64,000 nucleotides of DNA. Origin: Treponemataceae bacterium. GTDB taxonomy: Bacteria; Spirochaetota; Spirochaetia; Treponematales; Rectinemataceae. The DNA lies in NCBI GenBank assembly GCA_963667725.2, contig CAXXHO010000003.1, positions 1,952,001 to 2,016,000 of the forward strand, written 5' to 3'. The position numbers were made by a program, and so were the translations under genes. Positions 1 to 64,000 of this stretch are shown piece after piece; within the stretch, counting starts at the first letter, position 1, and the number at the start of each line of letters is the position of its first letter. Below the pieces are notes generated by a model, which worked only from the letters and a program-made list of their open reading frames with translations, made no database searches and was not told the origin of the DNA.

Positions 1-332
1 AAAGCCGTCAGGGCATTGTAGGTTTCCTCGAGAGTCGCGTACGGCCCCGTATGCTTGGCCGTCGCGAAAGAACCTCCATGCAAAACGCTCGCCGCGACCC
101 TGCCCTCGCCGGCCGCGGCCTTGGCCAAGGGGAAGCCGACCTCCACGTCCAGGTCATTCATGTCCATGTTGTAGTAAATGACGAAAGGCGCTCCCGCGAA
201 GGGAATGCCGCTTTTCCCCATGTACGCGGCGATCTCCCCGTACATCGCGCCCATCGTGTCCGGCAGCGCCGACACCGGCGTCCGGTAGCGGATGGAAAGC
301 GTGGGTGTTTCCTTCCTTTCAATGATCTGCAT
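1..332 (-). CDS. GyrI-like small-molecule-binding domain protein (runs off the window start)
   Basis: Not in the ORF track. Hand translation from ATG at 332 (GGAGG upstream): MQIIERKETPTLSIRYRTPVSALPDTMGAMYGEIAAY...APFVIYYNMDMNDLDVEVGFP...HTGPYATLEETY. The DVEVGFP and HxGPY motifs are typical of GyrI-like proteins. Confidence 0.85.
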   Translation of the reverse strand, partial: MQIIERKETPTLSIRYRTPVSALPDTMGAMYGEIAAYMGKSGIPFAGAPFVIYYNMDMNDLDVEVGFPLAKAAAGEGRVAASVLHGGSFATAKHTGPYATLEETYNALTA

Positions 333-380
333 GCCAACCTCCATAATCTAATGATGGTTCGATGATGGCATGGGGTATAT

Positions 381-394
381 GACATCTGTATGTC
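381..394. promoter_or_regulatory. GACA-N6-TGTC palindrome, candidate WYL-regulator operator for the GyrI gene
   Basis: GACAtctgtaTGTC lies in the short intergenic region between the WYL gene end and the GyrI start. Confidence 0.45.
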
Positions 395-408
395 GGGGAT
401 AAAATCGA

Positions 409-1344
409 TTATTCGTACATTCGCGAAATTTCTCCGGCCATGGTCTTGATTATGTCTCGCAGGTGGGGAGGTTCGAGCACTTCAACATAGGCGCCGTAGC
501 TGAGGATGTAGCCGTACATCCACCCGTCCTCAGGCATACGCGTCCTGACGATGAGCCCGCCGTCCTCGGTTCGTTCCATATCTTCCTTATTGTAGAACTC
601 TTCCACCAAGGGAACCATCTTTTCCGAGAATTTCAAGGTCAATTCCAAGACATTCCCCGTCTTCTCCGGAGCGTTGTCGCGGGAAAAATCCTCAAAGCTG
701 TGACTCCGCCGCCGGAACCGCTCGCCCAGAATTTCCGGCTCCCGAATCCGCGATATCCGGAACAGTCGATACCCTTCCCGCAGGCGGCAGTAGGCGTAGA
801 GATACCAGGCGCGCCACTGGAACACGATCGTCATCGGTTCCACGATCCGCGATTCGCGTTCCAGCCGGTTGTTGGTATAGTCCATCTTGAGAAGCCGTCC
901 CGAGTTCACCGCGGCCTGGACGGTCTTGAATGCCTGCCGCTGGTCAGGTCCTCCGCCGAGCATGCTGAAATCGATGTGGAGCTTTTCTTCCCGATCCTTG
1001 AAATCCCCATCCTCGGCCGTCGGCACGAGGCCGCGCATCTTCTCCAGGGTATCGTCGATCCGCCTGTCGTCCAGCGAGTCGCCGATGCCGCGCAGGGCGG
1101 TGATGATGAAGAAGAGGTCGTCCACGGTCACCAAGCGCCGGTCCATCTTATAACCTTCCATGATGCCGTAGCCACCCGACGGCCCCTGGACGCTGATCAC
1201 CGGTATGCCCGCGAGGTTTATGGCTTCCATGTCCCGCTGGATGGTCCTGACCGAAACGCCGAAGCGCTCGGCCAGTTTGCCGGCGCTCGCCAGATCACGG
1301 TTGAGAAGGTAGACGACGATGGACAGGAGCCGGTCAATTTTCAT
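409..1344 (-). CDS. YafY-family HTH-WYL-WCX transcriptional regulator
   Basis: MKIDRLLSIV...LAERFGVSVRTIQRDM (HTH_11); VEPMTIVF..AWYLYAYCRLREGYRLFRISRI (WYL); VEVLEPPHLR (WCX). Start trimmed to ATG 1344. Confidence 0.93.
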   Translation of the reverse strand: MKIDRLLSIVVYLLNRDLASAGKLAERFGVSVRTIQRDMEAINLAGIPVISVQGPSGGYGIMEGYKMDRRLVTVDDLFFIITALRGIGDSLDDRRIDDTLEKMRGLVPTAEDGDFKDREEKLHIDFSMLGGGPDQRQAFKTVQAAVNSGRLLKMDYTNNRLERESRIVEPMTIVFQWRAWYLYAYCRLREGYRLFRISRIREPEILGERFRRRSHSFEDFSRDNAPEKTGNVLELTLKFSEKMVPLVEEFYNKEDMERTEDGGLIVRTRMPEDGWMYGYILSYGAYVEVLEPPHLRDIIKTMAGEISRMYE

Positions 1345-1466
1345 GATGATTGGCTTGAAGCATGGTTCGCGCGGCTTCCCCTTGTCAAGGTAAACCGCCG
1401 ACAGGTGTGGGCATTCTTTGCAATTTGTCAATGCCACTGACATTTTGCAAAGAATCTTAAATATTT

Positions 1467-1564
1467 GTTACAATTCTTCTATATCTAGTTGTTTTTTGTA
1501 ACATTGTGACTTGACACTTTTCCAAACAGTTACATATACTCAATACATAGTTGATTTCAGTAAC
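1467..1564 (+). promoter_or_regulatory. Sigma70-like promoter overlapped by two GTTAC-N26-GTAAC operator-like sites
   Basis: TTGACA 1511-1516, 18 nt spacer, TATACT 1535-1540. GTTAC at 1467 and 1529, GTAAC at 1498 and 1560. Confidence 0.7.
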
Positions 1565-1578
1565 AAGAGGAGTGCGTC

Positions 1579-1821
1579 ATGCCCAAGTTTACCTTCAATC
1601 TCGGCAGTTTTATCGTGAATGTGGCGATCGGATGGTTTCTCATGTCCTTCATGCAGGCGGCGGTGAGCGCTTTACGCGCGGGGGCGCGAAACGATATCAT
1701 TCCACGCTTCAAGACTATCGCCTTTTTCCACGATAGGCCTGCCGCGATACTCAATATCGCCATCATGGCGGGGATCTGGATCGTTACGACGACGCTGTAT
1801 TTCACCCTGAAGCGAAGGTAG
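1579..1821 (+). CDS. Small membrane protein, 80 aa, two predicted TM helices
   Basis: AAGAGGAG before the ATG; two hydrophobic stretches; basic C-terminus; 9 nt upstream of the next gene. Confidence 0.7.
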   Translation: MPKFTFNLGSFIVNVAIGWFLMSFMQAAVSALRAGARNDIIPRFKTIAFFHDRPAAILNIAIMAGIWIVTTTLYFTLKRR

Positions 1822-1830
1822 GGCCACCCG

Positions 1831-2655
1831 ATGGCGAATACGCCCGCATTCATGACAGCCTTTCCCCTCACCGCGAGGGCGGCGGTACACACCCCGCTCG
1901 TCTTCCGCGCGGGGCTCTACGCAGCGGACGGCCTGCCCTTGCCCTCGCTCGAGGGCATACGAGACTTCGCCCATTTCGCGGGGATAGAGGATGGGGCCAT
2001 CCGCACAGCCCTTTCGCGGGGCAAGCGCGACGGATCGCTTGTCGTGGAAGCCGATCCCGCCGGCCGCAATCGGTATTCTCTCGCGCCCGCGACCTTCGCC
2101 ATGGGAACAGCCCAGATCCGCGCGGATCAGAGGCCTGAAGGGTTTCTGCTCGCGGTTTTCTCGTTTACGACGCCGGAACAGGAGGAGCGCGCCTCGCTGC
2201 GCGCGCTGCTTAAATCCTTCGGCTTCCATAAGCTGGCGCAGAACACCTATATCCATGGCAGGATCGAAACCGAAGGGCTCAAGACCGCCATTCGCGAGCT
2301 CGGGCTCGAGAATAATTTTTTCCTTTTCACCTGTCCTGATATCGATGACGAAAACCTAGTCGCCCGCGTGCTTTCGCTCTTCGATCTGGAGTCGCGACGG
2401 AAGAAGCTGAGCGAATATCTTTGCCTCCTGGAGGATTTCCTTCACCAGGATCTATCGGGCGACGAATTCGCCCGAAGGCTTCTCTACGTCGGCGCGGTGC
2501 ATTGGGAGCATGTCGAGGCGAGCGAGCCGCCCATTCCCGTAAAGTATCTTCCGGCCGACTATGCCTTCAAGGAGATCCAGGCCTTCTACGGCCTTAAGCT
2601 CGAGGAAGGGCGCGCCGCGATGCTTGGATACTTCCGGAGAGTATTCGGCGGGTAA
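1831..2655 (+). CDS. PaaX-like transcriptional regulator
   Basis: N-terminal wHTH with AIRTALSR; central LLAVFSF..EQEERASLRALLKSFGF resembles the PaaX central domain; 274 aa. Confidence 0.7.
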   Translation: MANTPAFMTAFPLTARAAVHTPLVFRAGLYAADGLPLPSLEGIRDFAHFAGIEDGAIRTALSRGKRDGSLVVEADPAGRNRYSLAPATFAMGTAQIRADQRPEGFLLAVFSFTTPEQEERASLRALLKSFGFHKLAQNTYIHGRIETEGLKTAIRELGLENNFFLFTCPDIDDENLVARVLSLFDLESRRKKLSEYLCLLEDFLHQDLSGDEFARRLLYVGAVHWEHVEASEPPIPVKYLPADYAFKEIQAFYGLKLEEGRAAMLGYFRRVFGG

Positions 2656-2733
2656 AACCCCCCGACGATAGTCGATACGGGAAATGCTTTCCCATATTGC
2701 CCACGAGGCCCCGCGCGTATACAATATCGCATC

Positions 2734-4536
2734 ATGGAATACCAGAAACGCACGGTCACCTGCGGCGATCTTGGCGCCGTCGACATCGGCAAAACTGTTG
2801 TGCTGAACGGATGGGTCCATCGCAAACGCGATCACGGTGGGATTTCCTTCATAAACCTTCGCGACCGATACGGGATAACCCAGGTCGTCGTCGACGATGA
2901 CGCCCCGGCCGACCTCCTCGCGGTGGCGGCCGAACTCAAGAGCGAATACTGCGTCGCCATCCGCGGCACGGTGCGTGGCAGACCCGAGCCCATGGTGAAT
3001 CCGGACATGACCACCGGCGCGATCGAAGTCAAGGCCGACGCCATCACCATACTTTCCAAATGCGCCACCCTTCCCTTCCAGATCGACGAGAAGAGCGACG
3101 CCAAGGAAGACACGCGCCTCACCTACCGCTACCTCGACCTGCGCTCCTTTTCCATGCAGAAAAAACTGAAGCTGAGGCACGAGACCGCCTTCGCCGTCCG
3201 CGAATATCTGGTCGGCCAGGGTTTCTACGAGATCGAGACGCCTACCTTCATCCGCTCGACCCCCGAGGGCGCGCGCGATTACCTCGTCCCCTCGCGTCTC
3301 TATCCCGGCAAATTCTACGCCCTGCCCCAGTCGCCCCAGCTCTACAAGCAGATCCTCATGGTGTCGGGCTTCGATAAATACTTCCAGCTCGCCCGCTGCT
3401 ACCGCGACGAGGACGCCCGCGGCGACCGCCAGCCCGAGTTCACCCAGATCGACATCGAGATGTCCTTCGTCAAGCGCGACGATATTCTCGCCATGTGCGA
3501 AGGCCTCATGGGCTATGTCTTCAAAAAGACGCTCAACGTCGAGCTGCCCGCGCAGTTCGTGCGCATCGCCTACGACGATTCCATCGACCGCTTCGGCTCG
3601 GACAAGCCTGACCTCCGCTTCGGCATGGAGATGCAGGATTTCGCCCCCTACGTCGAAGCCTGTACATTCCAGGCCTTCAAGGAAGCCCTCGCGGCCGGCG
3701 GCAAGGTTAAAGCCCTCGTCGTGCCCGGCAAGGCCGACTACTCGCGCAAGCAGATAGAGGAACTGGAAGCCCAGGCCAAGATCTACAAGGCAAAGGGCAT
3801 GGCGTGGATGAAAGTCGCGCCAGCGTCGCAGGGCACTGGAGTCGTCCTCGAAGGTGGAGCCTCGAAATTCTTCGCCGCCAACGCCTCCGCCGTGGTGGAA
3901 GGCCTGGGCGCCAAGCCCGGCGATCTCATCCTCCTCGTGGCCGACGCCAAAGCCAAGGTGGCTTGCGTATCCCTGGGCGCCGTGCGCTCCAAACTGGGCC
4001 GCGACCTCGGACTCCTCGATCCTTCTGTCTTCAAGTTCGCCTGGATCGTCGACTTCCCTATGTTCGAATGGAACGAGGAAGAGAACAAGTGGGACACCGC
4101 CCACCATATGTTCACGATGCCTCAGGAACGGTACCACGCCACCCTCGAATCCGATCCAGGCGCCGTCAAGGGCGATCTCTACGACCTCGTCCTCAACGGT
4201 TTCGAAATCGCCTCTGGCTCCATCCGAATCCACGATCCAGACCTGCAGAACCGCATTTTCAAGATCGTCGGATTTTCCGCTGAGGAAGCGCAGAAAAAGT
4301 TCGGATTCCTCGTCGATGCCTTCAAGTACGGCCCCCCTCCCCACGGCGGCATAGCCCCCGGCTTCGACAGGCTCGTCATGCTGATGGCCGGCGAAACATC
4401 CATAAAGGAAGTGATCGCCTTCCCGAAGAACACCTTCGCCGTCAGTCCGATGGACCAGTGCCCGAACGAAGTGGACGAAAAACAGCTCAAGGAGATCCAC
4501 ATCCGCATCGTCCCCAAAGAAGAAAAGCAGGTTTGA
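2734..4536 (+). CDS. aspS: Aspartate--tRNA ligase
   Basis: GWVHRKRDHGG OB-fold, STPEGARDYLVPSR, YRDEDARGDRQPEFTQID, GPPPHGGIAPGFDRL. Confidence 0.98.
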   Translation: MEYQKRTVTCGDLGAVDIGKTVVLNGWVHRKRDHGGISFINLRDRYGITQVVVDDDAPADLLAVAAELKSEYCVAIRGTVRGRPEPMVNPDMTTGAIEVKADAITILSKCATLPFQIDEKSDAKEDTRLTYRYLDLRSFSMQKKLKLRHETAFAVREYLVGQGFYEIETPTFIRSTPEGARDYLVPSRLYPGKFYALPQSPQLYKQILMVSGFDKYFQLARCYRDEDARGDRQPEFTQIDIEMSFVKRDDILAMCEGLMGYVFKKTLNVELPAQFVRIAYDDSIDRFGSDKPDLRFGMEMQDFAPYVEACTFQAFKEALAAGGKVKALVVPGKADYSRKQIEELEAQAKIYKAKGMAWMKVAPASQGTGVVLEGGASKFFAANASAVVEGLGAKPGDLILLVADAKAKVACVSLGAVRSKLGRDLGLLDPSVFKFAWIVDFPMFEWNEEENKWDTAHHMFTMPQERYHATLESDPGAVKGDLYDLVLNGFEIASGSIRIHDPDLQNRIFKIVGFSAEEAQKKFGFLVDAFKYGPPPHGGIAPGFDRLVMLMAGETSIKEVIAFPKNTFAVSPMDQCPNEVDEKQLKEIHIRIVPKEEKQV

Positions 4537-4553
4537 CCCCGAGCCTGTAAACT

Positions 4554-4600
4554 AAAAATACCGCAGAAAATAGATACACTATTTTCTGCGGTATTTTTTT
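4554..4600 (+). terminator. Intrinsic terminator after aspS
   Basis: AAAAATACCGCAGAAAATAG-ATACA-CTATTTTCTGCGGTATTTTTTT, a perfect long stem with a T tract. Confidence 0.85.
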
Positions 4601-4662
4601 GACCTTTTGTCAAAAAAAAGAGTGAATCGGTTTTTATATATACTATTTACACTATAAACATC

Positions 4663-4690
4663 TTGCAAATTTAATGGATAATGCTATAAT
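4663..4690 (+). promoter_or_regulatory. Sigma70-like promoter of the cytochrome c gene
   Basis: TTGCAA-N16-TATAAT with an extended -10 (TGcTATAAT) in an AT-rich region. Confidence 0.6.
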
Positions 4691-4755
4691 TTCCCCATCC
4701 GTCGAACGCATCAGCGCTCAGATCATCAATTTAGCTTTTTAACCTGGAGGGTGAA

Positions 4756-5574
4756 ATGTCCGATTCCGAAAAGACACTCGACAAAGAAGTTTCCCGCCGA
4801 AGCTTTCTGAAAACCGTTGGATCCGGCATCGGGCTTGCGGCCGGAGCCCTCGTGCTCGGCACCGGCAAACTCGGCGCCCAGACCCCCGCACCGGCCGGAG
4901 CCGTGGCGGAAAGTCCATTCCCCTATGCCGAACTTGATTCCGCGGAAGCCTTTCTCAGGGGCCACGCCGGATACTATAAAGCAGGCTGCGCCTATGGCGG
5001 TTTTTACGCCGTTCTCTCTCTGCTGAGGGATAAAGTGGGCGGTCCCTACAACCAGGTTCCCCTTCGCATGCTTCGTTACGGCGGCGCGGGCATCGCCGGC
5101 TGGGGCACGATCTGCGGAGCGCTCAATGGCGCCTGCGCCGCGATCGCCCTCACCGTTCCCGACGCTGATATCGCCAAGGTCTGCGGAGAACTTCTCGGCT
5201 GGTACACGAAGTACCCCTTCCCCAGCGCCAAATCAAACGCCCTGGCCGCTTCCGGCGGCTTCAAGTATTCCCCGGCCACCCATCCCAAGATGAGCCTCGT
5301 GACCTCGGTTTCCAATTCCCCCCTCTGCCACGCTTCCAATGCCAAGTGGATCGACGAATCGGGCTTTGGACTGTCCACGCCCGAGCGCAAGGAACGCTGC
5401 GCCCGCCTCACCGCCGACGTGGCGGAAAAAGCCGTCGAACTGCTCAACGCCTACAAGGCGGGCAAGTTCGCGCCCACCTTCAAGATCGACGAGGAAACGG
5501 CCAACTGCCTGTCCTGCCATGCCGACGACCAGGAAGGCAAAATGGCTTGCACGACTTGCCACGACCCTCACTGA
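4756..5574 (+). CDS. Split-Soret cytochrome c-like protein (C-GCAxxG-C-C domain plus two CxxCH motifs) with a Tat signal
   Basis: SRRSFLK twin-arginine signal; GCAYG, ICGALNG, LCHAS, ERKERCARLT; C-terminal CLSCH and CTTCH. Confidence 0.85.
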   Translation: MSDSEKTLDKEVSRRSFLKTVGSGIGLAAGALVLGTGKLGAQTPAPAGAVAESPFPYAELDSAEAFLRGHAGYYKAGCAYGGFYAVLSLLRDKVGGPYNQVPLRMLRYGGAGIAGWGTICGALNGACAAIALTVPDADIAKVCGELLGWYTKYPFPSAKSNALAASGGFKYSPATHPKMSLVTSVSNSPLCHASNAKWIDESGFGLSTPERKERCARLTADVAEKAVELLNAYKAGKFAPTFKIDEETANCLSCHADDQEGKMACTTCHDPH

Positions 5575-5625
5575 TCGATAGTATTTGCCGCTAGAGAAGC
5601 CGCCCTTGGGCTGCCTAAAAAAATG

Positions 5626-5652
5626 AGGGCGGGGGTTCACCCCCGCCCTTTT
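5626..5652 (+). terminator. Terminator-like hairpin between the cytochrome and maturation genes
   Basis: AGGGCGGGGG-TTCA-CCCCCGCCCT-TTT. Confidence 0.7.
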
Positions 5653-5669
5653 CATATCTTGGGAGCATC

Positions 5670-6635
5670 ATGAAAAGATTTTCGGATACGGTCTACGACG
5701 CGCTGCGATCGGTGAAGCTCGCGACAGTCCTTATCGTCCTCATCGCCGTTTTCGCTGTGGCAGGCGGCATAATTCCGCAAGGCAGGGATGAATCCTTCTA
5801 TCTCCACAAGTTTCCCGGCGCTCCCGCCCGAATCATCCTGGCCCTCGACCTCGACGGAATATTTTCCGGCATGCCCTTCCTCCTCCTCGCGACGCTTTTC
5901 ACCACGAACCTCACGGTCTGCAGCTTTCACCGCTTCACCAAAGAGCTGAAAAAGCCGCGCGGAAACAGACGCCACGGACCCGACATCCTCCATATCGGCC
6001 TTCTCGTTTTCATTTTCGGCGGCCTTCTTACCGCGAGGACGAGATCAGAAACCCTCATCTACCTCGGCAAGGGACAGGAAGCCCGGCTTCCTGAAGGCTC
6101 CAGCATCGTGCTGATGGATCTTCGGGAAGAGCGTTATCCTGACGGGAGACCGAAATCCTGGGAGTCCGCCATTTCCATCGACGAGAAAGAAAGCACCATA
6201 AAAGTGAACAGCCCCCTGCGCTACAAAGGGTACACCATCTATCAGCAGGACTGGAAATCCGCGCAGCGCGCCGTCTTCGAGGACGCGGCGGGCATGAGGC
6301 TCAGCCTCGACCAGGGAGCCAAGGCTAAGATGGCCGAAGGTTCCGTTTTCTTCATGACCATTGAAAAGGGCGTGCCCACGGAGATCGGGACGGATGAATA
6401 CGCCAACGCAGAGGCGGTTTTCCTTCTGGAAAACGACTCAGGCCGTAAGATACTCAGGGCCAGGAAAGGCGACGCCATCGGACTCTTCACCTTCGCGGGA
6501 TTCGAAGAGGAGGCTATATCGGGACTCAAGATCGTCCGCGACAAAGGCTTCCCCCTCGTCGCCGCCGGCCTCGCCCTGGTCCTCCTGGGTACTTTTCTTA
6601 CCTATATCCGTAAACTGAAAGGAATGCTCGCATGA
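5670..6635 (+). CDS. Cytochrome c biogenesis protein, ResB/CcsB-like (System II)
   Basis: LRSVKLA..GGIIPQ N-terminus, conserved His in DILHIGLL, IKVNSPLRYKGYTIYQ, SGLKIVRDKGFPLV. Confidence 0.85.
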   Translation: MKRFSDTVYDALRSVKLATVLIVLIAVFAVAGGIIPQGRDESFYLHKFPGAPARIILALDLDGIFSGMPFLLLATLFTTNLTVCSFHRFTKELKKPRGNRRHGPDILHIGLLVFIFGGLLTARTRSETLIYLGKGQEARLPEGSSIVLMDLREERYPDGRPKSWESAISIDEKESTIKVNSPLRYKGYTIYQQDWKSAQRAVFEDAAGMRLSLDQGAKAKMAEGSVFFMTIEKGVPTEIGTDEYANAEAVFLLENDSGRKILRARKGDAIGLFTFAGFEEEAISGLKIVRDKGFPLVAAGLALVLLGTFLTYIRKLKGMLA

Positions 6636-7417
6636 TATCAACCATCTCCTTTGCCCTGCTTCTCGTCAGCCTGACTGTCCAGGCAGTCTATCTTTTCCGA
6701 AAGGATGGAGCCAAGGATCCCGTTTCGAACTGGCTCGCGCTGGGGGCAGGCATTCTTCTCCTCGCGGAAATAATAAGGCGGAGCGTCGCCATACGCTTCA
6801 TCGCGCTGACGGGCATGTTCGAGTCGCTGGTTTTCTTAGCCTGCCTCGTTTCCATCCTTGTCTTCGCGCTGCGGTACCTCAGAAGCCTGCGTGCCGAGCG
6901 GGCCATCGCTTTCGGGGCCACGGCCCTGGCTGTCGTCTTCCTCGCCCTTGCCAGCTCCCCGCTCGCCCCCGCCGACATAAAGCCGCCCGTCCCGGCGCTC
7001 CAATCGGGATGGCTCATCCTTCACGTGTCATTTACCTTCATCGGGGAAGTGTTCTTCGCCGCGGGATTCGTGAGCGCCGTGCTCCAGCTCGCCACCAGGA
7101 ACGAGGAAAAGCGCAAAAATTACGACAGGCTGGCCTATACGAGCATCGCCATAGGCTACCCCATCTTCACGGCGGGAGCCCTGGTATTCGGAGCCGTCTG
7201 GGCGCAGAAAGCATGGGGAATATGGTGGAGCTGGGATCCCAAGGAAACTTGGGCACTGATAACCTGGCTGACCTACACGGCATACCTGCATTTCAGGCTC
7301 GTGCGCAAGAACACCAGCAAGGTGATGCCCCTCCTGGTTATCGCGGGATTCCTCATCGCGATGTTCACCTTCTTCGGGGTCAACTTCCTGCTCTCCGGCC
7401 TGCACAGCTACGCCTGA
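6632..7417 (+). CDS. ccsA: Cytochrome c biogenesis protein CcsA/ResC
   Basis: WWD domain GAVWAQKAWGIWWSWDPKETW; PALQSGWLILHV; C-terminal GLHSY; ATGA overlap with the upstream gene. Confidence 0.95.
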   Translation: MISTISFALLLVSLTVQAVYLFRKDGAKDPVSNWLALGAGILLLAEIIRRSVAIRFIALTGMFESLVFLACLVSILVFALRYLRSLRAERAIAFGATALAVVFLALASSPLAPADIKPPVPALQSGWLILHVSFTFIGEVFFAAGFVSAVLQLATRNEEKRKNYDRLAYTSIAIGYPIFTAGALVFGAVWAQKAWGIWWSWDPKETWALITWLTYTAYLHFRLVRKNTSKVMPLLVIAGFLIAMFTFFGVNFLLSGLHSYA

Positions 7418-7448
7418 TACGAGGCGCGTATTCGTCTACTATGGGATT

Positions 7449-7583
7449 GGACAGGATAACAGGACTTAAGAGGATCAACAGGAAAGAATTTTAAGTAAAG
7501 AAAGATTCCCTTTTCCCTTGTTCTCTTTCTTTGTAAAAATTCTTCCGCATGTAAATCATCCTAGGTCATGTAGATCGTGTCTG
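7449..7583. repeat. AT-rich, imperfectly palindromic element with degenerate 9-nt ACAGGAT-type arms
   Basis: Left arm GACAGGATA-ACAGGACTT-AAGAGGATC-AACAGGAAA; right arm reverse complement GACACGATC-TACATGACC-TAGGATGAT-TTACATGC; inner inverted repeat AAGAATTTT..AAAGAAAGA / TCTTTCTTT..AAAATTCTT. Confidence 0.6.
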
Positions 7584-7614
7584 GATTCTTTTTCGCACTC
7601 GTTGAGCGGGAGCC

Positions 7615-8817
7615 TTATTCGGGCAGTTCCTCGATCACCTTCCAGCGGCCTTCGGAATACTTGAACCGCTCGGCCTTCATGTCCAGGACGCGGCCGTCCT
7701 CTCCCGCCATCTTGACCGTGCCCGAGAGGGCATTCACTTCCACGACCTTGAAAAGCGTCCCGTCGTAGATGAACTTGACGCCCTCCTGGGGCAATTCGCG
7801 CCTGGCATCCTTGTAGAACTGGAATTCATAGCTCAGGCAGCAGAGAAGGCGGCCGCAGGGACCGGATATTTTGAGAGAGTTGAGCGAAAGATTCTGGTCT
7901 TTCGCCATCTTGATCGACACGGGATTGAGCCGGTCCGAGATGCCATGGCAGCAAAGGACGCGGCCGCAGACGCCGCAGCCTCCCGTGACTCGCGCCTCGT
8001 CGCGGACGCCGATCTGGCGCAGCTCGATACGCATCTTGAACAGCGACACGAGATCCTTGACCAATTCCCTGAAATCGACGCGGGACTCGGCGGTGAAATA
8101 GAAGAGGATCTTGGGCTCGTCGAGGAGATAATGGGCCGAGACAAGCTTCATGGGAAGGTTGCGCGCCCATATCTTGTCCCTGCAGAGCTCGTAGGCGTGT
8201 TTTTCCTTTTCCTTGTTGTCCTTGAGTTTGCGGAGATCGTCGATTCCGGCGGGTCGCTCTATGAGAACGATTTCGTCGGGATTGATGAAGGCGGTATCGG
8301 TCGCCAAGCCCTGGACTTCGACCACATCCCTGCCGTATTTCGTCGGCGCGATCACGAGAGCCCTGGCCGGGATATGCCGAACGGCCTCCGGCGCAGCTTT
8401 AGACGCGGCTTCAGACGCGGCTTCCGGTTTAGCCTCTGGCATGACCACCGGTTCGACCTCCGGTTCAGCTTCCTGGACGACTTCCGGTATGGCAGCAGCC
8501 ATAGCCTCAGCGGAAGCTTCCGCGGGAGCGATCACCGTACTCGGTTCCGGGTCAGCAAAGGGCCCCTCGAGCATCGCTTCGAGTTCGCGCTCCGTGCGGA
8601 AATTCGGCCACTCCGTTCCCGCCGCGACATAATAGCCGTAGGAAGTCTCGCTGGAATGGATGGTCTTCAGCCTATAGAGAACTTCCGGCAACTCATCCAG
8701 GCTCTTGGCGCGTATTCTGGGAGCGACTTCCTGCATCTCGGATTCGAACATCTCGTAGTCTTCCGCGTGCCCATTATTATTATTGTTTGTATGGTTGCCG
8801 TTATGGTGATTGGACAT
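7615..8817 (-). CDS. ricT: PSP1-domain / RicT (YaaT)-family Fe-S protein
   Basis: FYFTAESRVDFRELVKDL, RIELRQIGVRDE, GCGVCGRVLCC, SGPCGRLLCCLSYE. Start set at ATG 8817 (AAGGAG upstream). Confidence 0.88.
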   Translation of the reverse strand: MSNHHNGNHTNNNNNGHAEDYEMFESEMQEVAPRIRAKSLDELPEVLYRLKTIHSSETSYGYYVAAGTEWPNFRTERELEAMLEGPFADPEPSTVIAPAEASAEAMAAAIPEVVQEAEPEVEPVVMPEAKPEAASEAASKAAPEAVRHIPARALVIAPTKYGRDVVEVQGLATDTAFINPDEIVLIERPAGIDDLRKLKDNKEKEKHAYELCRDKIWARNLPMKLVSAHYLLDEPKILFYFTAESRVDFRELVKDLVSLFKMRIELRQIGVRDEARVTGGCGVCGRVLCCHGISDRLNPVSIKMAKDQNLSLNSLKISGPCGRLLCCLSYEFQFYKDARRELPQEGVKFIYDGTLFKVVEVNALSGTVKMAGEDGRVLDMKAERFKYSEGRWKVIEELPE

Positions 8818-8923
8818 AAATTCGTCTCCTTGGGATCCATGGCGAAACGTCGATGCCATAGTCTAAACGTCATCATACTATCATGAAAAGTCGGGAATTA
8901 AAACCGCGTCGAAAACAGGCGCT

Positions 8924-9313
8924 TCACCCGGCATTTTCCGGTTCAACAGCGCCCAGGACGCTGCCCAGAAAAAGCGCTCCGTCTTCCAGCATGAAGCCAG
9001 GCGATTGTATGTCGGCCTTTACCTGGGCGGTGGAAGCCAGGCGCACCGATTTTCTCCCTTTGATCAAGCCGGAGACCTTTCCCGCCACGATAATGTCATC
9101 AGCCTCGATCTCGGCCTCAGCCTTGGCGCCTTCGGCTATCACCAGTGCGCCTGTGGCGGAGAGCTTCCCGACGCATTCGCCTTCGAGGCGGAGCAGGCCT
9201 ACGCAGGAGAGGCTCCCCTCGAGACGGGAACCTTTCCCGATTACGCATGCTGAAATGCCGGATTTGCCGGACGATACAACTGCCTTGACCTTTTTCAAAG
9301 GATTTTTTTTCAT
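8924..9313 (-). CDS. Bactofilin (polymer-forming cytoskeletal protein)
   Basis: VIGKGSRLEGSL..LRLEG..LVIAEGAKAEAEIEAD.IIVAGKVSG beta-helix pattern; overlaps the M23 stop. Confidence 0.88.
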   Translation of the reverse strand: MKKNPLKKVKAVVSSGKSGISACVIGKGSRLEGSLSCVGLLRLEGECVGKLSATGALVIAEGAKAEAEIEADDIIVAGKVSGLIKGRKSVRLASTAQVKADIQSPGFMLEDGALFLGSVLGAVEPENAG

Positions 9314-10356
9314 GGAGCACCCGCCTTTTTGACATTCAGGAAACGCAAGGGATCGATGACACTCGTCCCCAGATGCACTTCGTAATGAAGATGCGGTCCC
9401 GTGGTCTTGCCCGTGTTCCCCAAGGTGCCCAAAACCTGCCCCTGCTCGACTTGCTGCCCCTTTCTCACCTTGAAAGAGCGCATGTGGCCGTATCGCGTAA
9501 GGAATCCATGACTATGCTGTATCGTGACGCAGTTCCCGAGCCCCGCGTCGTAGCTGGCGTCGATTACCTTGCCGTCGGCCGTGGCAATGATGGGATCGCC
9601 TACCCTGAACGTCGATATGTCGATGCCGTTGTGGAGGTACCATTGTCCGCCGGAAAAAGGATTCTCGTTCTGCCCGAAGTACATCGAGATATGGCCGATG
9701 CCGCTCTGTATGGGCCAAATATTGGGAATCTCGGACATGATCTCTTTCTGTCCTGCGATGACCGTCGCTATCTGCTCGAGACCGGGCGCGGACGAATCGA
9801 GATAGTCGGCCAGACCCCGCAGCCGCTCCAGCTCCCTGTACGCCAGCCCGCCCGAATCGGGCATATTGAGAAGCCCCGAAAGACCGGCGGCGCGAAGGGC
9901 ATCCTCGCCCGAAAGATCCGCGCCCGGCTGCCCCTTCTTGCGCGCGGCGATCGACAATAGCTCGGAAAGCCGCGTCTCGAACCTGAGCGCGGAACCCGTC
10001 AGAGCCTCGGCGCTGTCCCGGAGTTCGTCGATCGCCGCGCGGGACAGGGCAAGCTCGTGTTTCGCGCTCTCCAGCATCGCGACAGCGGCGAGATACCGCC
10101 CCGTCGCGAAAACGGAAAAGCCGACAAGCAGCAGAAAGGCCAGGCCAGCCAGTACAAGGACAAAGCGACTCGCCTGGAAGCGCTTCGACGCGGCCTCGGC
10201 ATGAGGCATGACGATAATGCTCGTCCTCTGCCTTGCCCAGGCGAAAAACCGCCGGGGAAGATTGATGAAGGCCTTGAAGAATGCCTTGGTGCCGGCCACA
10301 AGCCTCGCGTAGAAGATTTTTTCCTGTCTCTTGATCTCGCGCAGGCCCTCGAGCAC
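9310..10356 (-). CDS. M23-family peptidoglycan metallopeptidase with an N-terminal TM and coiled coil
   Basis: HNGIDI, TRYGHM, GNTGKTTGPHLHYEV. Confidence 0.92.
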   Translation of the reverse strand: MLEGLREIKRQEKIFYARLVAGTKAFFKAFINLPRRFFAWARQRTSIIVMPHAEAASKRFQASRFVLVLAGLAFLLLVGFSVFATGRYLAAVAMLESAKHELALSRAAIDELRDSAEALTGSALRFETRLSELLSIAARKKGQPGADLSGEDALRAAGLSGLLNMPDSGGLAYRELERLRGLADYLDSSAPGLEQIATVIAGQKEIMSEIPNIWPIQSGIGHISMYFGQNENPFSGGQWYLHNGIDISTFRVGDPIIATADGKVIDASYDAGLGNCVTIQHSHGFLTRYGHMRSFKVRKGQQVEQGQVLGTLGNTGKTTGPHLHYEVHLGTSVIDPLRFLNVKKAGAP

Positions 10357-10524
10357 TCGCCTCTCCTTGCTTTACCCCAATAAAGTGCCTGTACTCTACC
10401 ACCCGCCCGAAGAAAATGTCAAACCGCGACCCCAAATACGGGCTCCACGGCATTTATCAAAGCGGGAAAATTTAGTATATTTTCATTACACGCTTTACAC
10501 TACCCTATCTCCGGAGAGGTCTGT

Positions 10525-12426
10525 ATGTCGAAATACGCATTTAAAACCGAAGTATCCCAACTTCTCGAACTCATCACCCATTCCCTGTACTCGCACAAGG
10601 AAATTTTCCTACGGGAACTCGTCTCCAACGCCTCGGACGCCATAGACAAGCTCCGCTACCTGAGCATCTCGGACGACGCCTACAAATCCATCTCCGTCGA
10701 TCCCAAGATCACCATTTTCGTCGACAACGAAGCCAAGACCATCGTCGTGTCCGACAACGGCGTCGGAATGAACGAGGAAGAGCTGGCGGGCAACCTGGGC
10801 ACCATAGCCCGTTCCGGCACAAAGGCTTTTATCGAAAAACTCTCCGATACTGAACGCAGGAATTCGAACCTCATCGGCCAGTTCGGCGTCGGTTTCTACT
10901 CCGTCTTCATGATTTCGGACAATGTCGAAGTGATAAGCCGCAAGGCGGGCAGCGACGAAGCCTTCTGCTGGTCAAGCACGGGCAAGGGCGAATTCTCCAT
11001 CGAGCCCTCCAAGCGCGATAGCTTCGGCACCGACGTCAAGATCCACGTAAACGAGGACGGCGGCGAATACCTGAGCCGCTGGGCTCTCGACGGCCTCCTC
11101 AAGAAGTACTCCAACCATATCGCCTACCCCATTCATCTCATTTCCCAGGAACCCAAATACGACAAGGACGGCAAGGAAGAGGGCAAGGAATTCAAGGACG
11201 AGCAGACCAACACCGCGAGCGCCCTCTGGCGCAGGCCGAAGTCCGAGCTGGCCGACAAGGACTACATCGATTTCTATAAATCTTTCACGGGCGAGGACGA
11301 CGAACCTCTCATCTGGCTCCATACGAAGGCCGAGGGAACGATCGAGTACAATTCGCTCTTCTATATCCCCTCCAAGGTTCCCGGGGATCTCTACTATCCC
11401 GTAAGCCAACAGGGCATCAAGCTCTATATCAGAAGAGTTTTTATCACCGACAAGGAAACGAACATCCTGCCCCAGTATCTGCGCTTCGTGCGCGGCGTCA
11501 TCGATTCAGACGATCTGCCGCTCAACGTAAGCCGCGAGATTCTTCAGCAGAACAGGGTCATGACGACGATCCAGCAGGCTTCGCTCAAGAAAATCTTCTC
11601 CGAACTTGAGTCACTGGTCAAGAACAATCCCGAGAAGTACAGGAAATTCGCCGACCTCTTCAACACCCAGATCAAGGAAGGCCTCTGCTCCGACTGGCAG
11701 AACCAGAAGACACTCCTCGGCCTCGTGCGCTACAAGAGCACAAGCGTCGAAGGCTGGACAAGCCTCGAAGAGTACAAGGCGAGAGCCGGCGAGCGGAAAG
11801 TCATCTACTACATAACCGGCAACAACGAGGAGCGCCTGCGGGCCAGCCCCCTCCTCGAGGCCTTCGCGGCCAAAGGCATCGAAGTGCTCGTCGGCTCGGA
11901 CGAGATCGACGAGCTCGCCTTCGCCACCCTGGGCCAGTTCGACGGCATGTCCTTCAAGAGCGTGAATCACGCCGACAGCGACGAGGATCTCGGTACGGGC
12001 AAGGAAGGCGCCGACGCGGCCCAGGACGAGGAAGTCGGGAAGAAGGCCGCCGAGGCAGCCAAACGCATTCTCGGCGCAAAGGTCAAGGATGTCCGCCTCT
12101 CTAAGCGCCTGGAGAAAAGCCCCTCCTGCGTCGTCATGGACAAGGACGACCCCACCCTCCAGTACCGGGAGCTGATGAAGAGAATTTCCAACGTGGACAT
12201 GCCCGAATCGGCGCCCATCCTGGAGATCAATCCCGGACACGCCCTCGTGAGAAAGCTGGCCGAGCTCGAGGGAAAGCGCCTGGCGGCCCCGGAAGATGCC
12301 TCCATGGCCCAGGACGCCGAGGACATAGCGAACATTCTCCTCGACCAGGCCCTGCTCGCCGAGGGACACAAGTTCATCAGGCCCGCCGAGTTCATCGAAA
12401 GGCTCAACCGCCAGCTGGCGAAATAA
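10525..12426 (+). CDS. htpG: Molecular chaperone HtpG (Hsp90)
   Basis: SLYSHKEIFLRELVSNASDA, LIGQFGVGFYS, GVIDSDDLPLNVSREILQ, LEINPGH. Confidence 0.98.
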   Translation: MSKYAFKTEVSQLLELITHSLYSHKEIFLRELVSNASDAIDKLRYLSISDDAYKSISVDPKITIFVDNEAKTIVVSDNGVGMNEEELAGNLGTIARSGTKAFIEKLSDTERRNSNLIGQFGVGFYSVFMISDNVEVISRKAGSDEAFCWSSTGKGEFSIEPSKRDSFGTDVKIHVNEDGGEYLSRWALDGLLKKYSNHIAYPIHLISQEPKYDKDGKEEGKEFKDEQTNTASALWRRPKSELADKDYIDFYKSFTGEDDEPLIWLHTKAEGTIEYNSLFYIPSKVPGDLYYPVSQQGIKLYIRRVFITDKETNILPQYLRFVRGVIDSDDLPLNVSREILQQNRVMTTIQQASLKKIFSELESLVKNNPEKYRKFADLFNTQIKEGLCSDWQNQKTLLGLVRYKSTSVEGWTSLEEYKARAGERKVIYYITGNNEERLRASPLLEAFAAKGIEVLVGSDEIDELAFATLGQFDGMSFKSVNHADSDEDLGTGKEGADAAQDEEVGKKAAEAAKRILGAKVKDVRLSKRLEKSPSCVVMDKDDPTLQYRELMKRISNVDMPESAPILEINPGHALVRKLAELEGKRLAAPEDASMAQDAEDIANILLDQALLAEGHKFIRPAEFIERLNRQLAK

Positions 12427-13053
12427 ATGGCAGGATACGACAAGCCCGATTTCTGGTCCATCAAAGCCCGGAAGGAGGGCTACCCGGCCCGCTCCGTGTA
12501 TAAGCTTGAGGAGATGGTCGCTAAGTTCAACCTCATAAAAAAGACAGGATCACAGGATCATGCGGGACAGCCTACAGGACTACGCATCCTGGACATAGGC
12601 GCCGCTCCGGGCTCCTGGAGCCTCTGGATCCTGCGCAACCTGGCGGGCGCGGGGCAGCTCACGGCCGTAGACATCCAGGACCTCGGCATCTCGCCCAAGG
12701 ACGCCAATTTCACCTTCATAAAGGGTAGCATCCTCGACGAGACCGTCCGCGCCCGCCTCCGCGAGACCGGCCCCTACTCCCTCGTCGTCTCGGACGCGGC
12801 ACCCAACACCACGGGCAACCGCCTCGTGGACCAGGGCCGCTCGGAGGAACTTGTCGAATCCGTGATGGGCCTCGCCCTCGAAGTGCTGGCGCCGGGCGGT
12901 TCGCTCGTGATGAAGATATTCCAGGGCGGGGAGGAGAAGCGCCTCATCACCGATCTTAAGACGCGCTTCGACCAGGCGCGCGGCTTCAAGCCTGAGGCAT
13001 GCCGGGCCATATCCTTCGAGACCTATCTCGTGGCGATGGGATTCAAGGGCTGA
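12427..13053 (+). CDS. rlmE: 23S rRNA (uridine-2'-O)-methyltransferase RlmE/FtsJ
   Basis: GYPARSVYKLEE, ILDIGAAPGSWS, VVSDAAPNTTG, LVMKIFQG, KPEACRAISFETY. Confidence 0.93.
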   Translation: MAGYDKPDFWSIKARKEGYPARSVYKLEEMVAKFNLIKKTGSQDHAGQPTGLRILDIGAAPGSWSLWILRNLAGAGQLTAVDIQDLGISPKDANFTFIKGSILDETVRARLRETGPYSLVVSDAAPNTTGNRLVDQGRSEELVESVMGLALEVLAPGGSLVMKIFQGGEEKRLITDLKTRFDQARGFKPEACRAISFETYLVAMGFKG

Positions 13054-13059
13054 CGAAAC

Positions 13060-13581
13060 TCAGCAGGGCAGGTTCTTCAGGTATTCGACCAGTTCTTTCT
13101 TGGAAGGCCGTTTGGCCATGAACGATCGGAACTCTTTTTTTCCGATAAGGCAGGCAATGCCCGAGAGCGCCGAAAGATGATGCTGCACACCCGCCGACAG
13201 GATGAGGAAAAGCGTCGTGACGGGCTTGCCGTCCGGAGCGCCCCAATCGAGCGGCGTATCCAGATAGCCTATAGCCATGATGGCGCTTTCCTCGCTGGCC
13301 GCTTCCTGTTTCCGCGAATGGGGAATGGCGAATCCTTCGCCTATCGCCGTCGTACCCAGACCTTCCCTTTCGATTAGCGCGTTTTTCAGCGCCGTCCGGT
13401 CAACGGACTTGGGCAGGCGCAGCACTTTCGCGAAGGAAGAAATCGCCTCTTCCGCGCTTCCTCCCTGGATGTTGTAATATACGTCGCCATTTTCCATGAG
13501 AGAACAGACAAGGGTTTTTTTGGGAATTCCCGATCCATCGACTTTAGGCGCGTCATCCTTCTGCTCAGCGGATTGCTTCAT
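13060..13581 (-). CDS. PTS EIIA component (fructose/mannitol/Ntr type), stand-alone
   Basis: LIEREGLGTTAIGEGFAIPHSR phospho-His motif; LDWGAPDGKPV. Confidence 0.88.
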   Translation of the reverse strand: MKQSAEQKDDAPKVDGSGIPKKTLVCSLMENGDVYYNIQGGSAEEAISSFAKVLRLPKSVDRTALKNALIEREGLGTTAIGEGFAIPHSRKQEAASEESAIMAIGYLDTPLDWGAPDGKPVTTLFLILSAGVQHHLSALSGIACLIGKKEFRSFMAKRPSKKELVEYLKNLPC

Positions 13582-13692
13582 GGATATTATTCTATAGAGC
13601 GAACGAGGTTTCAGCAAGAGACAGACAGACGCGCCTCATGAAGCCGGTTTGGGGTAGACTGAGTTTTTCAATGCTCGCGCAGAGGGCTTCAG

Positions 13693-14979
13693 CTACCGCT
13701 CCATATCGTAATAGTGAGCCAGGTTCAGTTTTTGGATAAGAATGTCATAGTCGATCTTCTGAGCGTCGATTTTCTCGATGGCAAGGTCGATTCTCGCTAT
13801 CACGAGATCTTCCTCGCTGGCGTATCCCCCATTGTAGAGCCGCTCTGTGATTTGCAAATCCTCTTCGGCGTCGGCTATGTCGAGTTCCTGGATTTTTCTG
13901 TCCAATTCAAGCGCTTTGAGGGTCTCCTTAACCATTCTTATGCCATCCGTGAGTTCATCGCGGGCATCCTCGAGTTTAATCCTGTAAATTGTGGGATACT
14001 CCTCTCGCTTCAGCGCGTCCAGGGAGTTTTGGCCTTTGTTGAGGGCATCATAGGACAACTTGAAGGACAGTCCCCAGCCGATCTCATTCTTCTCCGTGTC
14101 GTAGTTTACGGAAGCGGTGATGCTGGGGTTCGGCAGATAGGGAAAGATCGAAAAAGCCTTTCTCTTGTCCGCTGCGGCGAGGGAAAGCTCAAGGGCGCGT
14201 ATCGCCAAGGTGCTTTCAGGCTCTTTCGCCTCGATCGCCGCAATCCATTGGGCCTGCAGCCGAAGGACATCCTCATAAAGGGCATCGGCGTTCTTTTTGA
14301 CATCGTCATCCAGATTATCCAAGGCGCTGGAAGCGGTGAGTATGGATTTTTGCGCTTCAAAGAGACGCCTGTCCAACTCGCGGAGCGAGGTCGTATCTAT
14401 GGTCGCCTTTCTCACCTTTTCGAGGACCTCGAGATTTTCTTTGTTCGCCTCGAGGAGGCGCCGATAATACATCGCGTTGAGGATGTCCGTAGCGAGCGCC
14501 GTGCGCACGGTATCCTCCGAGCTTTTTATCGCGGCCCGCGCCGTCATGACGTTCGCCTCTGCCTCCATGCGATCCGCGCCCGTTTCCGTGAAAAGCTTGC
14601 GGGTTAGGCTCAAGCTGGGACTCCCCAGGCTAATCGCGCCGGAAGTGGAGGCTTCCAAGGGTACTTTAAGCGACAGATCGGCTCCGAAAAGGTTTTCCAG
14701 GGTCACGGAAGGGATCAGGCTCCCCGCGAAAAACCCATCGCTGCCGATACCCAGAAATTCGTCAGTATACGATGTGCCAGTACTCGTGGCGATGGATACG
14801 GCAGGGATATAAGGCTTCGTATAGTTATTTAGGGCGACCTCGGCGGATTTGAGATCGAGTTTCGACTCGAGGTAGGCCGCGGAAGCGTTCAAGCGGGCTT
14901 TATAGATGTCGTCCCAGCCTTCCGCGGCTGCCGCCCAGGCGCTCAGGGCGAGAATAAGCACTAGGTAAAATCGTCGCAT
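13693..14979 (-). CDS. TolC-like outer membrane efflux protein
   Basis: Signal peptide, alternating helical and beta segments, C-terminal ERLYNGGYASEEDL; last gene of the RND operon. Confidence 0.7.
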   Translation of the reverse strand: MRRFYLVLILALSAWAAAAEGWDDIYKARLNASAAYLESKLDLKSAEVALNNYTKPYIPAVSIATSTGTSYTDEFLGIGSDGFFAGSLIPSVTLENLFGADLSLKVPLEASTSGAISLGSPSLSLTRKLFTETGADRMEAEANVMTARAAIKSSEDTVRTALATDILNAMYYRRLLEANKENLEVLEKVRKATIDTTSLRELDRRLFEAQKSILTASSALDNLDDDVKKNADALYEDVLRLQAQWIAAIEAKEPESTLAIRALELSLAAADKRKAFSIFPYLPNPSITASVNYDTEKNEIGWGLSFKLSYDALNKGQNSLDALKREEYPTIYRIKLEDARDELTDGIRMVKETLKALELDRKIQELDIADAEEDLQITERLYNGGYASEEDLVIARIDLAIEKIDAQKIDYDILIQKLNLAHYYDMER

Positions 14980-14981
14980 AG

Positions 14982-15995
14982 TTAGATTCCTAAAGGGTTT
15001 TCTCCCATTGCGCTCAGGTAGGAGCCGATCGACTTAATGTAGCTCTTTTGAGAGGCGAGCAGGTTCATCCGGGCGGTGAGGACGGCGATCGCCTTTACGT
15101 TTTTATCGCTCAGGGAGATCATACCACTCTCATATTGCCGCAAAGCATCCTGGTACGCGAGTTCCTCGAGGGAATATTCATCCGCCCTTATCTGAAGGAG
15201 GGTGGCCTGATTCTTGAGGGTGGAAAGCGAGCTTTCGTAAGCCCTTCTGGCATCGCTTTCCGCGTTCGACAGGGAAACTTTCGCTTTTTGGTTTTCCGTC
15301 TCTTGGATACGTCTGTCGTAAACCGAAGTGTTCGTCGCGAGGGAGGCGGTCTTGAGCCCCTGGATCTTCTGCGAAAGGAGAGCCATCTCAAGCGTGAGAT
15401 CCTTCGCGATCCAATCCTCCACTTTCGCGTTCGCCTCGAAGGAAGGTATTTCCGGGATGAGGCTTGAGTTCCATTCCAATCCGGTGACGAGGCGGACCTT
15501 ATCTTTGGCGTCCTTCAAGGTCCAGGCCGACAATTCCTGATTGGTCGATGTCGTCTTGTAGGTGATATCGATCTCCTTGAAAATATCTTCGGAAATGAGG
15601 CCGTTCTTATACCGGGATTCGGCGTACTTTTTATCCTCTTCAGCGTTCTGAAGGCTGAACCCGATCGATTCGATGTTGAGTTCGGCAGTCGCCGCGGCGA
15701 ACACCGCGTCGATCACCTCATTGTAGAAGCTCAGAACCGAACTCCTGTAGCCCGCCAAAGCCGATACGTAGGAATACTGCGCGTTGACCCGATCCAGCTC
15801 GACCTTAGCCTCGATCTCGCCCTTGTTCTTCTTGAGCTGCGCAAGTTCGAGATCGATCGTGTAAATAGAATAATCCTGATTCGACTGGGTAGCTGCCGCG
15901 AACAGATCCTTGAGCGATTCCGCGGTCAAAGGGGAGACGGCAGAGATCAGCAAAAGCGCGAACAGCGATCGAAAAACAATGCTTCCAGATTTCAT
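14982..15995 (-). CDS. Second TolC-like outer membrane factor (short, mostly helical)
   Basis: Signal peptide; two OEP-like repeats, SRYKNGLISE and RQYESGMISL. Confidence 0.7.
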   Translation of the reverse strand: MKSGSIVFRSLFALLLISAVSPLTAESLKDLFAAATQSNQDYSIYTIDLELAQLKKNKGEIEAKVELDRVNAQYSYVSALAGYRSSVLSFYNEVIDAVFAAATAELNIESIGFSLQNAEEDKKYAESRYKNGLISEDIFKEIDITYKTTSTNQELSAWTLKDAKDKVRLVTGLEWNSSLIPEIPSFEANAKVEDWIAKDLTLEMALLSQKIQGLKTASLATNTSVYDRRIQETENQKAKVSLSNAESDARRAYESSLSTLKNQATLLQIRADEYSLEELAYQDALRQYESGMISLSDKNVKAIAVLTARMNLLASQKSYIKSIGSYLSAMGENPLGI

Positions 15996-16033
15996 GTTTT
16001 ACTCCTTGCGTGATAATAAAAAGCGATAGACAT

Positions 16034-16333
16034 CTATCGATCCCCGACGAAAGCGTCCGCTTCATACTGGAAAACCTTTATGCCTTCCCTGGGAAAGGCT
16101 TTTTTGACTTCGCTCACCGCCTCATCGATCAGGGAAGCGTCATGTTTGTTTCCAAAGAGGATATAGAGGACGTTCAGCTCCGGCCAGATCGCGGTGCCGT
16201 GGCGGACGCCGCTCCTTCCCCTTCCTTTCACATCCTCGACGAGGGAATAGCTGAAGCCCGGAATACGCTTTTCTATCTCCTCGAAGATATCTTCCTCCAC
16301 GGAACGGTTCGCGTAGATTTCAGTTCGTATCAT
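16034..16333 (-). CDS. PG0541-family transporter-associated (P-II-like) protein
   Basis: EIYANRSVEEDI...VKGRGRSGVRHGTAIWPELN; 99 aa; overlaps the RND permease end. Confidence 0.8.
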   Translation of the reverse strand: MIRTEIYANRSVEEDIFEEIEKRIPGFSYSLVEDVKGRGRSGVRHGTAIWPELNVLYILFGNKHDASLIDEAVSEVKKAFPREGIKVFQYEADAFVGDR

Positions 16334-19300
16334 CGCCTGCCTCCATCGCGCCTTCCGCTCCGCGCCATTTCTCTATCTCCCTCTCTTTTTTCCTGTTCTT
16401 CTTCTCGCGTCTTTCGTTGAACAGCGAATAAAGGACAGGGGTGAGAAAAAGGGTCATGATGGAACTGACGATAAGTCCGCCGAACATGGTTTTCGCGATA
16501 GGCTGGATGCTTTCCGTCCCTTCTCCCGGGAAAAGAGCGAGGGGCATGATGCCTAGAATGGTCGTGAGCGTCGACATGAGAATGGGCCGCAAGCGGTGGC
16601 GGCCCGCTTCGCTGCAAGCCTCGAAGAGGCCGAGCCCGCGAGCCCTGAGCGTGTTCGTATAATCGACGAGGACGATGCCGTTGTTCACCACGATTCCCGC
16701 CAAAGCCACGACGCCAATCAGCGAAAAGAGAGAGAAGGTATCATTTGTGATCTTGTATATCCAAACAACCCCGATGAACATGAGGGGGATTGAAAAAAAG
16801 ATTATGAGGGGGTCTATGAAGGATTCGAATTGGCTGGCCATGATGCCGTACACCAGGAAAACGGCGAGGAGAACAATCAGGACGAATATGGGCAAGTAAG
16901 TGCCCACGTCCATGTTCTCTCCCCCAAGAGATACCGTGACATTTTCGCGCTGGATGTATTTATCGTCCAACACATTCTGTACCATTTTCGCCATTTCCGT
17001 CGAGGTGAGTTTAGATGAGGCGGGAAGATCGCCCTCGACGTGAATTATCCTCTCCTTGTTCTCGCGGTTGATCTGCTGAGGAGCGGTGCTGTTGGATATG
17101 GTCACGAAGGTGGAGACGGGTATCCTCGCTCCCGAAGCCCCGATGAGGAATATCGACTTGAGGTCGGAGAGCGTCTGCCTGTCCTCCTCCCGGAGCTTGA
17201 CCACGACATCGATGGTCTCCCCAGCCGAGTCGTACGTAGTGGCGGTCGTGCCGTAGACCGAACTGCGTATCTCCTTCGCTATTTGGGAGACTGAGAAGCC
17301 GAACATCGCCGCCCGGTCGCGGTCGATGCTGATGAGAAGTTCTGGCGACCCCTGCTCAAGGGAGATGCTGAGGTTCTCCACTTGAGGCAGTTCCGCTGCG
17401 ATAATCCGCTTGATCTCTTTCGCCGCCTCGAGCGAGGTGTCCTGATCCTTCGAATGTATCTCCACGTCGACCGCGGAACTGGAAGAGAATTGGCGACCCG
17501 CCGAGTAGGAGAAACTGGCGCCGGGAACGGATCCGATATAGGCTGCCAACTTAGTCTTAATCGATGAAGGCGTATCGACCTGATCTTTGGGGTCGGGAAG
17601 CAGGATCTCGAGCGAGCCTTCGCTGTTGGAAGTCCCGCCAAAAGGACCGCTCCCCCCGATGGTGATGACGAGACTCTCGTAAGCCTTGACGCTTCCTTTT
17701 ACATAAGCCTGCAAGTCCTCGAGAACTTTCTGGGTATGCTCGGCGGTCGTGCCGAGCGGCATGGTGAGATTTACCGTGAGCGTATCGTCGGTATTCGAGC
17801 GGGGGAAAAGATTCATGCCGAAGGCGGTCAGCTGGATAAGGGCACTGGTGAGTATAACCGCCACGAGGGCGATGATCAGCAATCGGTTTCTCAGGCAAAA
17901 CTCGAGGGCCTTCTTATAGCCTTTTTCCTGAGCCGCGAAAAAGGTCTCGAGCATATTATCGATCTTTTTCAGGAGCGGATTTTTAAGAGGCTTCTGCACG
18001 CGGGTGTTGAGATGCATCACAGGGCCGCAGAGTACGGGGACGAGGGTTAATGCAACGAGGAGAGACGAAGCGAGGGAAAAACAGACCGTAAACACAAGAT
18101 CGTTGAAAAGTTGGCCCATCATGCCGAGTTTGTCGCGGAAAAGGATGATCGGGATGAACACGCAGAGCGTCGTCAAGGTCGAACCCGAGATCGCCACGAT
18201 CATCTCCTGGCTTCCGAGTATGGCGGCAATCCTGGGCTTAGTTCCTCGCTCGCGGTAGCGGAAGATATTGTCCAGGATGACGATCGACGCGTCGACGACC
18301 ATGCCGAGCCCCATGATGAGCCCGGTGAGGCTTATCGTGTTGAGCGTGAGCCCCATGAAATACATGCAGAGCAAGGTGATGAGGATGCAGATGGGAATGG
18401 ATATCCCTATGATAAAGGTAGCTTTGAGATTTCTTAGGTATAACAATAGAATGAACACGGCTAAGAGGATTCCCTGCCATGCCGAATTGTACACTTCTTT
18501 CAAGGTGGAGCTGACGAGGGTCGTATCGTCCGACATGAATTCCACCGACACTCCCGGGGGAAGCGACGTATTGATGTCAGCGAGCGCGGCGTGAACCTCG
18601 CGGGATATCTGCACGGCATTGCTCTCGCTCTCCCTCACTATCTGGATGTTGATGCCCTGCTTACCGTCTATGTAGATGATCTTCTCCGGGTCATCCGCGA
18701 TTTCCTTCACATCGGCGAGGTCTTCGAGGCGGATCACGCGCTGATTACCCGAACTTTCCGAAACCATCGTTTTTATTACCAGGCTCTTCACCTCTTCAAT
18801 GGATGAAAGCTTTTCGTGCGTGCGGATCTGATATTCCGTTGTGCCCCTGACGATATCTCCTCCGGAGAGGAGGATATTCTGCGTCCCTAGGGCACTGGCC
18901 ACCGCGGTGAGCGTCAGGCCATGGGCGGCGAGGCGGTTCTGGGAGACTTCCACGGAAATGATCTTGTCGCTCCCGCCGACGACGCTCGCTGTAGCCACAC
19001 CCTCTATCCTTTCAAGCTGGGGCTGTATCGTATCCTCGCCTATCGCTTTGAGCTCTTCGAGGGAGCGATTGCCCTTGATGGCCAGCTTGATGATCGGCAT
19101 CGAAGACATATCGAATTGCCTGATGGTCGGGGTATCGCAATCCTCCGGCAGCCTATCCAAGACTCCGTTTATGGTGGATTCGACCTCGTTCTGCGTCACA
19201 TCGAGGTCCACGTCGTAGCCAAATTCGAGCATGATAAAGCTAGAATCCTGAGAAGAAGTCGAGGACATCGTCTCTAGCCCTTCGACGGAAGAAAGCGCGT

Positions 19301-19505
19301 TCTCGAGAACCTTGGTGACGTTCTGTTCCACATCTTCCGGACCGGCGCCCGAATAGGTAGTGTTCACCGAAAGCACTGGCATATTGACGTCCGGATTGAG
19401 GGAGACGGCGAGCTGCGTGACGAATACCGCGGCAAGTCCGCATATGAGAACGTATATCATAATGATGGTGACAGGATGATCGATGGACTTTCGAACCACG
19501 CTCAT
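16320..19505 (-). CDS. RND efflux permease (AcrB/AcrD/AcrF family)
   Basis: 1061 aa; YSGAGPEDVE, GMVVDASIVILDNI, GIVVNNGIVLVD, RLRPILMSTLTT. Confidence 0.96.
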   Translation of the reverse strand: MSVVRKSIDHPVTIIMIYVLICGLAAVFVTQLAVSLNPDVNMPVLSVNTTYSGAGPEDVEQNVTKVLENALSSVEGLETMSSTSSQDSSFIMLEFGYDVDLDVTQNEVESTINGVLDRLPEDCDTPTIRQFDMSSMPIIKLAIKGNRSLEELKAIGEDTIQPQLERIEGVATASVVGGSDKIISVEVSQNRLAAHGLTLTAVASALGTQNILLSGGDIVRGTTEYQIRTHEKLSSIEEVKSLVIKTMVSESSGNQRVIRLEDLADVKEIADDPEKIIYIDGKQGINIQIVRESESNAVQISREVHAALADINTSLPPGVSVEFMSDDTTLVSSTLKEVYNSAWQGILLAVFILLLYLRNLKATFIIGISIPICILITLLCMYFMGLTLNTISLTGLIMGLGMVVDASIVILDNIFRYRERGTKPRIAAILGSQEMIVAISGSTLTTLCVFIPIILFRDKLGMMGQLFNDLVFTVCFSLASSLLVALTLVPVLCGPVMHLNTRVQKPLKNPLLKKIDNMLETFFAAQEKGYKKALEFCLRNRLLIIALVAVILTSALIQLTAFGMNLFPRSNTDDTLTVNLTMPLGTTAEHTQKVLEDLQAYVKGSVKAYESLVITIGGSGPFGGTSNSEGSLEILLPDPKDQVDTPSSIKTKLAAYIGSVPGASFSYSAGRQFSSSSAVDVEIHSKDQDTSLEAAKEIKRIIAAELPQVENLSISLEQGSPELLISIDRDRAAMFGFSVSQIAKEIRSSVYGTTATTYDSAGETIDVVVKLREEDRQTLSDLKSIFLIGASGARIPVSTFVTISNSTAPQQINRENKERIIHVEGDLPASSKLTSTEMAKMVQNVLDDKYIQRENVTVSLGGENMDVGTYLPIFVLIVLLAVFLVYGIMASQFESFIDPLIIFFSIPLMFIGVVWIYKITNDTFSLFSLIGVVALAGIVVNNGIVLVDYTNTLRARGLGLFEACSEAGRHRLRPILMSTLTTILGIMPLALFPGEGTESIQPIAKTMFGGLIVSSIMTLFLTPVLYSLFNERREKKNRKKEREIEKWRGAEGAMEAGDDTN

Positions 19506-20527
19506 TGCGCGACTCCCGTTTCGACATCTATGATTTTTACGCTATCTCCGTTGGTGATCGAGCTCTTCCCTTCGGTCACGACCTTCTCGCCAGGAGCAAG
19601 CCCTTTCTTCACCTCGAATGAGTCCTCTCCCTCGAGCCCCAGCACGATACCTCTCCGCTCGACCGTATTGTCGTCCTTGATGACGAAGACGTAGTCTTCA
19701 GACGAATCGAGGATAACGGAGGATCGTGGCGCCACGATGACGTTTTTTCTGCTTTCGGTTACGAGCCTGACTGTGGCAAACATACCAACAAGCACCCGTG
19801 AATTCGCCTTTTCAAGATCGAGCTTGATGTCGAGGGTGCGGCTTGACGCGTCGAGAATGGGACTCATTTCCGAGACCTTCGCGGCGAACGTAAGGCCGGG
19901 AATCGCGTCGAAGCTGATTTCCGCGAGCGTGCCGATCTTGAGATTGGCGAGGTAGCGTTCGGGGACAGAGGTGCTGATTTTGATTCGGGATAGGTTCCCG
20001 ATAGTCGCGATGATAGTGTTGGTCGTTATGGTGTCGCCTTCGTGGACGGGGATGGAGAGCACCGTTCCCGAGACCGTCGATTCGACCGCATTGGGCATGT
20101 AGTTCTCGCCAACTTTCGAGGGGTCTATGAGGGCGATCGCGCTTCCCTTGGAAATCCAGTCTCCGACGGAAACCTTCCTCTCCAAAAGCTTTCCTCCGAC
20201 ATTCGGGTAGATATTGACCTCGTTATCGGAAACGACATCGCCAAGGATCTTTGTATAATTGCTTACGGAGCCCGAGGCGATCGCGCTCGCGCGCACCGCG
20301 ACCGCGTGCGTCTCTCCTTTTCCCGCACTTAAGGATTGATCAAAAACTCCGGCTTGCGGCATCTGACCGGAGGGCGCCCCGCCCTGAGGCAGGGGTCCCA
20401 TCGCTGTCGAGTTTGATCTCCCGGAAAAGGAAATTCCGAGTTCTTTCAACACGATCGCGGCCCCGACGGCAACGATCACCGCTACTATTATGATGTTCGG
20501 TAAGGATCGCGAGATCGCGTTCTTCAT
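19502..20527 (-). CDS. RND periplasmic adaptor (membrane fusion protein)
   Basis: N-terminal TM, lipoyl halves VSVGDWISKG and STVSGTV, GMFATVRL, GLAPGEKVVTEG. Confidence 0.92.
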   Translation of the reverse strand: MKNAISRSLPNIIIVAVIVAVGAAIVLKELGISFSGRSNSTAMGPLPQGGAPSGQMPQAGVFDQSLSAGKGETHAVAVRASAIASGSVSNYTKILGDVVSDNEVNIYPNVGGKLLERKVSVGDWISKGSAIALIDPSKVGENYMPNAVESTVSGTVLSIPVHEGDTITTNTIIATIGNLSRIKISTSVPERYLANLKIGTLAEISFDAIPGLTFAAKVSEMSPILDASSRTLDIKLDLEKANSRVLVGMFATVRLVTESRKNVIVAPRSSVILDSSEDYVFVIKDDNTVERRGIVLGLEGEDSFEVKKGLAPGEKVVTEGKSSITNGDSVKIIDVETGVAQ

Positions 20528-20649
20528 TCCTCCCAACTCCTTCTTTTTTGGCGAAACGGTGCCGCCTTTCGGGGCACCCTATTCCCAGAACGTTAAGCGA
20601 TGCTAGTTCAGCGAATTCAATGCAGCCAGTCCCTCGTGTCATAAACTCA

Positions 20650-20665
20650 TATGACCGGCGTCATA
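20650..20665. promoter_or_regulatory. TATGAC-N4-GTCATA palindrome, candidate NarL/LuxR-family response-regulator site
   Basis: Perfect 6-4-6 inverted repeat in the divergent region between the MFP and sensor kinase genes. Confidence 0.6.
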
Positions 20666-20720
20666 CGAGAGATAACCGGCGGCACTGTGCAACGGGAACA
20701 GAGTGACATATAGTTGCTGA

Positions 20721-22034
20721 ATGGCTGGTTATTCGCCGAAACCCCGCACCGAACGGGATTTCGCCCGCATCATCCTCATGACGCTGTTTTTTCTCTTCCA
20801 TTTCATGCTGACGCTGCAACCGCTGTTTTCCATAAGACGGATAATGGAAGATCCCAACGGCTTTCCTGCTTTGCTGCCGACCTTCGACATCGCGATCATA
20901 GCGTTCTGGTTCATTCTCGAAGTCTTCGAATTCCTGGTATGGAATTACAAGTGGCCGAAAACGCGCTATGGGGTGGAGATTACTGTGTTACGGTGCGCGC
21001 CCTTACTCGTCTGTGTCGTCTTTTCTCCCCGATTAACGCCCGGGATGATGACCTTGATGGCCCCTCTCCTGACCTTCTACTTCTCACTTTTCGTCCAGCC
21101 CATATGGCAGTATGGGATCATGATTTTCTTTTGTGCCGTGCAACTGTTCCTGACGTACTGGGTTTGGCCGCGGACGGTTCTGCCTGAATCCAACAAGCAG
21201 CATGTGATCGTGATCCTCCTGTATCAGCTCATGAGCATCCTCCTCATGTTCCTTTTCGCGAAATTTTGGAAGGAGGACAGGAAAAACCGCGAACGCCAGC
21301 GCATGCTGACGATGGAAATCCAGGCGAGCCAAAAGGAGCTGAGAAAATACGCGTCCCATGTATCGCGCGTGGTAGCCCTGGAGGAGAGAACGAGGATAGC
21401 CCGCGACATTCACGACAGCCTTGGACATACGCTCACCGCCGTCTCCATACAGCTCAATAAGGCCGAGGCGTTTTTCGAGAAGGATCCCAAGGTATCGACG
21501 AGGGCAATCAGCGACGCGAGGCTGAGCATGCATGAAGCGATGATCGATATCCGCTCAACCCTTGATACGCTGAATGCTCAATCTGAGGGTTTCGACTTGT
21601 TCGCGCAGGTGCGCAAGCCGCTCGGAAGCCTCAGCCAAGCGGGGATTCACGTGCGTCGCGATTTCGTAGGCAATACGGAAGGATACAATATCGCTGTGCT
21701 CCTCGCCCTCTATCGCTTCGTCCAGGAGGGAGCGACGAACATTCTTAAGCATGCCGACGCCCATGAAGTGAGCCTGGAAATCATTTTGGACGGCCATCAA
21801 GCATACGCCGAGTTGCGTGACAATGGGGTGGGGTTCGATTCGAATGAGCATGGAAGCAAAGGCAAGGAACTCTCGGGATACGGACTCACGGGCCTTGCCG
21901 ACAGGATAGCGCTCGTTCGGGGTACTTTCTCTGTCGAATCGTCTGCCGGCCATGGAACGACATTGAAGTTAAGCATGCCGAAGGATCCCGTAGCCTTGAT
22001 CGGAAGGGGAAGCGCCGATGACATCGACAGGTAG
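20721..22034 (+). CDS. Membrane sensor histidine kinase (HisKA_3, NarX/DesK-like)
   Basis: Multiple N-terminal TMs; EERTRIARDIHDSLGH; QEGATNILKHA; DNGVGF. Confidence 0.94.
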   Translation: MAGYSPKPRTERDFARIILMTLFFLFHFMLTLQPLFSIRRIMEDPNGFPALLPTFDIAIIAFWFILEVFEFLVWNYKWPKTRYGVEITVLRCAPLLVCVVFSPRLTPGMMTLMAPLLTFYFSLFVQPIWQYGIMIFFCAVQLFLTYWVWPRTVLPESNKQHVIVILLYQLMSILLMFLFAKFWKEDRKNRERQRMLTMEIQASQKELRKYASHVSRVVALEERTRIARDIHDSLGHTLTAVSIQLNKAEAFFEKDPKVSTRAISDARLSMHEAMIDIRSTLDTLNAQSEGFDLFAQVRKPLGSLSQAGIHVRRDFVGNTEGYNIAVLLALYRFVQEGATNILKHADAHEVSLEIILDGHQAYAELRDNGVGFDSNEHGSKGKELSGYGLTGLADRIALVRGTFSVESSAGHGTTLKLSMPKDPVALIGRGSADDIDR

Positions 22035-22713
22035 GAAAATAAAGGTTCTCGTGGTCGACGATCAGAGACTTGTCAGGGACGGAATTGCCTCGCTTTTGGG
22101 ACTCGACGAGGAGATTGCCGTGATCGGGACAGCGGAGAACGGAAAGGAAGCCCTCGCCCTCGCCCGCGAGTTTCGGCCCGATGTCTGCCTGTTGGATATC
22201 CAGATGCCGGTCATGGACGGCATCTCCACCCTCGAGAGGATACGCGCGGAAGGAATCGTTCCGTATGTTGTCATGCTCACTACATTCGACGACAGGGAAT
22301 ACATCGTACGTTCGCTCCGTTCGGGTGCGGTGGGCTATCTTCTCAAGGATCTGCCGAGCGAGGAGTTCGTGCGGGCAATCAAGCAGGTCGTGAAAGGGGT
22401 TTTCCTCGCGAATGGAGAGGTCATAAACAAGCTGCTCGGATCGCTCAAGGACGAAGAGGATTCGGGGAAAAACCCGGTCTCGGATTCGAACGCGCTTGAA
22501 CAATATGAATTTCTCACCCTGCGCGAACAAAAGGTGCTCAGCCTTCTTGGGACAGGGGCGACGAATTCGGAGATCGCCGATATCTTGTCGCTGAGCGAAG
22601 GCACGGTCAAGAACTACGTCTCGAGCATTCTCACGACGCTCGGCTTCAGGGACAGGATTCAGACCGCGCTTTTCGCCGCGAGGAATGGTTTGACGAGCAA
22701 AGAACAAGAATGA
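22018..22713 (+). CDS. NarL/LuxR-family response regulator
   Basis: VLVVDDQ, LLDIQMPVMDG, GYLLKD, NSEIADILSLSEGTVKNYVSSIL. Confidence 0.95.
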   Translation: MTSTGRKIKVLVVDDQRLVRDGIASLLGLDEEIAVIGTAENGKEALALAREFRPDVCLLDIQMPVMDGISTLERIRAEGIVPYVVMLTTFDDREYIVRSLRSGAVGYLLKDLPSEEFVRAIKQVVKGVFLANGEVINKLLGSLKDEEDSGKNPVSDSNALEQYEFLTLREQKVLSLLGTGATNSEIADILSLSEGTVKNYVSSILTTLGFRDRIQTALFAARNGLTSKEQE

Positions 22714-22780
22714 TAAGAAATCATCCTGACGATTGTCGAATGCTACAATACTCCCGCCAATAGGATTAAACGGCTCGAAC

Positions 22781-23341
22781 TCACTCCAGCTTGTACTCGA
22801 AAATGGTGGGTTCGCCGCTGCCGGTGGAAACCTGAATATAAATAGTGGCTGGGCGGGGGATTGGGTTTTTGCCGACCATCGGTAAGAACATAGTTCTTTG
22901 TCCGGCTTTCTGAATAAACTGCATTGAAGGTACGCAAGTCTGGGCAATAGTGTTCATTTGTTTATTGAAATTCTTGCCTTCAGCATTGCTACCGCCCGCG
23001 AAGGTCCAAAAATCCTTGAATCCATCCTGATCGTATGAATTTGCCACTTTCGTTCCATCCGGAGCAAAGGCCTCCGCGATGATCGCGATCCGACTTTCCT
23101 CCCGAAGATTGAGCGACAGCTTTACAATGAAAAACTCGTTCAACTTGCCTCGCAGAAGCGTCTTGGGTTCAAGATAGGGATTGGATTCAAAGCTCTGACC
23201 GTAACGACTGAAATCCGCCGATTCCGCTCTAGCCATGATCACTTGAGGCAGCGATGGATTGTACTCGGGGACGGTAGCGCAAGACGCTAAAAAAACCATG
23301 CCCAACAATGCGATAAGGAGACAGGATTTTGTCAATTTCAT
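22781..23341 (-). CDS. Hypothetical lipoprotein
   Basis: MKLTK..LLIALLGMVFLASC lipobox; no recognisable domain. Confidence 0.7.
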   Translation of the reverse strand: MKLTKSCLLIALLGMVFLASCATVPEYNPSLPQVIMARAESADFSRYGQSFESNPYLEPKTLLRGKLNEFFIVKLSLNLREESRIAIIAEAFAPDGTKVANSYDQDGFKDFWTFAGGSNAEGKNFNKQMNTIAQTCVPSMQFIQKAGQRTMFLPMVGKNPIPRPATIYIQVSTGSGEPTIFEYKLE

Positions 23342-23354
23342 GTCACCGTTATAC

Positions 23355-23386
23355 AAAAAAAAAGCCGACCCCGCAATGGGGTCGGC
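23355..23386 (-). terminator. Intrinsic terminator of the outer-membrane protein gene
   Basis: Minus strand GCCGACCCC-ATTGC-GGGGTCGGC followed by T9. Confidence 0.85.
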
Positions 23387-23411
23387 AATTCTACTTGATT
23401 AGCCTTCTAGA

Positions 23412-24386
23412 TTAGAGAGCAACCTTGTAGTAGAGCTTGAGAGCAGCATAGAGCGCGCCATCATAACCGACAACGCCGATACCAGTCATGCCGGGGAGGC
23501 AAGCATAGTCGACTTCGGCATACACATCGTAGCCAGCGTCGCCGTATTTGCCGCCGACGATGCCGGTGAGCTTATCGGTGACCGCGTAGTCGCCTTCGGC
23601 GAACACAGTGTAACCAAATGCGGCACCGAACTTGGCATCGGCTTCGACATAGAGGTCGAGCTTGTCAACGCCGGTGAAGTCCGTACCAACGGAAGCCCTG
23701 TAGTCATTGGCATTGACCTGTCCCTTGAAGATGGCGGTGATGGGGAGAGTCTTGATGCCGGTGTATTTCACGCCAGCGTTGATGATCGTGGCAGCGGGAG
23801 CCACGAGGTCGAGGTTTACCATCGTGAATGCGGTGATGGCGTCCTTGGCGTACTTGGCGCCGATGTCGGCGTTCTGGAGAACGTCAACGAACTTGGCGGA
23901 GGTGGTTCCTATCGGGAGATTGACGCCGAAGGAGAGTCCGTTGACCGGGAGGGTCTCAATCAAGACTCCGTAGCCGGTGATGCGATCGGTAGCGCCGAGA
24001 TAATCGGTGCCCTGATATGCCTGGCCAAGGCGGAAATCTGCATTGCGGAGGTTACCGGCGATGACTTTGGCGAACTTTCCGGTCGCCCAGACGTTCCAGT
24101 CGCGAATGGCTTCTACGTCGGCAGTAAGGGAGGGCTCCAGAGACGCATACAGTTTTGCAAAACCGTTCAGAATATTCTGATCAGTGATGGAGAAACCGTA
24201 CGTTCCATCTTTGTTTTTCGCGGAGAGCGTGAACAGATCATAGCCGTTACCCTTGGGCTTGAATACCGAATTTCCAGCCTGGTCAACGATAGTCACGTTA
24301 CCCTCGAGGGTGATCGCGGTCGTTACCTGGGCGGATACGGCGCCGACCATAGCAAAAGCGAGAAGCAGGACGATAAGCTTCTTCAT
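23412..24386 (-). CDS. Putative outer-membrane beta-barrel / major outer sheath-like protein
   Basis: AAGGAGG SD, classic signal peptide MKKLIVLLLAFAMVGAVSA, amphipathic beta-strand pattern, aromatic-rich C-terminal strand YAALKLYYKVAL, own promoter and terminator. Confidence 0.7.
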   Translation of the reverse strand: MKKLIVLLLAFAMVGAVSAQVTTAITLEGNVTIVDQAGNSVFKPKGNGYDLFTLSAKNKDGTYGFSITDQNILNGFAKLYASLEPSLTADVEAIRDWNVWATGKFAKVIAGNLRNADFRLGQAYQGTDYLGATDRITGYGVLIETLPVNGLSFGVNLPIGTTSAKFVDVLQNADIGAKYAKDAITAFTMVNLDLVAPAATIINAGVKYTGIKTLPITAIFKGQVNANDYRASVGTDFTGVDKLDLYVEADAKFGAAFGYTVFAEGDYAVTDKLTGIVGGKYGDAGYDVYAEVDYACLPGMTGIGVVGYDGALYAALKLYYKVAL

Positions 24387-24459
24387 TAGAAGTCCTCCTT
24401 GCAATTTCGAAGGGGGCCGCGCCGACGGCTCGGTAATCCCCTTTCCTAGGTTCCGTTAG

Positions 24460-24489
24460 AGTATATATCGGCAAAATTTTAGGTGTCAA
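24460..24489 (-). promoter_or_regulatory. Sigma70-like promoter for the outer-membrane protein gene
   Basis: Minus strand TTGACA-N18-TATACT with AT-rich upstream DNA. Confidence 0.6.
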
Positions 24490-24668
24490 GCACATTTTAT
24501 TCAAGTTTTTTAAACAAAAAGTCAGAATCTGTCAAATACTTTCATATTTTGTTAGATAAGTATCGAAAGAATTCGACTTTATTGATGAGGCCATCAGAAT
24601 ATGCGTTAATTATAGACTAATAACGTAAAAAAAGCGAATAAATGCGCCGGAGCGCTCAAATATAACAA

Positions 24669-24705
24669 ATGAGGGGCGACCGGGAAAATCCAGGTCACCC
24701 CTCAT
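24669..24705 (-). terminator. Hairpin terminator after ackA
   Basis: ATGAGGGG.GACC...GGTC.CCCCTCAT inverted repeat followed by T-rich sequence on the minus strand. Confidence 0.65.
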
Positions 24706-24740
24706 GGCGCTCGAAAGCGGCGCGAAACGGAAACGGACGA

Positions 24741-26078
24741 TCAGGGAATCTGGGCGATGATGTCCTTGAGCCAGGGCTTCTTGGCGAGGTCTCGCTCGAG
24801 GCCCTCGGCGCGCGCCTTGTTCACGTAGTCCCTGTTCTCGAAGTAGTAGTGGTAGTTGGTATGGACATCGTAGGTGCCCTTCATGAGGGCGAAGGCGTCT
24901 TCCGTCATGACGAGTTCCTCATCGGTGGGGATCACGAAGACCTTCACCTTGGAGCCGGGGCCGGTGATGTCGAGTTCCGCGTTGCGGCACTTGGCGAGGG
25001 CGTTCTTCTTCTCGTCGATGGCGATGCCCATCTCCTCGAGTCCCTGCGTCGCCAGATGGCGGATGGCCGGGCCCATCTCTCCCACGCCGGCGGTGAAGAT
25101 GAGGGCGTCGACATGGCCGAGGGCCGCGTAATAGGAGCCGATGTATTTTTTGATCCTGTAGCTCTCCATCTGCTGGGCGAGGATGGCGATGGGGTCGCCC
25201 TTCTCGGCAGCCAGCTCGATGTCGCGGCGATCGGCCCATTTGCCGGTGATGCCGAGGACGCCCGATTCCTTGTTGAGCTTCTTCTCGACGTCGGCGGCGC
25301 TCATGCCCGTCCTGCGCATCATGTGGAAAATGATTCCGGGATCGATGTCGCCCGACCTCGTGCCCATGATAAGGCCCTCGAGGGGCGTGAGGCCCATCGA
25401 TGTATCGAAGGAGCAGCCGTTCTTCACCGCGTTGATGGAGGCGCCGTTGCCGATATGGGCGGTGATGACATTGGTCTCGAAGGGATCCTTGCCGAGGAGG
25501 ACGGCGGCTCTTTTGGCGTTGTAGAGGAAGCTGGTTCCGTGGAAGCCGTAGCGGCGGACCATGTGCTTTTCGTACCATTCCTGGGGGAGCGCGTACATGT
25601 AGCTCGACGCGGGCATGGTCTGATGCCATGCGGTGTCCATGATGGCGCAATGGGGGACATCGGGCAGCACTTCGCGCGCCGCTTCGACGCCCATCAGGTT
25701 GGCGGGATTGTGCAGGGGAGCCAGGTCGATGAGTTCGCGGAAGGTGGCCAGGAATTCGTCGTTTATGATGGAGGAACGGGCGAAGCGCGAGCCGCCGTGA
25801 ACCATGCGATGGCCGACCGCCTTGATCATACCCATGTCGGATATGACGCCGTATTCGGGATCGACGAGGGTATTGAGGATGAGCTGTATGGCGATGGTAT
25901 GGGTCGGGCATTCGTGATCGACGACGTAGTCGGCTTTGCCGCGCGCCTTGTGCGTGATGGAAGAACCGCCGATGGTGACGCGTTCGACGATGCCGGTGGC
26001 CAGGATGTCTTTATTGTCCCAGTCGTACACCTGGTATTTGACGGAAGAAGATCCGCAGTTCAGTGTCAGTATGACCAT
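24741..26078 (-). CDS. ackA: Acetate kinase
   Basis: [56 protein letters not shown]. Confidence 0.97.
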
Positions 26079-26176
26079 ATTCGCTCCTGTGAGGTTTTGC
26101 CCATCCTAGCATCCAGCCGGGGTTTTTCACAAGATGATAAGAAAGATGCTCGTCACGAAACTTTGTTAAGGTGGGA

Positions 26177-28180
26177 TCAGAGGAGCTGTACGGGATCTAT
26201 GTCCACTTCGAGGCGGACCGAGGATGGGGTCTTGTAGCCGCCAAGGAGGGAGCGCATGGAAGCATGGAGCTTCGCGAGGCTTGTCGCTCGAAGGAGGATC
26301 TGCCAGCGATGCGAACCCGCTATCATGCCGAGGGCGCATTCGGCGGGACCGAGCAGTTCCACGTCGGCGGGGAGGGTTGCCGCGCCTTTCCGCGCGAGCT
26401 CCCTTGCCGCCCCCACGCAATGGTCGCGCTCCCGCGATCGGACCACGATGCGCGCCATGCGGGAGAAGGGGGGGAAACCCTGGGCTTCGCGAAGGACGAG
26501 TTCGCCCGAATAGAAGGCTTGCATGTCGAGGGTCGAGGCTAGCCTGATGACGGGGTTTTCGGGCCTGAAGGTCTGTATGAAAACGCGCCCGTCGGGATCG
26601 TAGCGCCCCGCCCTGCCCGCCACTTGGACGATGAGCGAAAAGACGCGCTCGGCGGCGCGGAAGTCGGGCAGGTTGAGGCCCGCGTCGGCAAGGACGACGC
26701 CTACGGTCTTCACGCCCGGGAAGTTCAGGCCTTTGGCGACCATCTGGGTGCCCAGGAGGATGTCGATTTTTCCGCTCCTGAATTCCTCAAGGGTCGATTC
26801 GAGGGAGCCTTTCTTCGATACGGTGTCGGCATCCAGGCGCCTGATTGTCCAGTCGGGAAACATTTCGGCCACTTCTTCCTCGATGCGTTCGGTTCCGAAA
26901 CCGCGCCAGCCTATGTCGAGGGAACTGCATTCGGGACAGGCGCTCGGGGGCGTCGTCCGGTAACCGCAGTAGTGGCAGATGAGCTGGTTCTGCTCTTTGT
27001 GATAGGTGAGAGCGACCGAGCAATGTTTACATTTGAGCTCGGCGCCGCAGGTGTCGCAGACGAAGAAGTGGGAAAATCCCCGGCGGTTAAGAAAGAGGAT
27101 GGACTGCCGTCCTTCGGCCTTCGTTTCGATGAGCGCTTTTTTCAGCCTTTCGGAGATTGTCGAGGCTTCGGCTCTCATGTCGACCACTTCGATTTCCGGG
27201 AAATCCCCGCCGCCTGGGCGCTGGCTCAGGGTCTGGCGGTTCATGGCGCCTGTCTCGCAGGAATGCCAGGCTTCGACTGAAGGGGTGGCGCTTCCCAGGA
27301 TGAGCCGCGCCTTCTCTTTGCCCGCGCGGTACATGGCCACCTGGCGCGCGTGGTAGCGTGGGGCGTTGCCGGCCTTGTAGCTTCCCTCGTGTTCCTCGTC
27401 TATGACGAGAAGTCCCAGGTTCTGAACAGGAGCGAAAATGGCGCTGCGCGCGCCGATCACCATATGGGCTTCTCCCTTGAGGATGCGGCGCCATTCCGAC
27501 AGTTTCTGCGATGGGGTCAGTCGCGAGTGGATGACGGCACAGTCGTCGCCGAAACGCTGCCTGGCCGAGCGGATGACCTGGCCGGTCAGGGCAATCTCCG
27601 GCACGAGGTAGATGACGGAACGCCCCGCCGCGAGCGTACGTTCGGCGGCCTGCAGGAAGACTTCCGTTTTGCCCGTCCCGGTAGGCCCGTAGAGGTAGGT
27701 GGTACCCGATTCGGAAGCGAGAATCCCATCGAGGGCCGCGCGCTGTTCTTCCATGAGGGCAAGCGCCTTGTCGCCGATCTGGAAATCCTCGATTTCGGCA
27801 TAGGACTGGAGGCTTTCCCTCCTCCCCGTCGGCAGCATGGAGCCCAGGGCTTCGCCCAGGGAACAGAAATACATGCGCGCCACCCAGGCGGCCAGTTGGA
27901 CCGTGGATTCGGCGAAAATCGCTTCGGTGTCGACGGCTCGCTTTATCGGCTTTATGAGGGTTGGATCGAGGGAGCAGGTCGGAGCCGTCTCGACGACGAA
28001 GCCGGCGAGGCCGCGCCTCCCGAAGGGAGCCTCGGCCCTGCATCCCATCCTCGCCGGCTTCTCGTCATCGTTTCTGTACCAATAGGTATCGTCGATGGGC
28101 AGAGGAAAGGCTATGCGCACATAGGCATCGGCGCGGGCTTCCGGTTCCGCCCGGTCAGGGCTTTCTGCGGCTTCAGTCAT
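26177..28180 (-). CDS. priA: Primosomal protein N' (replication restart helicase)
   Basis: GPTGTGKTEVF, LVPEIALT, IDEEHEGSYK, Cys-rich zinc region, LGTQMVAKGL, QVAGRAGR. Confidence 0.97.
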   Translation of the reverse strand: MTEAAESPDRAEPEARADAYVRIAFPLPIDDTYWYRNDDEKPARMGCRAEAPFGRRGLAGFVVETAPTCSLDPTLIKPIKRAVDTEAIFAESTVQLAAWVARMYFCSLGEALGSMLPTGRRESLQSYAEIEDFQIGDKALALMEEQRAALDGILASESGTTYLYGPTGTGKTEVFLQAAERTLAAGRSVIYLVPEIALTGQVIRSARQRFGDDCAVIHSRLTPSQKLSEWRRILKGEAHMVIGARSAIFAPVQNLGLLVIDEEHEGSYKAGNAPRYHARQVAMYRAGKEKARLILGSATPSVEAWHSCETGAMNRQTLSQRPGGGDFPEIEVVDMRAEASTISERLKKALIETKAEGRQSILFLNRRGFSHFFVCDTCGAELKCKHCSVALTYHKEQNQLICHYCGYRTTPPSACPECSSLDIGWRGFGTERIEEEVAEMFPDWTIRRLDADTVSKKGSLESTLEEFRSGKIDILLGTQMVAKGLNFPGVKTVGVVLADAGLNLPDFRAAERVFSLIVQVAGRAGRYDPDGRVFIQTFRPENPVIRLASTLDMQAFYSGELVLREAQGFPPFSRMARIVVRSRERDHCVGAARELARKGAATLPADVELLGPAECALGMIAGSHRWQILLRATSLAKLHASMRSLLGGYKTPSSVRLEVDIDPVQLL

Positions 28181-29018
28181 GGTCGATCAGGTCGCGCAGC
28201 CGTTTCAGGTCTTCCCAGGCGGGACGCTTGAGCGTCGGATCCCGCAAGAGGGCCGATGGATGGAAGCTGGCGACGACGGGGATGCCCTCATATTCGTGCA
28301 TTCTGGTCCTGAGCCGGTTTATGCCTTCCGTCGTGGAAAGGAGGGCTTGGGCCGCCGTCCTGCCCGCGCAGAGGATGGCCTTGGGGGAAAGGAGGCGTAT
28401 CTGCTGGCGCAGGTAGGGCATGCACGCGGCTCTTTCGTCGGGCGCCGGTTCCCTGTTGTTGGGAGGCCTGCATTTCACGACATTGGCGATATAGCAGTTT
28501 TTCCGTCTGTCGAGCCCGATGGAGAAAAGCATTTTGTCGAGGAGTTGGCCTGAAGCGCCGACGAAAGGGAGGCCCTGGCTGTCTTCCTCGGCTCCCGGGC
28601 CTTCTCCCACAACCAGGACCAGGGGCTTTGCGACGCCCTGGCCGAACACGACGTTTTTGCGCGCGCTGGAGAGAACGCATCGGGCACAGGTCAGAGCCTT
28701 TTGCCCCAAGGTTTCGAGCGTCTCTCCCTCTTCGTTGGGCGGTGCTGCTGCTGCGGCGGTCACGTTGGGGGCCTTAAAAGCGGCGGCTGCGGGGGTTGAA
28801 GCGACGCCAGGCGCCGAGCCAGGCGCCGCGATGGACGCGGAGCGCAGTCTTTTCAGCAGTTCGCCGGAAGGCCGCTCGATCCTCATGCCCGTCGACAGGG
28901 CGCTTCCGATGGTATCGAGGGATAGGAAGAGATCGGCCAGGTCGGGCGCCGCCGCCGCCTTCTCTGTCGCGGCCGCGGCCGGGCCGGGCGCGGTCCGGGA
29001 GTTTTCATTGTCCATCAT
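28173..29018 (-). CDS. Uracil-DNA glycosylase family 4 with an Ala/Pro-rich N-terminal extension
   Basis: CARCVL Fe-S ligands, VGEGPGAEED, PFVGASG, NVVKCRPPNNR, FHPSALLR. Confidence 0.93.
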   Translation of the reverse strand: MMDNENSRTAPGPAAAATEKAAAAPDLADLFLSLDTIGSALSTGMRIERPSGELLKRLRSASIAAPGSAPGVASTPAAAAFKAPNVTAAAAAPPNEEGETLETLGQKALTCARCVLSSARKNVVFGQGVAKPLVLVVGEGPGAEEDSQGLPFVGASGQLLDKMLFSIGLDRRKNCYIANVVKCRPPNNREPAPDERAACMPYLRQQIRLLSPKAILCAGRTAAQALLSTTEGINRLRTRMHEYEGIPVVASFHPSALLRDPTLKRPAWEDLKRLRDLIDHD

Positions 29019-31479
29019 GGGCGATCTCCGCTTTCATGCTCAATTTTTTCGCGCCGAAACGTCCGCTCGAGACCTTGACGACGATCTCCCCTTCCCTGCC
29101 GATGGAAGCGATCCAGAAGGCGGCCGAACCGCCCAGGAAGCTGATTTCGGAGGGTCCGACCAGCCTGCCCGCGCCAGACACTCCGATCCGCAACGGTTCG
29201 AAGATGAATGAACAGGGATTGTCATACTGATCGAGAACGCGCGCCGTGACGCGCTGGGTATCCCATTCGTCGCCGGTCCTGACATGGAGGACGGTTGCGT
29301 CGGCCGTCAGTTCAAGCCTTGAGGCTGAAGCGTCGGCGCCGTATCTCCTGCGCGCTACTTCGGCGCCATCGAAGATTCCAACCAGCTCGAAGACATCGTC
29401 GGGGCAGCCCCAGGCCATTCCATACTTCAGGATAAGGGCTTCGGCGTCCTTGAGTTTCATGCGCCGGTTGAGGGCGAGGCGGAGGAAGCGGAGCTTGTCG
29501 GCCGGCCGCAGGTTCGCGGCGCCCTTCTTCATGGCTTCCGACGCCAGCGAGAGGAAAAGCTCCTTGTCTTTCGTGGCGAAGCCTTCCCTGTCGATCCGAT
29601 CTCCGATGAAATCGTCCATCGTCACGGGCGGATGTTCGAGGTGAGGATATGTTTTCCGGTCCGGCAGAAATCGCCCAACTTTCTCCCCGGAACGATAGAG
29701 ATCGACGGCATCGCAATTGGTGTAGACTTCTACGGGCAAAGGAAGCATCGCGCTCCGCTCGCCCTTGGCGAAAAGCGTCGCCGGTTCGAGGATGACTTTT
29801 ATTTTCGGATCAGCCTGGCTCGCGTAGAGCGCGGCCGCGTACTTGGGTATCCGGAACATGTCGGCGACGCCGTGATAGCAGATCCTGTCGCCGGAGCCGA
29901 AGTCTTTGTGGGTATTGTAATCGAAGGCGCACCAGCCTATGGCGCCGGAGACCGCTGAATCGCCCATCGCGGCGTCGAGAACGCGCGCGTGCCGCCGGGC
30001 GTGCTCCGCGAGCCGTTCTTCCTGGTCGTAGCGTTTCGTCGGGAACATGTGGCCGTTGTGTTCGGTTATGAGATAGGGCGCGTCCTTGCTCTTGCCCTTG
30101 ACGGATGCCGGCGACGCTATGGCGAGCTTGCCGCCGTCATGGGTGAAGTCGTTGTAGGTATAGACATCTTCCAGAAGCCTGCTGCCCCGGAAATTCCGCA
30201 CCCCGCCCCTCTGCCTGTCCGGATCGAGGGCGGCGGCCAGCGCGTTGGTTCTCGCGTAAAGCTCGTCGTCGTCCGGCGATTCGTTGACGCGGACGCCCCA
30301 AAGGATTATCGAGGGGTGATGCCTGTCGCGCCGGATGAGGTCTCCCAAGTCGGCCAGGGCCTGGTCCTTCCATGCCGAGTCGCCTATATGTTGCCATCCG
30401 GGGAGTTCGGTCAGGACGAGGAGTCCCAGTTCGTCGCAGGCGTCGAGGAAATGTCTCGACTGCGGATAGTGGCTGGTGCGCACGATGGTCAGTCCCAGTT
30501 CCCGCTTGAGGATTTCGGCGTCCCGGCGCTGCGCCCCCGGTCCCATCGCATAGCCGACATAGGGCCAGGATTGATGCCTGTTCAGGCCGCGCAGGAATAC
30601 TTTTCTACCATTTAAATAAAAGCCCTGTCCCGTGAAGCGCGCGTCCCTGAATCCGATGCGTTCTTTCAGGCTGTCCGCGTCATGGTCCCCGATCCGAAGG
30701 ATCACATCGAGATCGTAGAGTTCGGGCGAATCGATATCCCAAAGCTTTATCCCGCTCAGGCCGTCGAAATCGAGCCGAAGCTCTCTTTCCCACTCGGTTC
30801 CGGCGCCGGGAATTTCCTTCCAGGCCTCGGCTACGACCGCTCCATTCTTGGCGAGCCTGGCCAGGATATTCGCTCCCGACCAATCCGAGCCTCCCATCGT
30901 CACGTCGATGGAGAGTCGGGCTTCCTGGGCCGTCCCATCGGATGCCGCTCCTTCGGGCGCCTCCCCTACCCGGGGACGGGCATGGATTCTTTCGATATAC
31001 GCTTTTTCCTGGACGCGAAGAGAGACAGCCCGGTAGATCCCCCCATAAACGAGGTAATCCACGACGTCGCCGAAGGGAGGGATGCCCGGATTTTCCCGCG
31101 CGTCGACTTCCACGATAAGCCGGTTGAGGCCGTCGGGCTTCACCGCCTCGTCGATATTCACGGAGAAAGGCGTGTATGGCCCGGAATGGCTTCCCACTTT
31201 TCGCCCATTGAGCCAGATTTTGCAGGATACGGCGACTCCCTCGAAATCCAGGAAGATTCTTCCGCCCTCGGGAAGCTTGGGGGTTTCGAAGTCGCGAGAG
31301 TAACAGCCCTTTTTCTGATACGATCTTTCGTCGAAATGGTTGAAGGGGAGTTCCAGCAGGCTGTGAGGCAGGTCCACGCATTCCCAGTCGGCCGGGGAGA
31401 AAGCATCGCCCAGCCAGGATTCGTCCAGAGGGGAACCGAGGAATAGCCAGCCCGCCGAAAGGGGATAAATACCGCGCAT
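29005..31479 (-). CDS. Glycoside hydrolase family 2 (beta-galactosidase-like)
   Basis: GLNRHQSWPYVG, VRTSHYPQ, WGVRVNES (acid/base Glu), ITEHNGH (nucleophile), WCAFDYNTH. Confidence 0.93.
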   Translation of the reverse strand: MRGIYPLSAGWLFLGSPLDESWLGDAFSPADWECVDLPHSLLELPFNHFDERSYQKKGCYSRDFETPKLPEGGRIFLDFEGVAVSCKIWLNGRKVGSHSGPYTPFSVNIDEAVKPDGLNRLIVEVDARENPGIPPFGDVVDYLVYGGIYRAVSLRVQEKAYIERIHARPRVGEAPEGAASDGTAQEARLSIDVTMGGSDWSGANILARLAKNGAVVAEAWKEIPGAGTEWERELRLDFDGLSGIKLWDIDSPELYDLDVILRIGDHDADSLKERIGFRDARFTGQGFYLNGRKVFLRGLNRHQSWPYVGYAMGPGAQRRDAEILKRELGLTIVRTSHYPQSRHFLDACDELGLLVLTELPGWQHIGDSAWKDQALADLGDLIRRDRHHPSIILWGVRVNESPDDDELYARTNALAAALDPDRQRGGVRNFRGSRLLEDVYTYNDFTHDGGKLAIASPASVKGKSKDAPYLITEHNGHMFPTKRYDQEERLAEHARRHARVLDAAMGDSAVSGAIGWCAFDYNTHKDFGSGDRICYHGVADMFRIPKYAAALYASQADPKIKVILEPATLFAKGERSAMLPLPVEVYTNCDAVDLYRSGEKVGRFLPDRKTYPHLEHPPVTMDDFIGDRIDREGFATKDKELFLSLASEAMKKGAANLRPADKLRFLRLALNRRMKLKDAEALILKYGMAWGCPDDVFELVGIFDGAEVARRRYGADASASRLELTADATVLHVRTGDEWDTQRVTARVLDQYDNPCSFIFEPLRIGVSGAGRLVGPSEISFLGGSAAFWIASIGREGEIVVKVSSGRFGAKKLSMKAEIAHDGQ

Positions 31480-31496
31480 AGAGCCGCTCCTGGGAG

Positions 31497-32660
31497 TTAT
31501 CCCGCCACCATCACCTGAACGATCTGGATAACGGGAAGGACAATGCAGACGACAATGAATACGATTTCCAGCGTGAGCATTCTCCGTTCCGCCGTATCGT
31601 TCTTGAGCAGTTCGTAGACGTTCTGCAAGGCGTCGAGACGTTTGGCGACCGACACTTTCCAGCTTTCCGTATTGAAAATCGAACAGAGACGTTCATAAAT
31701 AAGGCCAAGGAAGTAGTCGCCGATGATTTTCGACGAATTGTCGAGGTTTTCCAAGGTGAAGAGCGCGTCGAAGCGCAGGGTCTGCAATTTTCCCAGCTTT
31801 ATCTTCACCGCGCGCTGGCCGAAACGCGTCTTGCCGCCGCTCAGGTATATCTTGCGGATATCCTTTTCGGCCTCGTCCAGCCACTTGTCCAGGAGAGAGT
31901 CCAAGGCGCGGAGCTCGATCAGTCGATAATTGGCGTGCTCGGCGATGAGAAGCACGTCCTCGTAATCCCGCGAGGGATCGATGATGATGCAGCGGTCGAA
32001 GTCGAAGATGGCCAGGTCGTTCTTGCGATAGCTGTGGGGCTTTTCGAGAATCTGCTTGACTTGGCTGTCGTGGAGGACGCCCGGTTCCTCGCCGGCGAGG
32101 AGGGCGGCCGCCACTTCCCTGTTCTGGTAGAGGAATTTTTCCGGACTTTCCGCCGGGCAGTCCAGGATGCAGAAGGCGGTATAGGTTTCCCTGTCGAAGA
32201 CCCAGTTTTCCTTGAGTCCCGTCACGGCGTCTTTTATGGCGTTCACCACCATCTGGAAACTCGAATCGGCGAACTGGTCCAAAGATTCAGACCCGCTCAC
32301 GTCGCTCACCGCGAGGTTTGCGTTGGAGGCGAGATTCTTGAAGGTCGAATGCGTCCTGTAGCGCACGACGAGGGTGAGGGCGCCATCGTCATAGATTTTC
32401 GCTACTGCCGTGAACTTTTCGAAGCATTTGGCGTCGCATTCTTCCGTGCTCAGCGTGAGGACGAGAGGCTTGGGCAGGGTGAGCGACGATGGCGTATCCC
32501 TGCGTTTGCCGAATCCTATGTCAGGATAGGCCGGTATCTTCGAAGCGGCTTTCTTGAGATCGACCGAACGGCCTATGTCGTAGACATAGAGATGGACGAT
32601 TTCGATCGGCAGCACCAGATCCTCATCAGCCGGTGCAAGATTCTCATCTTGATCGCTCAT
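31497..32660 (-). CDS. RMD1/DUF155-like protein with a C-terminal TM segment
   Basis: LYVYDIG..VDL N-terminus, helical ELRALDSLLD region, C-terminal RMLTLEIVFIVV. Confidence 0.6.
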   Translation of the reverse strand: MSDQDENLAPADEDLVLPIEIVHLYVYDIGRSVDLKKAASKIPAYPDIGFGKRRDTPSSLTLPKPLVLTLSTEECDAKCFEKFTAVAKIYDDGALTLVVRYRTHSTFKNLASNANLAVSDVSGSESLDQFADSSFQMVVNAIKDAVTGLKENWVFDRETYTAFCILDCPAESPEKFLYQNREVAAALLAGEEPGVLHDSQVKQILEKPHSYRKNDLAIFDFDRCIIIDPSRDYEDVLLIAEHANYRLIELRALDSLLDKWLDEAEKDIRKIYLSGGKTRFGQRAVKIKLGKLQTLRFDALFTLENLDNSSKIIGDYFLGLIYERLCSIFNTESWKVSVAKRLDALQNVYELLKNDTAERRMLTLEIVFIVVCIVLPVIQIVQVMVAG

Positions 32661-33691
32661 TGGTTCTTTACCTCCGTTTTCGCGATCTCGCGATCGAGAA
32701 CCGAAAGTACGAAGCTACTGCCGGCGGGAACCGAGAAAGGCACGCTGAAATTTCCGCCCGGATGTTTGAGCGAGGCGACGAGAACACGTTGCCCCGAGGG
32801 CTTTATGGCCTCAAGCTTGACAGGCACGAGATAGGGGTACTCGGGAAGTGTGTAGACATAGATTCCGTTGACGATATCCTGGGCGGACGCGGGCGAAGAG
32901 AGGACGACCTTGATCCGGTCGCTCACCTTGATCTCGGCGTCGGCCTTGGGCTGCTGTTCCACCACCTTGTTCTGGGCTTCGCCCGCTTTGGCTTGGCGCA
33001 TGGAAAAATCCACGGTCAATGTCGTCTTCTCCGCGGCGGCGACCGCAGCGGACATGGAAAGTCCCATGAAGTCGGGAACCTTGGCCTTGAGGCTTTCCGG
33101 CCCCTTGCTGACGACGAGCTCGAGAACGGTGGGTCCCGAGATCTGTTCGCCGGGCAGGGGTTTCTGCTCCAGGATGGTTCCGGCCGCCGATTCGTCGAAG
33201 CGGTAAATGGGCGGATCGCGCACGGTCACGAGAGGCTTGGAGGAGGAAAATAGCGACTGAAGCTGGAGCTTCATCGTCTCGAGGTCCTGGCCGATATAAT
33301 TTTCGATCTTGTCGAGCACGGCGCCTCTGCTGACGATCAGGTTGATTCTTCTTCCCGCCTTTACGATGCTCCCCGATCGGGGCGACTGTTCTAGGATGGT
33401 ATTCTTGTCCAGGGGATTGTCGGTGAAACGGAGGGTAAGCCTTGGATATAGTTCCCTCTCCTGAAGCTTGACGAGAGCGTCGGCCAGCTCCATATCCCTC
33501 ACGTCCGGAACCAAGACTTTTTCCGGTCCCTTCAATACGGCGAAGAAAACGATGATGGTGGCAAGGAGCAGCGCGACGCAGAGCAGCGCGGCATAGAGAG
33601 AGAAAGCCCTTTTCTGTTCCCTGGTCAAGGTGGAAAAATCAAAGCGCGGCAGCGCGAATTTTCTTCTAGGTTTCTTTTCGTTCTTTTCCAT
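32657..33691 (-). CDS. PASTA-domain membrane protein
   Basis: Single TM, then VLVPDVRDM, ILEQSP..G..VK, VPDFMGLS PASTA repeats; follows fmt. Confidence 0.9.
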   Translation of the reverse strand: MEKNEKKPRRKFALPRFDFSTLTREQKRAFSLYAALLCVALLLATIIVFFAVLKGPEKVLVPDVRDMELADALVKLQERELYPRLTLRFTDNPLDKNTILEQSPRSGSIVKAGRRINLIVSRGAVLDKIENYIGQDLETMKLQLQSLFSSSKPLVTVRDPPIYRFDESAAGTILEQKPLPGEQISGPTVLELVVSKGPESLKAKVPDFMGLSMSAAVAAAEKTTLTVDFSMRQAKAGEAQNKVVEQQPKADAEIKVSDRIKVVLSSPASAQDIVNGIYVYTLPEYPYLVPVKLEAIKPSGQRVLVASLKHPGGNFSVPFSVPAGSSFVLSVLDREIAKTEVKNQ

Positions 33692-33693
33692 TT

Positions 33694-34680
33694 CTAAAAA
33701 TTATCCTTAGTTTGTGGCGGCTGGCTGAACCGAAGGCCAGCCAGGTTCCGAATTCCGTTGGCGAAGTCTTTGTATGGCAAGGCTTTGCGCGTCGAAAACT
33801 GAAGGCGTCGTAGGGCTACCCACCCCTCGCCCGTCCTCACCATGATACCTCTGGCCTTATCCATTCCGATTATAGTGCCGGCGGTTACATTGGGCAATGC
33901 TTCGCCAGCCGGCTGGAATTCGCCTTCAGCGAAGGCTCTAGCCTCGAGAAGATTGAGGCGCTGCCCCTCCAGATAGGTATAGGCGCCCGGCCAGGGGTCG
34001 AAGGCGCGGATGCGGGCGTCGATGTCGGCGGAAGGCAGGTTCCAGTCGATGAGCCCGTCTTCCTTGGCGATTTTCCTGCAGTAGGTCGGCCTTCCCGCCT
34101 GGGCGACAGCCGAGGCTTCCCCAGCCTCCATGGCTTCAAGGACATCCAGGGCGAGACGCGCTCCGATAGCCGCGCACAGTTCAGAGAGCGTCCCCGCCGT
34201 TTCCCTTCCGGTTAGGGTGATCTTTTCCACGGCGAAGAGATCGCCCGAATCCATTTCCTGGGCCAGTCCCTGGATGGATACGCCGGTTTCCTCGTCTTTG
34301 TCGAGAATGGCCTGCTGGATCGGCGAGCTGCCTCGGTGTCTCGGAAGAAGGCTGGGGTGAATATTGATGCCGCCTCGGGGAAAAAGCGAGAGAAATTTAG
34401 GGCCGAAAATTTTCCCGTAGGCGAAGACCACGAGAATATCGGGATTCAAGGCGGCCACGGCCTCTCTTGCCTCAGAGCCTAGCTTCTCGAAGGCGAGAAT
34501 GGGAATATCATGGCCGAGGCTTTCGCGAGCCGCCGCCGCTACGGCGGTGGGAAGCACTTCCTTGCCCCTTCCCTGAGCCGACTCGGGGTTCGTAAGGATA
34601 CCGACGATCCGATGTCGCTCGGCTATACCCAGGAGCGTGGGCACGGCAATGGCTGGGCTTCCCGCGAACAGTACCTTCAT
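33694..34680 (-). CDS. fmt: Methionyl-tRNA formyltransferase
   Basis: VLFAGSP, INIHPSLLPRHRGSSPIQ, ETGVSI, MDSGD, IRAFDPWPGA. Confidence 0.96.
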   Translation of the reverse strand: MKVLFAGSPAIAVPTLLGIAERHRIVGILTNPESAQGRGKEVLPTAVAAAARESLGHDIPILAFEKLGSEAREAVAALNPDILVVFAYGKIFGPKFLSLFPRGGINIHPSLLPRHRGSSPIQQAILDKDEETGVSIQGLAQEMDSGDLFAVEKITLTGRETAGTLSELCAAIGARLALDVLEAMEAGEASAVAQAGRPTYCRKIAKEDGLIDWNLPSADIDARIRAFDPWPGAYTYLEGQRLNLLEARAFAEGEFQPAGEALPNVTAGTIIGMDKARGIMVRTGEGWVALRRLQFSTRKALPYKDFANGIRNLAGLRFSQPPQTKDNF

Positions 34681-34701
34681 GATTCCCCCCGATTGTCGGA
34701 C

Positions 34702-35190
34702 CTACATCTTGATCATTCGTTTGTAATGCTGAAGGGCTCTCTCCTTCTTGAAAGGCGTGATCCTCTCTATGAACAGCTTGCCCTGGAGATGGTCATATTC
34801 ATGGAGAATCACCCTGGCCAGGAGGCCGTCGGCTTCCACCGTAAAGGGTCTTCCTTTTTCATTGAAAGCCTGTATGCGCAGGGCGCTCGAACGCTTCACC
34901 ACGAAATAGAGCCCCGGAAAGGAAAGGCAGCCTTCCTCGTACTCGACCAGGTCGGGGCTTGTCATGACGATTTCCGGATTTATGAAGATCCGTTTCTTGT
35001 CATCGTCGACGTTGGTTACGAATATGCGTTTCGAAAGACCTACCTGGGGAGCGGCCAGGCCGATCCCATGGTCTCTTCTCATTACTTCGAACATTTCTTC
35101 ACAGAGCGCGGCAAGATTCTCGTCGAACTCAGTGACGGGCTCGGTCGGCTTTTCCAGTATCGGATCGCCGTAGGTAACTACTTCAAGCAT
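34702..35190 (-). CDS. def: Peptide deformylase
   Basis: GIGLAAPQVG, EGCLSF, HEYDHLQG. Confidence 0.97.
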   Translation of the reverse strand: MLEVVTYGDPILEKPTEPVTEFDENLAALCEEMFEVMRRDHGIGLAAPQVGLSKRIFVTNVDDDKKRIFINPEIVMTSPDLVEYEEGCLSFPGLYFVVKRSSALRIQAFNEKGRPFTVEADGLLARVILHEYDHLQGKLFIERITPFKKERALQHYKRMIKM

Positions 35191-35267
35191 AGATAGAACT
35201 CCAAATCTTTATATGCCTATAAGGTAAGGGCTTTGGGCCTCAGGGTCAAAGCCCGCATCTCATATGA

Positions 35268-35759
35268 TCACTTGAGCGGGGGAATTTCGAACCTGTCCCC
35301 GATATTCAGGCCGGCTCTCGCGAACCAACCCTGGGGCACCTCGATGGCATAGCGCACGCTCCGCTCCGAGGGCCTAGGATCCAGGGAAAAAGGCGTCAAG
35401 TCCAGGATCTGGAGAATGCTGCCGTCCTTGCCCAAGAAGCCCAGGGAGAGCGGCAGGGAGGTGTTTTTCATCCAGAAACTCACCTTCTGGTCGGATTCAA
35501 AGACGAAAAGCATGCCCTTGCCGTCGGCAAGGGTTTTCCTGAACATGAGGCCGCGGTTTCTCTCCATCTCGGTATCAGCCACTTCCGCGATCAGCTCTAC
35601 GTCGCCTGCTTTGAGCGTAACCGTTTCCAGCGCGGGGTTGGGCTTGTTCGGATCTTGAGCGGACTGCGCCGTGCAGGAAACAGCCATCGCGGCAGCCATG
35701 GCTATCGCGGCCAACGTCGAGAATAGCCTATGTTTTCGGCTTATTTCCATAAAGCGCAT
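35268..35759 (-). CDS. DUF192-family exported protein / lipoprotein
   Basis: EVADT..RNRGLMFR, GMLFVF, SFWMKNTSLPL, YAIEVPQG. Start placed at ATG 35759 after AAGGAG. Confidence 0.88.
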   Translation of the reverse strand: MRFMEISRKHRLFSTLAAIAMAAAMAVSCTAQSAQDPNKPNPALETVTLKAGDVELIAEVADTEMERNRGLMFRKTLADGKGMLFVFESDQKVSFWMKNTSLPLSLGFLGKDGSILQILDLTPFSLDPRPSERSVRYAIEVPQGWFARAGLNIGDRFEIPPLK

Positions 35760-35806
35760 CGATTCTCTCCTTACCGGAACGGGCATAGCATACCTCGATT
35801 TCGCAT

Positions 35807-35837
35807 AAAAAAAAAGGCCGTCCAATGGACGACCTTT
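35807..35837 (-). terminator. Intrinsic terminator downstream of rpsU
   Basis: Minus strand AAAGGTCGTCC-ATT-GGACGGCCTTT plus a long T tract. Confidence 0.8.
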
Positions 35838-35909
35838 CGTTTTTACAGATTCGATAGGGGAAAATCCCCCGCTCCGTGCCGATAAATTTGAGCCTATCGG
35901 CGAGAGTTT

Positions 35910-36122
35910 TTAGTATCCACCCTTGGAGTCGTGGGTCTTCCTGGTTTTCTTCATGAGTTTTCTGGCCAGGGCTTTCTGTTTGCGGTTTTTGATTGTGGAA
36001 GGTTTCTCGAAGTATTCCCGCTTTTTCCATTCGCGAATGATGCCCTCTTTTTCGACCATGCGCTTAAAGCGCTTAATCGCTTTCTCTAGGGGCTCGCCAT
36101 CTTCAACTACGATTTGCCGGAT
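35910..36122 (-). CDS. rpsU: 30S ribosomal protein bS21; probable non-canonical ATC start
   Basis: [31 protein letters not shown]. The GTG at 36131 sits inside the SD itself; ATC at 36122 is 8 nt after GGAGG. Confidence 0.93.
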
Positions 36123-36127
36123 AGTAA

Positions 36128-37210
36128 TCACCTCCCTTCTGCCGGAGGCTTGATTTTACTGGAATCGGCATCTTTGTCAAGAGGAGGGCGCGAAAGGAGG
36201 GAACGAGAAAGCCAGTAATATGGGTTCACGGAAACGTCGCCGACGCGAATTTCCCAATGCAGATGGGGTCCCGTGGATAGTCCCGTGGAGCCGACGCGTC
36301 CGATCGGTTCGCCCCCGCCCACCATATCCCCTTCGGCCGCATCGATGGCGGAAAGGTGCATGTAGAGGGAAAAGAGGCCCGGCAGATGCTCGAGGACGAG
36401 GGTGTTGCCTGTCACGATGCGAAGTCCGGCGAAAACGACTCTGCCTGGGGCGCAGGCGAGCACTTCGCTCCCCGTCGGGGCGCCCAGATCGATGCCGCCA
36501 TGAATCGTCGAATCGCCGCCCCCGCCATCGTAGATATAGCGGCGCTCGTCGCCGAATCCGGCAGTCTCGCGCCAGGCGACGGAAAGGGGTTTCACCATGG
36601 GACCCATGGCAAAAAGGGCGGTCGGATCCCTGGAGTCGAATATTTCCGCGAAGACCTTCGATTCTGCCGTCTTGGCCGGATCGGGCTTCGCGCGGATCGC
36701 CGTATTCGCCTTGTCCAGGGGGATGTCTTCCTTCATGAACTTTTTCGCCTCTATGACGAAATCGGCGCTGACTTCCGCTTTATCCCGCGGATCGGATCCC
36801 GCGGCATTTCCATCGAGAATAGCGGAGACGTGGAGGCTTCCGGGACCGGGGGCGGCTTTTATCGGCACGGCCAGAAGAAAGCCGTAAAGATAGCCCTCGC
36901 CTTCCGATGGCATGAAAAAGGACTCGGCCGAGGAAAGATTCTTTCCGTCTGAGCTTTTTAGTAACGCGGAGGCTGAAATGACGGGACGGTCGCTCGCCAT
37001 CCAGCAGAGGAAAGGATCGCCGGGCGCGATGTTGCCGGGCATGTGGATTGTCTGGGCCGCCGCGGGCAGGATCGAGACGAAAAGGGCCAAAAAGAGGATG
37101 AGGGAGGGACGGTTCGAGGCTGCCGCGCGGCAGGCCGGAGATTTTTTTTCGCGGGTTCCATACGGTCCCAGATACCCTTTCACATCGATACTATATACTT
37201 TATACTGCAA
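36128..37210 (-). CDS. M23-family metallopeptidase, exported (start uncertain)
   Basis: Signal-like [44 protein letters not shown]. Confidence 0.88.
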
Positions 37211-37240
37211 TCAATTGTAATCACCATTCAGGAGATTCTG

Positions 37241-38623
37241 ATGCTTTTTTCGATCGGCAATCTTATCACCCTCGTCATCGTGCTGGTTTTATTCGTCATT
37301 TACCACCGGCTTACCGCCAATAACAGATCCCTCGAGAAGGTAAAGCGACTCTCCGAGAAACTCCAGAACGATCTCGGCGACTACGTCGGAACGAGAGCCG
37401 AAGAGCTGAAACACTATGGCATCGATCTCGACGTTCAGCAGAAAGCCGCCAAGATAGCCCTAGAAAAGCTGCAGGCCGCCCAGTCCGCGGTGACCGAAAA
37501 GGCCGAGGCCATGGGCGCGATCGCCGACCGCTTCAAGGAATATGACGAGGTCCTCGCGAAACTCATGGAGATGACAGCCCGCGTGGATGAGAACCTCTCG
37601 CGCATTCATGAGGACGAGACCTTCGCCGAAGGCGTCAACAGGAAGCTCGACCTGGCCAAGAAAAGCCTGACGGCCATAGAACGCGAACTGCCCCTTTTGA
37701 GGGAAAGTTTCGCCCAGGATGCCCAGCGCACCATCGAGACCTTCAGGGATTCCATACTCAATGAACTTCAGGACGGGCTCGCCAACACGGCCGCCGAACT
37801 CAACGCGGCGCGCGATGAGGCGATGGCCGCCTTCTCCCAGGCTCAGACCGCCCGGGCTCTCGTGGACGAAGAGCTGGAAAAGGCCCTTGTCACCGCGAAG
37901 GAAAGAGCCTCCTCGGTCGAAGACGAGGCTTTCGCGACACTTACCAATTCTTTCGATCAAAGATTAAGGGACTTGAGCCAGTCCACCGATGCCCAGCTGT
38001 CCCAGCTGGGGAAAGACACGGCCCAGCACGTGGGCGAACTGCGGTCGGCCATCGGCGAATTCAAGGAGAACTGGCGCAACGAGGCTCAGGCCATGCTCTC
38101 GGACATGACAGCCAAGCTCGGCGAGGCCGAGGATATTTTCGCGAAAAAGGCTACCGAGATCGCCGAGCTCCTGGATAAGTCTTCGGAACAGGCTAAAAAA
38201 GCCGAATCGGACTTCATCCTCGTCGCGGCAAAGAATAAAAAGGATGTCGACGCGACGTTGAATGAAATCAAGGCTCTCGAAGATTCCCTGAGGGCTTCGA
38301 TGGAGACGACGAAGACCAGGATAGAGGAAGAATTCGCGGGGTTCGGCCAGGCATTCGAAGATCACCGGACTCGTTTCGAGGAGAACTTCGCCGCCGAAAC
38401 CTCGGCGCTGGGAGGCTCTCTGGTGAAGCTGGGCAAGGATATAGAAACGCTGAAAGCTTCGGCCTATGACAGCACGGAACGGAAGCTCGAAGGCTTCGAG
38501 GATGAACTCCTCTCCGAACTCTCCGACAGGAAGAGCGAGGTCTTCAAGCAGCTGGATGTCTGGCTCAGCGAAATGGAAAAGACCATATCGGGCATAGCCG
38601 AGGAGAAAAATCCCGAAGCCTAG
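37241..38623 (+). CDS. Spirochaete coiled-coil membrane-anchored protein (SpiroCoCo-like), short form
   Basis: AGGAG SD; N-terminal TM followed by [10 protein letters not shown], then uninterrupted heptad-rich helix; 460 aa. Confidence 0.7.
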
Positions 38624-39324
38624 CGGATGATGCCCTTCAGCGCGGTTTCAACCATCGCGCTGAAAGAAGTCTGCCTTTCCTCCGAACTCGTCACCTCTCC
38701 GGTCAGCAGATGATCGGACACCGTCAAAATCGCCAGAGCCTGGACGTCATATTTGGCCGCGAGCGTGTAAAGCTCGGCGGTTTCCATCTCCACGCCGACG
38801 ATGCCGAATTTAGCCCACAACTTCCACTGTTCCGGATTTTCAGAATAGAAGGAATCGGAGGAGAGGACGGGCCCCACGAAGGGGGAATAGCCCGACTCGC
38901 GCGCGGCCTCGTAAGCGTTCATGAGGAGAGGGAAGGACGCGGTCGGGGCATAATCCATGCCGTTGAAACGCACCTTGTTGACGGCGGAATCGGTCGAAGC
39001 GCTCATGGCGAGGATGGTGTCGCGGATTTTGATCTCTTTGCGCATGGCGCCGCAGGTGCCGACCCGGATGAGCTTCTTGACGCCGTAATCCCTGATGAGT
39101 TCGTTGACATATATGGAAAGGCTAGGCATGCCCATACCCGTACCCATCACGGATACTCGCACCCCCTGATATGTCCCCGTAAATCCGAACATATTGCGTA
39201 CTTCATTGAAGCGTTCGGCTCCCTCAAGAAAATTCTCCGCGATGAATTTTGCCCTCAGCGGGTCTCCCGGGAGAAGTATGCGATCGGCGATCTGCCCTGG
39301 TTTCGCGGCGATATGAATGCTCAT
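38620..39324 (-). CDS. deoD: Purine-nucleoside phosphorylase
   Basis: [51 protein letters not shown]. Confidence 0.97.
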
Positions 39325-39452
39325 GCTATCCTTCCTTATACGTCCACTTTATGGTAGGATAGTAACTATAATATAGAAGAATTTGCAAGTGAGTGAAGGA
39401 ATAAGGAAATCGCAGGGCTCGGCCTGCGATTTTGCAGGCCAAGGAGAAAGAC

Positions 39453-40232
39453 TTGAATCCATACGAAATTCTGTTCGAAGACGACGATATTCTCGTCGCG
39501 AATAAATTGTCCCCGCTGCCAGTCCTCCAGGACAAATCCGGCGACGAGGATCTTCAGTCCCTCATCAAGAAAGACCATCCCGAAGGTAACACCTTCCTGG
39601 AAGCCGCCCACAGAATCGACAGAAGGACTTCGGGAATCGTTGTCTTCGCCAAAAACACGGGAGCCCTGAGAAAACTCGAAGAAGCCTTCAGGGACAGGGA
39701 AGTACACAAAACATACGTAGCCTGCCTCGAAAAGGAACCGCTTCCACCCGAAGGCCAGCTGAAACACATGATCGTCACCGATCCGAAACGCAATCTCTCC
39801 ATAGCCAGGCCAATCGAGACGACTCCGGGCGCCAGGGCTGCTTCCGCCAGGAAGGCGAGTCCCGCCATAAAAGATAGTCCCGCCATGAAAGGGCAGAGCG
39901 CCGTCTATGCCGAGCTCACTTATAAACTTCTCATGAAAACCGAACGCTACTTTTTCGTGGAAGCCAAGCCCATTACGGGCAGACACCATCAGATTCGCGC
40001 CCAATTCGCGGCCATGGGCTGGCCGATCAAGGGCGACCTCAAATATGGCGCGAGAAGAAGCTCCCAATCGGGCAGAATCATGCTCCATGGCTGGCGCATT
40101 GAGTTCGAACATCCGCGCACCGGCGAAGCCCTTTCCTATACGGCGGCGCTTCCGACCGATGAGACATTGTGGAACGTTTTCGCCGATTTTACCGCATCAC
40201 CCGAAAAAACCGCGGGGAATTCTATCGACTGA
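39453..40232 (+). CDS. RluA-family pseudouridine synthase
   Basis: ILFEDDDILVANK, HRIDRRTSG (catalytic Asp), TGRHHQIR, PIKGDLKYG. TTG start at 39453 after AAGGAG. Confidence 0.92.
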   Translation: MNPYEILFEDDDILVANKLSPLPVLQDKSGDEDLQSLIKKDHPEGNTFLEAAHRIDRRTSGIVVFAKNTGALRKLEEAFRDREVHKTYVACLEKEPLPPEGQLKHMIVTDPKRNLSIARPIETTPGARAASARKASPAIKDSPAMKGQSAVYAELTYKLLMKTERYFFVEAKPITGRHHQIRAQFAAMGWPIKGDLKYGARRSSQSGRIMLHGWRIEFEHPRTGEALSYTAALPTDETLWNVFADFTASPEKTAGNSID

Positions 40233-40279
40233 TATCTTTCGATTCGGACAGGGCATAGGCGAGGACAGGCTGCGCCTGA

Positions 40280-41053
40280 TCAAAAAACCGACTTCACGCC
40301 CTGGCTCATGGCCGGCACCTTGAAGTTGACCATCGACCACTGAATGAAGGCGGGGTTGCCCTCCCCCGCTGGTTCCATATCCAGCTGCGAGATGCCGCAG
40401 TTGGACGTCGGCATCAGGGGCAGCCAGCTTTTCGCGCCGAAGGTGGATCGGATCAGCCACTGAATGACACCGCCATGCGATACGCATACGATGGTTTTCG
40501 CTCCCCGCTCAGCCAATTCCCTCATCTTCACCCAGGAGGCGACAGCCCTGGAATACATGCTTCGCGAATGTTCGGCGCCGGGCACCGCGTCCCAGCTGCC
40601 GTACTGGAATTTTTTGTATACTTCGGGATGCTCCAGGCGCGCGGCTTCAATATTCACGCCGGTGAATAACCCCACATCCACCTCGACAAGAGAGGGAAGA
40701 AAAATCGGTTCGCCCAATCCGCAGGCTTTGGCGATGATGGAAGCTGTGGTCGAGGCGCGTTTCTGCGGGCTCGAGACGATGGCGTCGATCGGCTTTTCGG
40801 CCAGCCACGCACCCGCCGTCCCGGCCTGCTCCAAGCCCTTCGAGTCCAGCGGGTAGTCGAGCCGGCCCTGGAACGTAAAGCTCGCGTTTCCTTCGGTCTG
40901 GCCATGCCGAATTATATAGAAGGTCGTCGCGTGCCGAAGGGAGGCGAAAAAATTCCCGTCCACGATGATATCGGAAAAGGCGGCGGGATCGCTCCCGCCG
41001 CCTTCCCATGAAGTACTGTCGTCCCAGCCGGACAACTCGATCCGCGGATACAT
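40280..41053 (-). CDS. Histidine phosphatase (phosphoglycerate mutase superfamily)
   Basis: IIRHGQT, SSPQKRASTTA, VSHGGVI. ATG 41053 overlaps the permease stop (TAATG). Confidence 0.9.
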   Translation of the reverse strand: MYPRIELSGWDDSTSWEGGGSDPAAFSDIIVDGNFFASLRHATTFYIIRHGQTEGNASFTFQGRLDYPLDSKGLEQAGTAGAWLAEKPIDAIVSSPQKRASTTASIIAKACGLGEPIFLPSLVEVDVGLFTGVNIEAARLEHPEVYKKFQYGSWDAVPGAEHSRSMYSRAVASWVKMRELAERGAKTIVCVSHGGVIQWLIRSTFGAKSWLPLMPTSNCGISQLDMEPAGEGNPAFIQWSMVNFKVPAMSQGVKSVF

Positions 41054-42714
41054 TACGATGCTATGAAGGTATCGCTGCCGCGGTTGAAATACTTGGTGAC
41101 GATGAACATCGACACGCCCGTCACCACGAGGAGGATGGTCGACATGGCGCTCGCCGTCCCGAAGTAGCCATCGGCGACGGAGAGATAAACCTTGATCGGC
41201 ATCGTCATCGTCTTGCCTACGTAGAGGAGGATCGAAGCGGAGAGCTCGTTCATCGAGGTGACCCAGCTCATGATGGCGCCTGAAATTATGCCCGATTTCA
41301 TCAAGGGGAGCGTGATCGTCCGGAAGGTGCGTCCTGGAGAGGAGCCCAGGTTGATGCCGGCTTCCTCCAGGGCTGGGTCGATCTGCTTCAGGATGGAAGC
41401 GGCCGATCGCACCGAATAGGGGAGTCGCCTGATGAAATAGGTCAGGATGATGATGGTAGCCGTGCCCGCGAGATACAGCGGCTTCCTGTTGAACGCCACG
41501 ATGAAGCCGATGCCGAGCACCGTTCCAGGCACGATATAGGGAATCATGAGGAGAGGATCGAGGATCCTGACGGCCATGTTCCGCTTGCGGGCGATGACGA
41601 AGCCGATCAGGGTTCCCACAAAGGCGATAAGGATAACCGCGACGAAGGAATACACGAAGCTGTTGATCACCGTCTTGCCGACGTCGTAGAAAATCTGCCT
41701 GTAGCTGTCGAGCCCGAAGCCGGGTTTGAAGACGGGTCCTGAGGTATTCCTGAAGGAGTAGAACACGATGACGCCCAGCGGGAGGGTCGAGAATCCCACG
41801 ATGAAATAGCACACGAGGTGGGCCAGGAAGGATTTGATGCCCTTCAGGCTTTTCTGTATCGGGCGGTTGACGAGCATGCTCGCGTACTTGCGGCGCGAGG
41901 ATGCCCAGGTCTGGAGCACGATGACGACGGCGGCGCACATCATGAGGATTATGGAAACCGTCGAGGCCATGCCCGGGCTCTCCCCTACTTCGCTCGTGAA
42001 CATGTTGTAGGCCAGGGTCGGCAGGACTAGGTAGTTTCCGCCGATGATCATGGGGGTGCCGAAGTTCGACAGGGACATCATGAAGACGATGAGGGCTCCT
42101 CCCGTGAGCGAAGGCAGGACAAGCGGGATGGTGACCGAGAAGAATGTCTTGAAGGAGCGTGCCCCCAGGTTTTCCGACGCTTCCTCAAGCGATCGGTCTA
42201 TGGTCATGAGGGAGCCCGCGAGCATCAGGGAGATGAAGGGATAATACTGGAGCGAATCGGCGAGGATGATGCCGATGGGCCCGTATATCTGGGGCAGGTT
42301 GATGCCGATGGAGACGAAAATATTCCTCAGGAAACCGTTTCGTCCCATCATGGTGATCCATGAGTAGGCGCCGATGAAGGTCGGCGACAGGAGGGCGAGA
42401 ACGGAGAGCGTGTTGAGGAGATTCGAGCCCCTGATCTTGTACCTCGTGGTGAAGAAGGCCAGAGGGATGCCCAGCAGGGCCGAGAAGAAGGTGGTGACGA
42501 GGGCGATGAACATGGAATGGCCGAAAGCCCTCATGTAGTATGCCCTGCCGAAGAATTCCTTCCAATTTGAAAGCGACGCCGCTCCCGATTCCTTGTCCAC
42601 AAAACTGTATCTGAAGACATCGAAGAGAGGATAGATGAGGAAGATGACGACGATCGCGAAGCCCGCGAAGGTGATGAGAGACCAGATGTCGGCTTTTTTC
42701 TTACCGAGACTCAT
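41053..42714 (-). CDS. ABC permease, FbpB/AfuB-like with two fused TMDs
   Basis: Two EAA loops (SLEEASENLGA, ALEEAGINLGS); TGATG overlap with the ATPase. Confidence 0.93.
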   Translation of the reverse strand: MSLGKKKADIWSLITFAGFAIVVIFLIYPLFDVFRYSFVDKESGAASLSNWKEFFGRAYYMRAFGHSMFIALVTTFFSALLGIPLAFFTTRYKIRGSNLLNTLSVLALLSPTFIGAYSWITMMGRNGFLRNIFVSIGINLPQIYGPIGIILADSLQYYPFISLMLAGSLMTIDRSLEEASENLGARSFKTFFSVTIPLVLPSLTGGALIVFMMSLSNFGTPMIIGGNYLVLPTLAYNMFTSEVGESPGMASTVSIILMMCAAVVIVLQTWASSRRKYASMLVNRPIQKSLKGIKSFLAHLVCYFIVGFSTLPLGVIVFYSFRNTSGPVFKPGFGLDSYRQIFYDVGKTVINSFVYSFVAVILIAFVGTLIGFVIARKRNMAVRILDPLLMIPYIVPGTVLGIGFIVAFNRKPLYLAGTATIIILTYFIRRLPYSVRSAASILKQIDPALEEAGINLGSSPGRTFRTITLPLMKSGIISGAIMSWVTSMNELSASILLYVGKTMTMPIKVYLSVADGYFGTASAMSTILLVVTGVSMFIVTKYFNRGSDTFIAS

Positions 42715-43811
42715 CAAAGCCCCCTCGCATCCAGGCGGCGCCCCGATTTCTTGTCGAAGATGAGACAAGCTTCCGTCGGAATCGCGAACTCGACCGTTTC
42801 GCCGATGGCGGGTATGTCGGCCTTCTTCGGCCTGTGGCGCTCGATGACGATGCTCTGGCCCAGGAGATCCAACTCCATGCTCGCCACGGTGCCCAGGAAG
42901 GAGGTAGCCTTCAGGACGCCCGCGAGGCGGTTCGCGTTCGCGTCGCTCGTCGTCTCGACGATATCTTCGGGACGGAAGGCGAGGACGGCCTCGACGCAGC
43001 CTTCGGTGCCGGCCGCGGGCACGGCAAAGACGATGGAACCAGCGGTCGCCTTGCGCATGCCGCCGGGAAGGTTCTCGCCGAGCCGTACATCCAGGGCATT
43101 GATCTTGCCGACGAAGGTGGCGACGAAGAGGTTGACCGGATCCTTGTAGATGTCCCAGGGCATGCCCACCTGCTGGATCTTGCCGAAATTGACGACGGCG
43201 ATTCGGTCGGAAATGACGAGGGCTTCCTCCTGATCGTGGGTGACGTAGACCGCCGTGATGCCCAAAGCCTTCTGCACGGCGCGGATCTCGTCGCGCATCT
43301 CCACGCGGAGCTTGGCGTCCAGGTTGGAAAGGGGTTCGTCGAAGAGAAGGACGCGGGGCTCGATGGCCATGGCGCGGGCTAGTCCCACGCGCTGCTGCTG
43401 GCCGCCCGAGAGCTTGTCGGGCGTTCGCGCCTCGTAGCCGGAGAGATGGACGCTTTTAAGGGCGGCGGCCACCTTCGTCTCGATTTCCTTGGCGGGAAGC
43501 TTGCGGACCTTGAGGCCATAGGCCACATTCTCGAACACTGTCATATGGGGGAAAACGGCATAGTTCTGGAATACCATGCCGGTATTGCGCTTGTATGCCG
43601 GAACATCGTTGATGAGTTCGTCCCCGAGCCAGATATCGCCCTTGTCCTGGCGGTAAAAGCCCGCGATCGTCCTCAGAAGGGTAGTCTTGCCGCAGCCCGA
43701 GGGCCCGAGAAGGGTGAAGAATTCCCCTTCCTTGATCTCAAGATTGATATCCGAAAGGGCGAGAAGGTCGCCGAATCGCTTTTCCACGCCGGAAATTTTT
43801 ATAGAAGTCAT
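42714..43811 (-). CDS. ABC ATP-binding protein, FbpC/AfuC/PotA-like with a TOBE domain
   Basis: GPSGCGKTT, LSGGQQQRV, LLFDEPLSNLDAKLR, VYVTHDQEEA. Confidence 0.95.
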   Translation of the reverse strand: MTSIKISGVEKRFGDLLALSDINLEIKEGEFFTLLGPSGCGKTTLLRTIAGFYRQDKGDIWLGDELINDVPAYKRNTGMVFQNYAVFPHMTVFENVAYGLKVRKLPAKEIETKVAAALKSVHLSGYEARTPDKLSGGQQQRVGLARAMAIEPRVLLFDEPLSNLDAKLRVEMRDEIRAVQKALGITAVYVTHDQEEALVISDRIAVVNFGKIQQVGMPWDIYKDPVNLFVATFVGKINALDVRLGENLPGGMRKATAGSIVFAVPAAGTEGCVEAVLAFRPEDIVETTSDANANRLAGVLKATSFLGTVASMELDLLGQSIVIERHRPKKADIPAIGETVEFAIPTEACLIFDKKSGRRLDARGL

Positions 43812-43860
43812 CGAAAACCTCATAAATGAAGGATATGTGTATCTATCTATATATTATGGG

Positions 43861-43895
43861 AAAAGCCTGGGAAATTTACAAGTCTCCCAGGCTTT
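43861..43895 (-). terminator. Hairpin after binding-protein copy 1
   Basis: AAAGCCTGGGA...TCCCAGGCTTT inverted repeat. Confidence 0.65.
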
Positions 43896-43908
43896 GACAG
43901 GAATGCGG

Positions 43909-44880
43909 CTAGAGGCCGAGGTCCATCTTGATTTCGGTGAATTTCTTGACGAATTCGGTCTTGCTCTTGGCGGCCCAGCCGAAGTCATAGGGAATGCCCT
44001 TGATCTCGGTCATGGCGGGCAGTCCCTTCGGGCTCGCCACGTCGGTGCGTACCGGCCTGCGCTTCATCGCGTTCACCAGGTACTCCTGTACCGGCTTGGA
44101 CAGGCACCAGTCGGTGAAGATCTTCGCGTTCGCGAGATTCGGCGCTCCCTTGAGAATCGCCATGCCGTCAGGCGCCGCTACCGTGCCGTCCGTCGGGTAG
44201 ACGATCGCCACCGGGCCGCCGCCTTCAACATACCTGAAGGCGTTGTCTTCCAGGGTGAGACCCACCGCCTGCTCGCCATCGTTGACGAACTTGGGAACGG
44301 CGCCGGAAGAGGTGGAAATCACCATGTTCTTCATGATGCCCTTATACACGTCCCAGCCCTTGTCGCCATAGATGGCGATCACGTTGGCCAGCTGCATGTA
44401 GGCCGAGCCGGACTTGTCGGCGGGAGCCGAGGAGATGAGCTTCTTGAAGCGAGCGTCGGTCAGGTCCGTCCACTTCTGGGGATACTGGGCCGGCTTGAGC
44501 ATCTTCGTGTTGACGACGAAGACGTTCATGATGCCGGTGTAGGGAAGCCAGTTGGTGCCGACCTTGTAGACGGGAACGATCTTGTCCCAATCCTTGGGGA
44601 TATAGGACTGAAGGATCTGGTTCTCGGCTTCCAGCTGCTCGCCGCCGATGGACCAGATGATATCGGCCTGGGGATTGGCCGCTTCGGCCTTCGCCCTCTT
44701 GATGACATCGCCAGAGGCGAGCTTGACGTAATTGACCTTGATCCCGGTTTCCTTCTCGAACATCGGAACCAGGGCGTTGATGATGGATTCCTCGTGGGCG
44801 GTGTAGACCACCACTTCGCCGGCTCCGAATGCGGAAGCCGCGGCGAGAACACAGAACAGCGCCAGTAAAAGACGTTTCAT
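43909..44880 (-). CDS. ABC substrate-binding protein (AfuA/FbpA-like), copy 1
   Basis: Signal peptide; FEKETGIKV, EAANPQADIIW, SGSAY, YPTDGTVAAPDG, AKIFTDW. Confidence 0.92.
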   Translation of the reverse strand: MKRLLLALFCVLAAASAFGAGEVVVYTAHEESIINALVPMFEKETGIKVNYVKLASGDVIKRAKAEAANPQADIIWSIGGEQLEAENQILQSYIPKDWDKIVPVYKVGTNWLPYTGIMNVFVVNTKMLKPAQYPQKWTDLTDARFKKLISSAPADKSGSAYMQLANVIAIYGDKGWDVYKGIMKNMVISTSSGAVPKFVNDGEQAVGLTLEDNAFRYVEGGGPVAIVYPTDGTVAAPDGMAILKGAPNLANAKIFTDWCLSKPVQEYLVNAMKRRPVRTDVASPKGLPAMTEIKGIPYDFGWAAKSKTEFVKKFTEIKMDLGL

Positions 44881-44972
44881 AGAACCTCCCTATATGAATT
44901 GAGGCCAGCATGGTTTGATATCACGCTGGACCTGAAAGCCAGGGACGCGAGCGCCTCTGGCTTATTGACGTT

Positions 44973-46454
44973 TTATTTCGCCACGACAAATATTCCGTTG
45001 CCGTCCGATCGCTCTTTTCCGTAATCGGTAGCGCCCCAGCCGGCCGTGAAAGTCGCGGAGGGAGTGTTATAGACCGTATAGGTTCCATCGACGCCGGTTC
45101 CCGTGATCATCGTCGAGGATCTACCTCCATCCATATTGATCGCCTCTACGGCGCCGAGATCCAGAGCGAACTGGGCAAGCTCAGGTATCGTGGCGCCGGC
45201 GCTGATACCGGTTTGCCTGCCGTCCACGACCATGAAAAAGTAGCTGCCGTCGGCCCTATACCCAATTGCGGTGCGAGGATTATCGCCGTACCAGGAAGAG
45301 TACTCTTCATAGGCGCTATAGTCGGTAGTCGCGAGCGTACTCACGAGCGTTCCGTCGGCTTTCGCGAGCGACCCGCCCTGGACAAGGAGAGGTCCGCCGT
45401 CAGGCCGGCCGCCGCCGACGCTTTCCACCACATCGGCCCATTCGGCATCGACAGTAACGCTGATCCTGATCGTATCGCCGACGGCGAGATCGGAGAGAGC
45501 CGTCACCCCGTCGCCAGAGGAACCGGAAAGAACCATTGTTCCCGCCGCCAGGGGGGCATCGCCGGCGGTGGAGATGTCGGTGACCGTTCCGTTGATCACG
45601 CCATTGGATCTCACCGTGTCGCTTGTGCTGAACGTCACGTCGATGCCGTTGGCGACCGTCTTGGTCGAGGCTGCATAATCGGGCGTATAGAGCACTATCG
45701 TGTTATCCAAGCGTTCCCTTTTTAGATTGGCGGGGTTCGTATTCGCCGCGAGGATATCGGCGCGAGGCTGGTTCAGGATGCTGATGACCGTGTCGTCATG
45801 ATCCTGAGCGGCCCCGGTAAAGGAATCGAAGGCCATCGTTACGTTCGGCTGGCTAATCACCGGACTGCTGTCAGCCTTGATTCCGAATGCCCAGCCCTTG
45901 TGTTTGGTATAGGTATTCGCGCCGCTTGTATAGGTCCCCTCAACGCCGAATTCGCCCGTCGTAAGCCATCGTCCTTCGGACATCGTATAGCCGCCAACGC
46001 CGCCGGTCACTTCGATAATGTCGAAAAAATCGGCGTTGATGCCGCCTAGAACGGTAAGGTTGGTCGTCGTGTCGATGGTGTTGGCCATCTGAGCGACGGT
46101 CGCCAAACCGTTGACATAGCCGTTCGGCCTCCCGACCCTGAGCGTCATGTTGGCGTTCTTGCTCGGATCCACGTCAATAACGTAGAGCTTGTTCAGCTTG
46201 GAATCCGCCGTCTTCGTGAGTGAATACTTAGACTGCGTCACGCCATCGGCGAGCACGGCCCCGGACTTTCCGTCCTCGGTGTAGGTGTATTCGCTGAAGT
46301 TATAGTACTTGACCTCGGTGACCGTCGTCGTCGTCGTCGTCGCTGTCGGCGGGTTGATGAACGAAAACAGATCGGCGCAGCTCGTGAGTCCCAACAGGGC
46401 CACGAGCGTCAGGACGGCGATCGCCTGCCAAACCCCTTTCCCTTCACGTTTCAT
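44973..46454 (-). CDS. Phosphodiester glycosidase (NAGPA family) lipoprotein
   Basis: Lipobox LLGLTSC, Thr-rich linker, GGINADFF, NPRTAIG, MVVDGRQ, AINMDGGRSS. Confidence 0.88.
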   Translation of the reverse strand: MKREGKGVWQAIAVLTLVALLGLTSCADLFSFINPPTATTTTTTVTEVKYYNFSEYTYTEDGKSGAVLADGVTQSKYSLTKTADSKLNKLYVIDVDPSKNANMTLRVGRPNGYVNGLATVAQMANTIDTTTNLTVLGGINADFFDIIEVTGGVGGYTMSEGRWLTTGEFGVEGTYTSGANTYTKHKGWAFGIKADSSPVISQPNVTMAFDSFTGAAQDHDDTVISILNQPRADILAANTNPANLKRERLDNTIVLYTPDYAASTKTVANGIDVTFSTSDTVRSNGVINGTVTDISTAGDAPLAAGTMVLSGSSGDGVTALSDLAVGDTIRISVTVDAEWADVVESVGGGRPDGGPLLVQGGSLAKADGTLVSTLATTDYSAYEEYSSWYGDNPRTAIGYRADGSYFFMVVDGRQTGISAGATIPELAQFALDLGAVEAINMDGGRSSTMITGTGVDGTYTVYNTPSATFTAGWGATDYGKERSDGNGIFVVAK

Positions 46455-46590
46455 AGAAACCTCCTTATTCTTCCGGAGCCAGCGCACTGTTCGATGCGCC
46501 TCCTCCTCGGCCCTGGGGCGGCATGCCTACGCAGCCGGTCGCCAAAAGCCTTCCATCTTTTATCCAGCCGATTCGGCAGGCCCACAACAT

Positions 46591-46620
46591 GACGATTCTG
46601 ACAAAATGTGGACAATTCTG
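46591..46620. promoter_or_regulatory. Direct repeat GAC[G/A]ATTCTG x2 (20 bp period), candidate site for the AraC-type response regulator
   Basis: GACGATTCTG at 46591 and GACAATTCTG at 46611 in the divergent NAGPA/kinase intergenic region. Confidence 0.5.
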
Positions 46621-46741
46621 CGTTTCTCCCGCTCCTGGCGGGATTCCGGCCATTAAATGATTTGCATGGGCTGACGGAGGGGATTATGATGTTCACCGAC
46701 ATGAGGTATCGCCGCGAAATTGGCCGAAGAAGATTCCGATC

Positions 46742-48544
46742 ATGAAATTCCGAAAAGGGTCTTTCTTCGGCAGACTTCTCACCGCCTTCTTCCTGGGAGG
46801 GTTTATCCCCTTCCTCTGCCTCTCCATGCTTTTTGTTTTCATGACGAGGCGAGTGCTCGAGCGAACCTATGGAGATCGAGCGGCCGAGGCGGTGGAGATG
46901 TCGGCCCAAATGTTCCGTTCCCTGCTCTCCGATACAGCCAAGACCGCCCACGCGCTCGCGGCGGAACCGGCGGTGATAGCGTATTGCCAAGGAACATCGA
47001 GAGATTCAGCGATCATATCCGATGTCAACAGACTTCTGGCATCGGTAACCGGCGGCTCAGGCATCCTGCCCTACGTGATTCCCGCCGATGGAGCGGCCCC
47101 GCTATTCCGTACCGCACTCCCCGAAGAGTATGTCCTGTCGAGCCACGGAGGATGGGGCATCCTCGGGGAACTATCGCGCAGCCTCGACCCTGAATCCACG
47201 CTGTATTTCGCTCAGCCCCATCCTCTCGGAGAAAGACTTGTCCCGATCGCCATCGGCACTATCGTAGAGGGCAAAGACGGGAAGATAGGATACCTCATTT
47301 TCGATATAGAGCATAAACTTATCGAGGAGAAAGTGGGGCTCGCGGCCAAATCGGGAGGAGCGCTGACGGAACTCATCTTCATCGACAGGACGGACTGTGT
47401 CATCTACGATATGGCAGACTCGCGCAAGGAAGCCTCATTCTTCGACCCTGAGTCCGTCGCGCAGAAGCAGTATTTCGCGCCGAGAAAGACGGTAGCCATG
47501 GGCATCGACGCGCTGGGGTTTTTCCCGAGAAAAGCAGTGCAGGATTATGCCCAACGCATAATCGCCATGGCTTTAGGCGTCGCGTCAGTCAGCGCCTTCA
47601 TCTTTTTCGCCGTCGCGCTCTGGCTCGCGAAAACCACATCGCGCCCTATCCACCTTCTCACGCTCACCATGAAGGATGTCGCGAATGGAAGGCTGGATGT
47701 ATCATGCCCAGAGGTGGCGAAAGCGAGCAAGGATGACGAAGTAGCCACGCTCATCCTCCAGTTCAACAAGATGATAGCGCGCGTGAACGAGTTGGTGGAC
47801 AGCAAGGTCGAACAGGAGCGCAACCAGCGTTTTGCCGAACTGAAGGCTCTCCAAGCCCAGATAAATCCCCATTTCATCTACAACACCCTCAACTCGATAC
47901 GCTCAGTCGCCAAGCTCAAGGGCGACAGCGAGCTGGCCTACATCTCGACGAGCCTCGCCCGTATCCTGCGCGAGGGTTCGGGGTCGGGCTCCAATTACTG
48001 TAGCCTCGGACACAGCATAAATCTGGCGAAGGACTATTTCGCGATCGAGGACTGGCGCTGGCCGGGACGGTTCAGGCTGGAGCTGTCCATCGAACCGGCT
48101 CTCCTCGAAGCGAAGATACCCCGCCTCATCGTGCAACCCCTCGTCGAGAACGCTCTCTCGCACGGTCTCGAGGGAAAGTCGGGCCACGGAACCTTGAAGA
48201 TAGAGGCGAAGCTCGACGGCGGGGATCTCTCCATCGTAATCGCTGACGATGGGATAGGCATCGATGGGGAAAAACTCGCGTCTATAAAGAAAAACCTCGC
48301 CAAGGCCGAACAGGGCGCCCTGGACTTTTCGGTCGATCTGGCGCAGGAGAGTCCCGCCGCCCTGAAAACGATCAGCGAGCGAAACGGAGGCAGCGGGATA
48401 GGTCTCCTCAACACTCACCGCCGACTGTGCCTTATCTATGGCAAAGGCTACGGCTTGACCATCCTCTCCGCCGCCGGAGCGGGCACGACCGTGACGCTTC
48501 GCCTCCCCTATTCCCCCGAAGGAGGGGAGCCTTGCTCAAGGTAA
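46742..48544 (+). CDS. YesM/LytS-type sensor histidine kinase (periplasmic domain plus HAMP)
   Basis: Two TMs, HAMP, LQAQINPHFIYNTLNSI, QPLVENALSHG, DDGIG, GIGLLN. Confidence 0.94.
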   Translation: MKFRKGSFFGRLLTAFFLGGFIPFLCLSMLFVFMTRRVLERTYGDRAAEAVEMSAQMFRSLLSDTAKTAHALAAEPAVIAYCQGTSRDSAIISDVNRLLASVTGGSGILPYVIPADGAAPLFRTALPEEYVLSSHGGWGILGELSRSLDPESTLYFAQPHPLGERLVPIAIGTIVEGKDGKIGYLIFDIEHKLIEEKVGLAAKSGGALTELIFIDRTDCVIYDMADSRKEASFFDPESVAQKQYFAPRKTVAMGIDALGFFPRKAVQDYAQRIIAMALGVASVSAFIFFAVALWLAKTTSRPIHLLTLTMKDVANGRLDVSCPEVAKASKDDEVATLILQFNKMIARVNELVDSKVEQERNQRFAELKALQAQINPHFIYNTLNSIRSVAKLKGDSELAYISTSLARILREGSGSGSNYCSLGHSINLAKDYFAIEDWRWPGRFRLELSIEPALLEAKIPRLIVQPLVENALSHGLEGKSGHGTLKIEAKLDGGDLSIVIADDGIGIDGEKLASIKKNLAKAEQGALDFSVDLAQESPAALKTISERNGGSGIGLLNTHRRLCLIYGKGYGLTILSAAGAGTTVTLRLPYSPEGGEPCSR

Positions 48545-49350
48545 TCGTCCTGGAGGACGAACCGGCCGCCCGACGCGAGCTCGTCCTTCTCACTCCCTGG
48601 GATAAGTATGGGATGGTCTGCGCGGGCGAGGCCGCCGACGGCGCCGAAGGCCTCGCCCTCGTTGAGGCTAAAGCCCCTGACATCATCGTCACCGACATAC
48701 GAATGCCTGGGATGGACGGCCTCTCCTTCATCGAGACGCTGGTCAAGAACGCGGCCGAGAAGGCCGCGGCAGCCCCGGAAGTCATCATTCTCTCCGGCTA
48801 CTCGGAGTTCGAGTACGCGCGACGCGCCATGCGATTCGGTGTCGACGAGTACCTCCTGAAACCTGTCGAGGATGACGCGCTGGAAGCGTCGCTCCTTAGA
48901 AAAGCCGCAAAAATACGAGCCCGTTCCCCGCACCACAAGGCGGAACTTCTATTCTTCGCCGAAAGCGAGCGGAAACAGTTCGATGAGGAATGCCTGAGCT
49001 ATGTGGACGAAGCGATCCGTATCATCGGCGAACGCTATATTCAGGGAATTTCGATCGAGGAAGCGGCGGGAGAACTGGGGCTCTCGGCAGGGCACTTGAG
49101 CAGGATATTCAAAAGGGGAACCGGCTACACCTTTGTAGACTACCTCACCCACGTGCGCATAAAGCGGGCAATGGAACTTCTGAGGGATCCAGGGGTCAAG
49201 GTGTATGAAGCAGCCGATCTGGTCGGCTACCTGGACGCCCGCTATTTTGCCCAGGTGTTCAAGAAAATCGCGGGCGTAACGCCGCGCGAGTTCAAGGATG
49301 GAATCGTGAGTATTCCTGCGTCCAGCGAGAAAGGATTTGAGTTCGTTTAG
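48532..49350 (+). CDS. YesN-type response regulator (REC plus AraC HTH)
   Basis: TTG start after GGAGG; VLEDE, VTDIRMPGMDG, YLLKP, HLSRIFK, YFAQVFKKIAGVTPREF. Confidence 0.93.
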   Translation: MLKVIVLEDEPAARRELVLLTPWDKYGMVCAGEAADGAEGLALVEAKAPDIIVTDIRMPGMDGLSFIETLVKNAAEKAAAAPEVIILSGYSEFEYARRAMRFGVDEYLLKPVEDDALEASLLRKAAKIRARSPHHKAELLFFAESERKQFDEECLSYVDEAIRIIGERYIQGISIEEAAGELGLSAGHLSRIFKRGTGYTFVDYLTHVRIKRAMELLRDPGVKVYEAADLVGYLDARYFAQVFKKIAGVTPREFKDGIVSIPASSEKGFEFV

Positions 49351-50350
49351 CCGCGGACTCGGCTATCGGATAGTCGATGATGTTCAGGTCGGCCAGGCCA
49401 GTCTGGTAAGAGGGAATATCCGTGCGTACGCTACGCCTGAACCATTTGCTCATCAAGATTGACTGAACGTCTCGCCCCAACACAAAGTCGATGAACCGCT
49501 TCGCCTCATCAGGATGGGGCGCGTCTTTGAGGAGGGCAATTCCATCGGGCACGGCGCTTGTTCCCTCGGTCGGGTAGCAGAAATCTATATCTTTTCCCGC
49601 CATCTTCAGCGAAAGGGCGGAATTCTCGAAGGTAACGCCCGCATAAAAGGCGCCCTCGGAGACCGATTTGTATACGGCCGTCGAGCTTGCTATCAAGCCC
49701 ACTGTACCGAGCTGGGACATGAATCGGCGGACAAAAGGCCATCCCTCCCCTTCGGGAGCTCCTGGCTCAGCCATCGTTTGAAGTATGGTGACCAGGCTTG
49801 TAAACCCCGAGCCCGTGGTGACAGGATTGGCGAAGAGCAGATGATCGCGGAAATATGGATCGAGAAGCCTTGACCAGGAGTTGGGAATAAAGTCGCGGGA
49901 AACGAGCTTTGTGTTATAGATGATGACTATAGGCAAGACTGAAAAAGGCGACCAGAGCCGATGGGAAGAAATATAGTCGCTCTCGATAGCCCCTTGCTCT
50001 GAACTTGTGTACTCCTGGAAAAGATCGGTTATCGTCTCAAGAGACTCTATTCCGCCTCCCCAGAAAAGATCGGCCTTCTGCGTATTGGTGGGATTTCGAA
50101 GCTTGGCGATGAGATTGCCTGTGCCGCCGGTGACGACTTCGACCTTGATTCCCGTGCGTTGCCTGAATTCCCGCACTATGTACTCGGTCATATCGACTGG
50201 GTGAGGGGAAAAGATGACAAGTTCAGAGGAATCATCCAGACTGTCGTTTTTCGCCGGCAACACAAGGAGGAAGACAGCGGCCGCGACCGAGAGTGCGAGC
50301 AGCGAAACCACGGCGCCTAGCAAGCGCGTTTTTCTATTGATGGACAGCAT
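49292..50350 (-). CDS. Membrane-anchored substrate-binding protein (AfuA/HptA/PgtC-like), probable sensory accessory
   Basis: Long hydrophobic N-terminal anchor; GGTGNLI, ADLFWGGG, CYPTEGTSAVPDG; convergent 59-nt overlap with the regulator. Confidence 0.85.
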   Translation of the reverse strand: MLSINRKTRLLGAVVSLLALSVAAAVFLLVLPAKNDSLDDSSELVIFSPHPVDMTEYIVREFRQRTGIKVEVVTGGTGNLIAKLRNPTNTQKADLFWGGGIESLETITDLFQEYTSSEQGAIESDYISSHRLWSPFSVLPIVIIYNTKLVSRDFIPNSWSRLLDPYFRDHLLFANPVTTGSGFTSLVTILQTMAEPGAPEGEGWPFVRRFMSQLGTVGLIASSTAVYKSVSEGAFYAGVTFENSALSLKMAGKDIDFCYPTEGTSAVPDGIALLKDAPHPDEAKRFIDFVLGRDVQSILMSKWFRRSVRTDIPSYQTGLADLNIIDYPIAESAAKRTQILSRWTQEYSRFHP

Positions 50351-50383
50351 TGCCGATACAGTATAGCCCCGTTTTCCCAGTAT

Positions 50384-50415
50384 AAAAAAGCCCGAAGACA
50401 GAAGGTCTTCGGGCT
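50384..50415 (-). terminator. Intrinsic terminator after binding-protein copy 2
   Basis: Minus strand AGCCCGAAGAC-loop-GTCTTCGGGCT-TTTTT. Confidence 0.8.
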
Positions 50416-50436
50416 AATCGCGCGGAAAATGAAGTT

Positions 50437-51411
50437 TTAGAGGCCGAGGTCCATCTTGATTTCGGTGAATTTCTTGACGAATTCGGTCTTGCTCTTGGCG
50501 GCCCAACCGAAGTCATAGGGAATGCCCTTGATCTCGGTCATGGCGGGCAGACCTTTCGGGCTCGCCACGTCGGTGCGCACCGGCCTGCGTTTCATCGCGT
50601 TCACCAGGTACTCCTGAACCGGCTTCGACAGGCACCAGTCGGTGAAGATCTTCGCGTTCGCGAGATTCGGCGCTCCCTTGAGAATCGCCATGCCGTCGGG
50701 CGCCGCTACCGTGCCGTCCATCGGATAGACGATGGCCACCGGGCCGCCGCCTTCAACATACCTGAAGGCGTTGTCTTCCAGGGTGAGACCCACCGCCTGC
50801 TCGCCGTCGTTGACGAACTTGGGAACGGCGCCGGAAGAGGTAGAGATCACCATGTTCTTCATGATGCCCTTATAGACGTCCCAGCCCTTGTCGCCGTAGA
50901 TGGCGATGACGTTGGCCAGCTGCATGTAGGCCGAGCCGGACTTGTCGGCGGGAGCCGAGGAGATGAGCTTCTTGAAGCGAGCGTCGGTCAGGTCCGTCCA
51001 CTTCTGGGGATACTGGGCAGGCTTGAGCATCTTCGTGTTGACGACGAAGACGTTCATGATGCCGGTGTAGGGAAGCCAGTTGGTGCCGACCTTGTAGACG
51101 GGAACGATCTTGTCCCAATCCTTGGGGATATAGGACTGAAGGATCTGGTTCTCGGCTTCCAGCTGCTCGCCGCCGATGGACCAGATGATATCGGCCTGGG
51201 GATTGGCCGCTTCGGCCTTCGCCCTCTTGATGACATCACCAGAGGCGAGCTTGACGTAATTGACCTTGATCCCGGTTTCCTTCTCGAACATCGGAACCAG
51301 GGCGTTGATGATGGATTCCTCATGGGCCGTGTAGACCACTACCTCGTTGGAAGCCGCGAAGGCGGAAAAAGCCAGAAGGGCGCAGAGCGCCACGAGAACG
51401 AATCTCTTCAT
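50437..51411 (-). CDS. ABC substrate-binding protein (AfuA/FbpA-like), copy 2
   Basis: From EVVVYTAH onward identical to 43909-44880 except YPTDG to YPMDG; different signal peptide. Confidence 0.93.
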   Translation of the reverse strand: MKRFVLVALCALLAFSAFAASNEVVVYTAHEESIINALVPMFEKETGIKVNYVKLASGDVIKRAKAEAANPQADIIWSIGGEQLEAENQILQSYIPKDWDKIVPVYKVGTNWLPYTGIMNVFVVNTKMLKPAQYPQKWTDLTDARFKKLISSAPADKSGSAYMQLANVIAIYGDKGWDVYKGIMKNMVISTSSGAVPKFVNDGEQAVGLTLEDNAFRYVEGGGPVAIVYPMDGTVAAPDGMAILKGAPNLANAKIFTDWCLSKPVQEYLVNAMKRRPVRTDVASPKGLPAMTEIKGIPYDFGWAAKSKTEFVKKFTEIKMDLGL

Positions 51412-51474
51412 AGAAACCTCCATAACATTGGATCATGTGGCGCCGATGAGGGCGCCGCTAAAAACCTTGCACTT

Positions 51475-52083
51475 CTATTTTAACATATTTTCCATGATAT
51501 GGGAGAGATTATGCTCATTTTTATCATAACAAAATGAGCCGAAGCCGAGCGACGAGGCCGCGTCGCAGTATGCGCGCACATCGTCGATGTAGAGACAGTC
51601 GCCAGCCTTTAGTCCCGAGTACTCGAGAAGCTTCATCCAGATCCGGGGATCGGGCTTCATGAAGCCTACTTTATAGGAAAGTATATGGAGCTCGGGAACA
51701 GAGGCCAGAATTTCGTTGTTGAATATCATGCGGGCGTGGAGCCAGGAAGTGTTCGAGAGGACAAAGGTTCTGGCGCCGAGTTCCCTTGCCCTGACGAGAG
51801 CGGCCTCTCCGTCGGGATTGGGGAGGATGATCTTCAGGTAATCCTCGACGAAACGCTCGAAGCCGTAGCCGGGATTGAGGCCCGTAATTTCTCCGATCCG
51901 CCTGAAGTAGGCGCGCGAATCCAGGACTCCGGTTTCATGTTCATGTTCGAGGCTTCCATCCCAGACCGCGCGATCGAATTCCTCGGCCGAAAGACAAGAA
52001 TGGACCGACGCGGCGCGGGCGAAGGCCATCCTGTCCAGCCCGCAGAGGACATTGCCAAAATCGAAAACTACGGCTTTATACAT
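51475..52083 (-). CDS. HAD-family phosphatase (YihX-like)
   Basis: VVFDFGNV motif I, VLSNT, SYKVGFMKPD, LYIDD. ATG 52083 after AAGGGG. Confidence 0.88.
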   Translation of the reverse strand: MYKAVVFDFGNVLCGLDRMAFARAASVHSCLSAEEFDRAVWDGSLEHEHETGVLDSRAYFRRIGEITGLNPGYGFERFVEDYLKIILPNPDGEAALVRARELGARTFVLSNTSWLHARMIFNNEILASVPELHILSYKVGFMKPDPRIWMKLLEYSGLKAGDCLYIDDVRAYCDAASSLGFGSFCYDKNEHNLSHIMENMLK

Positions 52084-52186
52084 CGCTTCCCCTTTTAAAT
52101 AAACCGGGCAAGGCGGCGGCATGGGCGCCTCAGCTTTTTCGGTTCGGCCCATTCCATAGGGCCGCTTTTTCATCGTACTATAAGGC

Positions 52187-52450
52187 ATGTCGGAAGAACA
52201 ACCGAACAACCCCCTCCACGGACTCACGCTGGAGTACATTCTCACCCGCCTCGTCGAGCACTACGGATGGGAAAGCCTGGCCAGGCGCATCACCATCCGC
52301 TGCTTCGAACTGGATCCGAGCATCAAATCCAGCTTGATTTTCCTGCGCCGGACGCCCTGGGCGCGCGAAAAGGTCGAGCGCCTCTACATTAGGACGCGGT
52401 TCAGGAAGCCTACGGGCGGAACCGAGCCCCCGAAAACGAAGACTCCGTGA
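52187..52450 (+). CDS. VF530 / DUF2132-family small DNA-binding protein
   Basis: [44 protein letters not shown]. Confidence 0.9.
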
Positions 52451-53726
52451 ACATGGCGTCGAGCGACGCCAGATAAGCCTCCCTTGAAAACGACGGAACG
52501 AATTCTTCCTTTATAGAAGCGGCCTTGGCGCCGCCATTCTCCGCTAGCGCGAACGCGGCGCGAAGAAGAATCCCCGCTGGCGCGAGATAGGCCCGCTCCG
52601 GACTGGAGGGGGCGAAATCGGCGCCGTGGATGGTTCCGCTGAACCCCGAAAAGCCCAGCTGACAGGTGGGAACGAGGCTGGCGACATCCCCGATATCGTC
52701 CGAAGCGAAGGAACTGTCCCCGAAATCGATGCTGCCTCTTTCAAGAACCGCGAGGGCGGCCTCGCCCAGAACTTTGCCCATGGCCGGGGATGGATGGAAG
52801 GCCTGATATCCGGGCGTGTTCCTGATTCTCACCGAGGCGCCCATGGCGAGGGCTCCCGCGCAGAAGGCCCTGTCCACCTTTTCCGCCACGGCGACGATCG
52901 CGTCGTGGGAGGCTCCCCTGATATAGGTTTCGAGGAGGGCGCGGGAGGGCACCGAATTGATGGTGGTTCCGCCCTCGCTGAGGATGGGGTGGACGCGGAT
53001 GTGGTCGGAATCGACGAAGGTTTCGCGCTGCGCGTGGATGGCGTGGAGAGCGATCGTCGCCGCGCCGAGGGCGTTGATGCCGTCTTCCGGATGGGCACCG
53101 GCGTGAGCCGCCTGGCCGATGAACTCGGCACGCTTGGCCATGAAGCCGTTGAGGGTGCCGTTGACCGTGGCCTGGCGTTCGGCAGAGTCGGACATGGAAT
53201 GATACTTGAGGACGACGCTCGCGTCCTCAAAAACGCCGAGGCGGATAAGTTCCTGCTTGCCCGAGAGATAGCGCAAGACGCCTTTTTCGCGGAGCGCCAT
53301 CCTGCGGTCAAGATCGACGTATTCCTCGGCGGGGGCGCCGACGAAGAGAATGCGCGCCTTTTCACGCTCCGGCAGTCCCGCGGCCGCCAGGGCCTTGAAG
53401 GCAGCCAGCATCACGGCCATCTGGGCATGGTGGCCGCAGGAGTGCGCCACGCCGCCCGGCGCCCCCTGGGTGAGCAGGGCGTCCATATCGGCGAGGAACA
53501 CGATGGCGGGGGCGCCGGGCGGCCCCAGTTCAGCCCTGATTCCCGTGAGGGCCAGATCCCTTGTCACCCGCGCGCCCGTTGCCTCCAGCTCGCCCGCGAG
53601 GATATCGGCCGTTTTATGCTCGAAAAAGCCGAGTTCCGGCGTCGTCCGCAGCTTTTCGGCCAGGCCGAAGAGCCATTCCTTATCGCTTTCAAGGCGCCGA
53701 AGCGCCGTTTCAAGGATTTCTTTCAT
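52410..53726 (-). CDS. M20-family amidohydrolase
   Basis: [52 protein letters not shown]. Confidence 0.88.
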
Positions 53727-53921
53727 GAAAATATAATACCCGCCGGGAAATGCCTCAACAAGGATCCAGAACCCTTTTCGCGGCCGCGAATGCCGCAAAT
53801 CCAAGCCCTCCGGCCGTGTTTCGTCGAAAAACCGGGAGTCCACGCCTTTACTGAAAAGCGTTATAATGGTATTCAGATAGTTAACAATTTCGACTAAACC
53901 GTCGAAACAAGGAGACTTTGC

Positions 53922-55004
53922 ATGAAAAAGATCATTCTAGTTCTTAGCATCGTACTTGCCTGCGCGATGGCTTTGCCAGTCGCGGCTGCGGGCCCGGCGA
54001 AAGCGGACATATTCCTTCTCATCTCCGGATCGCTCGGCGACAAGGGATTCAACGATTCCGCCAAAGCCGGTCTCGACATGATCAAGGCCAAGTTCGGCGA
54101 CCGCGTAACCACCAAATACACCGAACTCGGATCGGACGCTGCCAAGTACTCTCCCGCCCTGGAAGACGCCGGCGCCGAAGGCTACGAAGTCGTCCTCTGC
54201 TCCAACAACTTCAACAACGCTGTCATGGAAGTCGCCGCCAGGTATCCCAAGACCCTCTACATCATGTACGACGGCTGGACCAAGGACGACATCGCCAACG
54301 TCTACTCCGTGCAGTTCAAGAACTCCGAAGCCGGATACCTCGCCGGAGCCCTCGCTGGCCTCATGACCAGTACTAAGGGCAATGCCCAGATCAACGCCGA
54401 GAACGTCATCGGCTTCATCGGCGGACGCGACATCACCGGCATCAACGACTTTTTCGTCGGCTACATCGCCGGCGCCCAGAAAGTCTCTCCCTCCGTCAAG
54501 ATCATCTACAACTACGTCAACTCCTTCACCGACACCGCCAAGGCCAAGGACCAGGCTTTGATCCAGATCAGGACCTACAAAGCCGACGTGATCTACCATG
54601 CCGCCGGACGCGCCGGCCTCGGACTCTTCGACGCGGCTGCCGAAACCGGCAAGTACGCCATCGGCGTCGATACCGACCAGGCTTCGCTCTTCGGCAGCGA
54701 ACCCGCCAAGGCAGCCCAGATTCTCACCTCCACGATGAAGCGCGTCGACCTCACCCTCTTCCAGGCGGTAAGCCGCTTCATGGACGGCGAGAAGCTCGGC
54801 GGACAGAAAGTGTACATCGGCGCCGCTGAAGGCGCGATCGCTTATTCCGGCTTCAACAAGGCTATTCCCGCCGCCGTCCAGAAGGACCTCGAAAAGGTCC
54901 AGGCCGAGATCAAGGCCGGTTCCGTAAAGATTCCCTCCGCCTTCACGATGAGCGCGGACCAGATCAACGCGATGCGCGACGCCGTGAACGCGGCCAAGAA
55001 CTGA
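53922..55004 (+). CDS. BMP-family (purine nucleoside) ABC substrate-binding protein
   Basis: LGDKGFNDSA, EAGYLAGALAG, ADVIYHAAG, AIGVDTDQ, TSTMKRVD. Confidence 0.93.
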   Translation: MKKIILVLSIVLACAMALPVAAAGPAKADIFLLISGSLGDKGFNDSAKAGLDMIKAKFGDRVTTKYTELGSDAAKYSPALEDAGAEGYEVVLCSNNFNNAVMEVAARYPKTLYIMYDGWTKDDIANVYSVQFKNSEAGYLAGALAGLMTSTKGNAQINAENVIGFIGGRDITGINDFFVGYIAGAQKVSPSVKIIYNYVNSFTDTAKAKDQALIQIRTYKADVIYHAAGRAGLGLFDAAAETGKYAIGVDTDQASLFGSEPAKAAQILTSTMKRVDLTLFQAVSRFMDGEKLGGQKVYIGAAEGAIAYSGFNKAIPAAVQKDLEKVQAEIKAGSVKIPSAFTMSADQINAMRDAVNAAKN

Positions 55005-55037
55005 TTAAATCCCGCAAAGCTGTTTGCACATGAACGG

Positions 55038-55070
55038 TGCCCACGCCTCTTGCGAGGAGTGGGCATTTTT
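55038..55070 (+). terminator. Hairpin after the BMP gene
   Basis: TGCCCAC-GCCTC-TTGC-GAGGA-GTGGGCA-TTTTT. Confidence 0.65.
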
Positions 55071-55111
55071 CTAATTTATCCCGGCAACCGCGGGTTTCGA
55101 AGGAGGCGGCG

Positions 55112-56671
55112 GTGGATTTCATACTGAAAACGGAAGGCCTTAGCAAGGTGTATCCCAACGGCACCCTGGCCAACAAACAAGTGAGTTTCGGCGTGGCTCC
55201 CGGCGAGATCCTCGGCCTCGTGGGCGAAAACGGAGCGGGTAAATCCACGCTCATGAAAGTACTGTACGGCGAGGAGAGTCCATCCTCGGGCAAGCTATTC
55301 CTGGAAGGGAAACCTGTATCCTTCGCTTCCTCTCAGGAAGCCATCAAGGCGGGGATCGGCATGGTGCACCAGCATTTCATGCTCGTGCCCAGTCTTTCGC
55401 TCGCCGAAAACCTGGTGCTCGGACAGGAACCGCACAAGGGAAGATCCAACATCTTCGATCTCGACAAGGCGGTCGCGATCACCGAGGAGTTGGCCGAGAA
55501 ATACAACTTCAAGATTTTCGCCCGCGCCCGCGTGGTTGACGTTTCGGTCTCCATGAGGCAGAAGCTCGAGATCCTGAAAGCCCTGTATCGCGGCGCCAAG
55601 ATTCTCATCCTGGACGAACCCACCGCGGTGCTCACGCCGCAGGAAACGGACGAACTCTTCGTCGAACTCGAGCAACTCCGGAAACATGGACACACCATCA
55701 TCTTCATCAGCCATAAGCTCAATGAAATATTCAAGCTTTGCGACAGAGTGAGCGTGATGCGCGACGGCCGCATGATCGGAACCCACAAGGTTTCCGAAGT
55801 GGACAGCCAGACGATTTCCAACGAGATGGTGGGACGTGAAGTCCTTCTGACGGTCGAGAAAAAGAAGGCCAAGCCCGGCGAAAAGGTCCTCACCGCCAAA
55901 GACCTCTCCTATATCGACGATTTCGGCATCACCGCCGTCGACCACCTCTCCTTCGCGCTGCGGAAGGGTGAAATCCTGGGCGTCGTGGGCGTGGACGGCA
56001 ACGGACAGTCAGAGCTTGTGCGCATCCTCACGGGATCGACGAAGACGCTTTCGGGCTCGGTTGTCGTCCTCGGCCAGGACGTCACCAATAAAAGGCCGGG
56101 AGAGATCAGAAAGGCGGGCCTTGCCCATATCGCCGAAGACAGAATGACGGTGGGTACGGCGCAGCCGGCCAGCATCGAAGACAACCTCCTGGCCGACCGA
56201 TACCTCTCCCCCGAATTCACGGGCGGCGCCGGCTTCCTCAAAACGGAAGCCATATCGAAGGCGGCGGCCGAAATCGTCTCTTCCTTCGACATTCGCTGCA
56301 ATTCCCCAGGTCAGCTGGTGGCCAGCCTCTCCGGCGGCAACATGCAGAAAGTGGTCATCGGAAGGGAGTTCACCGCGAAGGCGGAAATCCTCGTGATCGC
56401 CCAGCCGACGCGCGGCGTCGATGTCGGCGCCATCGAGTTCATCCATAAAAGAATCATAACGATGCGCGACGCGGGCAAGGCCATTCTTCTCGTCTCGTCG
56501 GATCTGCAGGAAGTGATGTCCCTCTCGGACAGCCTCGTGGTCATGAATTCCGGCAAGATCGTCGCCTATTTCGAGGACTCCTTGGCGACGACCGACAAGG
56601 AACTCGGACTGTATATGCTCGGGCTGAAGAGACAGAGCCCTGAAGAAATCGGGAGAGTGCTCCATGAATAG
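55112..56671 (+). CDS. Nucleoside/sugar ABC ATP-binding protein with two fused NBDs
   Basis: GTG after AAGGAGG; GENGAGKSTL, GMVHQHFML, DEPTAVLT, LSGGNMQK, QPTRGVDVGA. Confidence 0.94.
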   Translation: MDFILKTEGLSKVYPNGTLANKQVSFGVAPGEILGLVGENGAGKSTLMKVLYGEESPSSGKLFLEGKPVSFASSQEAIKAGIGMVHQHFMLVPSLSLAENLVLGQEPHKGRSNIFDLDKAVAITEELAEKYNFKIFARARVVDVSVSMRQKLEILKALYRGAKILILDEPTAVLTPQETDELFVELEQLRKHGHTIIFISHKLNEIFKLCDRVSVMRDGRMIGTHKVSEVDSQTISNEMVGREVLLTVEKKKAKPGEKVLTAKDLSYIDDFGITAVDHLSFALRKGEILGVVGVDGNGQSELVRILTGSTKTLSGSVVVLGQDVTNKRPGEIRKAGLAHIAEDRMTVGTAQPASIEDNLLADRYLSPEFTGGAGFLKTEAISKAAAEIVSSFDIRCNSPGQLVASLSGGNMQKVVIGREFTAKAEILVIAQPTRGVDVGAIEFIHKRIITMRDAGKAILLVSSDLQEVMSLSDSLVVMNSGKIVAYFEDSLATTDKELGLYMLGLKRQSPEEIGRVLHE

Positions 56672-57809
56672 CAAAAAAACGAAAAGACCGGGATTTTTCG
56701 GTTCGATACGTCTTTTCTTCACCGACAGGGACAAGCTCGAGCCAGCCCTCATCACCATTCTTGCCGGCGCTTTCTCCATACTGATGGGCGTGGGGCTCAT
56801 CTTCATCGTCAGCAAGGATCCCGTCACATCGACGAAGAATTTCCTTCTCGGGCCGGTTTTAAGGACTTATAACTTCTATTACCTCATGATCGCCATGGTG
56901 CCCATCACCTTCACGGGCCTGGCTATGTGCATCATCTATAAACTGAGGTATATGAGCCTGATCGTCGACTCGAGCTTCTACATCGGCGCTGTCGTCGCCA
57001 CGGCCATCGGCGTCAAGCTCAGCCTTCCGCCAGGGATTCATCCCGCGGTGGCGATGATAGCCGCCGGGCTCGTCGGAGGCCTCATCGGCCTTCTGCCCGC
57101 CATCCTCAAGATAAAGTGGAGGGCCAACGAGCTTGTCTCCTCACTGATGTTCAACTACATCTTCTACTTTATTGGAAGCTTCATCATCCTCTACTATCTG
57201 CGCGACAGGGACCAGACGATTCTCGCATCCCTGCCCTTCCAGAAGAGCTTCAACCTTCCCAAGCTCGTCGAGAACACGCAGCTGCACGCCGGTTTCATCA
57301 TCGCCGCGGTCTTCGTCGTCATCGTGTCGATTTTCCTGTTCCGGACGCGCTGGGGTTTCGAGATCAGGATAGCCGGCGCGAATCCTAAATTCGCGGCCTA
57401 CGCTGGCATTCCCGTGGCGACAGTCGCCCTCTATGCCCACTTTGTCGCGGGCTTCATCGGCGGCCTCGGCGGCGCCGTGGAAATGTCAGGGCTCTACAGG
57501 GCCTTCATCTGGCAGATGAATCCGTCCTATGCCATGGATGGCGTCATCGTCGCGATGCTCGCGCGAAAGAACCCGAAATTCGTGCCCCTCTCGGCGTTTT
57601 TCCTCGCCTACCTGAGGGTGGGCGCCGACTTCATGTCCAGGCGCGGCGACGTGGCTTTCGAGTTCATAACACTCCTCCAGGGCATGATCATCCTCATCCT
57701 CGCCTCGGATAAAATCCTTAACTACTTCAAGGCGCGCAGACTGCGCAGGAATGCCCTTCTCGCCGAATCTTCGGCTAACGCCGCGGCGGCGCAAGGAGGC
57801 CAGGCATGA
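56664..57809 (+). CDS. Nucleoside ABC permease 1
   Basis: Multi-TM; ANELVSSLMFNY, GFEIRIAGANPKFAAYAGI. Confidence 0.9.
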   Translation: MNSKKTKRPGFFGSIRLFFTDRDKLEPALITILAGAFSILMGVGLIFIVSKDPVTSTKNFLLGPVLRTYNFYYLMIAMVPITFTGLAMCIIYKLRYMSLIVDSSFYIGAVVATAIGVKLSLPPGIHPAVAMIAAGLVGGLIGLLPAILKIKWRANELVSSLMFNYIFYFIGSFIILYYLRDRDQTILASLPFQKSFNLPKLVENTQLHAGFIIAAVFVVIVSIFLFRTRWGFEIRIAGANPKFAAYAGIPVATVALYAHFVAGFIGGLGGAVEMSGLYRAFIWQMNPSYAMDGVIVAMLARKNPKFVPLSAFFLAYLRVGADFMSRRGDVAFEFITLLQGMIILILASDKILNYFKARRLRRNALLAESSANAAAAQGGQA

Positions 57810-58813
57810 TCGAATTCATCGTAAACGTATTTACCTCGGCCAATTATTGGTTCATCGTGCTGCGTTCCACGGCGCCGATTCTCCTCGTCACCCTGGGCGC
57901 CGTTATCACTGAATCCGCGGGCATCAAAAATATGGCGCTCGAAGGATCAATGCTCTGGGCAGCCCTTGTCGGCGTCATCGTCAGCTCCTGGACGGGCAGC
58001 GCCTGGCTGGGCCTCCTCGGGGGCATCCTCGCCGCGGTGGCCATCGCCCTTACCCTGGGGCTCTTCGCCCTCAAGCTGGACGCCAACGCCGTGCTCTGCG
58101 GCGTCGCCCTCAACCTCTTCTCGACGGGCGGAACGGTATTCGTCCTCTTCTCCCTCACGGGAGACAAGGGAATTTCCTCTTCGCTGGCGAGTAAAACCCT
58201 CCCCTTCATCAAGATTCCATTCATCCAGGATATTCCCTGGCTGGGTAAGGTGATATCGGGACAGAACGTGGTCATCTGGCTCGCGATAGCGGCCGTGGTC
58301 GTCGTCCATTTCATCATGAACAAAGCCACAATTGGACGGAGAATCAAGGCGACCGGCGAAAATGTGGAAGCGGCCAAGGCGGCGGGCATCGACCCCGATC
58401 ATATCAAGTTCTTTACCCTCATCGTCTCGGGCGTCCTCGCGGGCATCGCCGGATGCTTCCTCAGCATGGGATACACCTCCAACTTCACCTCCGGAATAGC
58501 GGCAGGCCGCGGCTATGTGGCCAACGCCGCCCAGGTCGTCGCGGGCGGTACCGCCGTGGGAGCGATCTTCGCATCCCTGATCTTCGGCCTCACCGACGCC
58601 ATGGCCACCTACCTGCAGAACGTCGGCCTGCCGCCCGAACTCATCCAGGCCCTGCCTTATTTCGTGACCATTCTCGGCTTCATCGTCGTTACCCTGATCC
58701 GCGACAGGCGCGAGTCCATCCGCAAGAAGAAGCTCTTCGAGGGCAAGCTGCCGAAAGGCGGGCTGAAGCCCGTCATGACGGGCTCGGACGCGGGCGGAGC
58801 GACGCCGGTATGA
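57806..58813 (+). CDS. Nucleoside ABC permease 2
   Basis: ESAGIKNMALEG, IKATGENVEAAKAAGI, AGRGY, ALPYFVT. Confidence 0.9.
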   Translation: MIEFIVNVFTSANYWFIVLRSTAPILLVTLGAVITESAGIKNMALEGSMLWAALVGVIVSSWTGSAWLGLLGGILAAVAIALTLGLFALKLDANAVLCGVALNLFSTGGTVFVLFSLTGDKGISSSLASKTLPFIKIPFIQDIPWLGKVISGQNVVIWLAIAAVVVVHFIMNKATIGRRIKATGENVEAAKAAGIDPDHIKFFTLIVSGVLAGIAGCFLSMGYTSNFTSGIAAGRGYVANAAQVVAGGTAVGAIFASLIFGLTDAMATYLQNVGLPPELIQALPYFVTILGFIVVTLIRDRRESIRKKKLFEGKLPKGGLKPVMTGSDAGGATPV

Positions 58814-60213
58814 GCGGTCCAGCCGCCCCGGGCGCCCTCGCCGATTTCATCGTCGAGGGCGCCGTCATCCTCTGCCTGGATCCCGAATGGCGAATCTTCG
58901 AACCAGGCTACCTCGCGGTGCGCGACGGCCGGATCAGCGCCGTCGGCCCCGCCGAAGAGGGCGCGGCCATCCAGGCCAAGCGGCGCGTCGACGCCGCGGG
59001 CAAGCTTCTCATGCCAGGCTTCGTCAACACCCACACCCACGTTCCCATGTCGGCCTTCCGCGGCGCCTGCGAAGACGTCAAGGACAGGTTGATCCGCTTC
59101 CTCTTCCCCCTCGAGCGCGACCTCGTGCGGCCGGAGCTCGTCTACTGGTCGACGCTCTACTGCCTCACCGAGATGGCGCGATCGGGCACCACCACCTTCG
59201 CGGACATGTACTATTTCGAGGATGAAGTCGCCAAGGCGACGAAAAAAGCCGGCATGCGCGCCCTCCTCGGGGAGACCGTGCTCGGCCAGGCCGCGCCCGA
59301 CGCAGCCCAGGCCTACGGCGGCATCGACTACGCGAAGGACTTCATCGCCGAATGGAAGAAAGACGGGCTCATCGATCCCTGCTTCGCCCCGCACGCTCCC
59401 TACACCGTGGATCGCGCCCACCTGGAACTGCTGCGCGACGAGGCCGAGCGCCTCGACACCGACATCATGATCCACGTGGCCGAGATGGATTTCGAGAACA
59501 GGCAGTTTTCGGAGAGCCACGGTTCGGTGCTGCGCTATCTCGATTCGATAGAAGGCCTTCTCTCCCCGCGCTTCCTCGCGGCCCACATGCTCTACGTGGA
59601 CGATGAGGACATTGCTCTCGCGGCGAAGCGCGGCATGCGCGTCGCCCACTGCCCGGCCTCGAACGCCAAATCGGGCCGCCTCATCTGCCCGGCCTGGCGC
59701 CTCGCGAAGGCCGGCGTCCCCCTGGGTCTCGCCACTGACGGCCCCCTGTCCGGAAACGGCATGGACATGGAAGGCGTGCTGGGTCTCTTCCCTAAAATGC
59801 AGAAGGTGAGGGAAGGCAGGCGCGAGATAGTGAGCGCCAGGGAAGCCCTGCGCGCCGCCACGTTGGGCGGCGCCGAAGCTCTCCATTTATCCGACAGGAT
59901 CGGATCGCTCGAAGAGGGTAAGCGCGCCGACTTCGTCATTGTCGACCTGAACGACTTCAACATGCAGCCGGTCTACGATTGGTATTCGACGGTCGTCTAC
60001 GCGATGAGACCGCACAACGTCGAGTCCGTCTTCGTGGAGGGCAGACAGATCGTGGAGGGGCGCAGGATGACGGGCTTCGACCAGGATGAGGCGATGGCGG
60101 AAATGATGAAGATAAAGGGCAACTGTTCGGCCTTCATCGCCGATATCGCCGCGAGGCTTGCCGACTCCGTCAAAGATCCATCGTCGATCGGTACGGCCTG
60201 GCGTTCGCCTTGA
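58810..60213 (+). CDS. Metal-dependent amidohydrolase (MTA/SAH deaminase-like)
   Basis: PGFVNTHTH, GTTTFADMY, APHAPYT, HVAE, HCPASN, LATDG, GSLEEGKRAD. ATGA overlap with permease 2. Confidence 0.9.
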   Translation: MSGPAAPGALADFIVEGAVILCLDPEWRIFEPGYLAVRDGRISAVGPAEEGAAIQAKRRVDAAGKLLMPGFVNTHTHVPMSAFRGACEDVKDRLIRFLFPLERDLVRPELVYWSTLYCLTEMARSGTTTFADMYYFEDEVAKATKKAGMRALLGETVLGQAAPDAAQAYGGIDYAKDFIAEWKKDGLIDPCFAPHAPYTVDRAHLELLRDEAERLDTDIMIHVAEMDFENRQFSESHGSVLRYLDSIEGLLSPRFLAAHMLYVDDEDIALAAKRGMRVAHCPASNAKSGRLICPAWRLAKAGVPLGLATDGPLSGNGMDMEGVLGLFPKMQKVREGRREIVSAREALRAATLGGAEALHLSDRIGSLEEGKRADFVIVDLNDFNMQPVYDWYSTVVYAMRPHNVESVFVEGRQIVEGRRMTGFDQDEAMAEMMKIKGNCSAFIADIAARLADSVKDPSSIGTAWRSP

Positions 60214-61614
60214 ACTCGGCCTTGGCTGCGGTGAGGATTTCCGGCTCGGTGACGAGCCCGAAGCCCGCGAGCGCCATGCAGGAGCCCGCCCAGCGCATGG
60301 CCTTGAAGGCCCATGTAGAACCGGAGGCCGCGCAGGACTGCCAGGTGTGGGCGCCGATGCCGAGAGGCCAGGTGGCCGCGTTCATCTGCCCCACCGGGAC
60401 GACATAGGACACGTCGCCCGTATCGAGAGAACCGCCTATCCTTTTCCCTTCACCAAAATCGCCCAACGTTCTGTGGATGGGCGATTTCAGTAAATCGAGC
60501 GGGGCGCCGATCGGCGCGAGGGTCGCTTTCCTGTCGTCTTTTCCACGGTCGCCTGGAGGCTTTTCGCGAAGGCGAGTTCCTCGGGCGTAGGCACGGGCAG
60601 GGGCAGGCTACCCATCGCCCTGTACAGAAGATCCTGGATGGCGTAGTTCGGCCTGTAATCGCACTTTCCGGCTTTTATCTCCGACGTGAAACTCGTCTCC
60701 GTCATGAGGGCCGCGCCCTGCGCCGCCTTCATTATGCGCTTCATGACGAGGGGAACGATATCGGCCGTCGGGGCGCGAACATAGAGAAAGGTCGCGGCGT
60801 GCGCCGGCACGATGTTGGGCCTGTCGCCGCCGTCGCTGATCACGTAGTGCAGAAGGATGCCGGGGCTGAGATGCTCGCGCATGAATTCGAGCGAAAAATT
60901 GAAGAGCTGGACGGCGTCGAGGGCCGATCTTCCCGCCTGAGGCGCCATGCCGGCGTGGCTCGCCCTGCCTTTGAAGGAAAAGACGAGGCTCAGGTTGGCG
61001 CTCGAGGTATAGCGGTGCGGCGTGTTCACGTCGGCGCCGTGCCAGGTCATGATGGCGTCGGCGTCGCTGAAGCGGCCGGCCTTCACCATGGGAATGCGCC
61101 CGAGCGATTCCTCGGCCGGGCAGCCGTAATATCTGACTCTTCCGGGGATGCCCCGCGCTTCGAGAATGTGGGCGAGGGTCTCGGCGGCGGCGAGAGAGCC
61201 AGCTCCGAGAAGATTGTGCCCGCAGGCGTGCCCCGGGGCTCCCTCGTTCGCGGGCTTTTTTTCGATGCCGCAGACCTGGGACATGCCAGGCAGCGCGTCA
61301 TATTCGCCCATGAAGGCGATGATGGGTCCCCCCGAACCGCGTTCGGCGACGAAGGAATGCTTCATCTCGGGGTACTCGGTCACCGAGAAGCCTTTGGAGG
61401 CGAGGCGCTTTTCATAGATGGCCGAAGAGCGCTCCTCGTGGAAGGCGACTTCGGGATGTTCCCAGATGTCGCGCGAGATCGCGTCGTATTCGGCGCCGTG
61501 GCGCGCGACGAATTCGGCTATTTCCGCGGCCGCGGACATTGTTGCGGACGGGACCGCGGCCAAGGCCGGCGCCGCGATCGTTTGAGCGTTCTGGAGAGCA
61601 TTGATCTTCTTCAT
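60170..61614 (-). pseudogene. AbgB-like M20 amidohydrolase interrupted by a 1-nt frameshift at ~60539-60542
   Basis: N-part has GEYDALPG, GHACGHNL, GCPAEE, GRSALDAV. C-part GSLDTGDVSYVVP..AHTWQ is in the -1 frame. Adding one A to GAA-AAG restores a continuous ORF. Confidence 0.8.
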
Positions 61615-61639
61615 CGTACAACCTTTGGGTATCGAGAGT

Positions 61640-62470
61640 TCAGAGACCGGCCTTAGCCTTCACGCGACTGCGTCCATCCTTGGCGAACTGGAAACCCGCG
61701 TTGAGTTCCAGTGCCTTTCCGTAGATTTCATAGGCGCGTTTGTACTGGCCAAGTATTTCCTTCACGGCGCCCAGCCTGTACCACCAGTAGTACATGTTCT
61801 TTTCCATCGTGACGGCTGTTGAAAAGGCTATGTCGGCGTGTTCGTACTTCTTGAGCCTCATGTAGCATTCGCCCACGTAATAATAGGCGCTGGACATTCT
61901 TTCCTCGCGCTCGGGGGCCCGCGCGAAATAATCCGCGAAATATTGAAGCGCTTCCTCGTTGCGGTCGAGGAAGTAGAGCGATTCGGCCAAAGTCTCCATA
62001 ATCCTGAAATCCTGGACGGTCTGGAGCGCCTTCTGGCCTATGGTCACGACTTCCTTGTGGCGATCCAAGCGAAAAAGGTTCCAGCACTGGAGGCTGATAA
62101 AGTCAGGGTTGGCGGAGTCTGAGGGAAGGAGTTTCTCGATCATAGCGAGCGAGGAGGAGAAAACCTTGTCCGCTTCGGCTTCCCTGCCGGCCATCTGGAG
62201 CTGGCGTCCTCGCTGATAAAGTTGGGTCGCCGTCTGGTAGGAGGAGCCAGAGGGCGCCGGCTTCGGCGCGGCTGCTGGGTTTGGCGCCGCCGCTGGAGCC
62301 ACCGGCTTCGGCGCTGCCGTGATTGTGGTCGTAGTCGCGCTCGTGACGTTCGCTTCGGGCACTTCCTGCCTGCCTTGGCCATAGGAGGCGGTGACGGCCG
62401 CGAAGGCCAGGACCAGGCAGACCAGCGTGGATTTAGGCGGCAATGCGCGCCGCCGCCTTCGAGTAACCAT
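61640..62470 (-). CDS. Exported tetratricopeptide-repeat protein
   Basis: Arg-rich n-region plus hydrophobic signal, Ala/Pro linker, TPR motifs AYYYVGECY..KKYEHADIAF and WYRLG. Confidence 0.88.
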   Translation of the reverse strand: MVTRRRRRALPPKSTLVCLVLAFAAVTASYGQGRQEVPEANVTSATTTTITAAPKPVAPAAAPNPAAAPKPAPSGSSYQTATQLYQRGRQLQMAGREAEADKVFSSSLAMIEKLLPSDSANPDFISLQCWNLFRLDRHKEVVTIGQKALQTVQDFRIMETLAESLYFLDRNEEALQYFADYFARAPEREERMSSAYYYVGECYMRLKKYEHADIAFSTAVTMEKNMYYWWYRLGAVKEILGQYKRAYEIYGKALELNAGFQFAKDGRSRVKAKAGL

Positions 62471-62529
62471 TATTGCAAAACCTCATTGATTGCCGCGGCA
62501 GCTCGCCGCCGCGCTCTTTTCCCAATCAT
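62470..62529 (-). CDS. Putative mini-ORF MIGKRARRRAAAAINEVLQ (19 aa)
   Basis: ATG overlaps the upstream TGA (ATGA); its TAA overlaps the TPR ATG (TAATG). Confidence 0.45.
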   Translation of the reverse strand: MIGKRARRRAAAAINEVLQ

Positions 62530-62579
62530 TGTAGTACCTCGTTAATAGCCGCAGCTCGCCGCCGCCTTCGAGTTGCCAT
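62526..62579 (-). CDS. Putative mini-ORF MATRRRRRAAAINEVLQ (17 aa)
   Basis: ATG overlaps the oxidoreductase stop (TAATG); ends in a TGA overlapping the next ATG. Confidence 0.45.
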   Translation of the reverse strand: MATRRRRRAAAINEVLQ

Positions 62580-63994
62580 TATTGTAAAACTTCATTTATT
62601 GCGGCGGCGGCGCGTCTCCCCTCGCCCATGGCGAGAATGACGGTGGCCGCCCCAAGCACGATGTCGCCGCCCGCGTAGACGCGGTCGATGCTCGTCTTCT
62701 GTTTTTCGTCGACGAGGATATGGCCCCGCCTATCCACCTTGAGTTCGGGCGTCGTCCTGGATATGAGGGGGTTGGATTCGTTGCCCACGGCCACGATCAC
62801 GGTGTCGAAGGGAACGACCGTCTCGCTTCCGCGTATGGCCACGGGGCTGCGCCTTCCCGATGCATCAGCCTCGCCTAGTTCGAAGGCCGTCACTTCCAGG
62901 CCGATGACCCTTCCGTTCTGGTCGCCGAGGACCCTCGCCGGGCTGCGCAGGAAATCGAAGATGATGCCCTCTTCCATGGCGTGGATCACTTCCTCGCCTC
63001 TGGCCGGCATTTCTTCCCTCGTCCGGCGGTAGAGGATATGGACTTCCTCGGCGCCCAGCCTCATGGCCATGCGCGCCGAGTCCATGGCGACGTTGCCGCC
63101 GCCGAGGACGGCCACCCTCCTTGAAGGATAGAGAGGCGTCGCGGCTTCTCCTTTCCTGTAGGCTTTCATGAGGTTGGTCCGGGTGAGGTATTCGTTGGCG
63201 CTGAAGACGCCGACGAGGTTTTCGCCGGGTATGTCCATGAATTTGGGCAGGCCCGCGCCGGTGCCGATGAAGGCGGCGCTGAAGCCGTCCTCCGTGAGGA
63301 GGGCCGAGAGTTTGCGGGTCCGGCCGACGAGGTAGCTCATCTCGAAGCTCACGCCCATGGATTCGAGGACGCCCGCCTCCGAGGCGACGAGAGCCTTGGG
63401 CAGCCTGAATTCCGGAATTCCGTACACCATGACGCCGCCGGCCTTGTGGAAGGCTTCGAAGACGACGACCTCGTGTCCCTGTCTTCTCACGTCCACGGCG
63501 CAGGTGAGTCCGGCGGGGCCGGCGCCCACGATGGCCACTTTCTTGCCGGTCGAGGCAGCGGCGGGAGGCGGCGCGAGGAGGCCTGAGTTCCGCTCGTAAT
63601 CGGCCACGAATCGTTCGATCCTGCCGATCTGGACGCCTTTTTCGACGCTCTTGAGCGCCTTGCCGAGAGTACAGGGCAGCTGGCACTGCTTTTCCTGGGG
63701 ACAGACTCTTCCGCAGATCGAGGGCAGGAGGTTCGTGCGCTTGATCACCGAAGCCGCTCCAGCGAAGTCCCCTTCCCTGACCTTCCCTATGAATCCGGGA
63801 ATGTCGACGCGGACGGGGCAGCCGGCGACGCAGGGCGCGTTCTTGCACTGGAGGCAGCGTTCCGCCTCCACCATGGCCTGATCAGGCGAATAGCCCGTGG
63901 CCACCTCGTCCATGTTGCTCCGACGCAGGTCCGGGTTCTGGTTGGGCATCTCCTGCACGGGAATCGCCATCCTGTCCCTGGGCGTCAGCGTCAT
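62579..63994 (-). CDS. NfnB/SudA-type NADPH-dependent flavo-Fe-S oxidoreductase (glutamate synthase small-subunit-like); 5' end may lie outside the window
   Basis: CLQCKNAPCVAGC, CGRVCPQEKQC..IGRIE, GAGPAGL, YGIPEFRLPK, GGGNVAMD, YRRTREEMPA, AGGDIVLGAATVILAMGEG. Confidence 0.93.
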   Translation of the reverse strand: MTLTPRDRMAIPVQEMPNQNPDLRRSNMDEVATGYSPDQAMVEAERCLQCKNAPCVAGCPVRVDIPGFIGKVREGDFAGAASVIKRTNLLPSICGRVCPQEKQCQLPCTLGKALKSVEKGVQIGRIERFVADYERNSGLLAPPPAAASTGKKVAIVGAGPAGLTCAVDVRRQGHEVVVFEAFHKAGGVMVYGIPEFRLPKALVASEAGVLESMGVSFEMSYLVGRTRKLSALLTEDGFSAAFIGTGAGLPKFMDIPGENLVGVFSANEYLTRTNLMKAYRKGEAATPLYPSRRVAVLGGGNVAMDSARMAMRLGAEEVHILYRRTREEMPARGEEVIHAMEEGIIFDFLRSPARVLGDQNGRVIGLEVTAFELGEADASGRRSPVAIRGSETVVPFDTVIVAVGNESNPLISRTTPELKVDRRGHILVDEKQKTSIDRVYAGGDIVLGAATVILAMGEGRRAAAAINEVLQ

Positions 63995-64000
63995 CGATCG

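What the first reader, a model, noticed from the sequence alone, without database searches (positions are those of the whole stretch)
62440..62620. Chain of translationally coupled mini-ORFs that re-encode the oxidoreductase C-terminus with only synonymous changes
Seen in sequence (minus strand): the NfnB/GltA gene ends ...RRAAAAINEVLQ*. It is followed by TAATG, MATRRRRRAAAINEVLQ* (62579-62526), ATGA, MIGKRARRRAAAAINEVLQ* (62529-62470), TAATG, and the TPR gene MVTRRRRRALPP. The shared INEVLQ* is written ATA AAT GAA GTT TTA CAA TAA / ATT AAC GAG GTA CTA CAA TGA / ATC AAT GAG GTT TTG CAA TAA. Every difference is silent, the Ala codons also differ silently, and all three stop-start overlaps are intact. 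Neutral decay of a tandem duplication should not respect the reading frame this way. Inference, two models: (a) translated Arg-rich peptides under purifying selection, forming a re-initiation relay in which runs such as CGA-AGG-CGG-CGG-CGA could tie TPR expression to Arg-tRNA supply; (b) stacked relics of earlier functional gene 3' ends left by repeated allele replacement or by integration at this gene end. Both ORFs are below normal gene-calling size.
Basis: partly seen in the sequence, partly recalled or inferred. Interest (0 to 1): 0.8.

Follow-up and report, generated by a model that had tools for sequence, protein, structure and literature searches.

The report
Stacked spare ends of an oxidoreductase
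Behind an enzyme gene of a free-living spirochaete sit two spare, differently spelled copies of its last ten codons, each fused to a copy of the next gene's start; relatives gain and lose such units and one close strain uses a spare as its real gene end, so the two tiny reading frames look like by-products of swappable gene-end modules rather than an arginine sensor.

Summary
Mini-ORF 1 has three Ala, not four. The three copies differ only silently (9/0, 4/0, 8/0), and a different strain carries the same array.

Each 53-56-bp unit is the last ~10 oxidoreductase codons, a stop/start overlap and a TPR-type start. Relatives carry 0, 1 or 2 extra units. A ~98.5% identical contig lacks exactly 109 bp at a GCCGC repeat, so copy 3 is its working end.

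The Arg run is the reverse complement of the Ala run and is fixed at DNA level. It reads as a hairpin arm plus signal-peptide start, not an Arg sensor. The most distal spare is damaged in 7 of 9 array genomes. Silent re-spelling also occurs behind rpsG in copies with no ATG.

The mini-ORFs probably relay ribosomes to the TPR gene, with selection on frame and overlap (inferred). Selection on the peptide is not excluded. No recombinase was found. The scan noted similar recoded gene-end hairpins before, in archaea and giant viruses; my searches found no paper on them.

The parts
62579..63994 (-). GltD/NfnB-type oxidoreductase gene (471 aa from the ATG at 63994)
   Evidence: ORF list; Pfam Fer4_20 and Pyr_redox_2
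62579..62608 (-). Copy 1: working gene end AAAINEVLQ*, AT-rich spelling, SD-like GAGGT lost
   Evidence: GC3 2 of 9 against 0.82 in the gene body; 7 of last 12 codons differ from L061 against 12% in the body
62605..62614 (-). Ala arm (CGCCGCCGCC), 5' side of the stem of unit 1
62526..62579 (-). Mini-ORF 1 (17 aa): copy of the TPR start joined to spare end copy 2
   Evidence: orthologue in G001
62558..62567 (-). Arg arm of unit 1 (GGCGGCGGCG), reverse complement of the Ala arm
62526..62555 (-). Copy 2: spare end, 3 silent changes from the working end of G005 and 9 from its own working end; carries GAGGT before mini-ORF 2
62470..62529 (-). Mini-ORF 2 (19 aa): older TPR-type start (MIGxxARRR, also in G001, G025, G020) joined to spare end copy 3
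62470..62499 (-). Copy 3: spare end that is the working end in the contig of run X6; carries GAGGT before the TPR start
   Evidence: joint 62494/62604; translation of the joined form
62495..62603 (.). 109-bp presence/absence segment (two units, 53 + 56 bp) bounded by a 5-nt direct repeat GCCGC
61640..62470 (-). TPR protein gene (276 aa) with an Arg-rich N-terminus followed by a hydrophobic stretch (signal-peptide-like, read from sequence)

Best explanation
The stretch is a short array of interchangeable gene-end modules. One module is the last ~10 codons of the oxidoreductase, its stop overlapping a start codon, and 8-9 codons of TPR leader ending in a CGG-CGG-CG run that can pair back with the Ala codons. 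Recombination at the short GC-rich repeats adds and removes whole modules (presence/absence and the GCCGC joint are shown; the route, slippage or recombination with another strain's allele, is inferred). The first module supplies the enzyme's C-terminus and the last supplies the TPR start; those between read as chimeric mini-ORFs. The spellings differ silently because they diverged as working ends or are refreshed from working ends (inferred); old distal spares decay. The mini-ORFs are probably translated by termination-reinitiation and kept open and coupled so that the TPR gene still receives ribosomes (inferred); their peptides need have no role.
For: Extra copies in 9 of 53 junctions examined: G000 2, G001 2, G025 1, G020 1, and five genomes of genus g10; none in G002, L061, G005. 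Array and non-array lineages interleave on the oxidoreductase tree. Precise 109-bp absence with 5-nt overlap in a contig with 16 differences in 1080 nt. G001 copy 2 is 2 silent changes from the working end of G002 and 6 from its own; G000 copy 2 is 3 from G005 and 9 from its own. Distal spare damaged in 7 of 9 array genomes: A>D plus 3-nt indel (G001), stop lost (G025, G020), 3 replacements (G020), NE>RW (G085), truncated or split (G011, G081, G084). Working ends with modules behind them are AT-richer: g10 22/45 against 25/27 GC3, TPR clade 20/36 against 36/45 (kin are not independent). Behind rpsG, 5 intact re-spelled AHYRW* spares in 3 genomes have no in-frame ATG, 2 of them no start codon at all. 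The 17-row junction alignment is gap-free with the arm at fixed distance from the stop although TPR starts differ; stem columns 15-20/62-67 with a C-G/G-C swap in 8 and 8 rows. All 6 mini-ORFs of the TPR clade are open and overlap their neighbours.
Against: Orthologous spares of G000 and G001 differ by 3 silent and 0 replacement changes (copy 2; simulated P 0.024) and have no replacement inside INEVLQ of copy 3, fewer than free decay predicts. The g10 control is not clean: 2 of its 4 complete spares also have a coupled start (ATGA in G030, TAG/GTG in G085). The rpsG count used a pattern that finds only intact copies. The stem is weak evidence in G000 itself: a 10-nt inverted match is not unusual (37 of 2955 gene ends against 34 of 2791 mid-gene windows), z is -1.85, wider-context folds choose other pairings, the compensatory change is essentially one event between clades, the other register shows no covariation, and G021 lacks the stem. 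Run X6 is labelled metatranscriptomic cDNA, so a reverse-transcription skip is possible, though it has no depth on the array. The direction of the X6 event is unsure (loss favoured).
Confidence: 0.6

Rival explanations
1. The modules are gene-less mobile cassettes installed by a dedicated, trans-acting recombinase or nickase. Each brings a re-coded gene end and an antisense arm, inserts at the gene-proximal side and pushes older ends downstream. The units here would be a reduced form that has lost the hairpin motif seen in genus g10.
For: In g10 the same gene end carries 76-86-bp units with a conserved ATAGCGAGC-loop-GCGAGCGT motif next to an antisense of the unit's own start; 5 of 8 g10 genomes have them and G086 looks like the empty site. 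The motif is in 19 of 69 family genomes, 0 in G000, and recurs behind rpsG and efp. At rpsG the antisense arm is 15-20 nt in 6 of 7 genomes and follows the genome's own synonymous spelling. Decay is distal; new working ends are AT-rich.
Against: No integrase, transposase or reverse transcriptase among 57 ORFs scanned around motif and module loci inside the family; the one integrase hit was beside a motif match outside it. No phage contig holds the gene end or the motif (exact patterns). The window's units lack the motif. G085 also holds an exact 162-bp tandem duplication, so ordinary duplication acts too.
Confidence: 0.2
2. The mini-ORFs are translated and their peptides, or the act of translating these codons, are under purifying selection as a regulatory relay for the TPR gene; in the strong form the Arg runs sense Arg-tRNA.
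For: All overlaps intact; GAGGT in all 6 spare ends of the TPR clade; mini-ORF 2 kept in three genera; 5 silent and 0 replacement changes within INEVLQ between G000 and G001 spares. In 13 of 14 tested overlapping pairs translation was strictly coupled (PMC6728339, passages read).
Against: Absent from G002, L061 and the X6 contig, all close kin. N-terminal residues vary (A/V, K/M/I, I/M, G/E) while the Arg codons keep their third bases. CGG is 16% of Arg codons, not rare. No terminator on the coding strand. The downstream gene is a TPR protein, not an Arg pathway gene. The strong Arg-sensing form I put near 0.03.
Confidence: 0.13
3. A plain tandem duplication of the junction that has since decayed neutrally.
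For: 5-nt direct repeat at the ends; exact duplication seen in G085.
Against: 9/0 and 8/0 silent-only differences; 9 of 10 codons differ within one genome while different genera differ at about 35% of body codons.
Confidence: 0.04
4. Assembly artefact or chimera of strains.
For: The genome is from 8 contigs with 6% contamination; no raw reads could be laid.
Against: Identical array in L062 with different flanks and in a contig of run X5; a diverged orthologous array in G001.
Confidence: 0.01

Closest known systems
Prophage e14 in E. coli icd with the icdC fragment (PMC13626634, passages read)
   Same: A second, largely synonymous copy of a protein gene's 3' end lies downstream, and loss of the DNA between makes it part of the working gene, seen as clustered synonymous changes.
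   Different: Here the insert is 109 bp with no cargo or integrase, several ends are stacked, each has an antisense arm and a copy of the next gene's start, and the units read as coupled mini-ORFs.
Partial tRNA genes left at attR by integrating elements (PMC9897764, passages read)
   Same: Partial duplication of the target gene end as a relic of insertion.
   Different: Target is a protein gene; no 9-23 kb element between the copies.
Translational coupling by termination-reinitiation and by unmasking (TeRe and UTNI; PMC6728339, passages read)
   Same: 4-nt and 1-nt stop/start overlaps, an SD inside the upstream gene, possible pairing between upstream ORF and the downstream start region.
   Different: A chain of three overlaps through duplicated junctions; coupling not measured here.
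tRNA-linked repeats of E. coli (tyrT type; recalled, and named in scan note e1-7864678; one search listing seen)
   Same: Tandem units that each repeat the end of the gene they follow.
   Different: Protein gene end, re-coded, with an antisense arm.
Leader-peptide attenuators and amino-acid-sensing uORFs (recalled)
   Same: Short ORF with a run of one amino acid before a gene.
   Different: No terminator, codons fixed for pairing, target unrelated to Arg, dispensable in close kin.

Membership tests
Integrative element at a protein gene 3' end (e14/icd type) | A replacement 3' end restores the gene | tested here: met
   Working end is divergent and AT-rich yet encodes the same peptide
Integrative element at a protein gene 3' end (e14/icd type) | Displaced end retained downstream; empty site with a short core in a relative | tested here: met
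   109-bp absence at GCCGC in run X6; direction of the event unsure
Integrative element at a protein gene 3' end (e14/icd type) | Integrase gene and cargo inside the element | tested here: not met
   Segment is 109 bp; none near related modules in the family
Integrative element at a protein gene 3' end (e14/icd type) | Excision as a circle by a site-specific recombinase | not testable with these tools
   Needs inverse PCR or deep reads
Integron cassette | attC site with crossover at G/TT (consensus recalled) | tested here: not met
   The genome's own attC-like pattern has no hit at this locus; the joint lies in GCCGC
Leader-peptide attenuator / Arg-sensing uORF | Terminator or antiterminator between leader and gene | tested here: not met
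   No terminator-like site on the minus strand in 62250-62800; one on the plus strand against 0.7 expected
Leader-peptide attenuator / Arg-sensing uORF | Regulatory residues conserved as amino acids, target gene in that amino acid's pathway | tested here: not met
   Third bases of the Arg codons are fixed and one becomes Pro in g20 while pairing is kept; target is a TPR protein
Termination-reinitiation coupled gene pairs | 4-nt or 1-nt stop/start overlap with intragenic SD | tested here: met
   Three overlaps; GAGGT before mini-ORF 2 and TPR, absent before mini-ORF 1
Termination-reinitiation coupled gene pairs | Downstream translation depends on upstream translation | not testable with these tools
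   Needs reporters or ribosome profiling
Diversity-generating retroelement | Copies differ only at adenines of a template repeat (recalled) | tested here: not met
   C/T and C/G differences among the copies
Known Rfam RNA family | Match at gathering score | tested here: not met
   One match in 62300-62800 at 19 bits against a cut-off of 50, E 0.73

The most novel reading that the evidence does not exclude
These spirochaetes carry a class of gene-less hairpin cassettes that overwrite the last codons of conserved genes (this oxidoreductase, rpsG, perhaps efp) with re-coded versions. Each cassette holds an antisense arm matched to its target and is placed by an unidentified trans-acting enzyme, building a polar array of former gene ends. 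At this locus the cassette has also captured the next gene's start, so each insertion replaces both the enzyme's C-terminal codons and the ribosome hand-over to the TPR gene.
Probability: 0.22. Interest if true: 0.85.

Novelty: new variant of a known kind. Interest (0 to 1): 0.55.

Why it matters
It shows that a silent-only pattern in tiny ORFs need not mean a functional peptide, a trap for small-protein discovery. It also gives a compact, testable case of gene ends being swapped as modules: a 109-bp segment with a known empty site, three spellings and a second locus in the same genome. If an enzyme installs these units through the antisense arm, it would be an undescribed kind of minimal, target-matched mobile element.

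Tried and rejected
Phage source for the gene end or motif: 0 exact matches in viral contigs. Recombinase beside modules: none in the family among 59 of 84 listed ORFs scanned. Same compact doubled end elsewhere in the order: 3 of 401 genomes (G000, G001, G025); the pattern was strict and missed G020 and the g10 units. Genome-wide peptide echo screen: 11 hits, only this locus clear; it could not see ORFs under 150 codons or degenerate copies. Inverted repeats at gene ends are not generally enriched. The permutation of stem energies over 53 junctions was set aside as confounded by kinship and GC. Relics of older ends inside TPR N-termini: supported in G017 (0 of 63 controls as high), weak in G090, G087, not in L066; left as a lead. 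No RNA holder on record was listed and no raw reads were laid. Rfam, promoter and terminator scans gave nothing. Paper searches for this kind of module found 0 papers holding all terms and one unrelated paper; the library lacks most subscription journals and older papers. PMC5318159 (passages) notes that overlapping pairs vary in coupling. Homology-facilitated illegitimate recombination was seen only as a search listing. No supplements were read.

Full report
Observation. The minus strand carries a GltD/NfnB-type oxidoreductase gene ending at 62579, two mini-ORFs (62579-62526, 17 aa; 62529-62470, 19 aa) and a TPR gene from 62470, joined by TAATG, ATGA and TAATG overlaps. Mini-ORF 1 has three Ala, not four. 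The three AAAINEVLQ* copies differ by 9/0, 4/0 and 8/0 silent/replacement changes, far from neutral expectation. The array is real: contig L062 has it letter for letter with 7 flank differences in 601 nt, a contig of run X5 spans it, and G001 has a diverged orthologue. L062 and X5 may be one strain. The organism is a spirochaete by inference: 5 of 7 named genomes holding a family motif are titled as spirochaetes.

Anatomy. Mini-ORF 1 begins like the TPR gene (MxTRRRRR). Mini-ORF 2 begins like TPR starts of other genera (MIGxxARRR; compare MMKAPARRR in G005). Both end like the oxidoreductase. The repeat unit is therefore the whole junction: gene end, overlap, TPR-type start. GAGGT in the Glu-Val codons lies at SD distance before mini-ORF 2 and the TPR start; the working ends of G000 and G025 have lost it, while all 6 spare ends and all 5 single-unit ends listed keep it.

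Relatives. Of 53 junctions examined (48 family genomes, a second copy in G030 and 4 metagenome contigs), 9 have extra copies of the end. In the clade with a coupled TPR gene, G000 and G001 have two, G025 and G020 one, and G002, L061, G005 and L063 none. These states interleave on a tree of the oxidoreductase body, with some forks poorly supported. A contig of run X6, with 16 differences in 1080 nt, skips exactly 62495-62603 with 5 letters fitting either side; the joined form encodes the normal C-terminus from copy 3. X6 shares ten flank differences with the array-bearing X5 contigs, so a loss is the likelier direction. X6 is labelled cDNA, so a reverse-transcription skip cannot be excluded, though it has no depth on the array.

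Why silent only. Spare spellings sit closer to other genomes' working ends than to their own: G000 copy 2 is 3 changes from G005 and 9 from its own; G001 copy 2 is 2 from G002 and 6 from its own. The G000 working end is the outlier: 7 of its last 12 codons differ from L061 against 12% in the body, and GC3 is 2 of 9 against 0.82. Spares do decay, and the distal one is damaged in 7 of 9 array genomes. Behind rpsG, five intact re-spelled AHYRW* spares in three genomes have no in-frame ATG, two have no start codon at all, and at least the first in each follows a terminator-like hairpin read from the sequence; this count is biased to intact copies. Against this reading: G000 and G001 spares show 5 silent and no replacement changes inside INEVLQ, and 2 of 4 complete g10 spares also have coupled starts. 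Mild selection on the translated product is thus not excluded.

The Arg run. CGG-CGG-CG is the reverse complement of GCC-GCC-GC. A 17-row alignment is gap-free and the arm keeps its distance from the stop although the TPR start moves. RNAalifold gives a 6-pair stem with one C-G/G-C swap that changes Arg to Pro in genus g20; the 14-pair version is exceeded by 2 of 500 shuffles. Of 14 single junctions folded, 13 form the stem, with z from -1.2 to -3.4. The support is moderate: one clade-level event, no covariation in the other register, G021 without the stem, other pairings in wider context, and a 10-nt match is common in this genome. Fixed third bases, dispensability in close kin, CGG at 16% of Arg codons, no terminator and a TPR target argue against Arg sensing.

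Wider class. In genus g10, which has no TPR gene here, 5 of 8 genomes carry units at the same gene end, each with an antisense of its own start and a conserved hairpin motif. The motif is in 19 of 69 family genomes, not in G000, and recurs behind rpsG and efp. At rpsG the antisense arm follows each genome's spelling, including a 15-nt arm in G000. No recombinase lies beside these units in the family and no phage contig holds them. Whether the window's units descend from the motif-bearing ones is inference.

How it most likely works. Shown: units are present or absent as whole blocks bounded by GCCGC, and a spare can be a working end. Inferred: slippage or recombination with other strains' alleles, helped by the stem that brings the unit's ends together, adds and removes units; spellings diverge while working; the mini-ORFs are translated by reinitiation and kept open because a break would starve the TPR gene (0.6). 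Rivals: enzyme-installed cassettes (0.2), selected regulatory peptides (0.13, Arg sensing about 0.03), neutral duplication (0.04), artefact (0.01).

Comparison. It works like e14 at icd, where loss of the prophage joins icd to the icdC fragment and shows as clustered synonymous changes (PMC13626634, passages), and like att relics at tRNA genes (PMC9897764, passages). It is not a member of those families, since there is no integrase or cargo. The overlaps fit termination-reinitiation (PMC6728339, passages). Four searches for such modules found no relevant paper, within a library that lacks most subscription journals. Earlier notes of this scan describe look-alike recoded ends with antisense arms in archaea and giant viruses; they are unchecked and I did not test them. 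I had reached this reading before opening them.

Verdict. Real, non-random and lineage-variable; best read as stacked, swappable gene-end modules. New variant of a known kind; interest 0.55.

Noticed in passing
G000:C3 near 2068542, minus strand (outside the window): The rpsG end is followed by a terminator-like hairpin, a 15-nt antisense of its own last codons and short tandem repeats; relatives G087, G092 and G021 stack re-spelled AHYRW* copies there.
   Followed up: partly
G000:C1 400-33000, C5 405000-550000, C3 near 520000 and 1636000-1653000: About a hundred attC-like sites in arrays, with 430-470-aa tyrosine-recombinase-like ORFs at C1 34405, C5 550877 and C7 36700: a large chromosomal integron.
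   Followed up: no
L071:1477-1760 (G085): Four oxidoreductase ends in tandem, 76 and 86 bp apart, each extra one preceded by the ATAGCGAGC hairpin motif; includes an exact 162-bp duplication.
   Followed up: yes
L076:1290-2030 (G011): A truncated spare end is followed directly by a small ORF and a PIN-domain ORF, a likely toxin-antitoxin pair inserted at the site.
   Followed up: partly
L075:1240-1430 (G084): The spare end is split by a second small palindromic insert of about 150 bp.
   Followed up: no
window 60170-61614, minus strand: The M20 amidohydrolase downstream of the TPR gene appears split: a 375-aa ORF ends at 60487 and a 98-aa ORF in another frame looks like its C-terminal part.
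   Followed up: no
window 58453-60213, plus strand: An amidohydrolase-like ORF whose stop overlaps the convergent 98-aa ORF; its listed start lies far inside the upstream permease gene and is probably too early.
   Followed up: no
L008 and L044, first 50 nt after the oxidoreductase stop: TPR N-terminal codons resemble a decayed oxidoreductase end absorbed into the signal peptide; clear in G017, weak in G090.
   Followed up: partly
L123:1500-1522: The hairpin motif lies about 300 bp from a phage-integrase ORF in a genome outside the family.
   Followed up: no
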